Source of the DNA: Thermoproteota archaeon
GTDB taxonomy: Archaea > Thermoproteota > EX4484-205 > JAAOZP01
Direction: 5' to 3'
NCBI GenBank assembly: GCA_049700215.1
Contig: JBNAVT010000012.1
Span: forward strand, 1-55,486
DNA: 55,486 nucleotides
Below are positions 1-55,486 of the stretch, one piece after another. Each line of letters starts with the position of its first letter. Position 1 is the stretch's first letter. The position numbers were made by a program, and so were the translations under genes. The notes beneath the pieces were generated by a model. The model did not search any database. It was not told where the DNA came from and saw only the letters and a list, made by a program, of their open reading frames with translations.

Positions 1-1235
1 TAAAGCAGGTTTCTAGCAGCTTCAAGAGCAAGCTCCACATCCAAATAATCTTTTTCAACCAAATCGTTTAAAGTAATGGCCAACTGATGCTTAACCAGCT
101 GCGCCTTACCGAAGACCCACTCTGGAACCTGGGCATCGCTGAAAAACGCGCACCACTTGTTCACTGGCAGCATTTGAAGCTTCTCAACTGTTCTCTCCAT
201 CATTATGGAAGGATAGTATGAGTACCACCAGAAGCCTGATACGTAGACATTCCTGTAGTTTTTAGCAACCACGTCAAGCTCATGATTATGTGTCCTGCTC
301 GCAGATATAAGGTCGAAACTAACCTCCTTATACTTGTGAAACAATGGGCAGAGCGAGAGCAGCTGACTAGGCTCGTTGGCAACTATCGCGTAATCCGGTG
401 GGGAGGCTCCAACAACAGGTCTTTCAACACCCAACATTAATTGAAAAACAATCCCTCCGTCCCTAATCAACTTGAGAAACTCGTTCACTACAAAGGATAG
501 TAACGCATCTTTCTCCTCTATGGTCATCCTTCCTCCGGCTTCCACCCTCCGGATTGCATCCTCAACAAGTCCTTCTCTAGGGTCAATAATGATGTGTTCA
601 CTAGGGTTCAAGCTTATAGTGATCGTTGAAACACGGTTCTTAAACTTGTTGAATACTTCCGTCACAGCATCCCTCATGCTCCTGGCATTGTTTACTTTCA
701 GCGAGAGTATGTCTTCAAGCATTCTCAAGGATTCCTGCGAGATTTCCTTCGACATTCTTTCAAGCCGTAGAGAACCAGTGAAGAAAGAAGTGTCGAAAGT
801 TAAACCGGCATCTGTGAATTGTAGTGTTAGAAACGCTTTCTCGACCTTGACTCTTTCTTTCAGGAAACTGATGCCGTCGAAGTTTTTCTCAAAATCCGTG
901 AATTTGTCTTTAAGCAGAGGAAGATTTTTCTCAGTTAGCTCCTCGTTGAAATTAAAGAGGCTGAAAACCCTCCTTAAAGCCCAGAAGGTCGACGTGTTTC
1001 TCACGTTTTTAAGAAAGGGGATGATTCTTCTAACTCTCTCATCAGGATCTTCTAGATCAAGTATTTCTCTAGGCATTCCTGAGGAAGCAAGCTCGGTAGC
1101 AATGTAATGGTATAGGACTATTTCAGATAAATCCTTGGCTTTCAGTCTCATAGGATCCAGATGCGTATGAATATCTATCAGTGGAATGTCGGGAATCTCT
1201 TCAAAAATCTTAATGCATTTTTTCTCCTTCTCCAT
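1..1235 (-). CDS. uxaC: Uronate (glucuronate) isomerase-like amidohydrolase-fold protein, truncated by the window edge
   Basis: Not in the ORF track. Manual minus-strand translation from ATG 1235 gives MEKEKKCIKIFEEIPDIPLIDIHTHL (HxH metal motif)...LYHYIATEL...GFWWYSYYP...FFSDA..PEWVFGK, typical of the UxaC family. The frame runs off the window. Confidence 0.75.
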   Translation of the reverse strand, partial: MEKEKKCIKIFEEIPDIPLIDIHTHLDPMRLKAKDLSEIVLYHYIATELASSGMPREILDLEDPDERVRRIIPFLKNVRNTSTFWALRRVFSLFNFNEELTEKNLPLLKDKFTDFEKNFDGISFLKERVKVEKAFLTLQFTDAGLTFDTSFFTGSLRLERMSKEISQESLRMLEDILSLKVNNARSMRDAVTEVFNKFKNRVSTITISLNPSEHIIIDPREGLVEDAIRRVEAGGRMTIEEKDALLSFVVNEFLKLIRDGGIVFQLMLGVERPVVGASPPDYAIVANEPSQLLSLCPLFHKYKEVSFDLISASRTHNHELDVVAKNYRNVYVSGFWWYSYYPSIMMERTVEKLQMLPVNKWCAFFSDAQVPEWVFGKAQLVKHQLAITLNDLVEKDYLDVELALEAARNLL

Positions 1236-1328
1236 AATTCTGCGGAGAGACAGTAGGCTTATAAACGTTGTGATTTTTCCAATCACATCATTTATATACT
1301 GCTCCCGATTCATCCGCAACGATACGAG
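1236..1328. promoter_or_regulatory. Divergent archaeal promoter region
   Basis: CTTATAAA at about 1258-1265 (serves the minus-strand gene) and TTTATATA at 1291-1298 (about 30 nt before ATG 1329). Confidence 0.55.
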
Positions 1329-2381
1329 ATGGATGGAAAGAAAGTGAGAGTGGGAATAATCGGGTGCGGCGGGATTGCGGCTTCCCACGTCTCCGGCTAT
1401 TTGAAATCAGGTATGGCTGAGATAACTGCTTTCTCCGACAGCAGGGTTGAAAGAGCGAAGGCACTAGCTGAAAGGCTCGGCCTCAACCAGGCTAGTGTTT
1501 ATGAAAACTATGAAGACCTGTTGAAGGATAGGAGTGTTGATGCAGTAAGCATCTGTACGCCTCACCATCTGCATGCTGAAATAACGGTAAAGGCTGCGGA
1601 ATACTTTAAGCATGTTCTCTGCGAGAAACCAATAGCAATATCCCTAAAGCAGGCAGACGAGATGATTAGCGCGTGTAGAAAAAACGGCGTGAAGCTGGCA
1701 ATAGTTTTTCAAAACCGTTTCTCAAAGGATGTTCAAAGAGTAAAGAGAGAGTTTGAAAACGGGGCATTCGGAATCCCAGTATACGGGGAGGCCGTCGTAA
1801 AATGGTATCGTGAAGACAAGACTTACTACCATGCGGACGAGGTCGCAGAATCTTGGCGTGGGAAATGGGCCACCGAGGGCGGAGGGGCTTTGATAAACCA
1901 AACAATCCACCTGGTGGATCTTCTGCAATGGATAATGGGGCCAGTGGAATATCTCTATGGAATATACGATACCAGGATGCACAGTATTGAAACCGAGGAC
2001 ATCGCTGTTTCAATACTCCGGTTTAAGAGTGGCGCCATAGGCTATATTCTGGGGAGCGTCGACCTCCGGCCCCAAGAGGATTGGGTAGCCATATACGGTA
2101 GCAAAAAATCCGTCGTCATAGGGAGTGATAAAACTGTTGAAAAGGAGTGGGTTGAGGAAAGCGGGACAATCGTGAAGAAAGAAGGCGTGGAGGAAAGAAG
2201 GGAGACGGTAACCCCGTTCCTTGGCCACGACGAGACTGTTAGAGACTTTATTGAGTCAATACTGGAGGACAGGCCTCCCGCCGTGCCGGGTGAGGAAGCA
2301 AGGAAGTCGCTGGAGATTGTTCTAGCAATATACAGGGCTCATAGAACCGGGAGTAAAGTAACTCTCCCGCTCGTGGAGTAA
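1329..2381 (+). CDS. Gfo/Idh/MocA family NAD(P)-dependent oxidoreductase
   Basis: GIIGCGGIA Rossmann motif, HVLCEKP and GGGALINQTIH. Confidence 0.92.
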   Translation: MDGKKVRVGIIGCGGIAASHVSGYLKSGMAEITAFSDSRVERAKALAERLGLNQASVYENYEDLLKDRSVDAVSICTPHHLHAEITVKAAEYFKHVLCEKPIAISLKQADEMISACRKNGVKLAIVFQNRFSKDVQRVKREFENGAFGIPVYGEAVVKWYREDKTYYHADEVAESWRGKWATEGGGALINQTIHLVDLLQWIMGPVEYLYGIYDTRMHSIETEDIAVSILRFKSGAIGYILGSVDLRPQEDWVAIYGSKKSVVIGSDKTVEKEWVEESGTIVKKEGVEERRETVTPFLGHDETVRDFIESILEDRPPAVPGEEARKSLEIVLAIYRAHRTGSKVTLPLVE

Positions 2382-2397
2382 GGAGGTTATCTGAGGG

Positions 2398-3267
2398 TTG
2401 AATATTAGGTTTAAACCATCCTTCATAACGGACGAGGTTTCACAAGACCTGGATGAGGTTAGAGAATTCGCCAGAAGTTTCAACATAGATGCTATAGAGA
2501 TTAGGACAATACTTGACAAGGGTTTCCCGGAAATCCTCGGCGAGAAAAACGTGTTGAAAAGTTTTCTCCAGGATAATGGTTTAAAGGTTTGTGCAATCGC
2601 ATCCCCGACTTTCAAATGCGATATTGATTCATCAGAGGAATACGAGAAGCACCTGGAGATATTTAGAAGCGCGTTGGAGCTTGCCGGCCACTTGGACACT
2701 AGGCTGGTCAGGGCTTTCACGTTCTGGAGGAAAGGCAGGTATGAGGACTATAAGCAGACGATAATTGAGAAATTCGGGAAGATTGTTGAAATTGCTGAGG
2801 AGCAAGGCGTTACGATAATTGTTGAGAACGAGCCTTCAACCTTCGTCGGGAACGGGAGGAAACTGGCGGACTTCTTAAACTCCTTGGGCGCGAGGTCTGT
2901 GAAAGCGCTCTGGGACCCCGGCAACGAGCTGATGGATGAGGAGGGTGAAGATCCGTATCCAACCGGGTTTGACTACGTGAAGAAGTTCATAAGGCATGTG
3001 CATGTTAAAGACGGTGTTAGAGAGGGTTCTGAAACCAGGTTTCTGAAAGTCGGTGACGGCCAGGCTAAAATAGGGGAAAACCTGAGGGCCTTGAAGGAGA
3101 TGGAGTATGAAGGCTATGTTTCGCTTGAGACCCATTGGAGAGTGATGAAGAGCCTGGGGGAACCCATGCTGAGAACCCCTGGCGGAAAAGAGTTCAGCTC
3201 AGGCGCCTACGCCGCCTCATACGTCTCGATGCAGAGTTTGCTTGAGGTGATTTCCAGAATAGGTTAG
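2398..3267 (+). CDS. Sugar phosphate isomerase/epimerase (xylose isomerase-like TIM barrel)
   Basis: VENEP, WDPGN, HVHVKD and SLETH metal motifs. TTG start after GGAGG. Confidence 0.85.
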   Translation: MNIRFKPSFITDEVSQDLDEVREFARSFNIDAIEIRTILDKGFPEILGEKNVLKSFLQDNGLKVCAIASPTFKCDIDSSEEYEKHLEIFRSALELAGHLDTRLVRAFTFWRKGRYEDYKQTIIEKFGKIVEIAEEQGVTIIVENEPSTFVGNGRKLADFLNSLGARSVKALWDPGNELMDEEGEDPYPTGFDYVKKFIRHVHVKDGVREGSETRFLKVGDGQAKIGENLRALKEMEYEGYVSLETHWRVMKSLGEPMLRTPGGKEFSSGAYAASYVSMQSLLEVISRIG

Positions 3268-4040
3268 CCTGAATCTTTCTGAACCCTAGTCTCCATCTCA
3301 ACCAGGCTCTTAAACTGCTCAGTGCTCCAGGAGCGTGTCTCCCATCCTGACTCCCTGGAGCGTTTAACAAGGTTTTCCGCCTTTTCAAAATCGGTTTCGT
3401 ATATGTGATAGGAGTTTGAGAAATCCACGTATTCGCCTGGAACAATGGTTCTCCCAGTCCTCTTCGACAACTCTTCCGCCACGTTTTTCTGAAGCATTGT
3501 GAGAGCATAGATGTTCATGAAAGCCGCCTTCATAGCGTCCCTCGACCTCCAGCAGGTTTCCATTAGGAGGCTGTCTCCATAAACCCTTAGCCAAACCCTC
3601 TGAAGACATGGTGGATCATCAATCCTTGGGTCAACCCACGGCTTCCAGGTTATCGCCTGCGCTCTCCTGGAGTACGGTGTTTCCGACAGCTTTCTAACTA
3701 TGTAGTCTATCTGGTCAATCGTCTCGTTGCAACACTTGTAGGAGCGCAATCGTTCATGATAAGTATAGGGCCAGATTCCTCTCTCCACGTAGGAATCATG
3801 TATCCCCCTGCAAACCTCCTGAACGTATTCTTCAAGCTGTGAAAGCTTACCGACCATCAGCCCAGCCTTGTGGATTCTCGGCTCCGCTAAAGGCCTCCTT
3901 ATTACCATCAGCATCGTGCAGTCCCTGCTGTCGTTCCCGTATTCAGTCCTAATGTTCACACCCTTGCTCCAGAGCTCGATTATCGACTTCTCCCAAACCT
4001 CCGGCAGACAGCCTCCTTCAACAACCACCACAGGATGCAT
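3264..4040 (-). CDS. thyA: Archaeal-type thymidylate synthase
   Basis: YTYHERL, SRRA, catalytic PPCL, WRSRD...N (dUMP-specifying Asn) and SYHIY. Confidence 0.82.
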   Translation of the reverse strand: MHPVVVVEGGCLPEVWEKSIIELWSKGVNIRTEYGNDSRDCTMLMVIRRPLAEPRIHKAGLMVGKLSQLEEYVQEVCRGIHDSYVERGIWPYTYHERLRSYKCCNETIDQIDYIVRKLSETPYSRRAQAITWKPWVDPRIDDPPCLQRVWLRVYGDSLLMETCWRSRDAMKAAFMNIYALTMLQKNVAEELSKRTGRTIVPGEYVDFSNSYHIYETDFEKAENLVKRSRESGWETRSWSTEQFKSLVEMETRVQKDSG

Positions 4041-4195
4041 AAGGTCCAGGTTCCTCGAGAAAATATAAGCGTTTAGGGGGTACGCTTGAGAAAAACCTCT
4101 TAGTCAACAGGTTTTTCAAGCATGATATCTGGTTTTCTCTATTGTTCAACACGCTGTTCTTAAAACTTATTAGCTGAAAACTAAAACGCTACTCA

Positions 4196-5422
4196 TTGGA
4201 CTCTAGAACCAGGGTTCTGACGGCGCTGAGGCATGAGGAGCCGGACAGGGTTCCAATAGACTTAGGCTCAATGCCCTCCACCGGTATAATGGCTATAGCG
4301 TACGCGAAGCTGAAGAAACACCTCGGGTTGCAGAAGGGTGTTGTAAGGGTCTACGATATTGGCCAGCAGTTGGCGGAGCCCGAGAGAGAAATCATCGACA
4401 TGTTCAAGGTTGACGTGGTTTCTCTGGCTAGGACGCTCGACCCCTGTGGACCAGGAGGCGGTAGCTGGAAGAAATGGGTTTTACCAGATGGAACAAGGTG
4501 TGAAGCCCCCTCCTGGTTTAACCCTGAGCCGGATGGCGCAGGCGGATGGGTTATTAAAAACGAGAGGGGAATCGTGACTTCGAAAATGCCTCGGGGAAGC
4601 CTATACTTTGACAGTCTTTATCATCCCCTTGAGAAAACGGGGGATCCTGAAGCGCTAGAAAACTATGATTGGGACAGCCACAGGGTTAGTGACGAGTATG
4701 TTTCAAACCTGAGGAGGAAGGCGGAGAGTCTTTACAGCAACACGGGTTTCACTATCCACTTTTTCGGCGCTGGAAGCGTCCACGAGTGGGGCCAGGGTTT
4801 AAGAGGATGGTCGAACTGGCTTATAGACCTTTCATCGAGGAGAAGCCTAGCCTCGAAAATGCTGGATAGGATGATGGATGTTTTAACTCATAATTTGAAG
4901 AAATACGTTGAAGCCTTGAAGGATTACGTGCAGATAATCGGCTTCGGGGATGACTTGGGTGTGCAAACAGGCCCCCAAGTGCCGCCGAAAACATACAGGG
5001 AGCTCTTAAAGCCTTGCCACAGGGAGCTTTTTCAATACGTGAAGAAGCATTCGAGAATGTTCGTCTTCCTCCACTCCTGCGGCTCAATACACGTTCTTAT
5101 CCCGGATCTGATAGACGCGGGCGTCGACATACTGAACCCTGTTCAAATCTCTGCGAGAAACATGGAGCCAGAGAGGTTGATGAAAGAGTTCGGCGACCAG
5201 GTTGCTTTCTGGGGAGGAGGCGTAGATACTCAAAACGTGTTCCACGTCGGGAGCCCGGAGGAGGTTTACAAGCATGTGAAAAAGAATATTCTGGTTTTCG
5301 CAAGGAATGGTGGATACGTTTTCAACCAGGTTCACAATATTCAGGCCAACGTGCCTCCTGAAAACATTCTCGCCGCCTACAGGTCAGCCTATGAAAACGG
5401 CTTCTACCCTTTAAACCCGTAG
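4196..5422 (+). CDS. Uroporphyrinogen decarboxylase/MtaA-CmuA methyltransferase family protein
   Basis: HEEPDRVP, GDDLG.Q, FLHSCG, LNPVQ, FWGGGVDTQ and GGYVFNQVHNI. Confidence 0.85.
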   Translation: MDSRTRVLTALRHEEPDRVPIDLGSMPSTGIMAIAYAKLKKHLGLQKGVVRVYDIGQQLAEPEREIIDMFKVDVVSLARTLDPCGPGGGSWKKWVLPDGTRCEAPSWFNPEPDGAGGWVIKNERGIVTSKMPRGSLYFDSLYHPLEKTGDPEALENYDWDSHRVSDEYVSNLRRKAESLYSNTGFTIHFFGAGSVHEWGQGLRGWSNWLIDLSSRRSLASKMLDRMMDVLTHNLKKYVEALKDYVQIIGFGDDLGVQTGPQVPPKTYRELLKPCHRELFQYVKKHSRMFVFLHSCGSIHVLIPDLIDAGVDILNPVQISARNMEPERLMKEFGDQVAFWGGGVDTQNVFHVGSPEEVYKHVKKNILVFARNGGYVFNQVHNIQANVPPENILAAYRSAYENGFYPLNP

Positions 5423-5464
5423 GCTCCCCATCTGTTTGAAGCATTTCTTGCAAGGGGTTGGAAA

Positions 5465-6538
5465 CTATTTTAGTCTAATGCAGAAATCCTCCATGGCTTG
5501 ACACAGAGCCTCGACGTTTTCCAACGGAACATCCGGCCCGATTTCCCCCTTCATCATTAAGCCGCCCTCGGGCAAATACAGTTTTTCCACGCTCTCCCTA
5601 ACCACTCTACGAATATCCCGGGGGCTGCAGAATGGGAGTGTCTGCCTGTCTAAGTCAAGGTCGACGCAGAGCTTGCCCCCATATGCTCTGGCAATCCCGT
5701 CCAGCGTGTTCGCGCGGAGCTGCGGGTCGTGCACGGAAACCCCGCATTCAACCAGGTCGTTGACAATATCGAGCAGCCGCCCGTCGGAAGAGAGATAAAC
5801 GTGGACGCCCGCATTCCTGCATTTGGTGAAAAGCTTTTTAAACATGGGTTTAACGTATCTACGGAACTTCGCTGGGCTTATCATTAAACCGTTCTGCGTC
5901 CCAATGTCTGTGTGAAAGCTGATGACGTCAACACCTATTTCAAGCCACTTTTCAACGAGCTTCATCTCATGATCCATGAGCATATCTATCAACCTTGGAA
6001 GACGAGGATCATCCGTGACAATATCCACCATCAGGTTTCTAAAGCCCCTTAAGAAGTATAGACGGTCGAAAAGGCGTTCCCCGTCGCCGACCCTCAGAAG
6101 ACCCTTCTCCCTGCGCTCCGCAAAAACCTTCTTAACATGAACCCAATACTCTTTACCCCTCTCCCCCCTCTCCATCTTCTCAAGAGGATTGGGCGGCTGG
6201 TAGTTTTCCAAAGCATTCCAGTCGGCTAACGGGTGTCCAACAACCTGCCCCTCTAAACCCTCTCGCACAGTGTGCCAAACGCATCCCCAGTTATCCGTGA
6301 AATAGCCCTGGCGATAAACAGGAGGCATGTCGTCAAAATTCCTACTGCCCTTCTCATACTTGCCGAAGATAAGCGGGTGTCTAACTAGAACCTCCTCAAG
6401 CTTCTCTCTATATTTTTTCCAGACACCGGGTAGAAAGTTAACCCCGCATGGTATCCACTCCGGGTAACGATATTCTAAAGCCTTCAAATAGTTTTCTCTG
6501 ATATCCTTGTTCGGGTAACCTAGCTCCAAAGCCTTCAA
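5465..6538 (-). CDS. UroD/MtaA family protein
   Basis: DNWGCVW, HPLADW, LRGFRNLM.D, TDIGTQ, DLDRQ and DVPLENVEA. Confidence 0.82.
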   Translation of the reverse strand: MKALELGYPNKDIRENYLKALEYRYPEWIPCGVNFLPGVWKKYREKLEEVLVRHPLIFGKYEKGSRNFDDMPPVYRQGYFTDNWGCVWHTVREGLEGQVVGHPLADWNALENYQPPNPLEKMERGERGKEYWVHVKKVFAERREKGLLRVGDGERLFDRLYFLRGFRNLMVDIVTDDPRLPRLIDMLMDHEMKLVEKWLEIGVDVISFHTDIGTQNGLMISPAKFRRYVKPMFKKLFTKCRNAGVHVYLSSDGRLLDIVNDLVECGVSVHDPQLRANTLDGIARAYGGKLCVDLDLDRQTLPFCSPRDIRRVVRESVEKLYLPEGGLMMKGEIGPDVPLENVEALCQAMEDFCIRLK

Positions 6539-6650
6539 TAATCCTCATAAAACCTTTAAGGTCTTTAATAAGATTTATCCGTGGTCTTTCCAATGAATTT
6601 ATGTGGCTGGTTAATGGGGAAATCTTTATAAGCTGTTAAAACGTCAATTT

Positions 6651-8042
6651 ATGTTATTGAGAATGAGAAAAACGATGTTATGCAGCATGATGTTCTTAAT
6701 AGTTTTGATAATCACGTGTTTAAACGTTCCACACGTGCGTCTCCTAATTGTTCACGGCGAGGAAGAGAGGGTCGAGGTGGTTTTCCAAGCTTCCGACGAT
6801 ACATATATCGACCAAGAGAACCCTGATGCTTCTTATGGTTCAAGCGAGTATCTTAAAGTAAGGTCGCTAGCGTCCAAGAATGCGAGAACCTGTGTTTTCT
6901 TCAATCTCTCCACGGTTCCTCCAGGGGCCTCTGTGCTAAGCGCGAAACTCTTCCTATACCTTTCAAAGCCCCCGGCCTCGGAAAGAACCTATCTTTGCTA
7001 CAGGTTAAACTCAGCCTGGGATGAGAACTCACTAACATGGAATAGGAAGCCCGGTTCCTCGTCGACGTTCGCCGCTTCATCCACCGTCTCCACACAACCC
7101 GGATGGGTGGTTTGGGATGTTAGAGAACAGGTTCAGAAGTTTCTAAACGGTATAGGGGAGCATGCGTGGATAAACTTCGGCTGGGAGATATTTGATGGCT
7201 CAGAGGACTCTCAGGAGGTTCAGGAAGCGTTTTTCGCTTCGAGTGAATCCGGGGAGCAGGATAAGAGGCCTTATCTAGCCATACAGTTTACGCCTCCGAG
7301 GCTCAACGTTACAGTGGGCACGCCTCTCGCAGCCGGCGAATGGGTTGGCTTAACGATTAAGAGGCTTTCGCAGGACGGTATACTCGTCACAAGGGGGGAC
7401 AGAATATTTAAGCAGGACTGGATTAACATAGGTTCAACAACCGTAAGGCTTTCAACGTCCTCTGGAACAGGAGTCTTCTCCCTGACCCCTGGTGGCGAGC
7501 CCGTGGACAGTGTGGTTATAAGAGATGGGGAGATGCAGGCTGTTGTCTATTACCGGGACACTACCCTGGGTAATCATACGCTTAGCGTTTCTGTGGAAGG
7601 CTATCCTTCAGGATACTATGTAGGAGGATCCCTACAGATTACTGTGGTGGCGGGTAACTATTCTCTGGAGATAGCGTCTGTTTCTATAACCCCGGAAAAC
7701 CCTGTCATGGGCGACATTATCAAGGTATCTGCGGTAGTATCAAGCATCGGTGTAGGCGTTAAGGAAGTGGCTTTATACTACTCTACTGATGGCGGGGCAA
7801 GCTGGACTAAACTAGTGATGGGCTTTTCAGGGGGAAGGTATGAGGTGTACATACCGGGTCAAAACGCTTTCACAGAGGTGTCATACTATGTGGAGGCAAG
7901 GGATCAAAAGGATAACACGGTTAAAACCGATATATCCACGGTGTCAGTCGGACTGCCAGACTGGGTTTTCCTAGTCATCGCGGCTGTAGTAATCGCCGCT
8001 ATAATTGGGTTCCTGGGTATTAGAAGAACTAGAAAGAAATAG
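6651..8042 (+). CDS. Membrane-anchored surface protein with DNRLRE (CBM96-like) domain and Ig-like domains
   Basis: N-terminal hydrophobic signal. DDTYI..ENPD..YG, F.LS.VP.GA.V.SAKL.LY, WDENSLTWN and RPYL motifs. C-terminal TM helix followed by RRTRKK. Confidence 0.78.
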   Translation: MLLRMRKTMLCSMMFLIVLIITCLNVPHVRLLIVHGEEERVEVVFQASDDTYIDQENPDASYGSSEYLKVRSLASKNARTCVFFNLSTVPPGASVLSAKLFLYLSKPPASERTYLCYRLNSAWDENSLTWNRKPGSSSTFAASSTVSTQPGWVVWDVREQVQKFLNGIGEHAWINFGWEIFDGSEDSQEVQEAFFASSESGEQDKRPYLAIQFTPPRLNVTVGTPLAAGEWVGLTIKRLSQDGILVTRGDRIFKQDWINIGSTTVRLSTSSGTGVFSLTPGGEPVDSVVIRDGEMQAVVYYRDTTLGNHTLSVSVEGYPSGYYVGGSLQITVVAGNYSLEIASVSITPENPVMGDIIKVSAVVSSIGVGVKEVALYYSTDGGASWTKLVMGFSGGRYEVYIPGQNAFTEVSYYVEARDQKDNTVKTDISTVSVGLPDWVFLVIAAVVIAAIIGFLGIRRTRKK

Positions 8043-8063
8043 TGATTAATTCCTTTTTAAAGA

Positions 8064-8264
8064 TTATCTGTTAATCGACACTGCTTTCATCTCCCTTCTT
8101 ATTTCCAGGGAAACCACGATTATGAACACTACTAGAATGGTTATGCCGATTAACGCTATGTAGAACTCTCCTGAACCTACTGTTGTAAATGGTAATGCTA
8201 TTAAATCGAGAACTAGGAAAACCATGGCTAGGTTGAGGACTAGTCTCCCAGTATTCGGGTCCAT
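8064..8264 (-). CDS. Small two-TM membrane protein
   Basis: Two hydrophobic helices. Minus-strand TTTATAT box about 25 nt upstream of the ATG. Confidence 0.65.
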   Translation of the reverse strand: MDPNTGRLVLNLAMVFLVLDLIALPFTTVGSGEFYIALIGITILVVFIIVVSLEIRREMKAVSINR

Positions 8265-8369
8265 CGTAGCTTGGCCGCCGGGTCTACATATAAACGTTGC
8301 CTTTTATTAGGCTTAATGTTTGACGGCTTAAGATTTATTAGTATCTCTCTTTCCGTCGCACATGGACTC

Positions 8370-9365
8370 TTGACATCGGCCGCGGGGAAAAGCAGAGAGA
8401 TACTGTTAAGCATAAGAGGGCTTACGGTGGAGTTCAGAGTTCCACGGGGAATATTGAGGGCTGTGGATAATCTTGACTTGGATGTTTACAATGATGAGGT
8501 TCTCGGCCTGGTGGGCGAGAGCGGCTGTGGGAAATCGGTTTTAGCGCATACAATACTGAGGATAGTTGACCCTAACGGGCGTATCGCGGGCGGGAAAATA
8601 GTGTTTCAGGGAAAGGATATTCTGGGCATGAGCAAGGAGGAGCTTAGACGTTTCAGGTGGAAGGAGATAGCGATAGTTTTCCAAGGAGCCTTCAATTCTT
8701 TCAATCCTGTCATCAGGATTTTCGAACACATGCTTGACACCACTTACGCTCATGATGAAAAGGCTAGCAAGGAGGAAATAGTTAAGCGGTCGAAGGAGCT
8801 TATGCGTATGGTTAGGCTTGATCCTGATGCTGTTCTCGAAAGATATCCGCATGAGTTAAGCGGCGGGATGAAGCAGCGCGCCGTGGCCTCGATGGCGATG
8901 CTCCTTGATCCTAAGCTCCTTATTCTGGACGAGCCATTCTCCGCCCTAGACGTGCTCACGCAGAAATTCTTCATGAAGACTCTTGTCGACATTAGGCGGG
9001 AAACAAGGAAGTCAATGATATTCATAACTCACGACTTGGCACAGGTGGCTGAGATCGCGGACAGGGTTGCCGTAATGTATGGGGGCGTGATAGTTGAGGC
9101 TGCCAGCGTGGAAGATATTTTCTACAAGCCGAGGCACCCATATACGAGAGCCCTGCTTAAAGCTATCCCAAGTATTGTTGGAAGCATTGATGAGCTTAAG
9201 CCTCTTCCGGGTCCGCTACCGGACCCTGTCAACCCCCCACCGGGATGCGAGTTCCACCCGCGGTGCCCGCATAGGATTGAGATTTGCTCAAGGGTAAGGC
9301 CGAAACTCGAGCAGGTGGATGATGTTTCACTGGTGGCATGCCACAGGTGGCGTGAGCTGAATTGA
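8370..9365 (+). CDS. oppD: Oligopeptide/oligosaccharide ABC transporter ATP-binding subunit
   Basis: GESGCGKS, YPHELSGGMKQR, LILDEP and C-terminal HPYT...GC.FHPRC. The ORF begins at 8271, but TTG 8370 is the more plausible start. Confidence 0.92.
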   Translation: MTSAAGKSREILLSIRGLTVEFRVPRGILRAVDNLDLDVYNDEVLGLVGESGCGKSVLAHTILRIVDPNGRIAGGKIVFQGKDILGMSKEELRRFRWKEIAIVFQGAFNSFNPVIRIFEHMLDTTYAHDEKASKEEIVKRSKELMRMVRLDPDAVLERYPHELSGGMKQRAVASMAMLLDPKLLILDEPFSALDVLTQKFFMKTLVDIRRETRKSMIFITHDLAQVAEIADRVAVMYGGVIVEAASVEDIFYKPRHPYTRALLKAIPSIVGSIDELKPLPGPLPDPVNPPPGCEFHPRCPHRIEICSRVRPKLEQVDDVSLVACHRWRELN

Positions 9366-10366
9366 GCGAAGAATCCCTTTTAAAAATAATTAACGTAACT
9401 AAGGAGTTTGTTAAAGGCGGTTTATTCTCCTCGAAGAGGGCTGTGAGGGCTGTCGACAGTGTTTCGCTTGAAATAGGTAGGGTTGAAAACGTGGCGCTCG
9501 TCGGAGAAAGCGGGTGTGGAAAAAGCACTCTCGGCAAGCTGACGCTGGGGCTTTTGAAACCAGACTCTGGGCAGATACTGTTTGAAGGCAGAGACATCTG
9601 GACTCTTAAGAAGGAGGAGTTTTCAAACTTCAGGAGGAACGCTCAGATAATCCACCAAGACCCGTATACAAGTCTCAACCCTGTCCGAACTATTTTCCAA
9701 TCCCTAGCTCCTCCGCTGATCAGGAACAAGGAGGTGCCTGACTCTAAAGCTGCCTACGAAAGGCTGAAGGAGCTGCTCACCATGGTGGGGCTAACGCCTC
9801 CTGAAGACTTTCTCAACAGGTACCCTGCGAGGATGAGCGGTGGACAGATGCAGAGAATAATACTTGCACGAGCGGTTTCGCTAAGCCCTAAATATGTCGT
9901 TGCAGACGAGGCGGTTTCAATGCTCGACGCCTCCCTAAGGCTTGGGGCTGTTGACCTGATGCTTGAGCTTCAGAAGAAATTCGGAATGTCTTATCTTTTC
10001 ATCACGCACGATCTTGGGATAGCTAGATATTTCATTCTTAAGGGTCGCGGTAAGATCGCCATGATGTACTTGGGAAGCATTGTTGAAGCTGGAGAAGGCG
10101 ACTCAGTGATACAGAAGCCCATACATCCTTACACTCAGGTAATGATGACAGCTATATCTGTGCCAGACCCAAAGCTAACCAGGAGCAGACCGCTTCCAAG
10201 TCTTAGGAGCCTCGAGGTTCCTAGGCTTGAGCAGGTTCCGAGTGGCTGCAAGTTCCACCCGCGCTGCCCGTATGCTGAGAAGATTTGCGAGGAAAAAGTT
10301 CCTGAGCTTAGAGCTTTCGATTCAAGACTGGTTGCGTGCCATTTTGCCGAAAGATTTATAGACTAG
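9362..10366 (+). CDS. oppF: ABC transporter ATP-binding subunit
   Basis: GESGCGKST, MSGGQMQR, VADE, HPYT and Cys-rich tail. 4-nt overlap with oppD. Confidence 0.92.
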   Translation: MSEESLLKIINVTKEFVKGGLFSSKRAVRAVDSVSLEIGRVENVALVGESGCGKSTLGKLTLGLLKPDSGQILFEGRDIWTLKKEEFSNFRRNAQIIHQDPYTSLNPVRTIFQSLAPPLIRNKEVPDSKAAYERLKELLTMVGLTPPEDFLNRYPARMSGGQMQRIILARAVSLSPKYVVADEAVSMLDASLRLGAVDLMLELQKKFGMSYLFITHDLGIARYFILKGRGKIAMMYLGSIVEAGEGDSVIQKPIHPYTQVMMTAISVPDPKLTRSRPLPSLRSLEVPRLEQVPSGCKFHPRCPYAEKICEEKVPELRAFDSRLVACHFAERFID

Positions 10367-10394
10367 ACACTAATTAGGATTTATTAACCACCTT

Positions 10395-10436
10395 AAAAAC
10401 TTATATAGTGCTTAAATCTTTCTTCTTAGCGGTGAA
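10395..10436 (+). promoter_or_regulatory. Internal promoter (BRE/TATA) and GGTGA RBS for the substrate-binding gene
   Basis: AAAAACTTATATA at about 10395-10407 and GGTGA at 10431-10435, before ATG 10442. Confidence 0.5.
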
Positions 10437-10441
10437 AAAAT

Positions 10442-12724
10442 ATGAGAGTATGGCGGATACTCGCATCAGGATTAATCTGCCTCGTGCTTTTAACAAGCAT
10501 CGCTCCGCAATCCTTTAAGACTGTTGTTGCTCAGGAGGAGAAGTCTGTTTGGATCAGGCCCTTCGGCTATAATCCACCGCCTGTTGGACACTTCAACTAC
10601 TTCATCGGTGGTAACATAGGTGTTTTCGACTGGGTTCTTGAGCTTATGACCCACTATTTCGCTGCTAACGGCACCTATATTCCGTCTGTCGCTGAAAGCT
10701 GGCAGCTCGACCCAGACTACATGTGGTTCCAGGTTAAGCTGCGGAAAGGGGTTAAGTTCCACGACGGCCACGAGCTAACCTATAAGGATGTTCTGTCAAC
10801 ACTATACTGCGTTTATCTTCTCAAGGACAGGCTATGGTACTACATTAAGGACGTTCAGATCATCGACGACTATACTATCAAGTTCACGTTCAAGGAGAAG
10901 ACGGACTACCCAGTGTTCTACATACTGTGGCACTGGATGATAGTCTCCTACACCCAGTATGGGCAGATAGCGGACAAGGTTCAGCAGAGAATAAAGGAGG
11001 GCAAGGATATTTTCGCTAAGACGGAGGACTTCAAGGACTTGATTGACGAGCTGAGTCAGTATAGGCCTGAGACAGTAATAGGCTGCGGCCCATACAAGAT
11101 TAAGAGCGTCACTGAGACGATGATTGTTCTCGAAGCCTTCGACGGGTACTGGAACGGAAAGCCTCCGATAGACGAGATACGCTTGGTAAGGTATGCTACG
11201 GCAGACCTGCTTTGGGAAGCGTTGTTCAAGGCTGAGGCTCATTACGTTTGGGCTATCTCACCCAGCCCAGACTTAGTACGGAGACTATTAACGGAGAACC
11301 CGTATGCCTGGACCATCAGGATACCTAGGCCTGTAGGTGTAACGCTTTACATTAACAAGGCTAAGTACCCGTTGAGCCTAGTCGAAGTCAGGCGTGCACT
11401 CGCCTACGCGATAAACAGGAGCGAGGTAGGCTGGGTCCAGTATACTGGCGGATGCGTCCCGTCGGAGTACGTGATAGGCTTCCACGTGCCTGACTTGACG
11501 AGATACTTGAACCAGAGCTTCATAAACCAGTATCTGAAGGACTTTAAGTACGAGTATAATCCTGCTAAGGCTGAGCAGATTCTGCAGGGCCTAGGCTTTA
11601 AGAAGGGTGCTGACGGAGTATACGTCACGCCCAATGGGACGAGGCTTGAGTTCACACTCATCACCGGAGGAACATGGATCAACGCTCCCGCGGCGGAGAA
11701 CTTGAAGGCTCAGCTTGAGAAGGTCGGCATAAAGATAAACGTTCAGGTTGTTGACTCCGCGGTTTGGTCGGACGTGTTCTACAGGGGTGCTTACGACCTG
11801 ACTGGCGGTGTCTACGGCTCACCAGGATTCTCTTTCGACGAGTACTATCACAAGTATATGGCGCTCTACGCTGGCCACGACCCTGCGAAGAACTGGGGCC
11901 AGATGCACACAGTACCATGGAAGACTCAGCCCGTTAACGTTACGAAGCTAGCTAAAGACATAAACCTGTTCCCGGCTCAGATAAGCCAGGCGCAGCTGAC
12001 AGAGATATATTCAGAGTTATCATACATAACTGGGAACGAGGTTCCGGTCATAAACCTGTACCAGCCTGCAGTAGTAATCCTCATGGATAAGAGGTTCGTC
12101 TTCCCAACCGACCCAGGATACTGGAACGGTTTAGGCTCATACGAGCTCCACGGCCTGAGACCATTGTTCACGTTCGGCTGGCTTAAGCCTAAGGTTAATC
12201 TGACGGTTGAGAGCGTGGTGGGCGGAACGCTCAGCATCGCCCCTGGAAGGTATGAATACGGTAAGGGTGACACGGTCACTATAACTGCTACGCCTGCAAG
12301 CCGCTACAGGTTTGAGAGGTGGGAGGTCGACGGCTCTCCAGCCGGGACAAGCACCACGTTGACGATAACGATGGATAAGTCCCACAGGGTTAAGGCAGTA
12401 TTCAGCGCGATACTCTACAAGACGCTTACGGTGCTGCCCGTGGAGGGGGGGACTCTAAGCATAGCCCCCGGCTCCTACGAGTATGAAAAAGGCCAGACGG
12501 TCACTATAACTGCTACTCCTTCAAGCGGATACAACTTTGAGAGGTGGGAGGTCGACGGCTCTCCAGCCGGGACAAGCACCACGTTGACGATAACGATGGA
12601 TGCTGACCACACTGTTAAAGCAGTATTCACAAGGATACCGTACGAGATGTACATAGGCGTAGTCGTAGTCATAGCGGTAATAGCGGCTGTAGCCTACTTC
12701 CTCCTTAAGAGGAGAGGCAAGTAG
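10442..12724 (+). CDS. oppA: Family 5 ABC substrate-binding protein with two C-terminal InlB-B/bacterial-repeat-like domains and TM anchor
   Basis: Signal peptide, LRKGVKFHDG, GCGPYK, VRRALAYAINR and YNPAKAEQIL. Duplicated 75-aa YxKGxTVTITATP..Y.FERW units. C-terminal TM plus KRRGK. Confidence 0.9.
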   Translation: MRVWRILASGLICLVLLTSIAPQSFKTVVAQEEKSVWIRPFGYNPPPVGHFNYFIGGNIGVFDWVLELMTHYFAANGTYIPSVAESWQLDPDYMWFQVKLRKGVKFHDGHELTYKDVLSTLYCVYLLKDRLWYYIKDVQIIDDYTIKFTFKEKTDYPVFYILWHWMIVSYTQYGQIADKVQQRIKEGKDIFAKTEDFKDLIDELSQYRPETVIGCGPYKIKSVTETMIVLEAFDGYWNGKPPIDEIRLVRYATADLLWEALFKAEAHYVWAISPSPDLVRRLLTENPYAWTIRIPRPVGVTLYINKAKYPLSLVEVRRALAYAINRSEVGWVQYTGGCVPSEYVIGFHVPDLTRYLNQSFINQYLKDFKYEYNPAKAEQILQGLGFKKGADGVYVTPNGTRLEFTLITGGTWINAPAAENLKAQLEKVGIKINVQVVDSAVWSDVFYRGAYDLTGGVYGSPGFSFDEYYHKYMALYAGHDPAKNWGQMHTVPWKTQPVNVTKLAKDINLFPAQISQAQLTEIYSELSYITGNEVPVINLYQPAVVILMDKRFVFPTDPGYWNGLGSYELHGLRPLFTFGWLKPKVNLTVESVVGGTLSIAPGRYEYGKGDTVTITATPASRYRFERWEVDGSPAGTSTTLTITMDKSHRVKAVFSAILYKTLTVLPVEGGTLSIAPGSYEYEKGQTVTITATPSSGYNFERWEVDGSPAGTSTTLTITMDADHTVKAVFTRIPYEMYIGVVVVIAVIAAVAYFLLKRRGK
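12311..12601 (+). repeat. Intragenic direct repeat with 66 identical bp (12311-12376 and 12536-12601), 225-bp period
   Basis: TTTGAGAGGTGGGAGGTCGACGGCTCTCCAGCCGGGACAAGCACCACGTTGACGATAACGATGGAT occurs twice. Confidence 0.95.
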
Positions 12725-12744
12725 CTACCCCACGCATAGGAAAA

Positions 12745-12766
12745 CTTTTTCTACCCCTTTTTCTCC
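12745..12766 (+). terminator. Possible oligo-T archaeal terminator after the SBP gene
   Basis: Pyrimidine tract CTTTTTCTACCCCTTTTTTCTCC-like just after the oppA stop. Confidence 0.35.
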
Positions 12767-12779
12767 AGTCTTAGTCTAA

Positions 12780-13769
12780 ATGAGGTGGATAGTCCGGAAG
12801 GCTATTTTCTCTGTTGTCACACTATTCTGCGCCATAACGCTAACCTTCTTCCTGTACAGGGTTATTCCTGGGAATCCTGTGGATCTGATGCTCAACTACT
12901 ACATGTCGTTGGGTTATTCGTACGAGGAGGCTTTATCAAGGGTCTTAATGATGGTTCCCTTTGTCCCCACTGCTCCTCTCCACGAGCAGTATATAGATTT
13001 CCTGAAAGGGGTTTTAACTGGAGACCTTGGATACTCTTTCACCCTGGCTCAGCCTATCACGAGAATACTGGGCTACGCTATTCCTTGGACTGTTTTCTCG
13101 GTTTCGATATCGCTCGTGATAAGCTTCATGCTGGGCACCGTGATAGGAATGTACATTGCTTACAAGAGGGGTTCACTCGTCGACAGGGTGATGTCGTTCT
13201 ACGCTTCAATTACGACAGCCATGCCTCAAAACATCCTCGGCTTCTTCCTCATATGGGGTTTAGCGATACAATTAAGATGGTTCCCGAAGGAATTAGGCCC
13301 GTATGGTCCAACCGTCGACCCTTCCAAGTTTAATCTGGAGTTCATTCTCAGCGTGCTGCGCCACGCGGCTTTACCAATCCTCACATACGTTCTGACATCC
13401 ATAGGGTCTTGGACTCTGATGATGAAGAGCAGCACGATATCTGTTCTAGGGGAGTACTATGTGACTGCTGCTGAAGCACGGGGTTTGAAAGACAGGAGGA
13501 TAGTCACAACATACGTGGGGAGGAACGCGGTGCTTCCCTTATTCACCCGCTTCGCAATATCCTTGGGATTCATGTTCGGAGGCGCGCTTCTTATTGAAAA
13601 CCTTTTCCTCTACCCTGGCGTCGGCAGGTATCTTACAATCGGGATTCAAATGAGGGACTACCCTTTAGTAACAGGGTGCTTCCTCATAACTTCCATCGCT
13701 ACCGTACTGGGCAATCTTTTTGCCGACCTGCTTTACAGCAGGCTGGATCCAAGAATAAAATTTGAATAG
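12780..13769 (+). CDS. oppB: ABC transporter permease
   Basis: IPGNP, GDLGYS, EAA loop (YVTAAEARGL) and RLDPRI. Confidence 0.92.
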   Translation: MRWIVRKAIFSVVTLFCAITLTFFLYRVIPGNPVDLMLNYYMSLGYSYEEALSRVLMMVPFVPTAPLHEQYIDFLKGVLTGDLGYSFTLAQPITRILGYAIPWTVFSVSISLVISFMLGTVIGMYIAYKRGSLVDRVMSFYASITTAMPQNILGFFLIWGLAIQLRWFPKELGPYGPTVDPSKFNLEFILSVLRHAALPILTYVLTSIGSWTLMMKSSTISVLGEYYVTAAEARGLKDRRIVTTYVGRNAVLPLFTRFAISLGFMFGGALLIENLFLYPGVGRYLTIGIQMRDYPLVTGCFLITSIATVLGNLFADLLYSRLDPRIKFE

Positions 13770-13781
13770 TGGTGGGGAGAC

Positions 13782-14669
13782 TTGATTAGTAGGAAATCAG
13801 GGCTGTTTAAACGGTTGTCATACATTTTTAAAGTGTTCGGGAGGAAGCCTACAGCCATGGCGGGCCTGATAATAGTGGTTTTCTTCACGCTCATGGCGCT
13901 CATCGGGCCGTTCTTCTTCCCGCTCGACATCAGGGCTTATCCTGCGAAAAGGTATCTCCCCCCATCTTGGGAGCATCCTCTGGGAACAGACCCCTACGGC
14001 AGGGATGTGCTGATGCAGATAATCAACGGCTCCCGTGATGCTTTGCTAATCGCCGCGTTAACTGGCCTAGTGACCATATTCATCGCGACCGTAGTCGGGG
14101 TCTCATCCGGCATAATCGGGGGTCTATTTGACGAGGTTTTGATGAGGATTACTGAAACATTCCTGCTGCTTCCGCAGTACCCGCTTCTACTGTTGATAGC
14201 GGCAATCCTCCCAGCAGGCAGGGAGCTAACCCTGTTTGAAGTCTCGCTCATAATAGGAATTGTCCAGTGGCCGGCTACTGCTAGAGCCATCAGGTCTCAA
14301 GTGCTGGCTATCAGAGAGAAGCCGTTCATAGAGGCGGCGAGGTGCCTAAACCTGGGTAATCTCCACGTAATATTCAGAGAGATAATCCCAAACCTGATGC
14401 CGTACTTAGTGATGAACTTCTTCCTAGCGCTCACCGGCGGCATCTATTCCCAGGTGATACTGTTCTCACTGGGCATTCTCAGGTTCACCTCCGTAAACTG
14501 GGGTGTGATGATAAACATCGCGATGGGTGAGAGCGCGCTGATCAACCCGAAAGCATGGATATACCTCTTCTCTCCAATCGCATGCATAGTTCTGCTTCAG
14601 ACTGGTCTGGTCCTAATATCGTCAGCCCTGGAAGAGGTGTTTAACCCGAGGCTTAGGACAGAAGAGTAG
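13782..14669 (+). CDS. oppC: ABC transporter permease
   Basis: PPSWEHPLGTD.YGRD, FIEAARCL and FNPRLR. Confidence 0.92.
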   Translation: MISRKSGLFKRLSYIFKVFGRKPTAMAGLIIVVFFTLMALIGPFFFPLDIRAYPAKRYLPPSWEHPLGTDPYGRDVLMQIINGSRDALLIAALTGLVTIFIATVVGVSSGIIGGLFDEVLMRITETFLLLPQYPLLLLIAAILPAGRELTLFEVSLIIGIVQWPATARAIRSQVLAIREKPFIEAARCLNLGNLHVIFREIIPNLMPYLVMNFFLALTGGIYSQVILFSLGILRFTSVNWGVMINIAMGESALINPKAWIYLFSPIACIVLLQTGLVLISSALEEVFNPRLRTEE

Positions 14670-14688
14670 TGAAACCGTTTTACAACGC

Positions 14689-17364
14689 TTATCCGCCGGC
14701 TGTCTTTCCACTCTGCTTTAAAAGCAGCGTTATTATTTCCCGGGGCTCAACCTTCAACCAGATTTTATTCTCAATATTCTCAGCCCTCATTACCGGCTGC
14801 TCGTTGAGGTCTGTCTTCCAAGCCTCCGAGAATTGGAATGATGTTTCAACACTGCCGGTTAAAGTTTCACCGCTTATATTGTAAAACCTTATTATTAGCC
14901 CTTCCCCGTCCTCCCACTGTTTGACCGCGCTAACAATGAGGTTTTCAGGCTCAACTCTCAGGAAGCTCATGCTGCTAGGCAGTTTCCCCTTAGGGTTTAA
15001 CACGGGGATGCTGAGAGGCGGGTATGCGAATCCCCTGGCCCGCAAGTATGTTTTCGAATCAAGCCAGTCATCCTCGTGAAGTATTACGGAGTATTCGAAA
15101 ACCATCTTCCTCAGACACTGGGCTCCGGGCGTTGGTAAACCCGGCCCAGCGGGCCCCCTCCTTGTAGAGAGGTCGCTTCTTGAGAGAGCGCCCACAGCCC
15201 TAAGGAGCGTAAGGTATATTAAAACACCCTTCGGGCTCTTCCTAACCTCGTATTCCGGAATTCCCCTGTTAGCCACCGTGAAGCCCTTTGAGCCATCGTT
15301 GACATCAACCCAGGTGAGCTGGGGGTGGGTTGTCGGCGGGTTCTCAACCCAGTTGTCTCCCTTGCAGGCTGGTTCAACAGGTCTCTCGATAACCTGGTAG
15401 TGATAGTCAGCGTAAGACTTTTCAGCTGCTACGTCTGTTTGAAAAACCACTCTAAGCCTATGGTCCATCGCCCTGTTGTCAACCTCAGTCTTAAAGTCAA
15501 TCCTCCTTGAGCCCGGCATTATTGAAACCTGTGTCAAAACAGGCACCTCAACTTCTTCAACGCTTCTCCGCTGACCCTCCGAGCGGGCAGGTGTTCTCAC
15601 CTTCAGGCTGATATTCATTAGAGCCCTCGTTCCAAGGTTGTGCGTCTCAACCCTAGCCGGGTTCCTCATGCTTGAAGTAACCGGATTATGCTCCGCGGGG
15701 GGTGAGAAATTATACTCGTCTCCAGCATCACCCTCGTCAACGAAAAAGTTAACACCCTCTAGAATCCTGCCCGTATACTTCTCCACGATCCTCAACACGC
15801 CTCCTTTCTCAGGATCGGCTTCAACCCTTATAAGAGAGTTTTCAACATGAAAATCCCCTGTTCTAAGCTCCTCGCACGCCGGCGGCTCACCCTTGACCAA
15901 GGAGTAAACCCTGTAGCCCAAGGGTGGAAGATTCGCGATGAACTCGATTCTACACGCGTCCCCCCATACAGCCGCTTCCTGAGGCGGCTCAGACACGCGT
16001 GTCGCAACCTCGGCATTCCCGTCGTGAACCACATACTTGTCTAAGGGTAGTGGCACAACCGCTGAGACGAGTTCAGTCCTCTGCCAGTTTAGCGTGTTGA
16101 AGACAACAATTTCGGCAAGCGAGTCAACCCTGGGCCTTGAAACCAGCCTCGCCACTGCTGACGCTGCTTGAAGCACGATGCTTGAAGCCCCCTCTATGAC
16201 GCTGACGAATCTAGCCTCGTTCTCGTCGTGAACATGATCCACCCCGCTGCCGTAAATACTGTCGTGCGCATGGTTCAACAACAGGCTCTTCCAAAGCCTT
16301 GTTAGGAGCCCACTGGGGTATGCTGCTCCCGCAAAGATTTTAGCGAACATGGATAATGGTTCAGCGTACAGCTCCAGCTCGGCCTGAGCCCTGAAGTTCA
16401 GCTGCTTAAGATAAACGCGTGTCGAGTATACGCCTGCAAGCGTGGGGAAGAAGCGTGCACTCCTGAGCTCCCCCTCAAACACCTGTAGGCTTGACACATG
16501 CCTCCTGACCTCTTCTAAATAGCTTTCAATGTCTGAATGCTCAGCAAAAATATTATTCTTCTCCACTTCGTTCAGAAACCTTATTATCCTGGTTATGCTT
16601 GATTGCGGCGGCATGTGGTCACACCCGTTCATAAGCAGGATGCTGTCGCACACGCTTAGCGGCTTCAACCTGTTTACAATGCTGACAACCCTTCTCCTAG
16701 CGGCTTCGAAATCGGGCTCAGGCTCCTCCTCGTAAACCCTCTGCTGAATAGTTCCCCAGCCGAGTGGAGACTGCCAGTAGTAAGCGTCCCACGGCCTGGA
16801 GATGCCCAGCATGTTTGCGTTGCAATAACCCGTTAAAAGGTGGATTGCAATAACCTTGCTACCATCCGGCCCCCTGTAGAGAAACTGAGTCTTAAGCCTC
16901 TCCCCCTCGTCCCCCATCCCTCTTGTGAAGACGAAGCTGTCTATTCCGAAGCCGCGGAGTATCTGGGGGATCTGCGGAATGTGGCAGAAGGTGTCTGGAA
17001 GATACCCTACTTTCATAAGGCCTCCGAAGCTTAGAGACAGCCTACACCCTATCAGGAGGTTCCTAACCAGGGCCTCGGGGCTGACAAGGGCCTCGTCAGG
17101 CTGGGTGAACCATGGCCCTATTTTCAGCCTTCCCGAGGAGACTAGACTCCTGATCCTCTGCTCATCCTCAGGCTTGGCCTCCAAATAGTCTTCGAGAACG
17201 CTGGCTTGGCCGTCCAGCATAAAGCTTTTAAACAGCGGGTCTTCGTCAAGAATTTTCAGAACCTTCTCAACGACCCTCATTAGCCTAACTCTGTATTCTT
17301 GGAAAGACAAGTACCATTCACGGTCCCAATGCGTGTGTGAAACCACGTGGACCCTAGTAGGCAT
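14689..17364 (-). CDS. GH38 alpha-mannosidase / mannosylglycerate hydrolase-like protein
   Basis: VSHTHWDREWY, LDGQ, GYLPDTF.H nucleophile region, MNG.DH, HDSI.G and D.GDEYN. Confidence 0.9.
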   Translation of the reverse strand: MPTRVHVVSHTHWDREWYLSFQEYRVRLMRVVEKVLKILDEDPLFKSFMLDGQASVLEDYLEAKPEDEQRIRSLVSSGRLKIGPWFTQPDEALVSPEALVRNLLIGCRLSLSFGGLMKVGYLPDTFCHIPQIPQILRGFGIDSFVFTRGMGDEGERLKTQFLYRGPDGSKVIAIHLLTGYCNANMLGISRPWDAYYWQSPLGWGTIQQRVYEEEPEPDFEAARRRVVSIVNRLKPLSVCDSILLMNGCDHMPPQSSITRIIRFLNEVEKNNIFAEHSDIESYLEEVRRHVSSLQVFEGELRSARFFPTLAGVYSTRVYLKQLNFRAQAELELYAEPLSMFAKIFAGAAYPSGLLTRLWKSLLLNHAHDSIYGSGVDHVHDENEARFVSVIEGASSIVLQAASAVARLVSRPRVDSLAEIVVFNTLNWQRTELVSAVVPLPLDKYVVHDGNAEVATRVSEPPQEAAVWGDACRIEFIANLPPLGYRVYSLVKGEPPACEELRTGDFHVENSLIRVEADPEKGGVLRIVEKYTGRILEGVNFFVDEGDAGDEYNFSPPAEHNPVTSSMRNPARVETHNLGTRALMNISLKVRTPARSEGQRRSVEEVEVPVLTQVSIMPGSRRIDFKTEVDNRAMDHRLRVVFQTDVAAEKSYADYHYQVIERPVEPACKGDNWVENPPTTHPQLTWVDVNDGSKGFTVANRGIPEYEVRKSPKGVLIYLTLLRAVGALSRSDLSTRRGPAGPGLPTPGAQCLRKMVFEYSVILHEDDWLDSKTYLRARGFAYPPLSIPVLNPKGKLPSSMSFLRVEPENLIVSAVKQWEDGEGLIIRFYNISGETLTGSVETSFQFSEAWKTDLNEQPVMRAENIENKIWLKVEPREIITLLLKQSGKTAGG

Positions 17365-17438
17365 TTCGCCTAATACCTGTCTTCCCTGTTATAAAAAGGT
17401 AGTCTCGAACCCGGTTTAGCTTAAGAATTGCCGTGTTG

Positions 17439-19319
17439 CTACTTGGGATCGTCGAGCCTAGGTGTCGACCTTATCCAGACGCTCATGGGGCCTGGTTCAC
17501 GATTCGCCCAAGCATAGTAAGGTATCGCTAAGAATCCTGTTTTACGAGTCTTAGCCGAGTTTAAGGCCCGGTATAGGGAGTCTTGCCCCCAGTCTGAGTC
17601 CACCACGTATCCTTCTCCCCTGATCACCACGACTCCGTCAAGCAGGCTGGGGGCCCATTCTGCTTGAAGCACCGCGTCCTCAGGTATTAAAAGATCCCAA
17701 ACGTCGAAACCAGTGTTGTCAACGCTCTCTAAACAGTATACTAGCGGCCCCCTGGTCAAAGCCATTCTCCCAAGGTTCTCGTAGACCAGCGGGTTGCAGG
17801 ATGTTTTTCTAACATCCATTTGAAAGGACAATTCTATCCTGTCACAGTCACTCCAGCTTCTGCTAAGCTTAAAGTAGGATCCCGGCTTGATTTCTTCACT
17901 AATCTTCAACCCGTTTAGGCTTGCCTCTGTATCCCCGCTCCAACCCGGTATGCGGAGATACATGGAGAAATCCAGCTCATGCTCCGGGCTTAAAGCTATT
18001 TCAACCCTCCCATCCCAAGGGTAATTAGTTTTTTGAACCATCTTCACAATATTGTCTCTAAACCTGAGGCTCGCAACATTCTCATCATACATGTTCACCC
18101 AGATCCCGTCTTCAGAAACACTGTAGAAGTAGCCGGGGAGACTGGCTATGAGCCTAGCCACGTTCGGCGGGCAGCAGGCGCATTCAAACCATTTCCTCCG
18201 CCTGTGTTTACCACGGTCTGCAAGCGGGTTCACGTAGAAGTATTCATTTCCGTCGAGTGAAATACCTGCTAGCACACCGTTGTAAAGAGCCAGCTCCATA
18301 ACGTCGACAAACTTAGCGTCCCCGCTTGCGAGAAACATTCTCCAGTTCCACATGAAGTTTGCTATTGCAGCACAGGTCTCAGCGTACGCTTGAGCATTCG
18401 GCAGCTCATAGTTGAATCCGAATGCCTCCCCATCGTAACGCGAACCAACGCCGCCAGTAACGTACATTTTACACTTCACCATGTTGTTCCAGAGCCGTTC
18501 TAAAACACTCCAGACCTCCTTGTCCCCTGTCTCCATGTAAAGGTCCGTAGCCCCACAGTTCAGGTACAGCGACCTGACGGCATGCCCAACGATCTCGTAA
18601 AGCTCCTTGAACGGCTTATGGTCTATCCGGTTGACGTCGCCACCCGCTATCCCCCTTCCACGGTTATCTATGAATTTTTTAGCCATGCTCAAGTATCTGG
18701 GGTCACCCGTCTCTCTGTAGAGTTCAACCATCGCCATCTCTATCTCAGGGTGTCCCGGTGCCCCCGGCTTCCCGTCTGGGCCGAAGACTCTCAGTATGTG
18801 GTTTGCGAAACGCACGGCAGCGTTGAAAAGCTTCTGGTCTCCCGTGGCTCTGCGAAGAGCAATAGCGGCCTGAATCAAGTGTCCAGCGCAATATAGTTCA
18901 TGCATAACGGCGAGGTTCGACCAGCGTTTAGCCTTGTTCTCAAACGTGAAGAAAGTATTCAGATAGCCATCCTCGTCTTGAGCCGCACATATATCGTCAA
19001 CAACTTTCTCAACCAGGCTGTGAAGCGTCTCGTCAAACCGGGATGCGAGAAGGAACCCGGCAGCCTCGACCCACTTGTAAACGTCTGAATCGTTGAAGAA
19101 AAAGCCTTGGAAATCACCCTTCTCCCTGCCAGCTGCTCTTCGAAAATTGTAAACCCGCCCAGTGTTTTCAAGAAGCTCATACTGGGATGGAATCGTCACC
19201 TCTCTAATCTTCTTCAAACGTTTAGCCCAGAAACCGTCCTTCAGCTCAACCTCTCCCACAGGGACTGGACGCAGCTTAGCGTAAGGACTGTTCGAAGTAT
19301 CCACCACGCTAGTAGGCAA
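17439..19319 (-). CDS. GH127 beta-L-arabinofuranosidase family protein
   Basis: DSDVYKWVEA, HELYCAGH, GHPEIE, GHAVR, YAETCA and CACCPPN Zn-Cys motif. No signal peptide. Confidence 0.92.
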   Translation of the reverse strand: MPTSVVDTSNSPYAKLRPVPVGEVELKDGFWAKRLKKIREVTIPSQYELLENTGRVYNFRRAAGREKGDFQGFFFNDSDVYKWVEAAGFLLASRFDETLHSLVEKVVDDICAAQDEDGYLNTFFTFENKAKRWSNLAVMHELYCAGHLIQAAIALRRATGDQKLFNAAVRFANHILRVFGPDGKPGAPGHPEIEMAMVELYRETGDPRYLSMAKKFIDNRGRGIAGGDVNRIDHKPFKELYEIVGHAVRSLYLNCGATDLYMETGDKEVWSVLERLWNNMVKCKMYVTGGVGSRYDGEAFGFNYELPNAQAYAETCAAIANFMWNWRMFLASGDAKFVDVMELALYNGVLAGISLDGNEYFYVNPLADRGKHRRRKWFECACCPPNVARLIASLPGYFYSVSEDGIWVNMYDENVASLRFRDNIVKMVQKTNYPWDGRVEIALSPEHELDFSMYLRIPGWSGDTEASLNGLKISEEIKPGSYFKLSRSWSDCDRIELSFQMDVRKTSCNPLVYENLGRMALTRGPLVYCLESVDNTGFDVWDLLIPEDAVLQAEWAPSLLDGVVVIRGEGYVVDSDWGQDSLYRALNSAKTRKTGFLAIPYYAWANREPGPMSVWIRSTPRLDDPK

Positions 19320-19447
19320 GACTCTTTCAAAGAAGCTTCAAAGTTTTAAAAACCTTCCGTTCTACTTAAGCGTGGAACCCTGATGCTAGCCTGCTTCCCT
19401 TGGGGGCGCACTGTTTATATGCTTCGAGACAAGGGGAAACTAGGCAG

Positions 19448-20503
19448 ATGGCTTGTAATAAGGCTGGACGTAGTATTCCGGGTCTTATAGAAAGCGAGGC
19501 GGAGCTTGAAGAAATCCTAACCCGGCCGACGCCTGAGACCGTGAAGGCTGTTTCACAGGTTGACGGAGACATTCTGGTTCTAGGGGTCTCCGGTAAAATC
19601 GGCCCGACGCTCGCGAGGCTTGTGAAGAGGGCTGTTGGCGAGGGTGGTTTAGCCAAGAGGGTTATCGGGGCATCGAGGTTTTCAACCCCCGGCTTAAGGG
19701 AGGGGCTGGAGAAGGCTGGGGTGGAGACAGTTTCATGCGACCTTTTGGAGGAAGAATGCTTGGAGAGGCTTCCAGAGGCTTCTAACGTGGTATACATGGT
19801 TGGCAGGAAGTTCGGCACTGGGGAGGATAGTTCACTAACCTGGGCTGTAAACACGCTGGTCTCAGCGATGGTTGCGAGAAGGTTCAGGTCTTCCAGGATA
19901 GTGGTGTTTTCAACGGGAAACGTTTATCCGCTTGTCCCCGTCTCCTCCTGCGGCGCGGATGAGTCGACTCCCCCGGACCCCGTTGGGGAGTATGCTCAAT
20001 CCTGCTTAGGGCGTGAGAGAATTTTTGAACACTTCTCTAAGAAATACGGTTTGAAAACTCTGTTCCTAAGGTTGAATTATGCGGTAGAGCTTAGGTACGG
20101 CGTTTTACTGGACATAGCTCAGAAAGTTTTTGAAGGCCATCCTATCGACTTGAGAATGGGTTATGTCAACGTTATATGGCAGGGGGATGTTAACAATATT
20201 GCTGTCCGCTCCCTGCAACTCTGCAAGTCTCCTCCCGAGGTGATTAACGTTACTGGTCCCGAAATTGTTTCAGTAAGATGGTTGGCGGAGCAGTTCGGAG
20301 CCATATTTCGGAAGGAGCCTGTTTTCAGGAACAAGGAGATGGAGAAAGCCTTGTTAAGCAATGCTTCAAAATGCTTCAGGCTATTCGGCTGTCCAACAGT
20401 CACGATAGGACAGATGATAAGATGGGTTGCCCACTGGGTTATGATAGGAGGCCGCACGTTCAACAAGCCTACTCACTTCGAGGTTGCCGACGGAAAATTC
20501 TAA
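19448..20503 (+). CDS. NAD-dependent epimerase/dehydratase family protein
   Basis: LGVSGKIG, FSTGNVY, GEYAQSCLGRE and RLNYA. ATG 19448 is preferred to TTG 19400. Confidence 0.82.
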   Translation: MACNKAGRSIPGLIESEAELEEILTRPTPETVKAVSQVDGDILVLGVSGKIGPTLARLVKRAVGEGGLAKRVIGASRFSTPGLREGLEKAGVETVSCDLLEEECLERLPEASNVVYMVGRKFGTGEDSSLTWAVNTLVSAMVARRFRSSRIVVFSTGNVYPLVPVSSCGADESTPPDPVGEYAQSCLGRERIFEHFSKKYGLKTLFLRLNYAVELRYGVLLDIAQKVFEGHPIDLRMGYVNVIWQGDVNNIAVRSLQLCKSPPEVINVTGPEIVSVRWLAEQFGAIFRKEPVFRNKEMEKALLSNASKCFRLFGCPTVTIGQMIRWVAHWVMIGGRTFNKPTHFEVADGKF

Positions 20504-20610
20504 GCATCTTAAAAAGATGTCAATTACCATCAAGGATCTATAATTCACCATTCATATGTGTCAAAGCTGTTTGAAAACGCTTAAAAGAAAGCCTGCACGC
20601 TTTTTTTCGG

Positions 20611-21537
20611 ATGCGTTTAACGACAACCGTTATTGGAAGTCTTCCAAGGCTCCATGAGGACCTTAGGAAGGCTATTCGGCTTGCTGTCGACCTGCAGGTT
20701 GAGACAGGCATAGACATAGTGTCAGACGGGGAGCAGAGGACAGATATGCTCTCCTATCTTTCAAACTCCATGCATGGCGTAGCGACGGTGGGCGAGAAAA
20801 TCTGCTTAACCGGCAGAATAAAACCCGTGGCGAATATTGAGGAGTCTTTTAAGGTTGTAGATTTCCTTGAGGCGAGGAGACACATCGTTGAAAAGGGTTA
20901 TTCGAACAGTTTAAAAGTGAGTGTAACAGGACCGGTAACATTCGGTTTTTCAGCGGCGGTGAAAAACGCCGGACCCTACGGTAATGTGAGGAACATGGAG
21001 CTTTATAACGATGTCGCATTGGTAGTAAACAAGATAGCAAGGCTTATCCAGTCGTACGATGGTTTGATTCAGATAGATGAACCGGGGGTCAGTGCGGGTT
21101 TTCTAGATCCAGATAAGATATTGGAGCCCCTTAGCGTCGCGACTGAAGGCCTAGACCTGAAGCTGACAAGCATGCATGTTTGCGGAAAGCTGAACCCGAA
21201 AACAATAAAATCCCTGAGTGCGACGAGAAACGTGGGCACCCTTAGTCTAGAGTTCGCAGGCTCTCCGGGGAACATTGATCTCCTGGCTAGAAGCATCATA
21301 GAGGAAAGTCAGAAAAAAATTGGAGTGGGATGCATGAAGGTAAACGTCCTGTCGAAGGATGATCTAACCACCTCTGAAAAGGCTTTAGAAATAATCAGAA
21401 AAGTAGTTTCAAGAATCAGTTGTGAGAACATTGCTTTCATTCATCCTGATTGTGGGTTGAGAAGGACAAAGCTTGACTTGGCTGCTCTGATACTGAAAAA
21501 CCTAATCGATGTTTCAAAGGCTTTAGCGCACGAGTAA
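20611..21537 (+). CDS. metE: Core (single-barrel) methionine synthase of the MetE/MesA type
   Basis: TTVIGSLPR, SDGEQR, IQIDEP, Zn ligands H-x-C (MHVCG), E (SLE) and C (PDCGL). Only 308 aa, so no N-terminal barrel. Confidence 0.8.
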   Translation: MRLTTTVIGSLPRLHEDLRKAIRLAVDLQVETGIDIVSDGEQRTDMLSYLSNSMHGVATVGEKICLTGRIKPVANIEESFKVVDFLEARRHIVEKGYSNSLKVSVTGPVTFGFSAAVKNAGPYGNVRNMELYNDVALVVNKIARLIQSYDGLIQIDEPGVSAGFLDPDKILEPLSVATEGLDLKLTSMHVCGKLNPKTIKSLSATRNVGTLSLEFAGSPGNIDLLARSIIEESQKKIGVGCMKVNVLSKDDLTTSEKALEIIRKVVSRISCENIAFIHPDCGLRRTKLDLAALILKNLIDVSKALAHE

Positions 21538-21688
21538 AAACACTATTGTTCCAGTAACTGGAGGAGAACAAGATTTATCGTAAATAGCCGGAACCTATGT
21601 TCTGGCATTGAGTGTTCCTCTTCCTAATTCTCCTAGTCTTCATTCAAACCCCTCCGTGGGCCCGCTGTCCTGCTCAAAGCCCTGAAAG

Positions 21689-21713
21689 CTTAAATACTGG
21701 TTTACATGTTAAC
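21689..21713 (+). promoter_or_regulatory. TATA box plus near-palindromic operator of the TA operon
   Basis: CTTAAATA followed by GTTTACATGTTAAC (12 of 14 positions palindromic). Confidence 0.45.
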
Positions 21714-21729
21714 TTCTTTAGTGGTATAC

Positions 21730-22023
21730 TTGAAAAAAGTTAGTCTCTATCTTGACGAGGAGCTGTGGGTTAAGTTTAAAGAAGCCGTCTTAAAAAAGCA
21801 TGGAACCCTGAGAAAGCTAAGTGATGAGGTTGAAAATCTGCTTCGAGTCTCTATGATCAATGAGGATATTGAGAAAGCCTTTAAAGAGATGGGTCTAAAA
21901 GTAAAAGCAGTCTCTTCTCCTGAAGAGATAAAACGTGATAGACCTAGGCTCCGAGGCCCACCGTCAGAGGTTCTTGTTAGGAAGATGAGGAGTAGGCGGG
22001 TTGAAGTTTTACCTAGACAGTAG
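21730..22023 (+). CDS. vapB: Putative antitoxin (RHH-like DNA-binding protein)
   Basis: KKVSLYLDEELW.KFK beta-alpha pattern. Overlaps the PIN gene. The ORF starts at 21706, but TTG 21730 is likely. Confidence 0.65.
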   Translation: MKKVSLYLDEELWVKFKEAVLKKHGTLRKLSDEVENLLRVSMINEDIEKAFKEMGLKVKAVSSPEEIKRDRPRLRGPPSEVLVRKMRSRRVEVLPRQ

Positions 22024-22483
22024 TGTAATGGTTAAGCGATACGTATCTGAGACAGATAGCTCTACGGTAGACCATGTGTTCGATAAAGGTTGGGCAGGCG
22101 AGTTATCAATGGCTACATCCATCTGGAATATTGGCGAGGTACTGGGGGTGCTGGATGAGAGGAGAAGGAGGAAATGGCTTGACGAAAACGAGTTCGCAAG
22201 GGCTCTTGAAAGCTTTACAGGTGAAACCATAAGGTTGCTACACTTAAAAATATTAGAGGTGCTCCCGGTTCTAAATCCGATGCTTCTTGAAACCTGGCCT
22301 TTAATTTTAAAAGAACACGTCTATGAGGCTGATGCTCTTCAGATTCAAACCTGTATTTATTCCGACAGTGATATACTGTTGAGCAGCGATAAGGAGCTGA
22401 TTAGTGCTGCGCTAAAAACAGGTGTGAAAGCCGTAAACGTGAAAGATAAAAATAGAGTTAGAGAGTTGTTAAATGGAAAGTGA
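22001..22483 (+). CDS. vapC: PIN-domain toxin
   Basis: FYLDSS.MVKRY, conserved E (NIGE), EADALQI and SSD..L acidic residues. Confidence 0.85.
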   Translation: MKFYLDSSVMVKRYVSETDSSTVDHVFDKGWAGELSMATSIWNIGEVLGVLDERRRRKWLDENEFARALESFTGETIRLLHLKILEVLPVLNPMLLETWPLILKEHVYEADALQIQTCIYSDSDILLSSDKELISAALKTGVKAVNVKDKNRVRELLNGK

Positions 22484-22571
22484 AAAGCCTATTGAATCTT
22501 CATGACTAACAGTTCAACATTTCTACTGTTCTGTAAGAAAAAGCTTAAAAATCACTATTCTTTCAGACCTC

Positions 22572-24080
22572 ATGGGCAACCCTGCTTTCCTCGCTTATGA
22601 CCTTGGAGCAGAGAGCGGCAGAGCCCTAGTTGGAGTCTTGGATGAAAAGAAGATAACAGTGGAGGAGGTTTGCAGGTTTCCAAACATCCCTGTGAAAATA
22701 GGGGACAGCGTTTTCTGGGATGTTTTAAGAATATGGAGTGAGATGAAGAATGCTGTCTCGATAGCTGGCTCCAAGCTGGGTGGAACCCTTGAGTCCATTG
22801 GCGTCGACACTTGGGGCGTAGACTTCGCACTTCTAGACAGCAATGGCGAGCTCCTCGGAAACCCGCACCACTACAGGGATCCTAGGACGGAACGTGCTTT
22901 CGAAGAAGTGTTTAAGAAAGTCTCTAGAGAGGAAGTCTACTTCAGAACCGGAATCCAGTTTCTAAGGCTGAACACTCTTTACCAGCTGTACTCGCTCGTG
23001 TTAAACAGGTCTTCAATCCTTAATGCTACAAGCAAATTCCTAATGATGCCGGATTTGTTCAACTACTGGCTGTCCGGCGTAATGGTTTCAGAGTTTTCAG
23101 ACGCCACGACCACTCAATTCTTCAACCCTTTCAAGGACAACTGGGACTATGAACTCCTAGAGAAACTCAGGATTCCCACCAACTTTCTGCCCGAGATTGT
23201 TAAACCGGGAACTGTGCTTGGAAGGATTTCCAATAGTCTCGCGGAGGAGCTTAACGTTAGCAGCAGGGTTTCAATCGTAGCTCCTGCCTGCCATGACACG
23301 GCTTCCGCAGTGGCAGCAGCGCTATTGAAGGATGAAGACTCCGCCTATATAAGTTCCGGAACATGGTCTCTAGTCGGCGTTGAGGTGGATAAACCGATAA
23401 TAAGCAGAAAATCCTTAGAGTATAACTTCACTAATGAGGGAGGTGTCTTCGGAAAATTCAGGTTTCTGCGAAACGTTCAGGGAATGTGGCTGGTTCAAGA
23501 ATGCAGGAGGATCTGGGCGAGCCAAGGCAAGGAGTATTCTTACGATGAGCTAACTAGGCTTGCAAGTAGGTCGCGAAGGTTCATAGCATTCATCGATCCT
23601 GACGACCAGAGATTCATGGCTCCAACGAACATGGTGGGGGAGATAATGAATTACTTGGATGAGACGAACCAGGAGAAACCGCGGGATGAGGGCGAACTGG
23701 TTAGGATAATATTTGAAAGCTTGGCTTTCAAATATAGGCTCGTGATAGAGAGGATAATGGAGTTGACTGGAAGAAAAATAAACAGGGTTAACATTATCGG
23801 AGGAGGGGCTAGAAACTGGCTGCTGAACCAGCTTACCGCGGATTTCACAGGGATAAGGGTGGTTGCCGGCCCGGTTGAGGCAACCTCCATCGGCAACATT
23901 CTCATGCAGGCTTATGCAATGGGTTTCGTGAAATCCCACAGGGATATAAGGATGATAGTTGAGAACTCGTTTGATTTCAGAGAATTCGAGCCGGGACAAG
24001 GAAACTCTGTTGAAGACGCATATGCCTGCTTTCGCTCACTAGCCGAAAGAAACGCGGCTGAAAAACGTCTTAAAAGCTGA
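22572..24080 (+). CDS. rhaB: Rhamnulokinase (FGGY carbohydrate kinase)
   Basis: DLGAESGR, GVDTWGVD, YRDPRT, HDTASAV, SSGTWSL, NFTNEGG and GPVEAT.IGN. Confidence 0.88.
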   Translation: MGNPAFLAYDLGAESGRALVGVLDEKKITVEEVCRFPNIPVKIGDSVFWDVLRIWSEMKNAVSIAGSKLGGTLESIGVDTWGVDFALLDSNGELLGNPHHYRDPRTERAFEEVFKKVSREEVYFRTGIQFLRLNTLYQLYSLVLNRSSILNATSKFLMMPDLFNYWLSGVMVSEFSDATTTQFFNPFKDNWDYELLEKLRIPTNFLPEIVKPGTVLGRISNSLAEELNVSSRVSIVAPACHDTASAVAAALLKDEDSAYISSGTWSLVGVEVDKPIISRKSLEYNFTNEGGVFGKFRFLRNVQGMWLVQECRRIWASQGKEYSYDELTRLASRSRRFIAFIDPDDQRFMAPTNMVGEIMNYLDETNQEKPRDEGELVRIIFESLAFKYRLVIERIMELTGRKINRVNIIGGGARNWLLNQLTADFTGIRVVAGPVEATSIGNILMQAYAMGFVKSHRDIRMIVENSFDFREFEPGQGNSVEDAYACFRSLAERNAAEKRLKS

Positions 24081-24149
24081 ATCACGCATTCTGAGGCTGG
24101 AAAATAGTGAGAAAGAAATATTTTTCAGCCAAGGCAAGGGTCATAGCAT

Positions 24150-24542
24150 GGTTACAAAACAAATCTTTTCTTCAGATAAGGCTTTAATCCAGAAATTATC
24201 AATGTATTCAAGGGATAGCTATTATAGCGCGCGCCTATCATAATATCTCGTATGCCTATTAGCTGGCCTTCTGACTCCAATTCTGCTTAGCGCGCGCTAG
24301 CTGATCTTAGGCCCATTTTGAGGATAATAAGTCGCTTCATCAACTTTTTTTGTGGCAATTGTTTTTTTGTTTTTCCCTGGATTTATAAGCACCATAGTAT
24401 AGTTCAAAGGCATTTATAATAGTTGCTGAAAGTAAAAACCCTTTCTTTCTAATTCTGTAATGAACGAGACGGCTTTTTCTATTCCTCTCAGCATGTCTAC
24501 CAGTATATCTGCGTCAATTATAACTTGGTTTCTAGTTTCCAT
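24150..24542 (-). pseudogene. vapC: Degraded vapC PIN toxin
   Basis: From ATG 24542: METRNQVIIDADILVDMLRG, frameshift, SATIINAFELYYGAYKS, frameshift, LMKRLIILKMGLRSASAR*AELESEGQLIGIRDIMIG. Similarity is lost after that. The 3' boundary is approximate. Confidence 0.8.
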
Positions 24543-24781
24543 TTTCCCCAAACCTCGGTGAGAGAAGCTCTGATTTCGGTCCACTCCTCGTTAGACATGT
24601 CCCAAGAACCGGCCAAATCTGTTATCTTAATCCCCTTTTCCCGCCTTCTTAAACTAAATAAATACTGCACAGCTTCATCCAATGAAACTAGGCGCTTCAT
24701 TTTTGTCTGTAATTCACCGGCTATTTCTGAACGCTTGGCGTATGTTTCTTTACTTATTTTGATAGTCTTTGTTTCAGTCAT
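24518..24781 (-). CDS. vapB: VapB-type antitoxin (intact)
   Basis: TKTIKISKETY..., ITDLAGSW.M..EE. Overlaps the vapC remnant. Upstream direct repeat GTGGTAAA x2 (24791-24807). Confidence 0.72.
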   Translation of the reverse strand: MTETKTIKISKETYAKRSEIAGELQTKMKRLVSLDEAVQYLFSLRRREKGIKITDLAGSWDMSNEEWTEIRASLTEVWGKWKLETKL

Positions 24782-25083
24782 TTTTACAAAGTGGTAAAGG
24801 TGGTAAAATTAAACTTTTTCTTGATGTAACTAAAACAAGCCAATGCGCACGCTTTTATATTGCATTAACCGCAATATAGCGCGCGCGCTATTAATACACT
24901 GGATATACTAGAAAATCTAAAAAGTGTGCTGTGGGAGACCTTGAAAGCTAACTTCGTTTGTCCTCGGGCTCGAGAAGAGACATTGGCCGCATAGCTGTGC
25001 AAGCGTTTACAAGTCCTTTTTATCAAACCCTTTCTTATAGTGGTTAAAAGTACGTCTCATGAAATTTTAGCGCGCGATATCTA

Positions 25084-25293
25084 CTAATCTTCAGGCAGAT
25101 ATAGCTCTTTAACTATCTGCATAGCCTTCTCTTCGCCAATAACACGCTTCAAATCCTTCAGAGATTCCTTACCTCTCCAAGAGTTCACAATGTTTAGAAC
25201 TAGTTCTCTAACGCCAGGGTTAAGGTCTCGCAGAGCGATTTCCACACGCCTCCTCCTGTTAAGAATATCATCCGGCCTATGAACTACCCCCAT
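25084..25293 (-). CDS. Small hypothetical protein
   Basis: 69 aa, charged and helical. Minus-strand TTTATAT box about 25 nt upstream. Confidence 0.55.
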   Translation of the reverse strand: MGVVHRPDDILNRRRRVEIALRDLNPGVRELVLNIVNSWRGKESLKDLKRVIGEEKAMQIVKELYLPED

Positions 25294-25327
25294 TCCGACT
25301 AAATACTCTCGCTAGAAATATAAAGCT

Positions 25328-26392
25328 TTAGGGCGATATTACCGGCGTCCAACCGAAGAAATCGAGTTTAACTGCTTCCCCTGGTTCCGCAGGCGCGAAA
25401 AGCATTCTCAACCCGGTGGCCCTGTCTTTCAACATGCTTATTTCAAAAAGGTCTTTTAAAACACCCTCTACAAGCCTGCTGGGCGCATCGTCTGAAACCA
25501 CAGTCATGTCAACCCCTGAAACGCATGCTGAAGCCAAGTGTACAAGATCCCTGAGCTTAACATCTCCGGCTGCCACTCTTTCCTTCAGAACATTGTCTTC
25601 AGCAACGGGCAGCATAACCTCGTTATAGCCTGTCGCCTTTATTCCTGCTGTTTTAACAGCGTTCCCTATCAGGCTGTTTATCTCTCTAATCGTGCTAAAG
25701 GTCCCTGGCAGCGGTATTTTAACCCCGGAGGCGAACTCAACTATCTCTGCAACGCTCTCCTCCATCCATGGCGATAGCGAGGCGTCAATCCCGTAGTAGT
25801 TTACCCCGAGCCTCTCTGAAAGCCTCAGACCAACCTTCTCGGTTGAAGCGTAGACTTCGGCGAGAATGTCTTGAAACTGGCTGAGAAGCTTGTGTCTGAG
25901 GAGGCTCGGGTAGAGTAGAGATATTGCCAGCCCTTCTTCACCATGCAGGTTGCACGCCGACGGGAAGTAGGGCGTAACCATTTCTCCACCCATGTTGACG
26001 CATATCCTGCTCCCATTGGAAGGGTTTTTTTCACAGGCTTTCCTCAAAACGTTTTCAATGCTCTTAACACTGTTGATGCTCCTCATGTTTATCGACACGT
26101 ATAGCCCGTTTTCAGCAACCTCCGCAACCTCCTCTAAAGCCGGATGCTTATCCTCAACCTGGCCTATCGAAACATAGTTGACAATGTTTAGATCAAGAAG
26201 CTGAGAAGCCCTTTTCATAGGGGTCTCCTGGCTATCTAAGGGTGGAAGCGCAACCCTAGTGCTCCAAACGCTTTCCGCTAGAAACATTGATTCAATGTTG
26301 AATGAAAGCATCGAACCCAGGTTGAAAATGCGCTCCCTAAGGCTCTGTGAGTCTCCAGAAGACACGAAAAGCGTCACAGACCTTATTTTCAT
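25328..26392 (-). CDS. DUF711 (UPF0210, PFL-like fold) family protein
   Basis: KIRSVTL, TPYFP, GIDASLSPW, GYNEVMLPV.EDN.L and C.SGVDM. Confidence 0.8.
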   Translation of the reverse strand: MKIRSVTLFVSSGDSQSLRERIFNLGSMLSFNIESMFLAESVWSTRVALPPLDSQETPMKRASQLLDLNIVNYVSIGQVEDKHPALEEVAEVAENGLYVSINMRSINSVKSIENVLRKACEKNPSNGSRICVNMGGEMVTPYFPSACNLHGEEGLAISLLYPSLLRHKLLSQFQDILAEVYASTEKVGLRLSERLGVNYYGIDASLSPWMEESVAEIVEFASGVKIPLPGTFSTIREINSLIGNAVKTAGIKATGYNEVMLPVAEDNVLKERVAAGDVKLRDLVHLASACVSGVDMTVVSDDAPSRLVEGVLKDLFEISMLKDRATGLRMLFAPAEPGEAVKLDFFGWTPVISP

Positions 26393-26444
26393 TCCGAGTT
26401 ATTAGTGCGTCTCCTTTTTAAAAGGCTTTCTTACTATAAAACTC

Positions 26445-26605
26445 GGCGAGAAAGTCCACGTCTTTTAAGCGTAGCGCGCGCGTGCTCGATGAGGATAATG
26501 GGTGGGCCGTAGGCAAATGCCTGCGGTAATTAATAACCAGGCCCATTGTATCTAGCAAGCCCTGAGCCGGGAGCCTCACGCTAAGAAGCTGGGGATCGTA
26601 TACTA
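26445..26605 (+). mobile_element. Candidate non-autonomous IS200/IS605-derived remnant (end hairpins plus omegaRNA-like structured segment)
   Basis: AAAGTCCACGTCTTTTAAGCGT at the left and GGGAGCCTCACGCT-AAGA-AGCTGGGG at the right resemble IS605-family subterminal hairpins. A multi-stem structure lies between them. No transposase ORF. Confidence 0.45.
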
Positions 26606-26650
26606 CTGTCCAAAAAAGTTTATTAAATCCCACATGTTTCCCCCGCCGGG

Positions 26651-27655
26651 TTGTCAGTAATCCAGCTGATAAAGGACAGGGCTAGGCGGAGGCCGATGAG
26701 GATTGTCCTGCCGGAGCCTGAGGATGAGAGGATACTTAGGGCGGCTGCAGCCTCTTCGGAACAGGGTGTTGCAAGACCGGTGCTTCTAGGCCCGAGGGAA
26801 ACTGTGGATAAGAATGCTTCCAGACTAGGCTTACCCTTAACCGGAGTTGAGGTTCTTGAACCATTGACATCAGGCTACTTGGATGGTTTTATCGAAGAAT
26901 ATTGCAGGGCTAGGGAGGAGAAGGGTGTCAGCGAGGCTGTTGCAAGAAGAATACTCAGCAGGCCGCTCTACTTTGCGTGCATGATGGTTAAGACTGGTCT
27001 GGCTGACGGCATGGTTGCCGGCGCCTCCACTACCACTGCTAACGTTATTAAGGCCAGTCACCTTGTAATCGGGTACGAGGAGGGGGTTGAAACACCGTCC
27101 AGTTTCTTCATAATGGAGACCAGTAACACGAGCATCGGTGAAAACGGTATCCTGATTTATGCTGACGCTGCCGTAAACCCGGACCCTACTCCGGAGCAGC
27201 TTGCGGACATAGCTGTAGCCACGGCTAGAAGCGTAAGGAGGCTCCTGGGATGGGAGCCGAGGGTTGCGATGCTCTCCTTCTCAACCAAGGGTAGCGCTAT
27301 ACACCCGCTTGTGGATAAGGTGGTTAAGGCCACGGAGATCGCCAGGAGGAAGGCGCCTGAAATCAAGATTGACGGGGAGCTTCAGGCTGACGCGGCGCTA
27401 GCAATGGAGGTGGCTAGGAGGAAAATGAAGGACCCTGGGCTGGTCGCGGGTAGGGCGAACGTCTTAATATTCCCGGACCTGGATGCTGGAAACATCGCGT
27501 ACAAGCTTACTCAATACGTGGCTGGGGCTGGAGCCTACGGGCCTATCCTGCAGGGTTTCAAGAAGCCTGTCAGCGATCTTTCCAGGGGCGCTAAGGTTGA
27601 AGACATCGTCGGGGTCATCGCGGTGGTCTCTGTTCTAGCGCAGTCAGCCGGGTGA
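26651..27655 (+). CDS. pta: Phosphate acetyltransferase (short class I)
   Basis: IVLPE.ED.R, AMLSFSTKGS, DGELQADAA, FPDLDAGNIAYK and GPILQG..KPVSDLSRG. Confidence 0.93.
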   Translation: MSVIQLIKDRARRRPMRIVLPEPEDERILRAAAASSEQGVARPVLLGPRETVDKNASRLGLPLTGVEVLEPLTSGYLDGFIEEYCRAREEKGVSEAVARRILSRPLYFACMMVKTGLADGMVAGASTTTANVIKASHLVIGYEEGVETPSSFFIMETSNTSIGENGILIYADAAVNPDPTPEQLADIAVATARSVRRLLGWEPRVAMLSFSTKGSAIHPLVDKVVKATEIARRKAPEIKIDGELQADAALAMEVARRKMKDPGLVAGRANVLIFPDLDAGNIAYKLTQYVAGAGAYGPILQGFKKPVSDLSRGAKVEDIVGVIAVVSVLAQSAG

Positions 27656-28863
27656 GAGGGTTGCCGGGTAAGATACTTGTCGTAAACTGCGGCAGCTCCT
27701 CGATAAAGTATAAGCTTTTCGACGCCGACTCGCTGAAAGGCATTTCCAGCGGGCTGCTGGAGAGGATTGGAAGCAGGCCGGCGGTTCTAAGGCATGAGGT
27801 TGGTGGAGCCTCGGCAAAGAGAGAGGTTGATGTTTCAAACCATAGACAGGGCCTGGAGCTTATTCTAAGGGTTCTCCTCGAGGCTGAGCCCAAGGCTATT
27901 AGGTCGCTCGAGGAGATCGTTGCCGTTGGACACAGGGTTGTTCACGGCGGGGATGCTTTCTTCGAATCCACCCTTGTCGACGAGAAGGTTCTGGAGGCTC
28001 TTAGGAAATGGTCTCACCTGGCGCCCCTCCATAATCCTCCCAACATAGCGGGTATAGAGGCTGCGCGAAGCCTTCTTCCAAGGGTTCCTCAGGTAGCTGT
28101 GTTCGACACTGCTTTCCACCAGACCATGCCTGAAACCGCTTATCTCTACGCTATACCTTTTGAGCTTTACGAGAAGCTGGGGATCAGGAGGTATGGTTTC
28201 CACGGGACAAGCCACAAGTATGTTGCTCAGAAGGCTGCTGAAATCCTTGGGGTGCCTATTGAGAAGCTCAGGATAATAACCTGCCATCTGGGTAATGGGT
28301 GCAGCATCACCGCCGTTAAGAACGGCCGCTCGATAGACACTAGCATGGGTTTCACGCCTTTAGAGGGCCTGGTCATGGGGACTAGGAGTGGGGACATAGA
28401 TCCGTCGATAGTCTTCTACCTGATCGGGGAAGGCTTCTCCCCAAGGGAGGTTGAAGACATGCTTAACAAGAAGAGCGGGCTACTGGGCGTTTCAGGCGTT
28501 AGCAACGACATCAGGGATGTGGAGAGGGAGGCTGAGGCCGGTAGCAAGAGGGCTAGGCTCGCGCTGGAGATCTTCGCGTACAGGGCTAAGAAGTATATAG
28601 GCGCCTACGCCGCGGTTCTAGGTGGGTTGGACGTGCTCGTCTTCACAGGAGGGATAGGTGAGAACGATCCTCTAATGAGGAGAATGATATGCGGCAACAT
28701 GGGTTTCCTAGGGTTGGAGATCGACGAGGAGGCTAACAGGGTCACGGTTGGTAAAACCGGGGTTATAAGCGGGAAACAGTCTAGGATTAAGATTCTAGTC
28801 ATACCGACTGACGAGGAGCTCGCTATAGCTGAGGAGACTAGGAAACGCTTATTAAACCATTAA
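27652..28863 (+). CDS. ackA: Acetate kinase
   Basis: NCGSSSIKY, GHRVVHGG, APLHNP, FDTAFHQT, YGFHGTSH, HLGNG, TSMGFTPLEG, FTGGIGEN and IPTDEE. Confidence 0.96.
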   Translation: MRGLPGKILVVNCGSSSIKYKLFDADSLKGISSGLLERIGSRPAVLRHEVGGASAKREVDVSNHRQGLELILRVLLEAEPKAIRSLEEIVAVGHRVVHGGDAFFESTLVDEKVLEALRKWSHLAPLHNPPNIAGIEAARSLLPRVPQVAVFDTAFHQTMPETAYLYAIPFELYEKLGIRRYGFHGTSHKYVAQKAAEILGVPIEKLRIITCHLGNGCSITAVKNGRSIDTSMGFTPLEGLVMGTRSGDIDPSIVFYLIGEGFSPREVEDMLNKKSGLLGVSGVSNDIRDVEREAEAGSKRARLALEIFAYRAKKYIGAYAAVLGGLDVLVFTGGIGENDPLMRRMICGNMGFLGLEIDEEANRVTVGKTGVISGKQSRIKILVIPTDEELAIAEETRKRLLNH

Positions 28864-28892
28864 AAGTATAGTGCTGGCAGCGGTGAGAGGAA

Positions 28893-30173
28893 TTGAAAGT
28901 CTGCCTGTTCGAGGATGAGAAGTTCAACCTGCTCTACCCTTTAACGCTCACAAGGGCTTCTTTCGAGCTGAGATGCGGGTCGATGACCCTGGTTGAGAGA
29001 ATCAGGAGGATCAACCCCGGTATAGAAGTCTCGTTTTTCCTAAGGGACCACTTGGCGCCGGTTCTTAGGGAAAGGCTTGGAAACGCTGTTGTGAACAGCC
29101 TTGAAGACCTTGGTAGGGATGACGTTATTCTGGTTAACGGCAGGTGGCTTCCTGAGCACGGTCGCCTCCCGATCGAGGGGGATGAGACCGTTGCTACATG
29201 CAGGGGTGACGTGGTGTATATTCGCGCGAAGAGGGAAACGGTTAGGAAAAGCCTCTCCGACAGCCTTCAGAAGACTATTGAGAGCCTGAGGTCTGAGCTC
29301 AGCGTTGAGGAGGTTGAAGCCCGGATGGTGGAGTATCCTTGGCACCTGGTCCAGTATAATCATGAGCTGCTTAAGGAGGATTTTGAAGCATACTGGTCCA
29401 AGAGGGAGGGGGTTAAGGCTCTGGGGGAAATGGTTGCAGTCTTCGGCGATAAGAGCCTGCTCAACGTTAGTAGGAGTGCAGCCATACATCCTTTCGTCGT
29501 GCTGGACACGAGCTCCGGCCCAATAATGGTTGACGACGGCGCTAGGATATACCCGTTCAGCCGCATAGAGGGTCCCTGCTATATTGGCAGAGATACTTGG
29601 ATAGTTCGTGGAAACATTAGGGAGGAGACGAGCATCGGGCCTGTCTGCAGGGTCGGCGGTGAGGTTGAGGCGAGCATCATCCAGGGTTATTCGAACAAGT
29701 ATCACACGGGTTTCCTGGGCCACGCTTACGTCGGCGAGTGGGTTAACATAGGTGCTTTAACTACGAACAGCGATTTGAAGAACGACTATAGCACTGTCGA
29801 CGTGTACGTGAAGGGGAGGCTTATGGACACGGGGGACCTTAAGGTAGGTAGCTTCATCGGGGATCATTCGAAGTTCGGCATAGGCTGCCTGCTGAACACC
29901 GGGACCGTAGTGGGGGCGGCATGCGTAATGCTGGGGGGAGAGGTTCTTCCAAAATATATTCCGAGCTTCTGCTGGTATGCGGATGGAAGGCTGAGGAGGG
30001 GCGCTGGCTTCAGGAGGACTGTTGAAGCAGAGAGGAGGGTTATGTCCAGGAGGTCTGTAGTAATGTCGGAGAGCTACGTCAGGATGCTTGAGAAAATATA
30101 TCAGGACACTAAGGAGGAGAGGGAAACTTTAATAAGGAAGGCTGAGATGAGGCTGCAACAGGGAGGTCTATAG
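28893..30173 (+). CDS. GlmU-related protein: divergent sugar-nucleotidyltransferase-like N-domain plus left-handed beta-helix acyltransferase
   Basis: N-terminal LFED....LYPLTLTR...ELRCG (alternative bacterial GlmU type, no GxGxR). Hexapeptide repeats. SNKYH.GFLGH.YVGEWVNIGA.T.NSDLKN active-site region. Confidence 0.82.
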   Translation: MKVCLFEDEKFNLLYPLTLTRASFELRCGSMTLVERIRRINPGIEVSFFLRDHLAPVLRERLGNAVVNSLEDLGRDDVILVNGRWLPEHGRLPIEGDETVATCRGDVVYIRAKRETVRKSLSDSLQKTIESLRSELSVEEVEARMVEYPWHLVQYNHELLKEDFEAYWSKREGVKALGEMVAVFGDKSLLNVSRSAAIHPFVVLDTSSGPIMVDDGARIYPFSRIEGPCYIGRDTWIVRGNIREETSIGPVCRVGGEVEASIIQGYSNKYHTGFLGHAYVGEWVNIGALTTNSDLKNDYSTVDVYVKGRLMDTGDLKVGSFIGDHSKFGIGCLLNTGTVVGAACVMLGGEVLPKYIPSFCWYADGRLRRGAGFRRTVEAERRVMSRRSVVMSESYVRMLEKIYQDTKEERETLIRKAEMRLQQGGL

Positions 30174-30174
30174 A

Positions 30175-30423
30175 ATGTCGGTTGAGGAGAAAGTTAAGAA
30201 GATCATAGCTGAACACTTCCGCGTCAGCGCTGAGAGCCTGAAGGATGATACTTCGCTTGTGGATGACCTTATGGCTGAATCCATAGACACCGTTGAGCTG
30301 ATCGCGACCTTCGAAGAGGCTTTCAACCTGGAGATTCCTGAGGAGGAGGCAGAGAGAAACCAGACTGTCGGGCAGGTTGTGGAGTACATAAAGGCTAAGC
30401 TTGCTCAAGCGGGGCACTGCTAA
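30175..30423 (+). CDS. acpP: Acyl carrier protein
   Basis: 82 aa and acidic. VKKIIAE...SLVDDLMAESIDTVEL...EEAF..EIP.EEAE...TVGQ.VEYI aligns with AcpP, with the phosphopantetheine Ser at position 36. Confidence 0.9.
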   Translation: MSVEEKVKKIIAEHFRVSAESLKDDTSLVDDLMAESIDTVELIATFEEAFNLEIPEEEAERNQTVGQVVEYIKAKLAQAGHC

Positions 30424-30440
30424 ACGTATCTCCAGCAGGC

Positions 30441-30821
30441 TTGATAATCGGGGTTGGCGTGGATGTTGTTTCGATAAGCAGGGTTAGGAAGGCGGTAGAA
30501 AGACGTGGGGAAAGTTTCCTCAGCAGGGTTTTCACAGAAAGAGAGCTTGAACATTGTTTTCAATCGGGATATCCCTACGAGAGGCTGGCTGCCAGGTTTG
30601 CTGCTAAGGAGGCGGTTTTCAAAGCCATAGGCCAGGCTAGCAGGAGCCGGCTGGGGTGGAAGGGTGTTGAAATCGAGGCGGGTGGCTCAGTAGCTAGAGT
30701 TGTAATGAGTAAACCCCTCACCAGCCTTCTCCGCGAGAAGGGTGCGAGAAACATTTTGATCAGCTTAAGCCATGATAGGACGAGTGACGTTGCTATCGCT
30801 GTAGCCTTGCTTCTAGCATGA
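30441..30821 (+). CDS. acpS: Holo-ACP synthase (4'-phosphopantetheinyl transferase)
   Basis: IIGVGVDVV...R, F...E, LAARFAAKEAVFKA and ISLSHD. Confidence 0.93.
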   Translation: MIIGVGVDVVSISRVRKAVERRGESFLSRVFTERELEHCFQSGYPYERLAARFAAKEAVFKAIGQASRSRLGWKGVEIEAGGSVARVVMSKPLTSLLREKGARNILISLSHDRTSDVAIAVALLLA

Positions 30822-30880
30822 TTATCGGGCTACTGTGGCTGAACACTTTCCCCGGCGCACGCAAAAAGCGTGTGAAAGTT

Positions 30881-32839
30881 CTAGAGCCTTCCACCCAAGG
30901 CCTTCGCAAACCCGATTACTTTTTTAGCTAGGCTCCTCGCCTCCTCCATGCTGCTCCTCGCCTTCTCCCAGTTTCTCCAGGTTTCGAAAACCGTTTCAAC
31001 TATCTGCGTATCCGGCAGCCCACCGTATTCTTTGAGAAAGTCTTTAATGCTTTTCTCAATATTGTTCACATAGACGCCCTTAATGTTTAGCGCAGCCTGA
31101 ACAAGGCGTAGCGCCGTCTCAACCGCTTCGTAAGCCAGAAGATCCGGCAGCTGCTCCGCGGTGAAGTCGTAACCGCCGGAGTTATACTCTGCCAGCATTC
31201 TCTGCTCATCCATTTCAACAAGCTTCTCCAAGCGTTCAACCCTCCGGTAATAGTTGTCCCAAATTGTTTTACCGTTTTCCTTCAGAGCCTCCTTGGCGGA
31301 TTCTGAAAAGCCTTGTTTAAACAGCCCTTTTTCACACGCCTTTTTCAAGGCAAGCATGAATTCATCCGTCTTCACAACCCTGTAGGTTTCACCATCCAGT
31401 TTTCTGATTACGCTGCGTAAAACCGGCATTTTAACCTCCTCCCTAACATGGACGGCTACGAATAATGGCCTTGCTTTACAGCCTTCCACAAGCCTCTTCA
31501 ACTCTTTCAGAATATCTGTTGAAGCCGAAGCGTAGAGTGAAGTGTGAACGTAAGGAGTATTGTTGGCGAAGACCGTTGGCTCAAAGGCTGAACCCGCGTA
31601 GCCATGCAGGAACCCGTAGCATTTTTCAATCTTTTCGGCATAGGCCTCAGGGATATTAGGGTCTTCAAGCTCTTGGTAAGCCACCCTAGGGTCACGGTTC
31701 ATGATTAGTATAGACCTTAAATCACACGCCTCCATATACCTCCTGGTGTGCTCGAGAAACTCGTCGAGACGCTTGTTAACGCTTGGTGCAGTGTAGCCCG
31801 CTCCAGAGGGCCCCGCTATGAAATAGTCGTTGGCCGTCGCAGTCCTGTAGTAGTATTCAAGCATTCCGGGCGCCAGGTCCAGCAGCAGTGGCTGAACCTC
31901 CCAGGTGTAGGGGAACCTTCCCCTCTGGCTGTCAAGCCAGTTCAGGTTTTGAAAATTGTTCATCGCCCAAACAGCATCCCCGTCCGACTGGACGAAAACC
32001 ACGTAAACCTTGTCTTCTAACAATACCCTGCTGGCGTGCTTCTGTTTAAACTTGAAACCGGTTTTTATGCCCGCGTGGACAGTCAGGTTTGGAGACTGCA
32101 GGTTGCAGAGCACGAAGAAACCGTTTCTAGAGGCTCTTGCGACAGCCTCAGACTCCAAGTCCCTGATGCAATGCCATCCTAAAACTACTCCGAGCGAGTT
32201 GAAGGAACCTAGAATCCTGTCGAACAATTCTGCTTCGCGGCGGTCCCTAGCCTTGGTGGAAAGGTCGAAGGAGAATGCTTTAACCGCAACAAGATAGTCT
32301 CTAACATGATGCTTGTTCGTGAAGGATGTTAAAGGAGGGTCTACGCATACGCTTCCGACAATCCTCCTGTTACACTGTTGCAACAGGTTTTGAAAAGCCC
32401 ACTCGTAGGCTTCAAGCCTGCTTCCCCATCTACCCCTGAAGTCGGCAGCCTTCTTGAAGCCCGCTTCAGAAAGCTTTTCCGCAACCTCTGGGGAAGCTGG
32501 GACCAAGTTGTGAATGCTGCCATACGTCATCGCGACGTTCGCAGAGTGCAGCATCCCTTCATCATACACCACAAACCCGGATACCTCTTTTCTGAAGGAC
32601 GCCAATAACTCGTAGGGGTCGTTAAACTCCTCATGCTTCACCCTGTATCTTCTCCCGTATATTGATAGCCACAGCCTGTCCACGTAGTCGTCGAACACAA
32701 GGTAGACCCTCGGCTTAACACGGTTTATCAAGCCCTGTGCGCAAGCCATCGTCATCTGTTCATGCCAGGAGTATGGTCGGGCGTCAAGCACTCTAAGCTT
32801 CCCAGGCTTCTTAAAAGCCGGGAAGATACTGTCCTTCAC
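30881..32839 (-). CDS. GxGYxYP family putative glycoside hydrolase/deacetylase-fold protein
   Basis: QGLINR..PRVY, RDYLVA, VLGW, SDGD, P.TW...P.L.DLAP..L.YYY..AT.ND.F.AGPSGAGY. Confidence 0.8.
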   Translation of the reverse strand: MKDSIFPAFKKPGKLRVLDARPYSWHEQMTMACAQGLINRVKPRVYLVFDDYVDRLWLSIYGRRYRVKHEEFNDPYELLASFRKEVSGFVVYDEGMLHSANVAMTYGSIHNLVPASPEVAEKLSEAGFKKAADFRGRWGSRLEAYEWAFQNLLQQCNRRIVGSVCVDPPLTSFTNKHHVRDYLVAVKAFSFDLSTKARDRREAELFDRILGSFNSLGVVLGWHCIRDLESEAVARASRNGFFVLCNLQSPNLTVHAGIKTGFKFKQKHASRVLLEDKVYVVFVQSDGDAVWAMNNFQNLNWLDSQRGRFPYTWEVQPLLLDLAPGMLEYYYRTATANDYFIAGPSGAGYTAPSVNKRLDEFLEHTRRYMEACDLRSILIMNRDPRVAYQELEDPNIPEAYAEKIEKCYGFLHGYAGSAFEPTVFANNTPYVHTSLYASASTDILKELKRLVEGCKARPLFVAVHVREEVKMPVLRSVIRKLDGETYRVVKTDEFMLALKKACEKGLFKQGFSESAKEALKENGKTIWDNYYRRVERLEKLVEMDEQRMLAEYNSGGYDFTAEQLPDLLAYEAVETALRLVQAALNIKGVYVNNIEKSIKDFLKEYGGLPDTQIVETVFETWRNWEKARSSMEEARSLAKKVIGFAKALGGRL

Positions 32840-32984
32840 AGCCTGTCACCATTCCTCCACATCTCCACAGACGTATTTAAGAGCATCGCTACCACCGGCC
32901 TATAGAATTAAGCTTAGGGGCGATTCGCAGCAGCGTTCGTGTCAAGGTTTAAATTTTAATAGGGGGCTTTACTGGGCAATCCGG

Positions 32985-34142
32985 ATGGAGCCGTTCAACC
33001 AAGTTAAGTATTCAAGTATTCTCGAGGAGAACAGGAGGCGTGTTGAGAAAGCGGCTGAGTTTAAGGAGCCAGACAGGGTTCCAGTAGTCATAGGGCTTGG
33101 AGGCCCATACTATGCTAGGCTCTTCGGATACACGTTCGCCGAATACTACAATGACATGAGTATAATGCTGGATGCCCAGGTGAAGGGGTTGAAATGGAGG
33201 CTGGAATGGCTTAGAGACGATTTAACGGGGATAGGGGTTCACCTCGACCTTGGAGCCATATCTGAAGGCATAGTTTTCGACTGCAGGGTTGAAATGCCTG
33301 ATGAGGGAAACCCGTGGCTCAGCCCTTGGATAATACCCAGGATTAAGACTCTCGAGGATATCGATAGGCTGGAGGTTCCGGATCCGCGTCGTCACAAAGG
33401 TATTCAGGCCTACTACGAGAGGCTTGAAAGGTTCAGGGAGCTCGTTCGCAAAAACTATGATGGTCTTCCAGTCGGCGGCTGGCTTCAGATACATCCGCCG
33501 GTTTCAGCCGCTGGCTCTCTAATCGGCCCTGAAAAACTATACCGGTGGCTCTATGAGAATCCTAGTGAGATGCATAGGCTTTTCAGAAAACTCGAGGAGG
33601 CTTTCAACGTTCTCCAGGAATACTACTATGAGCTTTCCGGGTCAGGGCCAGGAAGCCTCGGCTTAGCTGACGACCATTCAGGCTACTTGAATAGGAGGAT
33701 GTACGAGGAATTCACGCTGCCTTACAACCTTAGGCTTTACGAGCGGCATGGCGCTAACCACCGGTACCTTCACATGGATTCACACATGGATCACATAACG
33801 GACATACTTGTGAATGTTTACAGGATAGACGAGGCTGACGTAGGTGTTGAGAACAATATTGAAACGATTGCTGGAGCATTCAAGGGGAAAGTTTTCTTCA
33901 ACGGCAACGCGGACTGGAGAGCCTTGTTAGACGGTTCTCTTGAGAGGGTTGAGCTCGAGGTTGAGAAATGCGTGTTCCACGCTGCACCGGGCGGCGGCTA
34001 TGTTTTCGACAACGGTGGCGAGACCTATGCCGACATATCTCCTGAAAGATTAAGGTACGAGGTTGAATACGCTAAAAAGGTTGGAAGGTATCCGATCAGG
34101 AGAGAGTGCTTCAAACACTTAAACAGGTTTTTAAAGCCTTAG
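32985..34142 (+). CDS. UroD/MtaA family protein
   Basis: KEPDRVPV, LADD, YEEF.LPY, GNAD and APGGGYVF. Confidence 0.8.
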   Translation: MEPFNQVKYSSILEENRRRVEKAAEFKEPDRVPVVIGLGGPYYARLFGYTFAEYYNDMSIMLDAQVKGLKWRLEWLRDDLTGIGVHLDLGAISEGIVFDCRVEMPDEGNPWLSPWIIPRIKTLEDIDRLEVPDPRRHKGIQAYYERLERFRELVRKNYDGLPVGGWLQIHPPVSAAGSLIGPEKLYRWLYENPSEMHRLFRKLEEAFNVLQEYYYELSGSGPGSLGLADDHSGYLNRRMYEEFTLPYNLRLYERHGANHRYLHMDSHMDHITDILVNVYRIDEADVGVENNIETIAGAFKGKVFFNGNADWRALLDGSLERVELEVEKCVFHAAPGGGYVFDNGGETYADISPERLRYEVEYAKKVGRYPIRRECFKHLNRFLKP

Positions 34143-34153
34143 CACCGTGTTCT

Positions 34154-35287
34154 TCAACCAATCCTTATCGGGTATGTCCCGCTTCTAAAGCCTTCGTCGA
34201 GCATTGCAAGATAGTTTTCTAAAGGCACGTAGTTGGCTACAGTGTTTCCGGAGCCTAGAGCATAGGCACCCCCTGGCGCACACCTCCTGATTATCAGCCT
34301 AACATGCTCTCTCAGGCTTTTCTCGGGCAGCTGAACAAGCTTATTCATGTCTACACCGCCCAGTACCGCTATCTCATTCCCATACTTCTCCTTAACCTCG
34401 TATACCGGCATTATGTTGTCCTCAAAAGAATGTTTAGCATCTATCCCAACGCTGTCCACAAGATCATCCATTACTGTTCTCCCTGTTTCGTCAGGAGTGT
34501 ACAGGTTCCCGCAGGAATGAATTATGAAGGGAAGTCCTTTCGAATGCGCCAAGTCGGCCAGCCTCCTATAGTTTGGGAAAACGTATTCCCGTAGGATTCT
34601 GGGTGACAGAAACGTGCCCGTCTTATATCCTAAGTCGTCGCCCATTCTCAGGGCGTCAACATACCCCTCCTTAACTATTCTCTCGTCTAAGGCAAGTATG
34701 AGTGAGGCAATCTTGCTGAACATTTTTTCAACAAGCTTTCTATCCAGATGCACAGCCCTGCAGAGTTTTCCAAGGCCCATCAGCCAGCTAACGTGCTCGA
34801 AGAATCCTCCGGCAACTCCTCCAACAATCCCCATGCCTTCAGGCAGCTTTCTCCTAAGCCTTTCAAAAACTGAAAAATCCAAGGCTTCCTCAGGGTTTGG
34901 CCAAGGGTATTTTTCGAAATCCTCGATTGTTTCAATCACCCCCCTGTTCTCATCCTCCCAAGTCCTCTTCCCGCGGGAAAGATAGGCAATGTCCCTCGTC
35001 TGAAGAAGATTGGTTCTAGGGAGTTTGGGTGAGACCTCCATGGGGACATAATCGTATCCAAGCCTAGAATAAAAGTCAACCAGGGTTTCCAGGTATTTCT
35101 CTGAACGCAAGCCTTCCTCGGCTAAAGCCTTGGACACCGGCTTACCGGTTAACGCCTCAATAACCTCGTTGTCTACGAAGTGCTCGTAGAAAGGCACTCT
35201 ATCCGGCTCTCCCTCCCTAAGGAGCACTTTAAGCAGCCTGCCCATGTTAGGGTTCCTAGACACGTTCCCCCCACTGTTTCCCGACAA
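34154..35287 (-). CDS. UroD/MtaA family protein
   Basis: GEPDRVPF, GDDLG, IHSCGN, GGVD, GGAYALGSGN and VPLENY. The start may be the GTG a few codons downstream. Confidence 0.84.
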   Translation of the reverse strand: MSGNSGGNVSRNPNMGRLLKVLLREGEPDRVPFYEHFVDNEVIEALTGKPVSKALAEEGLRSEKYLETLVDFYSRLGYDYVPMEVSPKLPRTNLLQTRDIAYLSRGKRTWEDENRGVIETIEDFEKYPWPNPEEALDFSVFERLRRKLPEGMGIVGGVAGGFFEHVSWLMGLGKLCRAVHLDRKLVEKMFSKIASLILALDERIVKEGYVDALRMGDDLGYKTGTFLSPRILREYVFPNYRRLADLAHSKGLPFIIHSCGNLYTPDETGRTVMDDLVDSVGIDAKHSFEDNIMPVYEVKEKYGNEIAVLGGVDMNKLVQLPEKSLREHVRLIIRRCAPGGAYALGSGNTVANYVPLENYLAMLDEGFRSGTYPIRIG

Positions 35288-35372
35288 TACTTAAGCCTTT
35301 TTCCAAGCCTACGTGGAAACATTCAGAATAAGGTAAGGCTTAAAGCCTGATAGAAAACCGCATCCTTCGGCT

Positions 35373-36437
35373 GTGAGCATCAGGGAGAAGAAGCTTCGAG
35401 TCATAGACATTAACGGTTGCGGATGGATCCCGTGTAGACTAGGGATTTTCCCAACGACTTGGAGCAAGTATAGGGAGAAGCTTGAAGAACTTCTCGCCAA
35501 GCATTCAAGGCTTTTCCCAGGCTTCGAAAAGGGGAGTGTCGACTTCAGCAACTTCGGAGCCAGGGTAAAGGGGAAAGAGGTCTTAGACGCCTTCGGATGC
35601 TTATGGAGGTTTAACATAAGCGGGCTACAGGGGCAGGTTGTGAAACACCCCTTGGAGGATTGGGCTAGCCTGGTAAGCTATCGTCTACCAGACCCGGAGA
35701 AAGGTATTGTTCAGGAGGGAGGGGGCATCGACACTTGGGATACGGTTGAGGAGAGAATAGAGAGGGCGAGAAGCATGGATGACATTGTAGTTGGAAGCAT
35801 GCCCCACGGGTTCTTCTTCCAAAGGCTCTACTACCTGAGGGGCTTTAAAAACCTGATGATCGACTTCGTCAGAAACCCTAGTCGGCTTGAAAAACTAATA
35901 GAGATGCTTACTGAGTATAATCTCGCCCTAGTTGAGAGGCTCATCAGGCTCAGGGTTGACATGGTTTCCTTCGGGGACGACCTGGGTCTTCAGGACAGAA
36001 TGCCCATAAGCGTCAAAACATTCAGAAGATTCATCTACCCTTCATACAGGAAAATATTCCAGAGGGTCAAGGGCTCGGGAATAAGGGTTTACCTGCATAC
36101 TGATGGACACGTAATGGAGGTGGCTGATGCTCTAATAGAGGCCGGGGTTTCTGTTTTAAACATTCAGGACAGGGTTAACGGGATAGACAGCATAAGGGAG
36201 AGGGTTAAGGGGAGGGTTTGCATCGACCTGGATATAGACCGGCAGCTCATAGTGCCTTTCGGCAGCCCTGAAACGATCAGGAGCCACATACGTGAGGCTG
36301 TCTTCAAACTTGGCTCTGAGAAAGGGGGTTTAATGATGTACTCTGAGATTCACGCTGATGTTCCGCTTGAAAACATAGACGCTGTCTGCACAGCCTTCGA
36401 GGACTTCATGAATCATTATGGTGGATGCGATGGGTGA
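35373..36437 (+). CDS. UroD/MtaA family protein (close paralogue of 5465-6538)
   Basis: DAFGCLW, HPLEDW, RLYYLRGF.NLM.D, GDDLG.Q, LHTDG, DIDRQ and DVPLENI. Confidence 0.84.
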   Translation: MSIREKKLRVIDINGCGWIPCRLGIFPTTWSKYREKLEELLAKHSRLFPGFEKGSVDFSNFGARVKGKEVLDAFGCLWRFNISGLQGQVVKHPLEDWASLVSYRLPDPEKGIVQEGGGIDTWDTVEERIERARSMDDIVVGSMPHGFFFQRLYYLRGFKNLMIDFVRNPSRLEKLIEMLTEYNLALVERLIRLRVDMVSFGDDLGLQDRMPISVKTFRRFIYPSYRKIFQRVKGSGIRVYLHTDGHVMEVADALIEAGVSVLNIQDRVNGIDSIRERVKGRVCIDLDIDRQLIVPFGSPETIRSHIREAVFKLGSEKGGLMMYSEIHADVPLENIDAVCTAFEDFMNHYGGCDG

Positions 36438-36451
36438 AAATAGGCTTCGGC

Positions 36452-37300
36452 TCATTCAAACCATAGGGCTATCATTCTCAGACCCGTGAGAAGGACGACT
36501 ATGCTTAAAGCTTTTCTCAGCATCATGGGCCGGAGCCTCCTGGAAATCCTTGGGCCGAGCTGCCCCCCTAGTGTTGCCCCGACAGCCAGAGGCACGCCGT
36601 ATTCCAGTAAAACGTTTCCTAACGCGAGATGCGAGAAGACGCCCGCAATCTTCGTTATAGTCATTCCGAAGACTGATGTCGCCACAGCTACGTGAGGCGG
36701 GACTCCGATCAGCATCATCACAGTAGTGTCCACCGCCCCCCCTCCTATTCCGAACAGGCCCGTGGCAACGCCGCTCAAGACGCTTGCAAGCTGTGATAAG
36801 ACGAGCTCCGGAACGCCGAGCTCATACTCGTAGACGTTTCCATCCCTATCCGTCAGACGCCGCTTAATAAAATGTCTCCGGCTTTTCCTCTCAGCTTCCG
36901 TAGCCTGCTTAACACCACCCGCCCAGAGCCTCCACGCTGAAAATAGTAGGAAAACCCCCATGAGGAGGGCTGTGACCCTGGATGGCAGGATAACGACTAA
37001 GTATGATCCTGCCACAACACCCAGTATGTCTAGAGTGTCGAAGAGCAGGGCGAGCCTCACGTCAACCCTTCTCTGTCTGAAATACGTGAACGCTGCTGAG
37101 AAGATTCCAAATATTATCGCGAAGACACCTGTCCCCGCGGCATACCTTGATTCCAGCCCGTAAAGCAGGATTAAAGCAGGAACTATTAGCACACCACCCG
37201 CCAACCCGACGGCTGAAAGCAGCGTTGTAGATAGGAACGCAATAAGAGTTATGCTTATGGCTTCAGCCGCGTTCACACGGGGCCAGGCTTTCCATAGCAA
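36452..37300 (-). CDS. TauE/SafE (TSUP) family anion exporter
   Basis: GLAGGVLIVP, GLFGIGGG, AVATS and GGQLG..S. About 8 TM helices. Confidence 0.85.
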   Translation of the reverse strand: MLWKAWPRVNAAEAISITLIAFLSTTLLSAVGLAGGVLIVPALILLYGLESRYAAGTGVFAIIFGIFSAAFTYFRQRRVDVRLALLFDTLDILGVVAGSYLVVILPSRVTALLMGVFLLFSAWRLWAGGVKQATEAERKSRRHFIKRRLTDRDGNVYEYELGVPELVLSQLASVLSGVATGLFGIGGGAVDTTVMMLIGVPPHVAVATSVFGMTITKIAGVFSHLALGNVLLEYGVPLAVGATLGGQLGPRISRRLRPMMLRKALSIVVLLTGLRMIALWFE

Positions 37301-37529
37301 TATAAGTTTTAAACGTAGCTGGGGGAGTCTCCGTCCAGTGCCTGCGATGAGCTGGCTCCAGCATGGTTTTTCGACAGTAAGCTTAGTGGACTTGGACGGT
37401 TTGAGAATGTTTTATAAGGCTGTTCCCATAATGCTCCCATAAGGTTCCAGTGGGACTCTTTTCACGGCAACATATTAATAACCCTTGTTCACACTCCTAC
37501 CCCGGCTTTAAAGATTCTCGGGTGAGACT

Positions 37530-38531
37530 ATGAGTCCAACCATAAGCCCTCCGGAGCATGTGACATGGCTGCTTACGAATAGGTGCAACCTTAGATGCGA
37601 GCATTGCTACGTTTCCTCCCGCTCCTGGGGTAGTGAGCTCGGCAGAGACCGGGTTTTAAAACTGGTTGAGGAGGCTTGTGAAATGGGTGTTAAAAACCTT
37701 CATTTAACAGGCGGAGAGCCGCTTCTCCGGAGAGATGTTTTCGAAATACTTGCCGCCGCGAAAAACGGGGTAAGCGTCTCGCTTTTCTCAAACCTGTCCG
37801 CTATAAACCGGGATAAGGCTAGGAGGCTAAGCTCGCTGGGGATCCACGTGTTCACCAGCATAGACGGCGCCAATAAGAATACGCATGAGGCTGTGCGCGG
37901 GCCCGGGGCCTGGGACGCGTTGATGCGTAGCATAAGGGTTCTGAGGGAGGAGGGGGTTGGCTTCACACCCATATTCTCCATTTCCCGGCTTAACGCTGGT
38001 GAAGCCGGAGACTTTGTGCGGCTGGCTGAGAGGCTAGGGGCCTATTCTGCTGTGCTGCTTCCAGTAATGCCTTTCGGAAGGGCGGCGGACAAGGGTTGGC
38101 ATGCCGATGCTTACTCCTGCGTCAGGGCTTTACGCCTAGCTGGTGAAGCGGCGGATGAGCTGGGCTTCCGTATTACTCTATGGTGTATACCGTTCGCCAG
38201 CCTAATAGTTAGTTCACACTATGTTTCATGGGACTCCTGCAGGATTGAGAAAAATATGGATATAGGCCCCGGAGGGGAGGTGCTTCTCTGCGATACTCTT
38301 GACGTTGTTGTCTCAGACGTTCGAAGCAAGAGTCTCGCAGAAGCCTGGAGGGAGCTGCGTTCTAGCAGGGTTCTGAGGGAAATCATCGGGAGCAACCCGT
38401 GTCCAGACTGTGCTTTAAGCGAGAAATGTAAAGGAGGATGCTACGCTAGATCGTACAGGCGGTACGGAGTGTTTAACAATCCAGACCCCTTATGCCCTAA
38501 AATCATGGAGGCTTCGATAGCTCGTTCATAG
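37530..38531 (+). CDS. Radical SAM protein with SPASM domain
   Basis: CNLRCEHC, TGGEP, SIDG...H...RG and C-terminal CxxC-x5-C-x3-C...DPLC. Confidence 0.9.
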   Translation: MSPTISPPEHVTWLLTNRCNLRCEHCYVSSRSWGSELGRDRVLKLVEEACEMGVKNLHLTGGEPLLRRDVFEILAAAKNGVSVSLFSNLSAINRDKARRLSSLGIHVFTSIDGANKNTHEAVRGPGAWDALMRSIRVLREEGVGFTPIFSISRLNAGEAGDFVRLAERLGAYSAVLLPVMPFGRAADKGWHADAYSCVRALRLAGEAADELGFRITLWCIPFASLIVSSHYVSWDSCRIEKNMDIGPGGEVLLCDTLDVVVSDVRSKSLAEAWRELRSSRVLREIIGSNPCPDCALSEKCKGGCYARSYRRYGVFNNPDPLCPKIMEASIARS

Positions 38532-38618
38532 TTTTGTAGGCGGCCTTCCTCTCAGATTTCATGTTTTTCAAGCAAACTGGATAAAAGTTTATTTTTCTTC
38601 AGCGAGTCGAGTTAAAGC

Positions 38619-39938
38619 ATGTGCGACACTTTAGTAGCGCTTAAAAACTCGACTAAGAAGGGTGTGACTATTTTCGCTAAGAACAGTGACAGGGAGCCGA
38701 ACGAGCCTCAGGCGCTGGAGTTCTATCCTAGAATGGAGCACGACGAGGAGTTCCTTGACTGCACATACGTCAGGGTTCCCCAGGTGAAGAGAACACACGC
38801 CGTAATAATTTCGAGGCCAATCTGGATGTGGGGTGCTGAAATGGGTGTTAACGAGTTCGGGTTAGCTATAGGAAACGAGGCGGTGTTCACCAAGGAGGAG
38901 AAGCCTGATAAGGGCTTAACCGGGATGGATTTGCTAAGGCTAGCCTTAGAGAGGTGTAGAGACTCGTATGAAGCCCTCATGCTTATAGTTAAATACTTGG
39001 AGGAGTTTGGTCAAGGGGGTAACTGCGGGTTTAAGAGCAAAACGTATTATCACAATTCCTTCATAATATCTGACCCTAGGGAAGCATGGGTCTTGGAGAC
39101 TGCTGGAAAACACTGGGTTGCTGAGAAAGTGAAGAACGTGAGGAGCATCTCTAACGCTTTAACCATTAGAAACAAGTGGGACCTGGCTTCGAAAAACGTT
39201 GTTGAGAACGCTGTTGAGAAAGGCTGGTGCAGGGATGATAGGGATTTCGACTTCTCAAAATGTTATTCAGACTGGTTTTACACGCATTTCGCCCGCGGCA
39301 GGGAGAGGCACGCGTATACGCAGGGCTTCTTAGAGCGGAATATGGGGGAGATAGATGTTTACCTAGTTAAGGACATTATGAGAAGCCACATGCTAGGGGG
39401 AGGCTTCACTCCGGCTAAGGGGTCGATGAGAGACATCTGTATGCACGCCGGGCCTGTCACAAGGCCTTCTCAGACTACAGCCTCCTACATCGGACAGCTC
39501 TTCGAAAAAACGCCGATACACTGGTTTACAGCCACGTCGACACCATGTGTAAGCGTTTACAAACCGGTCTTCATGGAAGCGGGTCTGCCTGATTTTAAAC
39601 TTACTCCTAACAGGCTTTACGACCCGGATTCAATCTGGTGGGTTCATGAAAAATTAAGTAGAAGAATGCTCGGTTGCTTCCAAGAATACTTTTCAAAGAT
39701 ACGTAGCCAGGTGGAATCGTTAGAATCTCGTTTCCATTTGAAGGCTGAGGAATTAAGGCTTAGTTTTTTAAACGGGGAAGCGTCTCCCGAGGAATTAAGG
39801 AGGCTTACGCAAGAGTCTTTCGCGGAATCGCTAGATCTTGAAAAAAGCCTGATAAATGAAGTAAAGCCTAAGCCTTCAAGCCCCCTGTTCCAACTCTACT
39901 GGGGAAAAGTTAACTCTGAAGCCAAGATAATGCTATAA
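38619..39938 (+). CDS. C69 family dipeptidase (secernin-like Ntn hydrolase)
   Basis: Begins MCDT (nucleophile Cys2). FAKNSDREPNE, WGAEMGVNE and GMDLLRLALER. Confidence 0.9.
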   Translation: MCDTLVALKNSTKKGVTIFAKNSDREPNEPQALEFYPRMEHDEEFLDCTYVRVPQVKRTHAVIISRPIWMWGAEMGVNEFGLAIGNEAVFTKEEKPDKGLTGMDLLRLALERCRDSYEALMLIVKYLEEFGQGGNCGFKSKTYYHNSFIISDPREAWVLETAGKHWVAEKVKNVRSISNALTIRNKWDLASKNVVENAVEKGWCRDDRDFDFSKCYSDWFYTHFARGRERHAYTQGFLERNMGEIDVYLVKDIMRSHMLGGGFTPAKGSMRDICMHAGPVTRPSQTTASYIGQLFEKTPIHWFTATSTPCVSVYKPVFMEAGLPDFKLTPNRLYDPDSIWWVHEKLSRRMLGCFQEYFSKIRSQVESLESRFHLKAEELRLSFLNGEASPEELRRLTQESFAESLDLEKSLINEVKPKPSSPLFQLYWGKVNSEAKIML

Positions 39939-39962
39939 TCGTCGCTTCAAAGGTTGCTGAAA

Positions 39963-40637
39963 CTATTCCAGCAGGCGTCCGAAACCCTCCTCGGTTGCAC
40001 TATTATCATAAACCTCCTCGACATTCAAGATGTAACACGGCTTTAAGACTCTTTTTTCACTAGGAGTGTAGTGGAATGCGTCGTGGGCCAAATTAACGAA
40101 TTTAAAATAGTTTCCCCTCGTAAACACGTCGAGCTCGCCTCTAACTTCGAAACTCGTGTTGGGAGGCATATAGTAAAGCATGACTGCTCGTCTATGGCTC
40201 TGAACATTCTCCCACGTGTGTTTCGACGACCCTGCTATTTTCACACCGATTTCAAGAGTCGCTATCTTCGTAAAGTCTACTCTACGATCCGCTTCCTCCT
40301 CATTCTCAAAATACAGGTGTCTGAGCAAAATTTGAAGTCCATTTTTAGCATATTCTCTCGCCGTCATTAAACCTCCAGCTTCCACATGAGTCTCCAATTC
40401 TCTAACCGCATCTTCAAGAAAAACTTGTTTAGGAACAAACCCAGCGCCAACGATCTTCGCGTTCAAATCTATCTTGTTATTCTTAATCCGGGCTGTGCAG
40501 AGAGCAGGGCTGTGCCTGGTCGACTCTATAAGGAACATGGCCCTATCCGTGTTTTCAGCGTCTAGGATTGACTTGATGAAGCGAACCCTGTCAAAGTAAG
40601 CCCACTTAAGAAACTTATCCGGCAGCCTCCTAGCCAT
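39963..40637 (-). CDS. Hypothetical protein, possibly FMN-binding split-barrel (pyridoxamine 5'-phosphate oxidase-like)
   Basis: HTWEN......A.MLYY.PP..SFEVRG and VEEVYDNS pattern. Confidence 0.55.
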   Translation of the reverse strand: MARRLPDKFLKWAYFDRVRFIKSILDAENTDRAMFLIESTRHSPALCTARIKNNKIDLNAKIVGAGFVPKQVFLEDAVRELETHVEAGGLMTAREYAKNGLQILLRHLYFENEEEADRRVDFTKIATLEIGVKIAGSSKHTWENVQSHRRAVMLYYMPPNTSFEVRGELDVFTRGNYFKFVNLAHDAFHYTPSEKRVLKPCYILNVEEVYDNSATEEGFGRLLE

Positions 40638-40776
40638 TTCTGAACCCTCTTAGCCTAAGAAAGGGTTTATAGATTTTTAAGCCAAAGATGATTACGCTTA
40701 AACTTCTCTCTCCCAAAAAATGTTTCGAGAAAAATAGCTTGCTTTTCAGCTCCAGGACGCTGCTTGCCTTATTTAC

Positions 40777-41325
40777 TCAGTCCCACCACTTCTTCTTTAA
40801 GGGCATGCAGATTATCTCTCTTACTTCAAGCCTCTTAGACTTGTCGCTGCTGAAAATCTCCTTCGTCGGGGTTGCTCTCGCCACTACTGCTGTGTCAGCA
40901 CCCTCCCCGCTTCCACCGACGCCTATGACGTCCTCATACGGCTTCACAAGCCCCCTGTCTGCAGCTATCAGAATAACCTCTAAAGCTACTTTAAATCCTT
41001 GCCCGAGAGTGTAGAAGGCATCCCTAACCTTATCCATGCCCCTTCCGTGGAGCGGCAGGTGCGTACCGTCCTCGGCGACTCCGCCCAGACTACTTATCTT
41101 TTCCTTCAGCTTAGGCTCCATCTTCTCATGGGATACGGCTACAACCTGTGTCTTACCCTTTAAAGCCCTGGCAAACCTGACTCCCGTCCTTCCGGAAGTG
41201 CTTGCGACAACAACCTTCGCGACACTCCCTTTCCTTATCCTTTCCGCAACCGCCTTGATCACTTTACCAGTGTTCTCTGGACCTGGTTCAGCAAAATATT
41301 TCACACCTGCACTGCGTTTAGCCAT
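40777..41325 (-). CDS. Pyruvate kinase C-terminal-like alpha/beta domain protein (MTH1675-like)
   Basis: YF..PGPENT, VVVASTSG.TG, GQGFKVA.E...AAD.G, GG...GADTA and VREIICMP. Confidence 0.82.
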   Translation of the reverse strand: MAKRSAGVKYFAEPGPENTGKVIKAVAERIRKGSVAKVVVASTSGRTGVRFARALKGKTQVVAVSHEKMEPKLKEKISSLGGVAEDGTHLPLHGRGMDKVRDAFYTLGQGFKVALEVILIAADRGLVKPYEDVIGVGGSGEGADTAVVARATPTKEIFSSDKSKRLEVREIICMPLKKKWWD

Positions 41326-41402
41326 ATTATTATTGCTTTAAAAGCCTTTTAAAAACTTTGTCGTCAATGCTTATAAGCCTCTTGCTGAACGGCCCGTAGC
41401 AC

Positions 41403-42557
41403 ATGCCAGACAGAAAAGGACTGACTGCGCTGACCATATCCACATGGCTCTTCGGCTTCTCCTTCGGGCTTTACGAAATCCTGTTCCCCCTTTACATGGA
41501 TTATGTTTCCATTCCGCTTATGGAAATCGGGTATGTTTTCACAGCCTCAGCAATATTCATCGCCTTCCTCAGCATCTTTCTCGGGGCTACATCAGATAAG
41601 TACGGTAGGAAAATTTTCATCGCATTGGCTCTACTGCTCGGAGGGTTCTCCCACTTTCTGACACCCTACTTCAAATCGGTGATTATAATGGGTATTGCCA
41701 AGATTCTCTTCGACTCCGCGGTTGCGATTAGGAACGCTGTTTTCGCAACCATGGTTTACGAGCAGGATCGCAGGGGGTTCATCGCCTCCTACTCTAAAGT
41801 ATCAGGGCTCGAGTTCATCTCTCAAGCGTTGGGCCTCGCGTCCTCCGGGCTTTTCATAAGCATCTATGGTTACTGGCTTCCCTTCGTTTTTTCAGGGCTT
41901 CTTCAAGTAATAGGCTTCCTAGTGGTCGCTCTCTTCTTCAGCGAACAGGATTCTACAGGAGTACGGCATGTTGAGAAGCCCTTTGAGGAAAAGGGTGGAG
42001 GCAAGGGTTTAAACAGGGGGCTTATTATTCTGGCTGCCTCAGGGCTTGTTGTGACGATTGGAGGATCAGCTACACACTGCTTCATCACACCCATGTTCTT
42101 TTCAAAGAAATTCTCACTTTCTCCAGAGACACTTTCAATCCTGATGACTGTTCACAGGCTTAGTCTAGGAATACCCATGTTGTTCAGCAGCAGGATTGTC
42201 ACGGGCTTGAAAAAGTTTTCTTACAAATCCTCCCTGATCCTTTTCACGTGCATACAGGGGTTTTTCACAGCCTTGGCCACCGTGCCGGGTGATTTCACCA
42301 TGTCCGCAGCACTATGGCTTCTACACGATCCTCTCGGGGCTTCAGTATGGCTCCCCCTCAGAAGCTACCTTATTCAAAAACACTGTAGTGATGAAACCAG
42401 GGCGAGGGACTTCAATGTGGTCAACTTTGTAAGCTCCCTGGGGAACATTATCGGCCCCCTCTTGGCTGGATACTCCGGCTCCATGAGTATAAATCTGCCT
42501 TTTTTAATCGGCGGGCTCGTTATAATCCTGTCAAGCCTCCTGCTAATACCATTGTAA
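41403..42557 (+). CDS. MFS transporter
   Basis: About 12 TM helices with motif A (GATSDKYGRK). Confidence 0.88.
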   Translation: MPDRKGLTALTISTWLFGFSFGLYEILFPLYMDYVSIPLMEIGYVFTASAIFIAFLSIFLGATSDKYGRKIFIALALLLGGFSHFLTPYFKSVIIMGIAKILFDSAVAIRNAVFATMVYEQDRRGFIASYSKVSGLEFISQALGLASSGLFISIYGYWLPFVFSGLLQVIGFLVVALFFSEQDSTGVRHVEKPFEEKGGGKGLNRGLIILAASGLVVTIGGSATHCFITPMFFSKKFSLSPETLSILMTVHRLSLGIPMLFSSRIVTGLKKFSYKSSLILFTCIQGFFTALATVPGDFTMSAALWLLHDPLGASVWLPLRSYLIQKHCSDETRARDFNVVNFVSSLGNIIGPLLAGYSGSMSINLPFLIGGLVIILSSLLLIPL

Positions 42558-42618
42558 GCCCCTGGTTTAATTTCAACGTTCTTTAAAACTTAAATCCCTC
42601 CAGTGGAAAAATCCTGCC

Positions 42619-43194
42619 GTGAGCCTGTTTAAGAAACTCAGGGATAAGGTTACCCCGCCCAGGGTAAACATATCTTTGTTTCTGAAGAAACAGATCTTCT
42701 ATCTTGGTGACAACGTGGAGGGTGCAGTACAGGTTGAGTCTCAGGAAGAGTTTGACTGCGCTGAGATAAGGTGCGAGCTTGAGTGTGTCGAGCGGGTACG
42801 TAAAACCAGGAGGGTTTATGACGCTTCTCTTAAAAGGGAGGTTGAGCAACAAGTCTGGGATTCTGCAGTCATATTTTCAGCTAGACCACAGTTGGCTGGG
42901 GCTCTGCACGTTCCCGAGGGATTTGTCCAAAGCTACCAGTTTAAAATCCTAATCCCTCCTGGAGCCCAGCCTTCTTTCAAGAGCCTAGATAGGGTTGTGG
43001 CCTGGAATCTGAAGGGGGTTGCTGCTGTAGAAGGGCGGCCTGATGCGACGAGTAAAACCATCGAAATACAGGTTTCCCCGCCTTCACTGGTTCAGCACGC
43101 AATATCCACTGTTTCATGCAAGTATTGTGGAACTGTTTTCCCGCAGGGTGAGACCAGGTGCCCTAACTGCGGTGCGCCTCGAACAGCCCAGTAG
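42619..43194 (+). CDS. Arrestin-N/Spo0M-like beta-sandwich protein with C-terminal zinc ribbon
   Basis: L.K..FYLGD.VEG.V.V, F.I.IP....PSF.....V.W.LKG arrestin-fold pattern, then CKYC...CPNC. Confidence 0.65.
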   Translation: MSLFKKLRDKVTPPRVNISLFLKKQIFYLGDNVEGAVQVESQEEFDCAEIRCELECVERVRKTRRVYDASLKREVEQQVWDSAVIFSARPQLAGALHVPEGFVQSYQFKILIPPGAQPSFKSLDRVVAWNLKGVAAVEGRPDATSKTIEIQVSPPSLVQHAISTVSCKYCGTVFPQGETRCPNCGAPRTAQ

Positions 43195-43627
43195 ACCTGT
43201 TTAAACGCTTCTCAGCCTGCTCGACAAGCTTCTCGAAATATTCCTCGTCGAGGTAAGCGCCTTCCCCAAGCCCTGGGCAGAAAGGGTCGGCGTGAAACAC
43301 GTATGTCTCCCTAACCTTCTGCATTACGAAAGGGTAGAACCTGCACACCAGGGGTCTAACCGGGTAAATACTGCACTTGTTATCCGGCTCAAGGAAGAAG
43401 CATCTCCCGTTGACAAGCCTAATAGCGTATGGGTAGGCTTCACTACTGTTTTCCTCCGCAAACTCGCTCAAACCTATTCCGGTAGTGCTCGAGATTTCTA
43501 AGGCGTCAGTCTTGGTTAGGACTATCCGTCTACCATGCCTAACATCCTCGACGCAGCATTTCCCGCACACCCTGCATTCAAACATGGTTCTCGGGAAAAC
43601 CATTTTACGCTTCCTTTTCCGCCTCAT
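43163..43627 (-). CDS. YkgJ/CxxCxxCC family cysteine-cluster protein
   Basis: FECRVCGKCC, C.FL....C.IY..RP.VCR.YPF and CPG.G. Confidence 0.85.
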   Translation of the reverse strand: MRRKRKRKMVFPRTMFECRVCGKCCVEDVRHGRRIVLTKTDALEISSTTGIGLSEFAEENSSEAYPYAIRLVNGRCFFLEPDNKCSIYPVRPLVCRFYPFVMQKVRETYVFHADPFCPGLGEGAYLDEEYFEKLVEQAEKRLNRSTGLFEAHRS

Positions 43628-43801
43628 CTCTAACCGTTTGCCTTCCTCGTGTAAAAAATGTCTCGCCTCGTAGGATTTAACTTTATCTAAACCTCTGGAT
43701 GCCCAGGGGGGATGGTGCTTGCTGCGGCTGGCCGTCAGGCAATCTTTAAAAACTACCTTAGGCCATTTTTAATAAGGTGATACCGGCTGAACGAGTTCCA
43801 A

Positions 43802-44311
43802 TTGCTCGCGCTTGTCTTCGCCGATACTCCTAAGGGGGTTACGGAGAAAATGGTTAAGAAGGCTGGCAGGCTTACTGAAAAAGAGTTTAAAGAACTAGTT
43901 AAAAAAGGCTTTCTAGAAGCGGTTGAAGGAAGGCCTAGAACCATTAAAAAGTATAGGACTTCTGAGTCGGGAAGGGCCTACTGCGTTGAAAACGTTTGGG
44001 GCTTCCCGGTTTTAAAGTACGCCAGGCTCAAGGAGGCTGAACAGCTGTCGCCTGAACGGTTCCTCGAGACTTTAAGGTTGAAGTACGGCGAGCTGGTGAG
44101 AACCAGTCCAATAGCCCCATACGTGAAAATATCTGATCTCAGGCTTAAAGTATCTGAGGAGTTAAATATAAGCGGCGATGAATTCGACAGGAGGATAATA
44201 GAGTTAAACAGTAATGATCCATACGCTGTTCAACTTCACGCAGGAAGCGGGGAGCCGGGTAATGGGTTGAAGACGGCTAGGGGTGTTTACCATTATGCAA
44301 TCGTCAAATAG
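43802..44311 (+). CDS. Hypothetical protein with probable winged-helix domains
   Basis: ELVKKGFLE..EGRP.....Y wing pattern and C-terminal YVKISDLR.....IS..EFD..I.EL. May start at CTG 43787. Confidence 0.6.
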   Translation: MLALVFADTPKGVTEKMVKKAGRLTEKEFKELVKKGFLEAVEGRPRTIKKYRTSESGRAYCVENVWGFPVLKYARLKEAEQLSPERFLETLRLKYGELVRTSPIAPYVKISDLRLKVSEELNISGDEFDRRIIELNSNDPYAVQLHAGSGEPGNGLKTARGVYHYAIVK

Positions 44312-46121
44312 GTATTCCCGTCTGATGCTTGAAGCCAACCCGTTCCCCCTGACCCCTGTCCCGAGCAGAATATGGATACTCGGCGGGGAGTCCAGAATAA
44401 GCGCGTTGAAAAGGATTAGGGAGGAGATAGACTACTCGTTCAGGCTTGAGGAGCCCAAGATCGACATGCTTATAGGGGATGCTGGAAGCGGGAAGACACA
44501 CCTCGCCCTACACCTTCAATACCTTCTAAGCCAGGAGAAACCGAGCCAGCCCTTCTCATACATGCCTACTATTCAAGACTCTGTTTACAAGCCCTCCCTC
44601 GTCTTCTTCACCTTCAAGGTTGTGGAGACGCTGGGCAGCAAAGAGTTTCTCATGGAGCTTTCCCTGAGGCTACACCAGGCGCTGATCTCCAAGATGGGTT
44701 ACGAACTGTTTCAGAAAGCCGTTAGCGTCGGGCTGATTTCAACAGTCCTAGGTAAGAAGGCTGAGAAGGCTAGGGAGGCCTTCAACACGATTTCAAACGA
44801 TTTCAGGGTTGTTAGGAAGCTTGTTGAAGAGGGGATGATTGAGATAACAGGGCTCGTAAGGCTCGAGCTTGAAGAGCTTGGTAAAATGTTTGAAACAAGG
44901 TTTGAGCCCTCGAAAACAAGGAGGTTCATAGATCTCAACCTGGCTAAATGGATACTGTGGCTTCCAAGCCCGTATTACGGGAGCTGGGGTGTTAAGCATT
45001 CGAACGACTACCTCAGGGAGTCCGACGAGAACGCTTTAAAATTCTTAACGACGCTGGTGAATCTCTCGAAGCTAGTCAGCAACTCGCCTTTCGTAATCGT
45101 TGTTGACGAGGTTGAGACGCTCGTGCAGGATAATATTGACGTTTTCTTCCATACTTTAAAAAGGATTGTGGACAATGGTCCAGGCGGTCTATTCATACTT
45201 CTGCTTTTAACACCAGTAATGTTTGAAGAGTTGAAGGGGCAAAGGTTCAGGGTGGCGCCTGCGATAGTCAGCAGGGTTTCCTCAACCCCGATAAGCCTTG
45301 AGAAGATAAGCGTGGAGGAGGCTAAGGACATAATCGACAGGTATGTGAAGGCCCTCTATCTCGACAGGGGCGGTGGCTCTTATTCGAACATGTTTCCCAT
45401 GAACAGCGTTAAACTCCTCTGGGCGAACTCAGGCGGGGAAATCAGGAGGCTTCTGTCAGAGTGTTTCGCCTGCATCGAGATACTTGCTGAAAGGCTTGAG
45501 AGAGGCATTACCCAACCCGATTACGTGGATACTGTGATAGCGATGGAGGCTGTTATGAAAATGGGTCTGCCCGTCGCCAGGCTTGCAACCCCGGTTACGC
45601 CGGACAGCGATGTTAAAAGCCAGATAATTACAAGGTTCTACAACATTGAGAAATCCTCTGAGAGGGCAATCGTACTTGAAAAAGCTGTTTCAAGCCTTAT
45701 TGAAACAGGCCTCGGGAAAGAGAGCCTCATAGGCAGGAGGAGAATAAACGTCTCCCTAACCAGGAAGAGGGAGATAGACCTGCTTTTCACGGACAACACT
45801 AGAGGGGGGGCGCAGGTCGGGGTTATTATTAAAGCGCCGAAGCCTTCCGAAGGGCTTAGAAGAAGCAGTATCGAGCCCCTTATAGACTTTGCAAGGAGCA
45901 GGAAGCTCGACAGGGTTATTCTACTTACCACGTGCCCAGTCGACCCAGAGCTTCAGAAAGCCCTCGAGTCCCTCGGGAATATTAAGATACGTGTTTTAAG
46001 CGATGAAGAAGTCTCAACACTGCTATATGTTTCACAAGCCTTCAGAAGCCTTTCTAGGCCGGAAAGCCCAACCAGAGACGTCTCTCTCGAGCTCCTGAAA
46101 AAGTTAAGCCTTATAGGCTAG
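44295..46121 (+). CDS. P-loop AAA+/STAND-like ATPase with C-terminal degenerate PD-(D/E)xK domain
   Basis: N-terminal NPF, Walker A GDAGSGKT, Walker B IVVDEVE, lid S.G.IR.LL and C-terminal REIDLL...GVIIK...RVILLT. The ORF starts at 44283; ATG 44295 is likely. Confidence 0.75.
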   Translation: MQSSNRYSRLMLEANPFPLTPVPSRIWILGGESRISALKRIREEIDYSFRLEEPKIDMLIGDAGSGKTHLALHLQYLLSQEKPSQPFSYMPTIQDSVYKPSLVFFTFKVVETLGSKEFLMELSLRLHQALISKMGYELFQKAVSVGLISTVLGKKAEKAREAFNTISNDFRVVRKLVEEGMIEITGLVRLELEELGKMFETRFEPSKTRRFIDLNLAKWILWLPSPYYGSWGVKHSNDYLRESDENALKFLTTLVNLSKLVSNSPFVIVVDEVETLVQDNIDVFFHTLKRIVDNGPGGLFILLLLTPVMFEELKGQRFRVAPAIVSRVSSTPISLEKISVEEAKDIIDRYVKALYLDRGGGSYSNMFPMNSVKLLWANSGGEIRRLLSECFACIEILAERLERGITQPDYVDTVIAMEAVMKMGLPVARLATPVTPDSDVKSQIITRFYNIEKSSERAIVLEKAVSSLIETGLGKESLIGRRRINVSLTRKREIDLLFTDNTRGGAQVGVIIKAPKPSEGLRRSSIEPLIDFARSRKLDRVILLTTCPVDPELQKALESLGNIKIRVLSDEEVSTLLYVSQAFRSLSRPESPTRDVSLELLKKLSLIG

Positions 46122-46139
46122 TATCCTTAAAGCCCTGCC

Positions 46140-47168
46140 GTGAGGTTTCTAATAATCTTTCCATGCGGCCTCGAGGACATTGTTAAGTCTGAGCTGGAGG
46201 AGAAGATCGGTTTTAAAAGCGTCGTCGAGGAGAATCCTCAGGGTGTTCCCGGAAGGATAGTTATAGACATACCTGCCTCCGCGTCTTCAAGGCTGCTGTC
46301 GCTCAGGAGCGTAGACTGGTTCATAGAGTATGTCGGGGCTTTTAAAGTGGACGCGGGTCTAAGGGGCCTCGAGGATATATATGACGAGGTTATGAGAATC
46401 GAGTTTCCCAGCGGTTTTCGCGAAGCCTCCTCGTTCAGAGTGACTTGCAGGAGGCATGGCGAGCACGAGTTTACAAGCATGGATGTTCAGAGGAAGGCTG
46501 GCCAAGCACTAGTGGACAAGTACGGCTTGAAAGTGGATCTTGAGAATTTTCAGGCTAATGTTTTCCTGGATATTGTTGGAGACACATGCTTCATAGGCCT
46601 TTTCAGAAACGAGTATGCCTCGGGCAGGTACATCGTCTTCACCCATCCGGCTGCACTCAGGCCCTCGGTTGCTTACGGGATGGTTAGAATCGCCAGCCCA
46701 ACGCCGGGGACGGTTCTTCTCGACCCAATGTGCGGCGGCGGAATCATACCCATCGAGGCTGCTCTCTCAACCAGTGGCGTTAAGATATACGGATTCGATG
46801 TTTCAGAATATTTTCTGGAGGGCGCTGCCCTGAACGCTGAAGCCATGGGTGCTTCTGAAAAAATAGTCTTCATGAGGGTTGATTGCAGGAGGCTTTCTAA
46901 AGCTTTAAGGTTTAAGGTCGACAGGATAGTTACAGACCCTCCCTACGGCACTAAGCCGGTGGCAAGGATCAACCCATATGCTTTATACAGCAGGTGCCTG
47001 CCGGAGATGAGGAATGTTCTTAGCGACGATGGGAAGATCGTGCTCATAACTCTCAAGCCTGGCTACGTGAGAGAATTATCTTCGGAAATAGGTTTGAGCC
47101 TTGAGCATGAGAGGGCCATCAGGCATGGAGACGCTCGCCCGAGAATAATGGTTTTAAAGCCTTCTTAA
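46140..47168 (+). CDS. trm14: THUMP-domain tRNA (guanine-N2)-methyltransferase
   Basis: GLEDI...E, SFRV...R.G.H.FTS.D THUMP, HPAAL, LDPMCGGG.IPIEAA and TDPPYG. Confidence 0.8.
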   Translation: MRFLIIFPCGLEDIVKSELEEKIGFKSVVEENPQGVPGRIVIDIPASASSRLLSLRSVDWFIEYVGAFKVDAGLRGLEDIYDEVMRIEFPSGFREASSFRVTCRRHGEHEFTSMDVQRKAGQALVDKYGLKVDLENFQANVFLDIVGDTCFIGLFRNEYASGRYIVFTHPAALRPSVAYGMVRIASPTPGTVLLDPMCGGGIIPIEAALSTSGVKIYGFDVSEYFLEGAALNAEAMGASEKIVFMRVDCRRLSKALRFKVDRIVTDPPYGTKPVARINPYALYSRCLPEMRNVLSDDGKIVLITLKPGYVRELSSEIGLSLEHERAIRHGDARPRIMVLKPS

Positions 47169-47238
47169 CGGGAACAGGGCTTCCGCTTCCAAGGTTTTTA
47201 AACCTGCTAATACTTATAAAACAGTATGAATAATCTCA

Positions 47239-48255
47239 GTGAGCATGGTTAGGCCAAGGGTCTACGTTTCGAGGAGAATACAGGACTCCGCGCTGAGGCT
47301 TCTCAGAGAACACTGCGATGTTGAGCTGCATGACTCCGATCGCCCTGCGCCCAGGAGTATCCTGGTTAAGAGCCTCGAGGACAAGGATGCCGCGCTAATA
47401 CTTCTAGACGACAGGATAGACAGGGAGGTTCTAGAGAAGGCTGGGAGGCTTAAGGTTGTAAGCACCATGAGCGCTGGCTACGACCACATAGATTTGAAGG
47501 AGGCTACTGCGAGAGGAGTCTACGTTGCGAACGTTCCCGGGGTTTTGACAGACGCTGTTGCAGAGTTCGCGCTGGCCCTCATCTTCGCGGTTGCCAGGAG
47601 GGTTGTGGAGGCAGACAGGTTTCTCAGAAGCGGCTCTTGGAAGATAGCTTGGTCCCCGATGTTCATGCTCGGCTCCGAGATAAGCGGTAAGACGCTCGGC
47701 ATAATCGGGCTTGGAGCCATTGGAAAGGCCCTGGCAAGGAGAGCCAGGGACCTGGGAATGAGGGTCATATACTTTAGCAGGACTAGGAAGCCGGATGTTG
47801 AGGCTGAGCTAGGCGTATCATACAGGACTCTCAACGAGCTTCTAAGGGAGTCAGACTTCATCGTTCTCTCAACTGCTCTAACCCCTGAGACTGTTAAGAT
47901 GATTGGTGAGAGAGAGCTTAGGAGTATGAAGCCCTCCTCCTACCTGGTGAACGTCTCCAGGGGGGCGGTGGTCGACGAGAAGGCTCTGGTTAAGGCTTTG
48001 AAAGAAGGGTGGATAGCTGGAGCCGCGCTGGACGTTTTCGAGAAGGAGCCCATCAACCCAGGCAACCCGCTCATAAGCATGGATAACGTTGTCCTAACCC
48101 CGCACATGGCGAGCGCCACCTTCGAGGCTAGGAGGAGGCTTGCTGAGAAGGCTGCCGAAAACATTCTAAGCATCCTCCGGGGAGAGGCTCCTCCAAGCCT
48201 TCTCAACCCTGAGGTTATGAAAGCAAAGCCTTTAGAGAGGGTTAGGATGCTTTAA
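47239..48255 (+). CDS. gyaR: Glyoxylate reductase / D-2-hydroxyacid dehydrogenase
   Basis: GYDHID, GIIGLGAIG, VNVSRG.VVDE, LDVFEKEP and TPHMAS. Confidence 0.85.
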   Translation: MSMVRPRVYVSRRIQDSALRLLREHCDVELHDSDRPAPRSILVKSLEDKDAALILLDDRIDREVLEKAGRLKVVSTMSAGYDHIDLKEATARGVYVANVPGVLTDAVAEFALALIFAVARRVVEADRFLRSGSWKIAWSPMFMLGSEISGKTLGIIGLGAIGKALARRARDLGMRVIYFSRTRKPDVEAELGVSYRTLNELLRESDFIVLSTALTPETVKMIGERELRSMKPSSYLVNVSRGAVVDEKALVKALKEGWIAGAALDVFEKEPINPGNPLISMDNVVLTPHMASATFEARRRLAEKAAENILSILRGEAPPSLLNPEVMKAKPLERVRML

Positions 48256-48266
48256 GGTGAAGAAAG

Positions 48267-49274
48267 ATGAGTCTGGTTAGAGTGGGAGTAATAGGCTGCG
48301 GCGTTATGGGGAAGTATCACGCGCGCGTCTACTCGGAGCTCCCAGGGGTTAAGCTCGTGGCGACCGCGGATGTTCTCGAGAAAAATGCTAGGGAGGCTGC
48401 GAGGGAATACGGGGCGGAGAAATGGTATACTGACTACAACGATCTTTTAGCGAGGCCAGATATTGACGCTGTTAGCATCGTTGTTCCAGATCACCTCCAC
48501 CGGGAGCCTACGGTGGCGGCGGCGAAGGCTGGGAAAGCAGTGCTCCTGGAGAAGCCTATTGCCACAACTCTGAGGGATGCCGACGCCATTGTGAAGGCTG
48601 TTAAAAAAGCAGGGGTAACTTTCCTCGTTGGCCACATAGTGAGGTTCGACTACAATTATGCGAAGGCCAAGGAATACATGGATAGGGGGCTGCTCGGCGA
48701 ACCCGTTTCAATCTGGGCTAGGAGAAACAACTCGATAACCTCCCCGATGCGGTTGAAAGCCTGGCTTAAGGAAACCTCTCCCCTTCTCTTCCTAGGCGTG
48801 CACGACATTGATGTAATGAGGTGGATCATTGGGAGGAACATTACCCGTGTTTACGCTGAAGCGGAGAGCAGGGTTCTCAAGCCCTACGGCGTCAAGGACG
48901 CGGTCTGGTCTGTCTTCAGGTTTAAAGGGGGGACAGTGGGTTCTCTTGAAAACATTTGGGTCTTGCCCTCCACAATGTCTTTCGACTTTAAGCTTGAGCT
49001 CGTGGGGACGAGGGGAAGCATCTGGATAAGCCAGCCCAGCGACAGCTTTTTGTTCTGGGGTGAGAAGGGGCCGGAAACCCTGTCCTACTACCAGCCGGTT
49101 GTTCACGGGCAGGTTAGAGGATATCTCAGGGACGAGATTAGCCATTTCATCAACTGCGTGAAGGGGGTTGAGAAGCCGCTGGTTTCAGCTGAGGATGCGA
49201 GGGCTGCTGTGGAGGTTGCGCTGGCAGTACACAGGTCGCTTAAAGAGGCTAGGCCTGTAGCGCTCCCGTTGTGA
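48267..49274 (+). CDS. Gfo/Idh/MocA family oxidoreductase
   Basis: GVIGCGVMG, VLLEKP and GVHDID. Confidence 0.92.
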   Translation: MSLVRVGVIGCGVMGKYHARVYSELPGVKLVATADVLEKNAREAAREYGAEKWYTDYNDLLARPDIDAVSIVVPDHLHREPTVAAAKAGKAVLLEKPIATTLRDADAIVKAVKKAGVTFLVGHIVRFDYNYAKAKEYMDRGLLGEPVSIWARRNNSITSPMRLKAWLKETSPLLFLGVHDIDVMRWIIGRNITRVYAEAESRVLKPYGVKDAVWSVFRFKGGTVGSLENIWVLPSTMSFDFKLELVGTRGSIWISQPSDSFLFWGEKGPETLSYYQPVVHGQVRGYLRDEISHFINCVKGVEKPLVSAEDARAAVEVALAVHRSLKEARPVALPL

Positions 49275-49338
49275 GAAACGTGTTTTTAAATTCTTCTATA
49301 AGTAATGTTTTTAAGCTAGTTATGGATAATGTCTTTTC

Positions 49339-49875
49339 ATGAGCGAGTTCATAAAGGAGTATGAGGAGAAAAGAGGACTGGCTGAGAAGATAGCTTCCTA
49401 CATCCCCGGCTACAGAGGGTATAAGCAGAAGGAGGTTAGGAGGGAAGCAGACAAGCTTCTAAGGGATTTCATGGTTAAAAAGCTTGAGGCAGCCAGGTCT
49501 CATTTGAAAACGGTCTCAAGGGAGGCTGCCGACTCGGATGCGGTCGAATTGTTTAAGAATCTGAACAGGGTTTCCGCGGTCCTAGACAGGGTTATAAACA
49601 AGATTGAGCATGCTGACTACGGTTACGCGGGCTTCTTCGACCTTGTTAAGGTTCGCGAGGCCGAGCTCGACAAGCTGATGGATTACGACTACAGGCTTCT
49701 AGCGGCTTGTGAAGAGGTCTCCAGAATAGCTGGGGAGGCTGAAAATGCTGCGAGCACAGGAAGCCTAAACGTTCTTCCTGGTCTCTTGAAGCAGCTTGAA
49801 GCCAAGGCTAGGGAGCTTGAATCAGCCTTCGCCTCCAGGGAGGAGGAGATAGTCTCCGTTAAGAGAGGTGTCTAA
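49339..49875 (+). CDS. Conserved-looking all-helical hypothetical protein
   Basis: IPGYRGY..KE.RREADKLLR and DYGYAGFFD..K. Coiled-coil composition. 2 nt from the SPFH gene. Confidence 0.75.
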   Translation: MSEFIKEYEEKRGLAEKIASYIPGYRGYKQKEVRREADKLLRDFMVKKLEAARSHLKTVSREAADSDAVELFKNLNRVSAVLDRVINKIEHADYGYAGFFDLVKVREAELDKLMDYDYRLLAACEEVSRIAGEAENAASTGSLNVLPGLLKQLEAKARELESAFASREEEIVSVKRGV

Positions 49876-49877
49876 AG

Positions 49878-51032
49878 ATGCCTCAGATAATAGAGTGGGT
49901 AGGGGCTTCCGCTGAGGACATTGTTTGGAGATATCCTAAGGAGGAGATAACCTGGGGTGCTCAACTGATCGTCCACGAGTATGAGGCTGCCATATTCTTC
50001 AGGGACGGCAAGGCTTACGATGTTTTCGGCCCTGGAAGACATACTTTAACCACCATGAACCTCCCATTGCTGACAGGCGTGTTGACAAGGGTGGCGGGCT
50101 TCGAAACCACGCCCTTCAAGGCGACAGTCATATTCGTTTCAACGAAGCAGTTTAAAGGATTGTTCGGCGCCAGTGGGCAGACGGTTGAGCTCGCACCCCT
50201 GAAGTTCTACGGGGCATTCTGGTTTAAAGTCGGAGACCCGAAGACCTTTGTGATGGAGGTTGTCGGCGGGCAGAGCGCCTACACGACTGAAGCCGTAAAC
50301 AGCTTCCTCAGGGGGTACATGAATGAGAGGCTTATAACGGGGCTCTCCAAATACGACCTTGTAACGGTCTTCACCAAGCTTGAAGAGGTCTCGTTCAAGG
50401 TTAAGGCGACGATAGACGAGGAGTTTAAGCGCGTCGGCGTAGACATCGTGGACCTGAAGTTTGAAGGTGTTGACACAACGCCCGAGTACAGAGACAGGCT
50501 TTTCTGGATAAAGCAGACAGGTGGCGCAGCCACACAGGTTCTAGCGATGGACACGACTAAGAGCGTCGCCGAGTCCCTAAGCAAGTCGCCGGGGGCGGCG
50601 GCTGGAACAGGAATAGTTCTAGTGCCCCAGCTCATGCAGCAGGCTGCCGCCGGAGCACCCCTAGTAATATGTCCAAGCTGCAAGGCGCAGATTCCTTCAA
50701 CCAGTAAGTACTGTTCAAACTGCGGCTCGCCAATACAGGCGCCCCCGCCGCCTCCTGCGCAGCCGCCTGCCGCTCCTCCCGCTGGGACGGTAGCATGCCC
50801 GAAATGCGGGACGCAGAACCCGGGTACGGCGAAATTCTGCATAAGCTGCGGCACACCTCTGCAGGCCACCGTGAACTGTCCTAAATGTGGAACCTCGAAC
50901 CCTAGTGGAGCCCGATTCTGCATGAACTGCGGTGCAGCGCTGCAGCCTCAGACCGTTAACTGTCCAAAATGTGGGTCAACAGTACCGGCGGGTTCGAAGT
51001 TCTGCCTGAACTGTGGTGAAAAGCTACAATAA
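49878..51032 (+). CDS. SPFH (Band_7_1/YdjI-like) protein with Pro-rich linker and four zinc-ribbon units
   Basis: DIVWRYP...I.WG.QLIV.E...A.FF..G..D.FGPG.HTL.T.N.P. Eight CxxC motifs arranged as CPxCG....A/SKFC..CG. Confidence 0.85.
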   Translation: MPQIIEWVGASAEDIVWRYPKEEITWGAQLIVHEYEAAIFFRDGKAYDVFGPGRHTLTTMNLPLLTGVLTRVAGFETTPFKATVIFVSTKQFKGLFGASGQTVELAPLKFYGAFWFKVGDPKTFVMEVVGGQSAYTTEAVNSFLRGYMNERLITGLSKYDLVTVFTKLEEVSFKVKATIDEEFKRVGVDIVDLKFEGVDTTPEYRDRLFWIKQTGGAATQVLAMDTTKSVAESLSKSPGAAAGTGIVLVPQLMQQAAAGAPLVICPSCKAQIPSTSKYCSNCGSPIQAPPPPPAQPPAAPPAGTVACPKCGTQNPGTAKFCISCGTPLQATVNCPKCGTSNPSGARFCMNCGAALQPQTVNCPKCGSTVPAGSKFCLNCGEKLQ

Positions 51033-51133
51033 TATTTGAAGCATTTCCATTAACAAGTAGACTATGAAATGAATGAGTAAGAATATGCGCTGAATCGGTC
51101 CTGATTTTAGCTCCGCTTTTTATGGACCGAAGA

Positions 51134-51185
51134 TTTATAAGAATATTCTAAAGGGAATATTCTATGGAGAATATTCCCAATATTG
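51134..51185 (+). promoter_or_regulatory. TATA box followed by three GAATATTC palindromes at a 14-bp period
   Basis: TTTATAA at 51134-51140. GAATATTC at 51141, 51155 and 51169. CAATATTG at 51178. Confidence 0.7.
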
Positions 51186-52444
51186 TGATACGGAGAAGGG
51201 AGGAAGATGAGTTAAGAAGCCTGAAAGGGTGGATACTAGTGTATGGAAGGCGGAAAACTGGAAAGACTTTCCTGTTGAAAAGAGTTTTCACACAGGCTAT
51301 TTACTTCATTGTTACTAGGTCTGGCAGTATTGCAGCTTGGGAGGGGGATGGCTTTTCCCATATTGGTCTCGATGAGGCGGTTAAGCGTATTGGAAAACTG
51401 TTGAGGGACAGAAGAATTGTCATATTGGACGAGTTTCAAAGGTTGCCGGATAAGTATTGGGATTCGATTGCCGTTAACCATCCGAATGGAAAGCTGATTG
51501 CAAGCGGCTCCAGCCTCGGCATCGTTAGAAGGGTTTTTGAGAAAAAGAGTCCTCTCCTAGGCCTTTTTTCCCCTTTCAAAGTGGACCTGATAAGCTATCC
51601 TGACGCTATTCTCTCCCTTAGTAGAGTGTGCCCCTCCTTGAAGGATGCTTTACTCTGGGGGCTGATTGTCCGCGATCCCTGGGTGGTCCCTATGATCTCA
51701 TTCCACAGGGATGTTGTTTCAGAAATATGCGACAAAGTTCATTACTTTCTCGCGTCAGCACCCGGACTAGTGGGAGAGGTTTTCGAAGAAGAGGAGAGAA
51801 TGCTTACCAGAGTTTACGATGCTGTCATCAGGATGGTGGGTGGAGGCATGTGGATGCCGGCTGAGATCTCCGGGGCTTTAACCGCGAGCAACCTGATATC
51901 AGGCGGGCTTCCTACAGTAACCGGTTTACTTGAAAGGCTCACAGGCATGGGGATTTTCGAGAAGATCCCGCTGTGGAAGACTAAGGGCCTGAGGAACTAT
52001 TTCAAGCATAGATCTCCGCTGCTCTCACTAACCTATTACCTTGACCAGAAGCTGAACATCAGTGAATCCTCGTACATGAAAATCGATAGAAGCATGGTTC
52101 TAAGCGTGCTGGGTAAGGAGCTACAATTCAGCCTTGGAGAGATGCTTGCCGAGTATCTCGGAGGAATCAGGAGCTACATGATTCTGCCGGATGGAAAGGG
52201 TGATGTAGATATAGTCATTCTGGATTCGAAAGGCAAAACCCCAATCATAGGATACGAGGTCAAGATTGGAGAGATCAGCGAGAGCGAGGCTAAGAAAGCC
52301 GTAGAGCAGATTCATTCTCAAGGGATTCCTAGGGCGGGGCTTGTAAGTTTAAGCGAGAAGCCTCCGAGAGTAGCTGGTTCACACGAGGAAATCGGCCCAG
52401 AGGAGTTAGTGGATTTAGCTATGAAATTGAGGCAGCATGCTTAA
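51164..52444 (+). CDS. Archaeal ATPase (ATPase_2-type) with wHTH and C-terminal PD-(D/E)xK nuclease domain (DUF234-like)
   Basis: YGRRKTGKT, ILDEFQRL, SGSS and C-terminal GDVDIVI....GYEVK. Confidence 0.85.
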   Translation: MENIPNIVIRRREEDELRSLKGWILVYGRRKTGKTFLLKRVFTQAIYFIVTRSGSIAAWEGDGFSHIGLDEAVKRIGKLLRDRRIVILDEFQRLPDKYWDSIAVNHPNGKLIASGSSLGIVRRVFEKKSPLLGLFSPFKVDLISYPDAILSLSRVCPSLKDALLWGLIVRDPWVVPMISFHRDVVSEICDKVHYFLASAPGLVGEVFEEEERMLTRVYDAVIRMVGGGMWMPAEISGALTASNLISGGLPTVTGLLERLTGMGIFEKIPLWKTKGLRNYFKHRSPLLSLTYYLDQKLNISESSYMKIDRSMVLSVLGKELQFSLGEMLAEYLGGIRSYMILPDGKGDVDIVILDSKGKTPIIGYEVKIGEISESEAKKAVEQIHSQGIPRAGLVSLSEKPPRVAGSHEEIGPEELVDLAMKLRQHA

Positions 52445-52502
52445 TGTTTTCAGATTATCGATTAAAAATTAAGGGAAAAGTTATATATTCGGAACCTGCC
52501 TT

Positions 52503-52850
52503 GTGGTTCAGGAGGCTTATGTGATGAGTAGAAAAATCGGGTACGGAGGCTATGCGCTGGCCGTCCTGCTCGTCTCGATCGGCATAGACGGCATACTTTT
52601 TTCAACAGGCTACAGTGAACCACTCATTCTGTTTTCGCTGCCGTTCATCATGCTCGGATTATACACTGTTTTCTTTTCCATATACGCTGCTGACTGGAAG
52701 TACTACCTGATTTGGGGACTATTGATGTGCTGCCTAGGTTTCTCACTCTTCCTGACGATTCTCACTGGCAACCTGCCGCTGAACCTGAGCGTATCCCTCG
52801 TAATAATCGTCTTGGTAGGAGTAATAGTTTCAAGGATTGGTAAACATTGA
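52503..52850 (+). CDS. Small four-TM membrane protein
   Basis: Four hydrophobic segments. Stop overlaps the next start. Confidence 0.72.
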   Translation: MVQEAYVMSRKIGYGGYALAVLLVSIGIDGILFSTGYSEPLILFSLPFIMLGLYTVFFSIYAADWKYYLIWGLLMCCLGFSLFLTILTGNLPLNLSVSLVIIVLVGVIVSRIGKH

Positions 52851-53809
52851 CTGAGACAATGGTTTCTCAGAATGTCTTTAAATGCTCTAACTGCGGCGCG
52901 CCTTTAAACTATACTCCTGAGACAATAGCCTGCGTGTGCGAGTACTGCGGTACGGTCAACTGGTTTTCAACCGGGAGGCTTGAAATATTCGTTCTCCCGA
53001 CTCGCAGTAAGGATGAGGTGGTTAACGCTTTCTGGAGCAGGATGAGGCGCGACCCGGATATGAGCAGGGTTTACGGCGACATTGAGCTGATAGAGGTTCA
53101 GGGCTTCTACGTGCCTGTTCTAGTCGGAGACGTTTCAGCGGTAGGCGAGTGGTCCGGCTTCCAGAGGGTTACTGAGAAAAGGGGTAAATCCTACGTGACT
53201 AGGACAGTGACGAAGAAAGGGTCTTTCAACAATTCTATGAGACTCGCGTTCCAGGCTAGGAGGGAGGCTGCTGAATACGGCTTGGAGGAGCTTGTTGAAC
53301 AGGCGAAGTCCGCTAAGGATCCTCAGCCCCTGGCTGCGATGGACTGGAAGAGGGTTGGGCTGCAGGTTTTAAATGCAGAGCTTCTTCCAGAGGAGGCTGA
53401 GGACGAGCTTAAGGACATGGTTGAAGACGAGTTGAGGGATAGGATACGCTCGTCAAACGGCTTAGACGGCTTCTACTACTATTCCTGCCAGCCCAGGGTT
53501 GACTCGCTCTGGATACTGCTGGCCCCGATGTGGATCCTAGTGTACAAGTATAAGGGCGGCATGTACAGGGCATGTGTCTCAGGCTACAATCTTCAATTCC
53601 TAAGGGTTTCTGAACCAGTCTTTCTAGGTCAGAGGATACTCTACGTGATAGGGAGCATCCTTACGGTGGTGCTGGGCGCCTTCGCGCTAACCCTCTTAAC
53701 ATCCTTTGAAAACTGGTTCCCAGTGGTGGTCTTCATACTTGCTTCAGGAGCCGGAGCCCTACTAGCCAGCAGGGCTGTTAGCGACGTTAGGGAGGAGAAA
53801 TGGAAATGA
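52847..53809 (+). CDS. Zinc-ribbon membrane protein (YdjG-like)
   Basis: N-terminal CSNCGA.L...C.YCG, G.YVP, L.P.W...Y.Y.G..Y...V.G and two C-terminal TM helices. Confidence 0.7.
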   Translation: MTETMVSQNVFKCSNCGAPLNYTPETIACVCEYCGTVNWFSTGRLEIFVLPTRSKDEVVNAFWSRMRRDPDMSRVYGDIELIEVQGFYVPVLVGDVSAVGEWSGFQRVTEKRGKSYVTRTVTKKGSFNNSMRLAFQARREAAEYGLEELVEQAKSAKDPQPLAAMDWKRVGLQVLNAELLPEEAEDELKDMVEDELRDRIRSSNGLDGFYYYSCQPRVDSLWILLAPMWILVYKYKGGMYRACVSGYNLQFLRVSEPVFLGQRILYVIGSILTVVLGAFALTLLTSFENWFPVVVFILASGAGALLASRAVSDVREEKWK

Positions 53810-54807
53810 GCATGAAGACAGTCACATGCTTAAACTGCAACGCTTCCATAACTGTCCCGCAAGCCGCCTCGATAATCGTCTGCCCGTACTGCGGCCACAC
53901 CTTTGAAACCTCAACCGGGAAGGCGTGGACATACTACATGTTTCCAGCCTACGTGGAGAGTTCTTCAGCATGGCGTAAAGCAATGCAGTTCATAAGCAGG
54001 AGGTACGGGGTCCCAGGTGATTTCAACACTGAAGCCAATCTCCGGAGGGCTGAGCTCTACAACATTCCCTACCATGTTTTCAGCTGCAAAGCATACTCCT
54101 CCTGCTCATACGGCGGAAAGCAGGCAACCTATCTTGAAACCAGGAACATGCCTATTCTCGCAGCATACACCGGCACCTGGCTTGACAACCATGCTAAGGA
54201 GCTTTCCTTCTCAGTAAGGGGTAGGAGCTTCTTCAACCCGAGTCAGGCTCAGAGAAGCAGGTTCTACATGCCCACCGTGAGCTACGAGGAAGCCTACAAC
54301 GCTGCTCACAGGTTCATATCCGGGCAGGCGATGGCTGAGGCAAACAGGAGCTGCGGAGGATCAAAGAGGCTTGAGAAGGCTGAAGTCAACTACCTCGGGC
54401 TAGTGCACTACCCGTTCTGGCTCATGGAGTACGTTTACAAGGCTAGGTCTTTCAGGGTTCTCCTAGACGCGTCCGGCGGGAGGGTTCTCTTCGTCGAATA
54501 CCCTTTGAGCACAAGGTCTAGGGCAACCATGCTAACAGCCTCCGCAGTAATCATGGGAGCAGGCCTACTGGCGGGTCTTCTGGCAACAGCGTTAACACGT
54601 TCCCCGCTGGGCCTCGTAGGCGGCCTAGTCTCATCACTCATAGCATCCTCCCCAATGCTTGCGAAAAGCATCTCGATAAAGGATAAGGGTTCGGAAACGC
54701 CTGCGCAGCGCAGGTGGAGCATAGACGCCTGGAGGGTGGCGAGCAGCCTGACTAGGATGCAGGCTTTACAAAGGTTCCCGATAATCCTTGATTATGCTGA
54801 TCATTGA
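53800..54807 (+). CDS. Zinc-ribbon membrane protein (YdjG-like paralogue)
   Basis: CLNCNA...CPYCG, LY.IPY, HYPFW..EY.YK...F..LLD..GG.V....P and two TM helices. Confidence 0.7.
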   Translation: MEMSMKTVTCLNCNASITVPQAASIIVCPYCGHTFETSTGKAWTYYMFPAYVESSSAWRKAMQFISRRYGVPGDFNTEANLRRAELYNIPYHVFSCKAYSSCSYGGKQATYLETRNMPILAAYTGTWLDNHAKELSFSVRGRSFFNPSQAQRSRFYMPTVSYEEAYNAAHRFISGQAMAEANRSCGGSKRLEKAEVNYLGLVHYPFWLMEYVYKARSFRVLLDASGGRVLFVEYPLSTRSRATMLTASAVIMGAGLLAGLLATALTRSPLGLVGGLVSSLIASSPMLAKSISIKDKGSETPAQRRWSIDAWRVASSLTRMQALQRFPIILDYADH

Positions 54808-55081
54808 GGAACTCGTTTAAACTAAGTTCATACATGAACCTCTACCTTCTCCTGCTTACCTCAGACACTACCACGGGTCTGTATCGAGGCTTATCACACG
54901 GCTTCCTCGCGAGAGGGACTGTGCTCAGTAACTTTCTAACGACATTTTGAGTCCCTCGCCATCTCCGGCTTCTGAACGATAGTCACGATGTTCTAATACT
55001 GGAAACCTCTTGTTATTCAGAATAGGTCGAACTTTCTTAGAATCTTTAAATATCCGCTCTCCATGCTTTATAGAACAGCCT

Positions 55082-55486
55082 ATGGCTGAGAAGCTTAGAC
55101 GCGAGTTCATCGAGCTGCTTGAGAAAGACCTAGAGTTCCGCTATACTGTAGCAGGTTACTTAGGGTTATCGGAAGTCTTGAAAAGACTGGATAAGTTAGA
55201 AGAAGGCCAGAACAAGCTTTGGGAGGAGGTTAGAAGCCTGAGGGAGGGTCAGAACAGGCTCGTGGCGGAGCAAGAGAGGATGCGTAAGTACATGGTTGCC
55301 GGCTTCAGGGACCTGAGCAGGGCTCTCGGCGTAACCTTTGAAGATCACGCTGCATCGTTTCTAGAGGTTATGCTCATCGAAATGGGTTACCCTGAGGCGA
55401 GGGTAGAAAGAAAGCATTTGGTTTATGAGGGCGAGGTTATAGAAATAAACTTGTTCTGTGAGGAGCCACTTGTCATGGGAGAGGCG
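55082..55486 (+). CDS. Coiled-coil/PD-(D/E)xK-like (DUF3782-type) protein, truncated by the window edge
   Basis: Manual translation: MAEKLRREFIELLEKDLEFRYTVAGYLGLSEVLKRLDKLEEGQNKLWEEVRSLREGQ...ALGVTFE...EINLFCEEPLVMGE. TTTAAA and TTTATA boxes upstream. Confidence 0.72.
   Translation, partial: MAEKLRREFIELLEKDLEFRYTVAGYLGLSEVLKRLDKLEEGQNKLWEEVRSLREGQNRLVAEQERMRKYMVAGFRDLSRALGVTFEDHAASFLEVMLIEMGYPEARVERKHLVYEGEVIEINLFCEEPLVMGEA

Follow-up and report, generated by a model that had tools for sequence, protein, structure and literature searches.

Among the closest described systems is GlmU of Escherichia coli, a left-handed β-helix GlcN-1-P N-acetyltransferase that supplies UDP-GlcNAc, the role predicted below for an archaeal protein. 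GlmU was reported to bind ACP and to prefer acetyl-ACP (Km 20 µM) over acetyl-CoA (400 µM) as donor (Whaley 2021, PMC8666670). ACP-dependent sugar acetylation is therefore already known chemistry, although the first-pass annotation of the present locus had put its archaeal form forward as a candidate for an undescribed system. The E. coli carrier is the housekeeping AcpP, and its acetyl group is described as originating from FAS-II malonyl-ACP via the malonyl-ACP decarboxylase MadA (PMC8666670). In Pseudomonas aeruginosa, AcpP and GlmU were reported to co-purify (PMC6158461), and an AF2 model of AcpP3-GlmU3 has been published (PMC10863985). In lipid A synthesis, LpxA and LpxD are likewise LbH trimers that pass an acyl group from acyl-ACP to a glucosamine-derived sugar nucleotide, but they differ in using long 3-hydroxyacyl chains from FAS-II; LpxD docks ACP on its C-terminal helical domain (PDB 4IHF, cited in PMC10863985).

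A five-gene cluster in a hot-spring archaeon

The window, the whole 55,486-nucleotide stretch analysed here (Thermoproteota archaeon, contig JBNAVT010000012.1), contains five co-oriented genes (Table 1) in which a 4-nt overlap between pta and ackA is followed by gaps of 29, 1 and 17 nt (ORF list), as first annotated. Profile searches bore out the gene identities proposed from the sequence. Pta matched PTA_PTB with 368 bits (Pfam) and TIGR00651 with 336 bits (cut-off 311), AckA matched Acetate_kinase with 521 bits and TIGR00016 with 523.5 bits (cut-off 293.4), the ACP matched PP-binding and TIGR00517 (81.3 bits, cut-off 70.45), and AcpS matched ACPS and TIGR00516 (66.1 bits, cut-off 59.8). The LbH protein combines NTP_transf_4 and Hexapep domains (Pfam) and scored 371.8 bits against TIGR03991 (alt_bact_glmU, cut-off 225.3), compared with just 21.7 bits against TIGR01173 (GlmU). 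All 63 aligned module ACPs share Ser36, in line with its initial assignment. Neighbours in the window include GH38, GH127 and GxGYxYP (glycan degradation).

Table 1 Genes of the cluster, with positions in the window
Gene or product	Position	Strand	Length	Remark
pta, phosphotransacetylase (PTA_PTB family)	26651..27655	+	334 aa	
ackA, acetate/propionate-family kinase	27652..28863	+	403 aa	
TIGR03991 'alt-GlmU' LbH protein	28893..30173	+	426 aa	
Dedicated acyl carrier protein (ACP)	30175..30423	+	82 aa	Ser36 in motif D-L-M-A-E-S
AcpS, holo-ACP synthase	30441..30821	+	126 aa	

The genome is 94.6% complete and carries on contig C49 an archaeal SSU (712.6 bits to RF01959). The loci closest to the cluster of this SSU-bearing genome belong to MAGs of Nitrososphaerota, Thaumarchaeota, Crenarchaeota and Brockarchaeota. 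Both cluster junctions (25143–26942 over DUF711|pta and 30375–31934 over ACP-AcpS|GxGYxYP) are spanned by contigs of a ~94–95% identical relative in three additional hot-spring runs belonging to different studies, and two MAG contigs, 181 kb and 280 kb long, share these flanks. The suspicion that the contig might be bacterial or chimeric is thereby dispelled: the host is an archaeon from a hot spring, and the assembly is not chimeric at the cluster.

The module ACP is the single PP-binding protein of this genome, AcpS is its one ACPS match and sole 4'-phosphopantetheinyl transferase, and the module pta is its only PTA_PTB gene. The whole 94.6%-complete genome yielded no FabD and no FabA/FabZ, and Pfam detected no PKS, NRPS or Fab domain among the 29 window ORFs scanned (about 15 further ORFs, at 1–10.4 kb and 48–55 kb, fell outside the scan). 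The sole ketoacyl-synt match of the genome (19.7 bits, a 390-aa ORF on contig C15) adjoins an ACP_syn_III_C match; because archaeal control genomes match both models too, this pair was rejected as true ketosynthases and is read as a thiolase and an HMG-CoA synthase. The lack of a fatty-acid synthase, first noted for the neighbourhood, therefore extends genome-wide, and no FAS-II elsewhere explains the ACP. These results show that the archaeon has no other ACP client.

Conservation and origin of the module

Linkage was surveyed in the 80 closest LbH loci, which represent many phyla. Of the 72 loci with sufficient flank, 50 have an ACP gene 0–400 bp downstream of LbH on the same strand; in 45/65, pta or ackA ends ≤400 bp upstream, and nagB (the GlcN-6-P deaminase gene) is present in 51/80; ACP ORFs were found by blastp at 62/80 loci, and in many phyla the ACP sits between LbH and ackA. 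One Thermofilaceae genome (G003) has a GlmS-SIS-only gene as neighbour instead of nagB. The pta/ackA-LbH-ACP arrangement, usually with nagB, recurs over numerous bacterial phyla and in a small number of archaeal lineages, which supports a conserved functional connection of the ACP and the LbH enzyme with Pta/AckA and with amino-sugar metabolism. Some LbH-ACP loci have neither pta nor ackA within 6 kb (including L019, L022, L035, L064, L066, L076 and L082), and an ACP is adjacent at 4/18 TIGR03991 loci fetched from Planctomycetota.

An adjacent AcpS gene was found at 8/9 archaeal versus 5/54 bacterial loci (Fisher p = 3e-6, phylogeny ignored, as shared ancestry is in all association tests here); AcpS is an archaeal add-on that rides with the module almost only in archaea. 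Each of five archaeal carrier genomes encodes exactly one PP-binding protein, and 6/11 panel bacteria encode two. The module is not an archaeal invention: it is mainly bacterial and entered archaea by lateral transfer, and the copy studied here was probably acquired from bacteria. It is real, conserved and uncharacterised, and we found no published description of a pta-ackA-LbH-ACP-AcpS module in the literature searched.

The LbH protein as a GlmU-type acetyltransferase

The LbH protein comprises a nucleotidyltransferase-like N-domain, a left-handed β-helix acetyltransferase domain and a C-terminal three-helix domain. Both by sequence and by fold (AF2 model, pLDDT 92.7; TM 0.60) its top match is ST0452 of Sulfolobus tokodaii (PDB 2GGO, 5Z09), a bifunctional archaeal sugar-1-phosphate nucleotidylyltransferase/acetyltransferase, in agreement with its early description as GlmU-like. 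The two share the two-domain architecture and a long β-helix loop. Their acetyltransferase domains match with E = 2.8e-15 (by profile, E = 2.7e-22), and the catalytic His aligns; His271 of the β-helix domain is invariant. In ST0452 the nucleotidyltransferase domain is active and the acetyl donor is acetyl-CoA. The N-domain of the LbH protein, in contrast, gave no significant sequence match to ST0452 and contains no recognisable GxGxR/PK signature. The GlmU/ST0452-type β-helix domain appears intact and the nucleotidyltransferase-like domain catalytically degenerate.

A search for canonical glmU, advised at first annotation, recovered full-length TIGR01173 GlmU in 0/16 carrier genomes, while five carrier bacteria have a ~260-aa ORF matching GlmU positions 2–243 only. 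Among 101 sampled Planctomycetota, full GlmU is present in 1/20 TIGR03991 carriers versus 44/81 non-carriers (p = 3e-5), and 12 of the 20 carriers have the N-terminal part only. TIGR03991 is shown to be inversely associated with full-length GlmU. Because of this association, and because many carriers have retained just the uridylyltransferase half, the most likely function of the LbH protein is that of a GlcN-1-P N-acetyltransferase. The window genome has a second TIGR03991 paralogue, on contig C7, which lacks an ACP, so the module copy need not be the housekeeping enzyme. No residue set separating ACP-linked from unlinked LbH proteins marked a docking surface; by analogy only with LpxD, the ACP may dock on the C-terminal helices.

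We regard it as improbable that the ACP is a non-catalytic regulatory or structural partner, or that the enzyme handles another acyl group or acceptor (propionyl, GalN-1-P or a non-sugar amine). ST0452 acts on GalN-1-P too, AckA belongs to an acetate/propionate family, and the C7 paralogue could itself be the housekeeping enzyme. In E. coli and P. aeruginosa, moreover, ACP is reported to bind many non-FAS proteins (PMC6158461). However, the invariance of Ser36 and the fact that AcpS moved into archaea together with the module speak for a chemical use of the phosphopantetheine thiol, and neighbours such as nagB or a GlmD-like gene suggest glucosamine.

Pta and the source of the acetyl group

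Pta is homologous to PlsX, an acyl-ACP:phosphate transacylase that would model a Pta moving acyl groups between phosphate and the ACP thiol. Scores place the window protein among the true Ptas (TIGR00651 above cut-off), and the Pfam/NCBIfam matches listed for it include no PlsX family. The window Pta conserves the equivalents of MtPta Ser309, Arg310 and Asp316, as well as Arg87. MtPta Arg133 (PgPta Arg135) is reported to contact the β-phosphate of acetyl-CoA (PMC6461089); its equivalent is Arg in 27/28 free Bacteroidota Ptas, compared with Arg in 8, Gln in 30, Lys in 9 and Glu in 3 of 50 module Ptas. Arg is kept in four Thermofilaceae Ptas and at loci L010, L011, L045 and L049. The window Pta has Lys134 at this site, a conservative change. 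In the Pta tree, a 98% branch sets module Ptas apart from 30 free Ptas, and two module-linked Bacteroidota Ptas cluster with module Ptas of other phyla. By analogy with PlsX, we tentatively suggest that Pta could load the ACP directly.

With the same acetyltransferase and ACP, Pta and AckA could instead be ordinary acetyl-CoA/acetate enzymes, merely co-regulated at the acetyl node, an explanation we consider rather unlikely. Acetyl-ACP would then have another source, such as transacetylation from acetyl-CoA to ACP on the LbH protein itself or AcpS, which is reported to accept acetyl-CoA (PMC8666670), although by our reasoning loading by AcpS would be limited to a single turnover if no phosphodiesterase regenerated the carrier. 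As the sole PTA_PTB protein of 11/16 carrier genomes, and with its catalytic Ser, Arg and Asp kept, the module Pta may be no more than the housekeeping acetyl-CoA enzyme. In Planctomycetota, Pta (E ≤ 1e-60) occurs in 9/20 TIGR03991 carriers and 38/81 non-carriers; there the family depends on neither Pta nor a neighbouring ACP, and the loci without pta/ackA noted above fit the same explanation. Against it, pta or ackA abuts LbH-ACP in most loci, with the ACP between LbH and ackA in many phyla; one planctomycete (G095) has a divergent Pta-like gene immediately after LbH-ACP; and the CoA β-phosphate-binding Arg is replaced in 42/50 module Ptas.

Proposed route to UDP-GlcNAc

Taken together, the chances appear about even that the module, obtained by lateral transfer, serves the carrier-protein-dependent N-acetylation of GlcN-phosphate toward UDP-GlcNAc. 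AcpS would convert the private apo-ACP to holo-ACP. Most likely, AckA would then turn acetate into acetyl-phosphate, from which the Pta-family enzyme would make acetyl-ACP in a step resembling its homologue PlsX run in reverse; acetyl-CoA could be an alternative entry for acetylating the holo-ACP thiol. As in E. coli GlmU, the TIGR03991 protein would move the acetyl group from acetyl-ACP, the somewhat favoured donor, to GlcN-1-P, the probable acceptor, and a separate enzyme would carry out uridylylation. GlcN-6-P could come from NagB (contig C69) or from salvage via NagA. For the remaining steps, the genome encodes NagB, a phosphohexomutase (396 bits) and NT-only candidates. If correct, this model suggests that cell-envelope sugar precursors are acetylated via a protein-bound acetyl group. 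The mechanism originally sketched is supported in part: the gene set and its order, the host being an archaeon, the lack of FAS-II, the GlmU-like enzyme and the conserved linkage stand, whereas the framing as an archaeal system without precedent does not, and the loading of holo-ACP by Pta is a conjecture.

NagA scores over cut-off in eight of the 16 carriers, among them the window genome, where its presence makes a catabolic context possible. The LbH enzyme might run in reverse, passing the N-acetyl group of GlcNAc-phosphate to the private ACP, with Pta/AckA yielding acetyl-phosphate and ATP, NagB pulling GlcN-6-P away and the carrier insulating the step from the acetyl-CoA pool. So arranged, nagB, pta, LbH, ACP and ackA form one linear, energy-conserving pathway with no step missing. 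NagB is degradative in textbook GlcNAc use, hosts and window neighbours are glycan degraders, and 8/16 carrier genomes lack NagA over cut-off. We nevertheless consider this direction very improbable: NagA is present in the other half, amide-to-thioester transfer is uphill (by roughly +15 to +25 kJ/mol, as estimated from standard free energies), a biosynthetic need is favoured by the inverse association with full-length GlmU, and the β-helix domain resembles sugar-1-phosphate acetyltransferases rather than 6-phosphate enzymes.

Comparison with known systems

The archaeal module differs from E. coli GlmU in its private ACP, the lack of FAS-II and Pta/AckA as neighbouring acetyl source, and its LbH protein belongs to another family (TIGR03991) with an apparently degenerate nucleotidyltransferase domain. 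What sets the LbH protein apart from ST0452 is an additional three-helix domain at its C terminus and a partner gene for an ACP; its sequence similarity to LpxA/LpxD is marginal (TIGR01853, 18.3 bits). Bacterial-type Pta-AckA pairs occur in other archaea (Methanosarcina; Bathyarchaeia and related MAGs). A laterally acquired pta-ackA pair in an archaeon is likewise reported (PMC4522649), but in the present cluster the pair stands first in an operon that goes on with a GlmU-like acetyltransferase, ACP and AcpS, an arrangement for archaeal Pta-AckA of which no description was found in the literature searched. What is new with respect to these systems is the private ACP, its tie to Pta/AckA and the occurrence in archaea.

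An archaeal gene cluster built around an acyl carrier protein

Five co-oriented open reading frames, encoding phosphotransacetylase (Pta), acetate kinase (AckA), a GlmU-like LbH protein, an acyl carrier protein (ACP) and AcpS, occupy the positions given in the first-pass annotation; pta and ackA overlap by 4 nt, and the three junctions after them leave 29, 1 and 17 nt between genes. The family assignments are unambiguous, every protein passing its curated cut-off.

Features of the window around the acyl carrier protein cluster
Feature	Position	Strand	Remarks
PIN-domain ORF	22001-22483	+	upstream of module
Small ORF	24518-24781	-	upstream of module
Small ORF	25084-25293	-	upstream of module
pta	26651-27655	+	ORF call; Pfam/NCBIfam over curated cut-off
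ackA	27652-28863	+	ORF call; Pfam/NCBIfam over curated cut-off
tRNA-Leu(aag)	28283-28369	+	ARAGORN; probably false positive
GlmU-like LbH gene	28893-30173	+	TIGR03991; start MKVCLFED... fits family profile from position 1
ACP gene	30175-30423	+	ORF call; Pfam/NCBIfam over curated cut-off
acpS	30441-30821	+	start MIIGVGVD... fits family profile from position 1
URO-D-family paralogue	32985-34142	+	MtaA/CmuA-like methyltransferase fold
URO-D-family paralogue	34154-35287	-	MtaA/CmuA-like methyltransferase fold
URO-D-family paralogue	35373-36437	+	MtaA/CmuA-like methyltransferase fold
Archaeal ORF	42619-43194	+	191 aa

The host genome (G000; 2.09 Mb in 85 contigs, completeness 94.6%, contamination 0.8%) carries an archaeal SSU rRNA (RF01959, 712.6 bits). 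The closest copies of the cluster, on contigs of 181 kb and 280 kb from MAGs labelled Nitrososphaerota and Thaumarchaeota, have flanks identical in kind, with DUF711 upstream and GxGYxYP and URO-D genes downstream, and loci at 58% identity come from one Brockarchaeota MAG and one further Nitrososphaerota-labelled MAG. Three further hot-spring metagenomes, from different studies, have Logan contigs that span both cluster junctions at ~94-95% identity. Together, the bridging contigs, the flanks shared with archaeal MAGs and the archaeal SSU rRNA establish that the locus is archaeal and not chimeric. The gene cluster is real and archaeal, was probably acquired as a unit and belongs to a widespread uncharacterised module.

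The surrounding genes encode glycan use (GH38, GH127, an ABC transporter, an FGGY kinase and GxGYxYP, by Pfam). Three adjacent URO-D-family paralogues lie just downstream of the module; methyl-compound metabolism has been proposed for Brockarchaeota, and these paralogues may have to do with that metabolism. The 191-aa archaeal ORF farther along matches Arrestin_N and Rgp1 weakly (E = 2e-7 each), and the PIN-domain ORF and two small ORFs upstream could be toxin-antitoxin-like genes. The tRNA called within ackA has no Rfam counterpart at the gathering threshold and was set aside.

The carrier protein and its activating enzyme occur without a fatty-acid synthase

With 81.3 bits against TIGR00517 (cut-off 70.45) the carrier is an ACP, and with 66.1 bits against TIGR00516 (cut-off 59.8) its neighbour is an AcpS-type phosphopantetheinyl transferase. 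The phosphopantetheine-attachment residue Ser36 is invariant in 63/63 module sequences, 48 of which have the local motif A-E-S instead of A-D-S. Genome-wide, PP-binding and ACPS profiles each match once, and profile searches of the 94.6% complete genome returned no match for FabD and none for FabA/FabZ. Ketosynthase models gave only two signals, a thiolase-like ORF at 19.7 bits (ketoacyl-synt) and an adjoining ACP_syn_III_C match on contig C15; because both models also match archaeal control genomes, we read this pair as a thiolase and an HMG-CoA synthase. The lack of a type II fatty-acid synthase, noticed earlier in the window, therefore extends to the genome, and these searches turned up no other client of the ACP.

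ACP and its machinery are reported to be present in only a few archaea, which acquired them from bacteria (PMC3533463). In our set, AcpS adjoins the module in 8 of 9 archaeal loci versus 5 of 54 bacterial loci, and a panel of 16 carrier genomes has one ACP in each of the 5 archaea and two in 6 of the 11 bacteria. These ACP numbers and the archaeal AcpS adjacency point to a carrier that is private to the module and to an activating enzyme that archaea imported with it. The module would explain why a few archaeal lineages have ACP and AcpS without any fatty-acid synthase, and it is a clear instance of several genes transferred together that were obliged to bring their own cofactor-activating enzyme.

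The linkage is conserved across phyla

With the LbH protein as query, species-representative genomes yielded at least 545 relatives. The best 80 were kept, and their record labels assign 12 to archaea and 66 to bacteria and leave 2 without a domain. The bacterial loci among these best 80 of at least 545 include Planctomycetota, Omnitrophota, Latescibacterota, Poribacteria, Ratteibacteria, Zixibacteria, Elusimicrobia, Firestonebacteria, KSB1, Dependentiae and others. Within the same 80, an ACP gene lies no more than 400 bp after LbH in 50 of the 72 loci whose flanks are long enough, pta or ackA ends at most 400 bp ahead of LbH in 45/65, and an ACP ORF is found at the protein level in 62/80. Unsupervised clustering of all locus ORFs revealed a further recurrent partner, a NagB-type glucosamine-6-phosphate deaminase, in 50 of these best 80 loci (51 by tblastn), and the commonest bacterial order is nagB-pta-LbH-ACP-ackA. 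The host genome has a bacterial-like nagB on another contig (C69). In the Thermofilaceae genome G003 (locus L037), a 399-aa ORF directly beside the module ACP (C11:391101-392141) matches the isomerase (SIS) half of GlmS only; by sequence it resembles a GlmD-type GlcN-6-P deaminase, in the place of bacterial NagB.

In a tree of LbH proteins, built by a quick method and rooted at the midpoint only, all archaeal rows are nested among bacteria and form at least two starred clades, a Brockarchaeota-like one that includes the window and a Thermofilaceae one, plus three separate singletons. For Pta, a set from the phylum of genome G014 was a poor control (31 genomes, 7 with Pta, mostly module-linked), and Bacteroidota were used instead. 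The resulting FastTree phylogeny contains a 98% branch dividing module-linked from free Ptas, and two module-linked Bacteroidota Ptas cluster with the module Ptas of other phyla, apart from 28 Bacteroidota Ptas. This fits a module that moved as a unit, and the breadth of its distribution suggests transfer from bacteria to archaea. A literature search, with supplementary files outside its scope, found no paper on the module or on the names TIGR03991, PF13562 and NTP_transf_4.

The LbH protein probably replaces the acetyltransferase half of GlmU

The LbH protein matches TIGR03991 (alt_bact_glmU) over profile positions 1-394, that is, at full length, with 371.8 bits (cut-off 225.3), and PF13562 (NTP_transf_4) with 83.6 bits; Hexapep is the second Pfam component. 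Its 21.7 bits against TIGR01173 (cut-off 366.85) separate it from canonical bifunctional GlmU. The AF2 model (pLDDT 92.7) has as its best fold match ST0452, a Sulfolobus tokodaii sugar-1-phosphate nucleotidylyltransferase/acetyltransferase (TM 0.60), followed by bacterial GlmUs. Residues 208-352 align with ST0452 residues 242-389 (E = 2.8e-15), making the beta-helix homologous to the acetyltransferase domain, and His271, invariant in 54/54 sequences, falls on the ST0452/GlmU histidine that we take to be catalytic. The GlmU-like nature first ascribed to this protein is therefore upheld.

The N-terminal domain has a nucleotidyltransferase-like fold in the model and matches none of the solved nucleotidyltransferases significantly by sequence. 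An active nucleotidyltransferase bears the signature GxGxR...K; the family consensus, MK..IFED.K...LYPLT..RPVFELRCG, has neither the Gly-rich loop nor the Lys. Full-length GlmU was found in 0/16 carrier genomes, five of the bacteria having a ~260-aa ORF that matches the uridylyltransferase half only. Across 101 sampled Planctomycetota genomes (20 with TIGR03991, 81 without), full GlmU occurs in 1/20 carriers versus 44/81 non-carriers (Fisher p = 3e-5, phylogeny ignored); 12 of the other carriers have only the N-terminal part of GlmU and 7 have nothing at E<=1e-40. TIGR03991 thus stands in for the acetyltransferase half only, with a stand-alone uridylyltransferase half kept in many carriers. 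Because of this inverse association and the retained N-terminal half, the LbH protein is best read, from comparative sequence data, as a GlcN-1-P N-acetyltransferase replacing the C-terminal half of GlmU. The host genome has a phosphohexomutase and nucleotidyltransferase-only candidates for the remaining UDP-GlcNAc steps.

In Planctomycetota and other carriers without a stand-alone GlmU-N, a GlmU-N-like nucleotidyltransferase domain is found within large ORFs (G006:C33, G015:C66 and G005:C44, ~912-917 aa; G012:C19, 842 aa; G010:C37, 826 aa), the G015 copy ~2 kb from nagA. Such ORFs may be fused sugar-1-phosphate uridylyltransferases.

Linkage to ACP distinguishes a subfamily within TIGR03991, since only 4 of 18 fetched planctomycete loci, those most similar to the window LbH, have an ACP. 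The host genome itself has a second, 412-aa paralogue on contig C7 (L095 1444-2682, minus strand; 245-248 bits, 32% identity to the module copy), which sits between aldo-keto reductase-like and methyltransferase-like ORFs, lacks neighbouring ACP, pta and ackA genes and belongs to the ACP-unlinked kind. A comparison of 62 ACP-linked with 15 unlinked sequences for ACP-docking residues found 11 differing positions, none a gained basic patch, and pointed to no docking site. A predicted complex of three LbH chains (residues 186-426) with ACP scored 0.46, one control reaching 0.42, which speaks neither for binding nor against it.

Pta and AckA as a possible source of the acetyl group

Pta (336.2 bits against TIGR00651, cut-off 311.2) and AckA (523.5 bits against TIGR00016, cut-off 293.4) are by family a phosphotransacetylase and an acetate kinase. 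Pta Ser311, Arg312 and Asp318 align with catalytic Ser309, Arg310 and Asp316 of the reference enzyme MtPta, and no PlsX family is among its listed Pfam and NCBIfam matches. The gene neighbours suggest a route in which AckA would convert acetate to acetyl-phosphate, the module Pta would, by analogy with PlsX, pass the acetyl group to ACP, and the GlmU-like enzyme would use acetyl-ACP to acetylate an amino sugar.

Two observations hint that Pta may load ACP. MtPta Arg87 and Arg133 (Arg89 and Arg135 in PgPta, a second reference enzyme) are reported to bind CoA phosphate, Arg133/Arg135 contacting the beta-phosphate (PMC6461089). The window Pta keeps the Arg87 equivalent and has Lys for Arg133, a position that is Arg in 8/50 module Ptas versus 27/28 free Bacteroidota Ptas (2 of these 28 with a short LbH-like match on the flank); its replacement in most module Ptas is the first hint. 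The second comes from planctomycete G095, where a divergent Pta-family gene directly follows LbH-ACP (L145 1703-2707; 139 bits against TIGR00651, 35% identity to the window Pta). Its Arg133 equivalent is Ala and its Asp316 equivalent is unaligned; the locus has no adjacent ackA, and a TIGR03960 B12-binding radical SAM gene comes next. Counting against Pta loading ACP are the module Pta being the sole Pta in 11/16 carrier genomes, the Lys of the window enzyme, the rarity of ACP at planctomycete TIGR03991 loci, and the independence of TIGR03991 from Pta (Pta in 9/20 carriers versus 38/81 non-carriers in Planctomycetota).

Direction of the pathway and precedent for acetyl-ACP

Run in reverse, the module could de-acetylate GlcNAc with a yield of ATP, a possible scheme in which each of the five recurrent genes would have its place on a single linear route. 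The inverse association of TIGR03991 with full-length GlmU argues against it, as do the presence of NagA in the host genome and our own rough estimate of the energetics; across the module-bearing panel NagA occurs in 8/16 genomes, a mixed result for catabolism. The best available reading is still the one proposed at first pass, in which amino sugars would be acetylated through ACP with AckA and Pta supplying the acetyl group. Within it, comparative support is strong for the acetyltransferase role only, and the loading of ACP by Pta is a candidate step.

A bolder version, which we consider doubtful, is an acetyl economy independent of CoA: a Pta-family acetyl-phosphate:holo-ACP acetyltransferase would charge the private ACP as the sole acetyl source of the GlmU-like enzyme, insulating UDP-GlcNAc synthesis (or reverse, ATP-yielding GlcNAc de-acetylation) from the acetyl-CoA pool. 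Peptidoglycan, LPS, S-layer glycans and N-glycosylation are all entered through UDP-GlcNAc, and GlmU serves as a target for antibiotics. If private acetyl-ACP made from acetyl-phosphate were the donor across many phyla, among them Planctomycetota, Omnitrophota, Latescibacterota, Poribacteria, Ratteibacteria and Dependentiae, the textbook acetyl-CoA step would not be universal. Pta would gain a second substrate class, archaea would for the first time have an ACP-dependent pathway outside fatty-acid, polyketide and peptide synthesis, and the question of Whaley et al. 2021 on acetyl-ACP supply to GlmU outside Proteobacteria would be answered.

In that study E. coli GlmU binds ACP, and its apparent Km is 20 uM for acetyl-ACP versus 400 uM for acetyl-CoA; the Mad malonyl-ACP decarboxylases that make acetyl-ACP are proteobacterial, and the Discussion asks how widely GlmU uses acetyl-ACP (PMC8666670). 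Two further papers agree with GlmU-ACP binding, through AcpP-GlmU co-purification (PMC6158461) and an AF2 model of AcpP3-GlmU3 (PMC10863985). To this published question, of how widely GlmU uses acetyl-ACP and where it comes from outside Proteobacteria, the module is a concrete candidate answer (PMC8666670). That ACP is the acetyl donor in the module may be argued from gene linkage and this E. coli precedent. Like E. coli GlmU, the LbH protein would be a GlmU-type acetyltransferase taking acetyl-ACP, and, in contrast to it, would be served by a private ACP, a variation on demonstrated chemistry.
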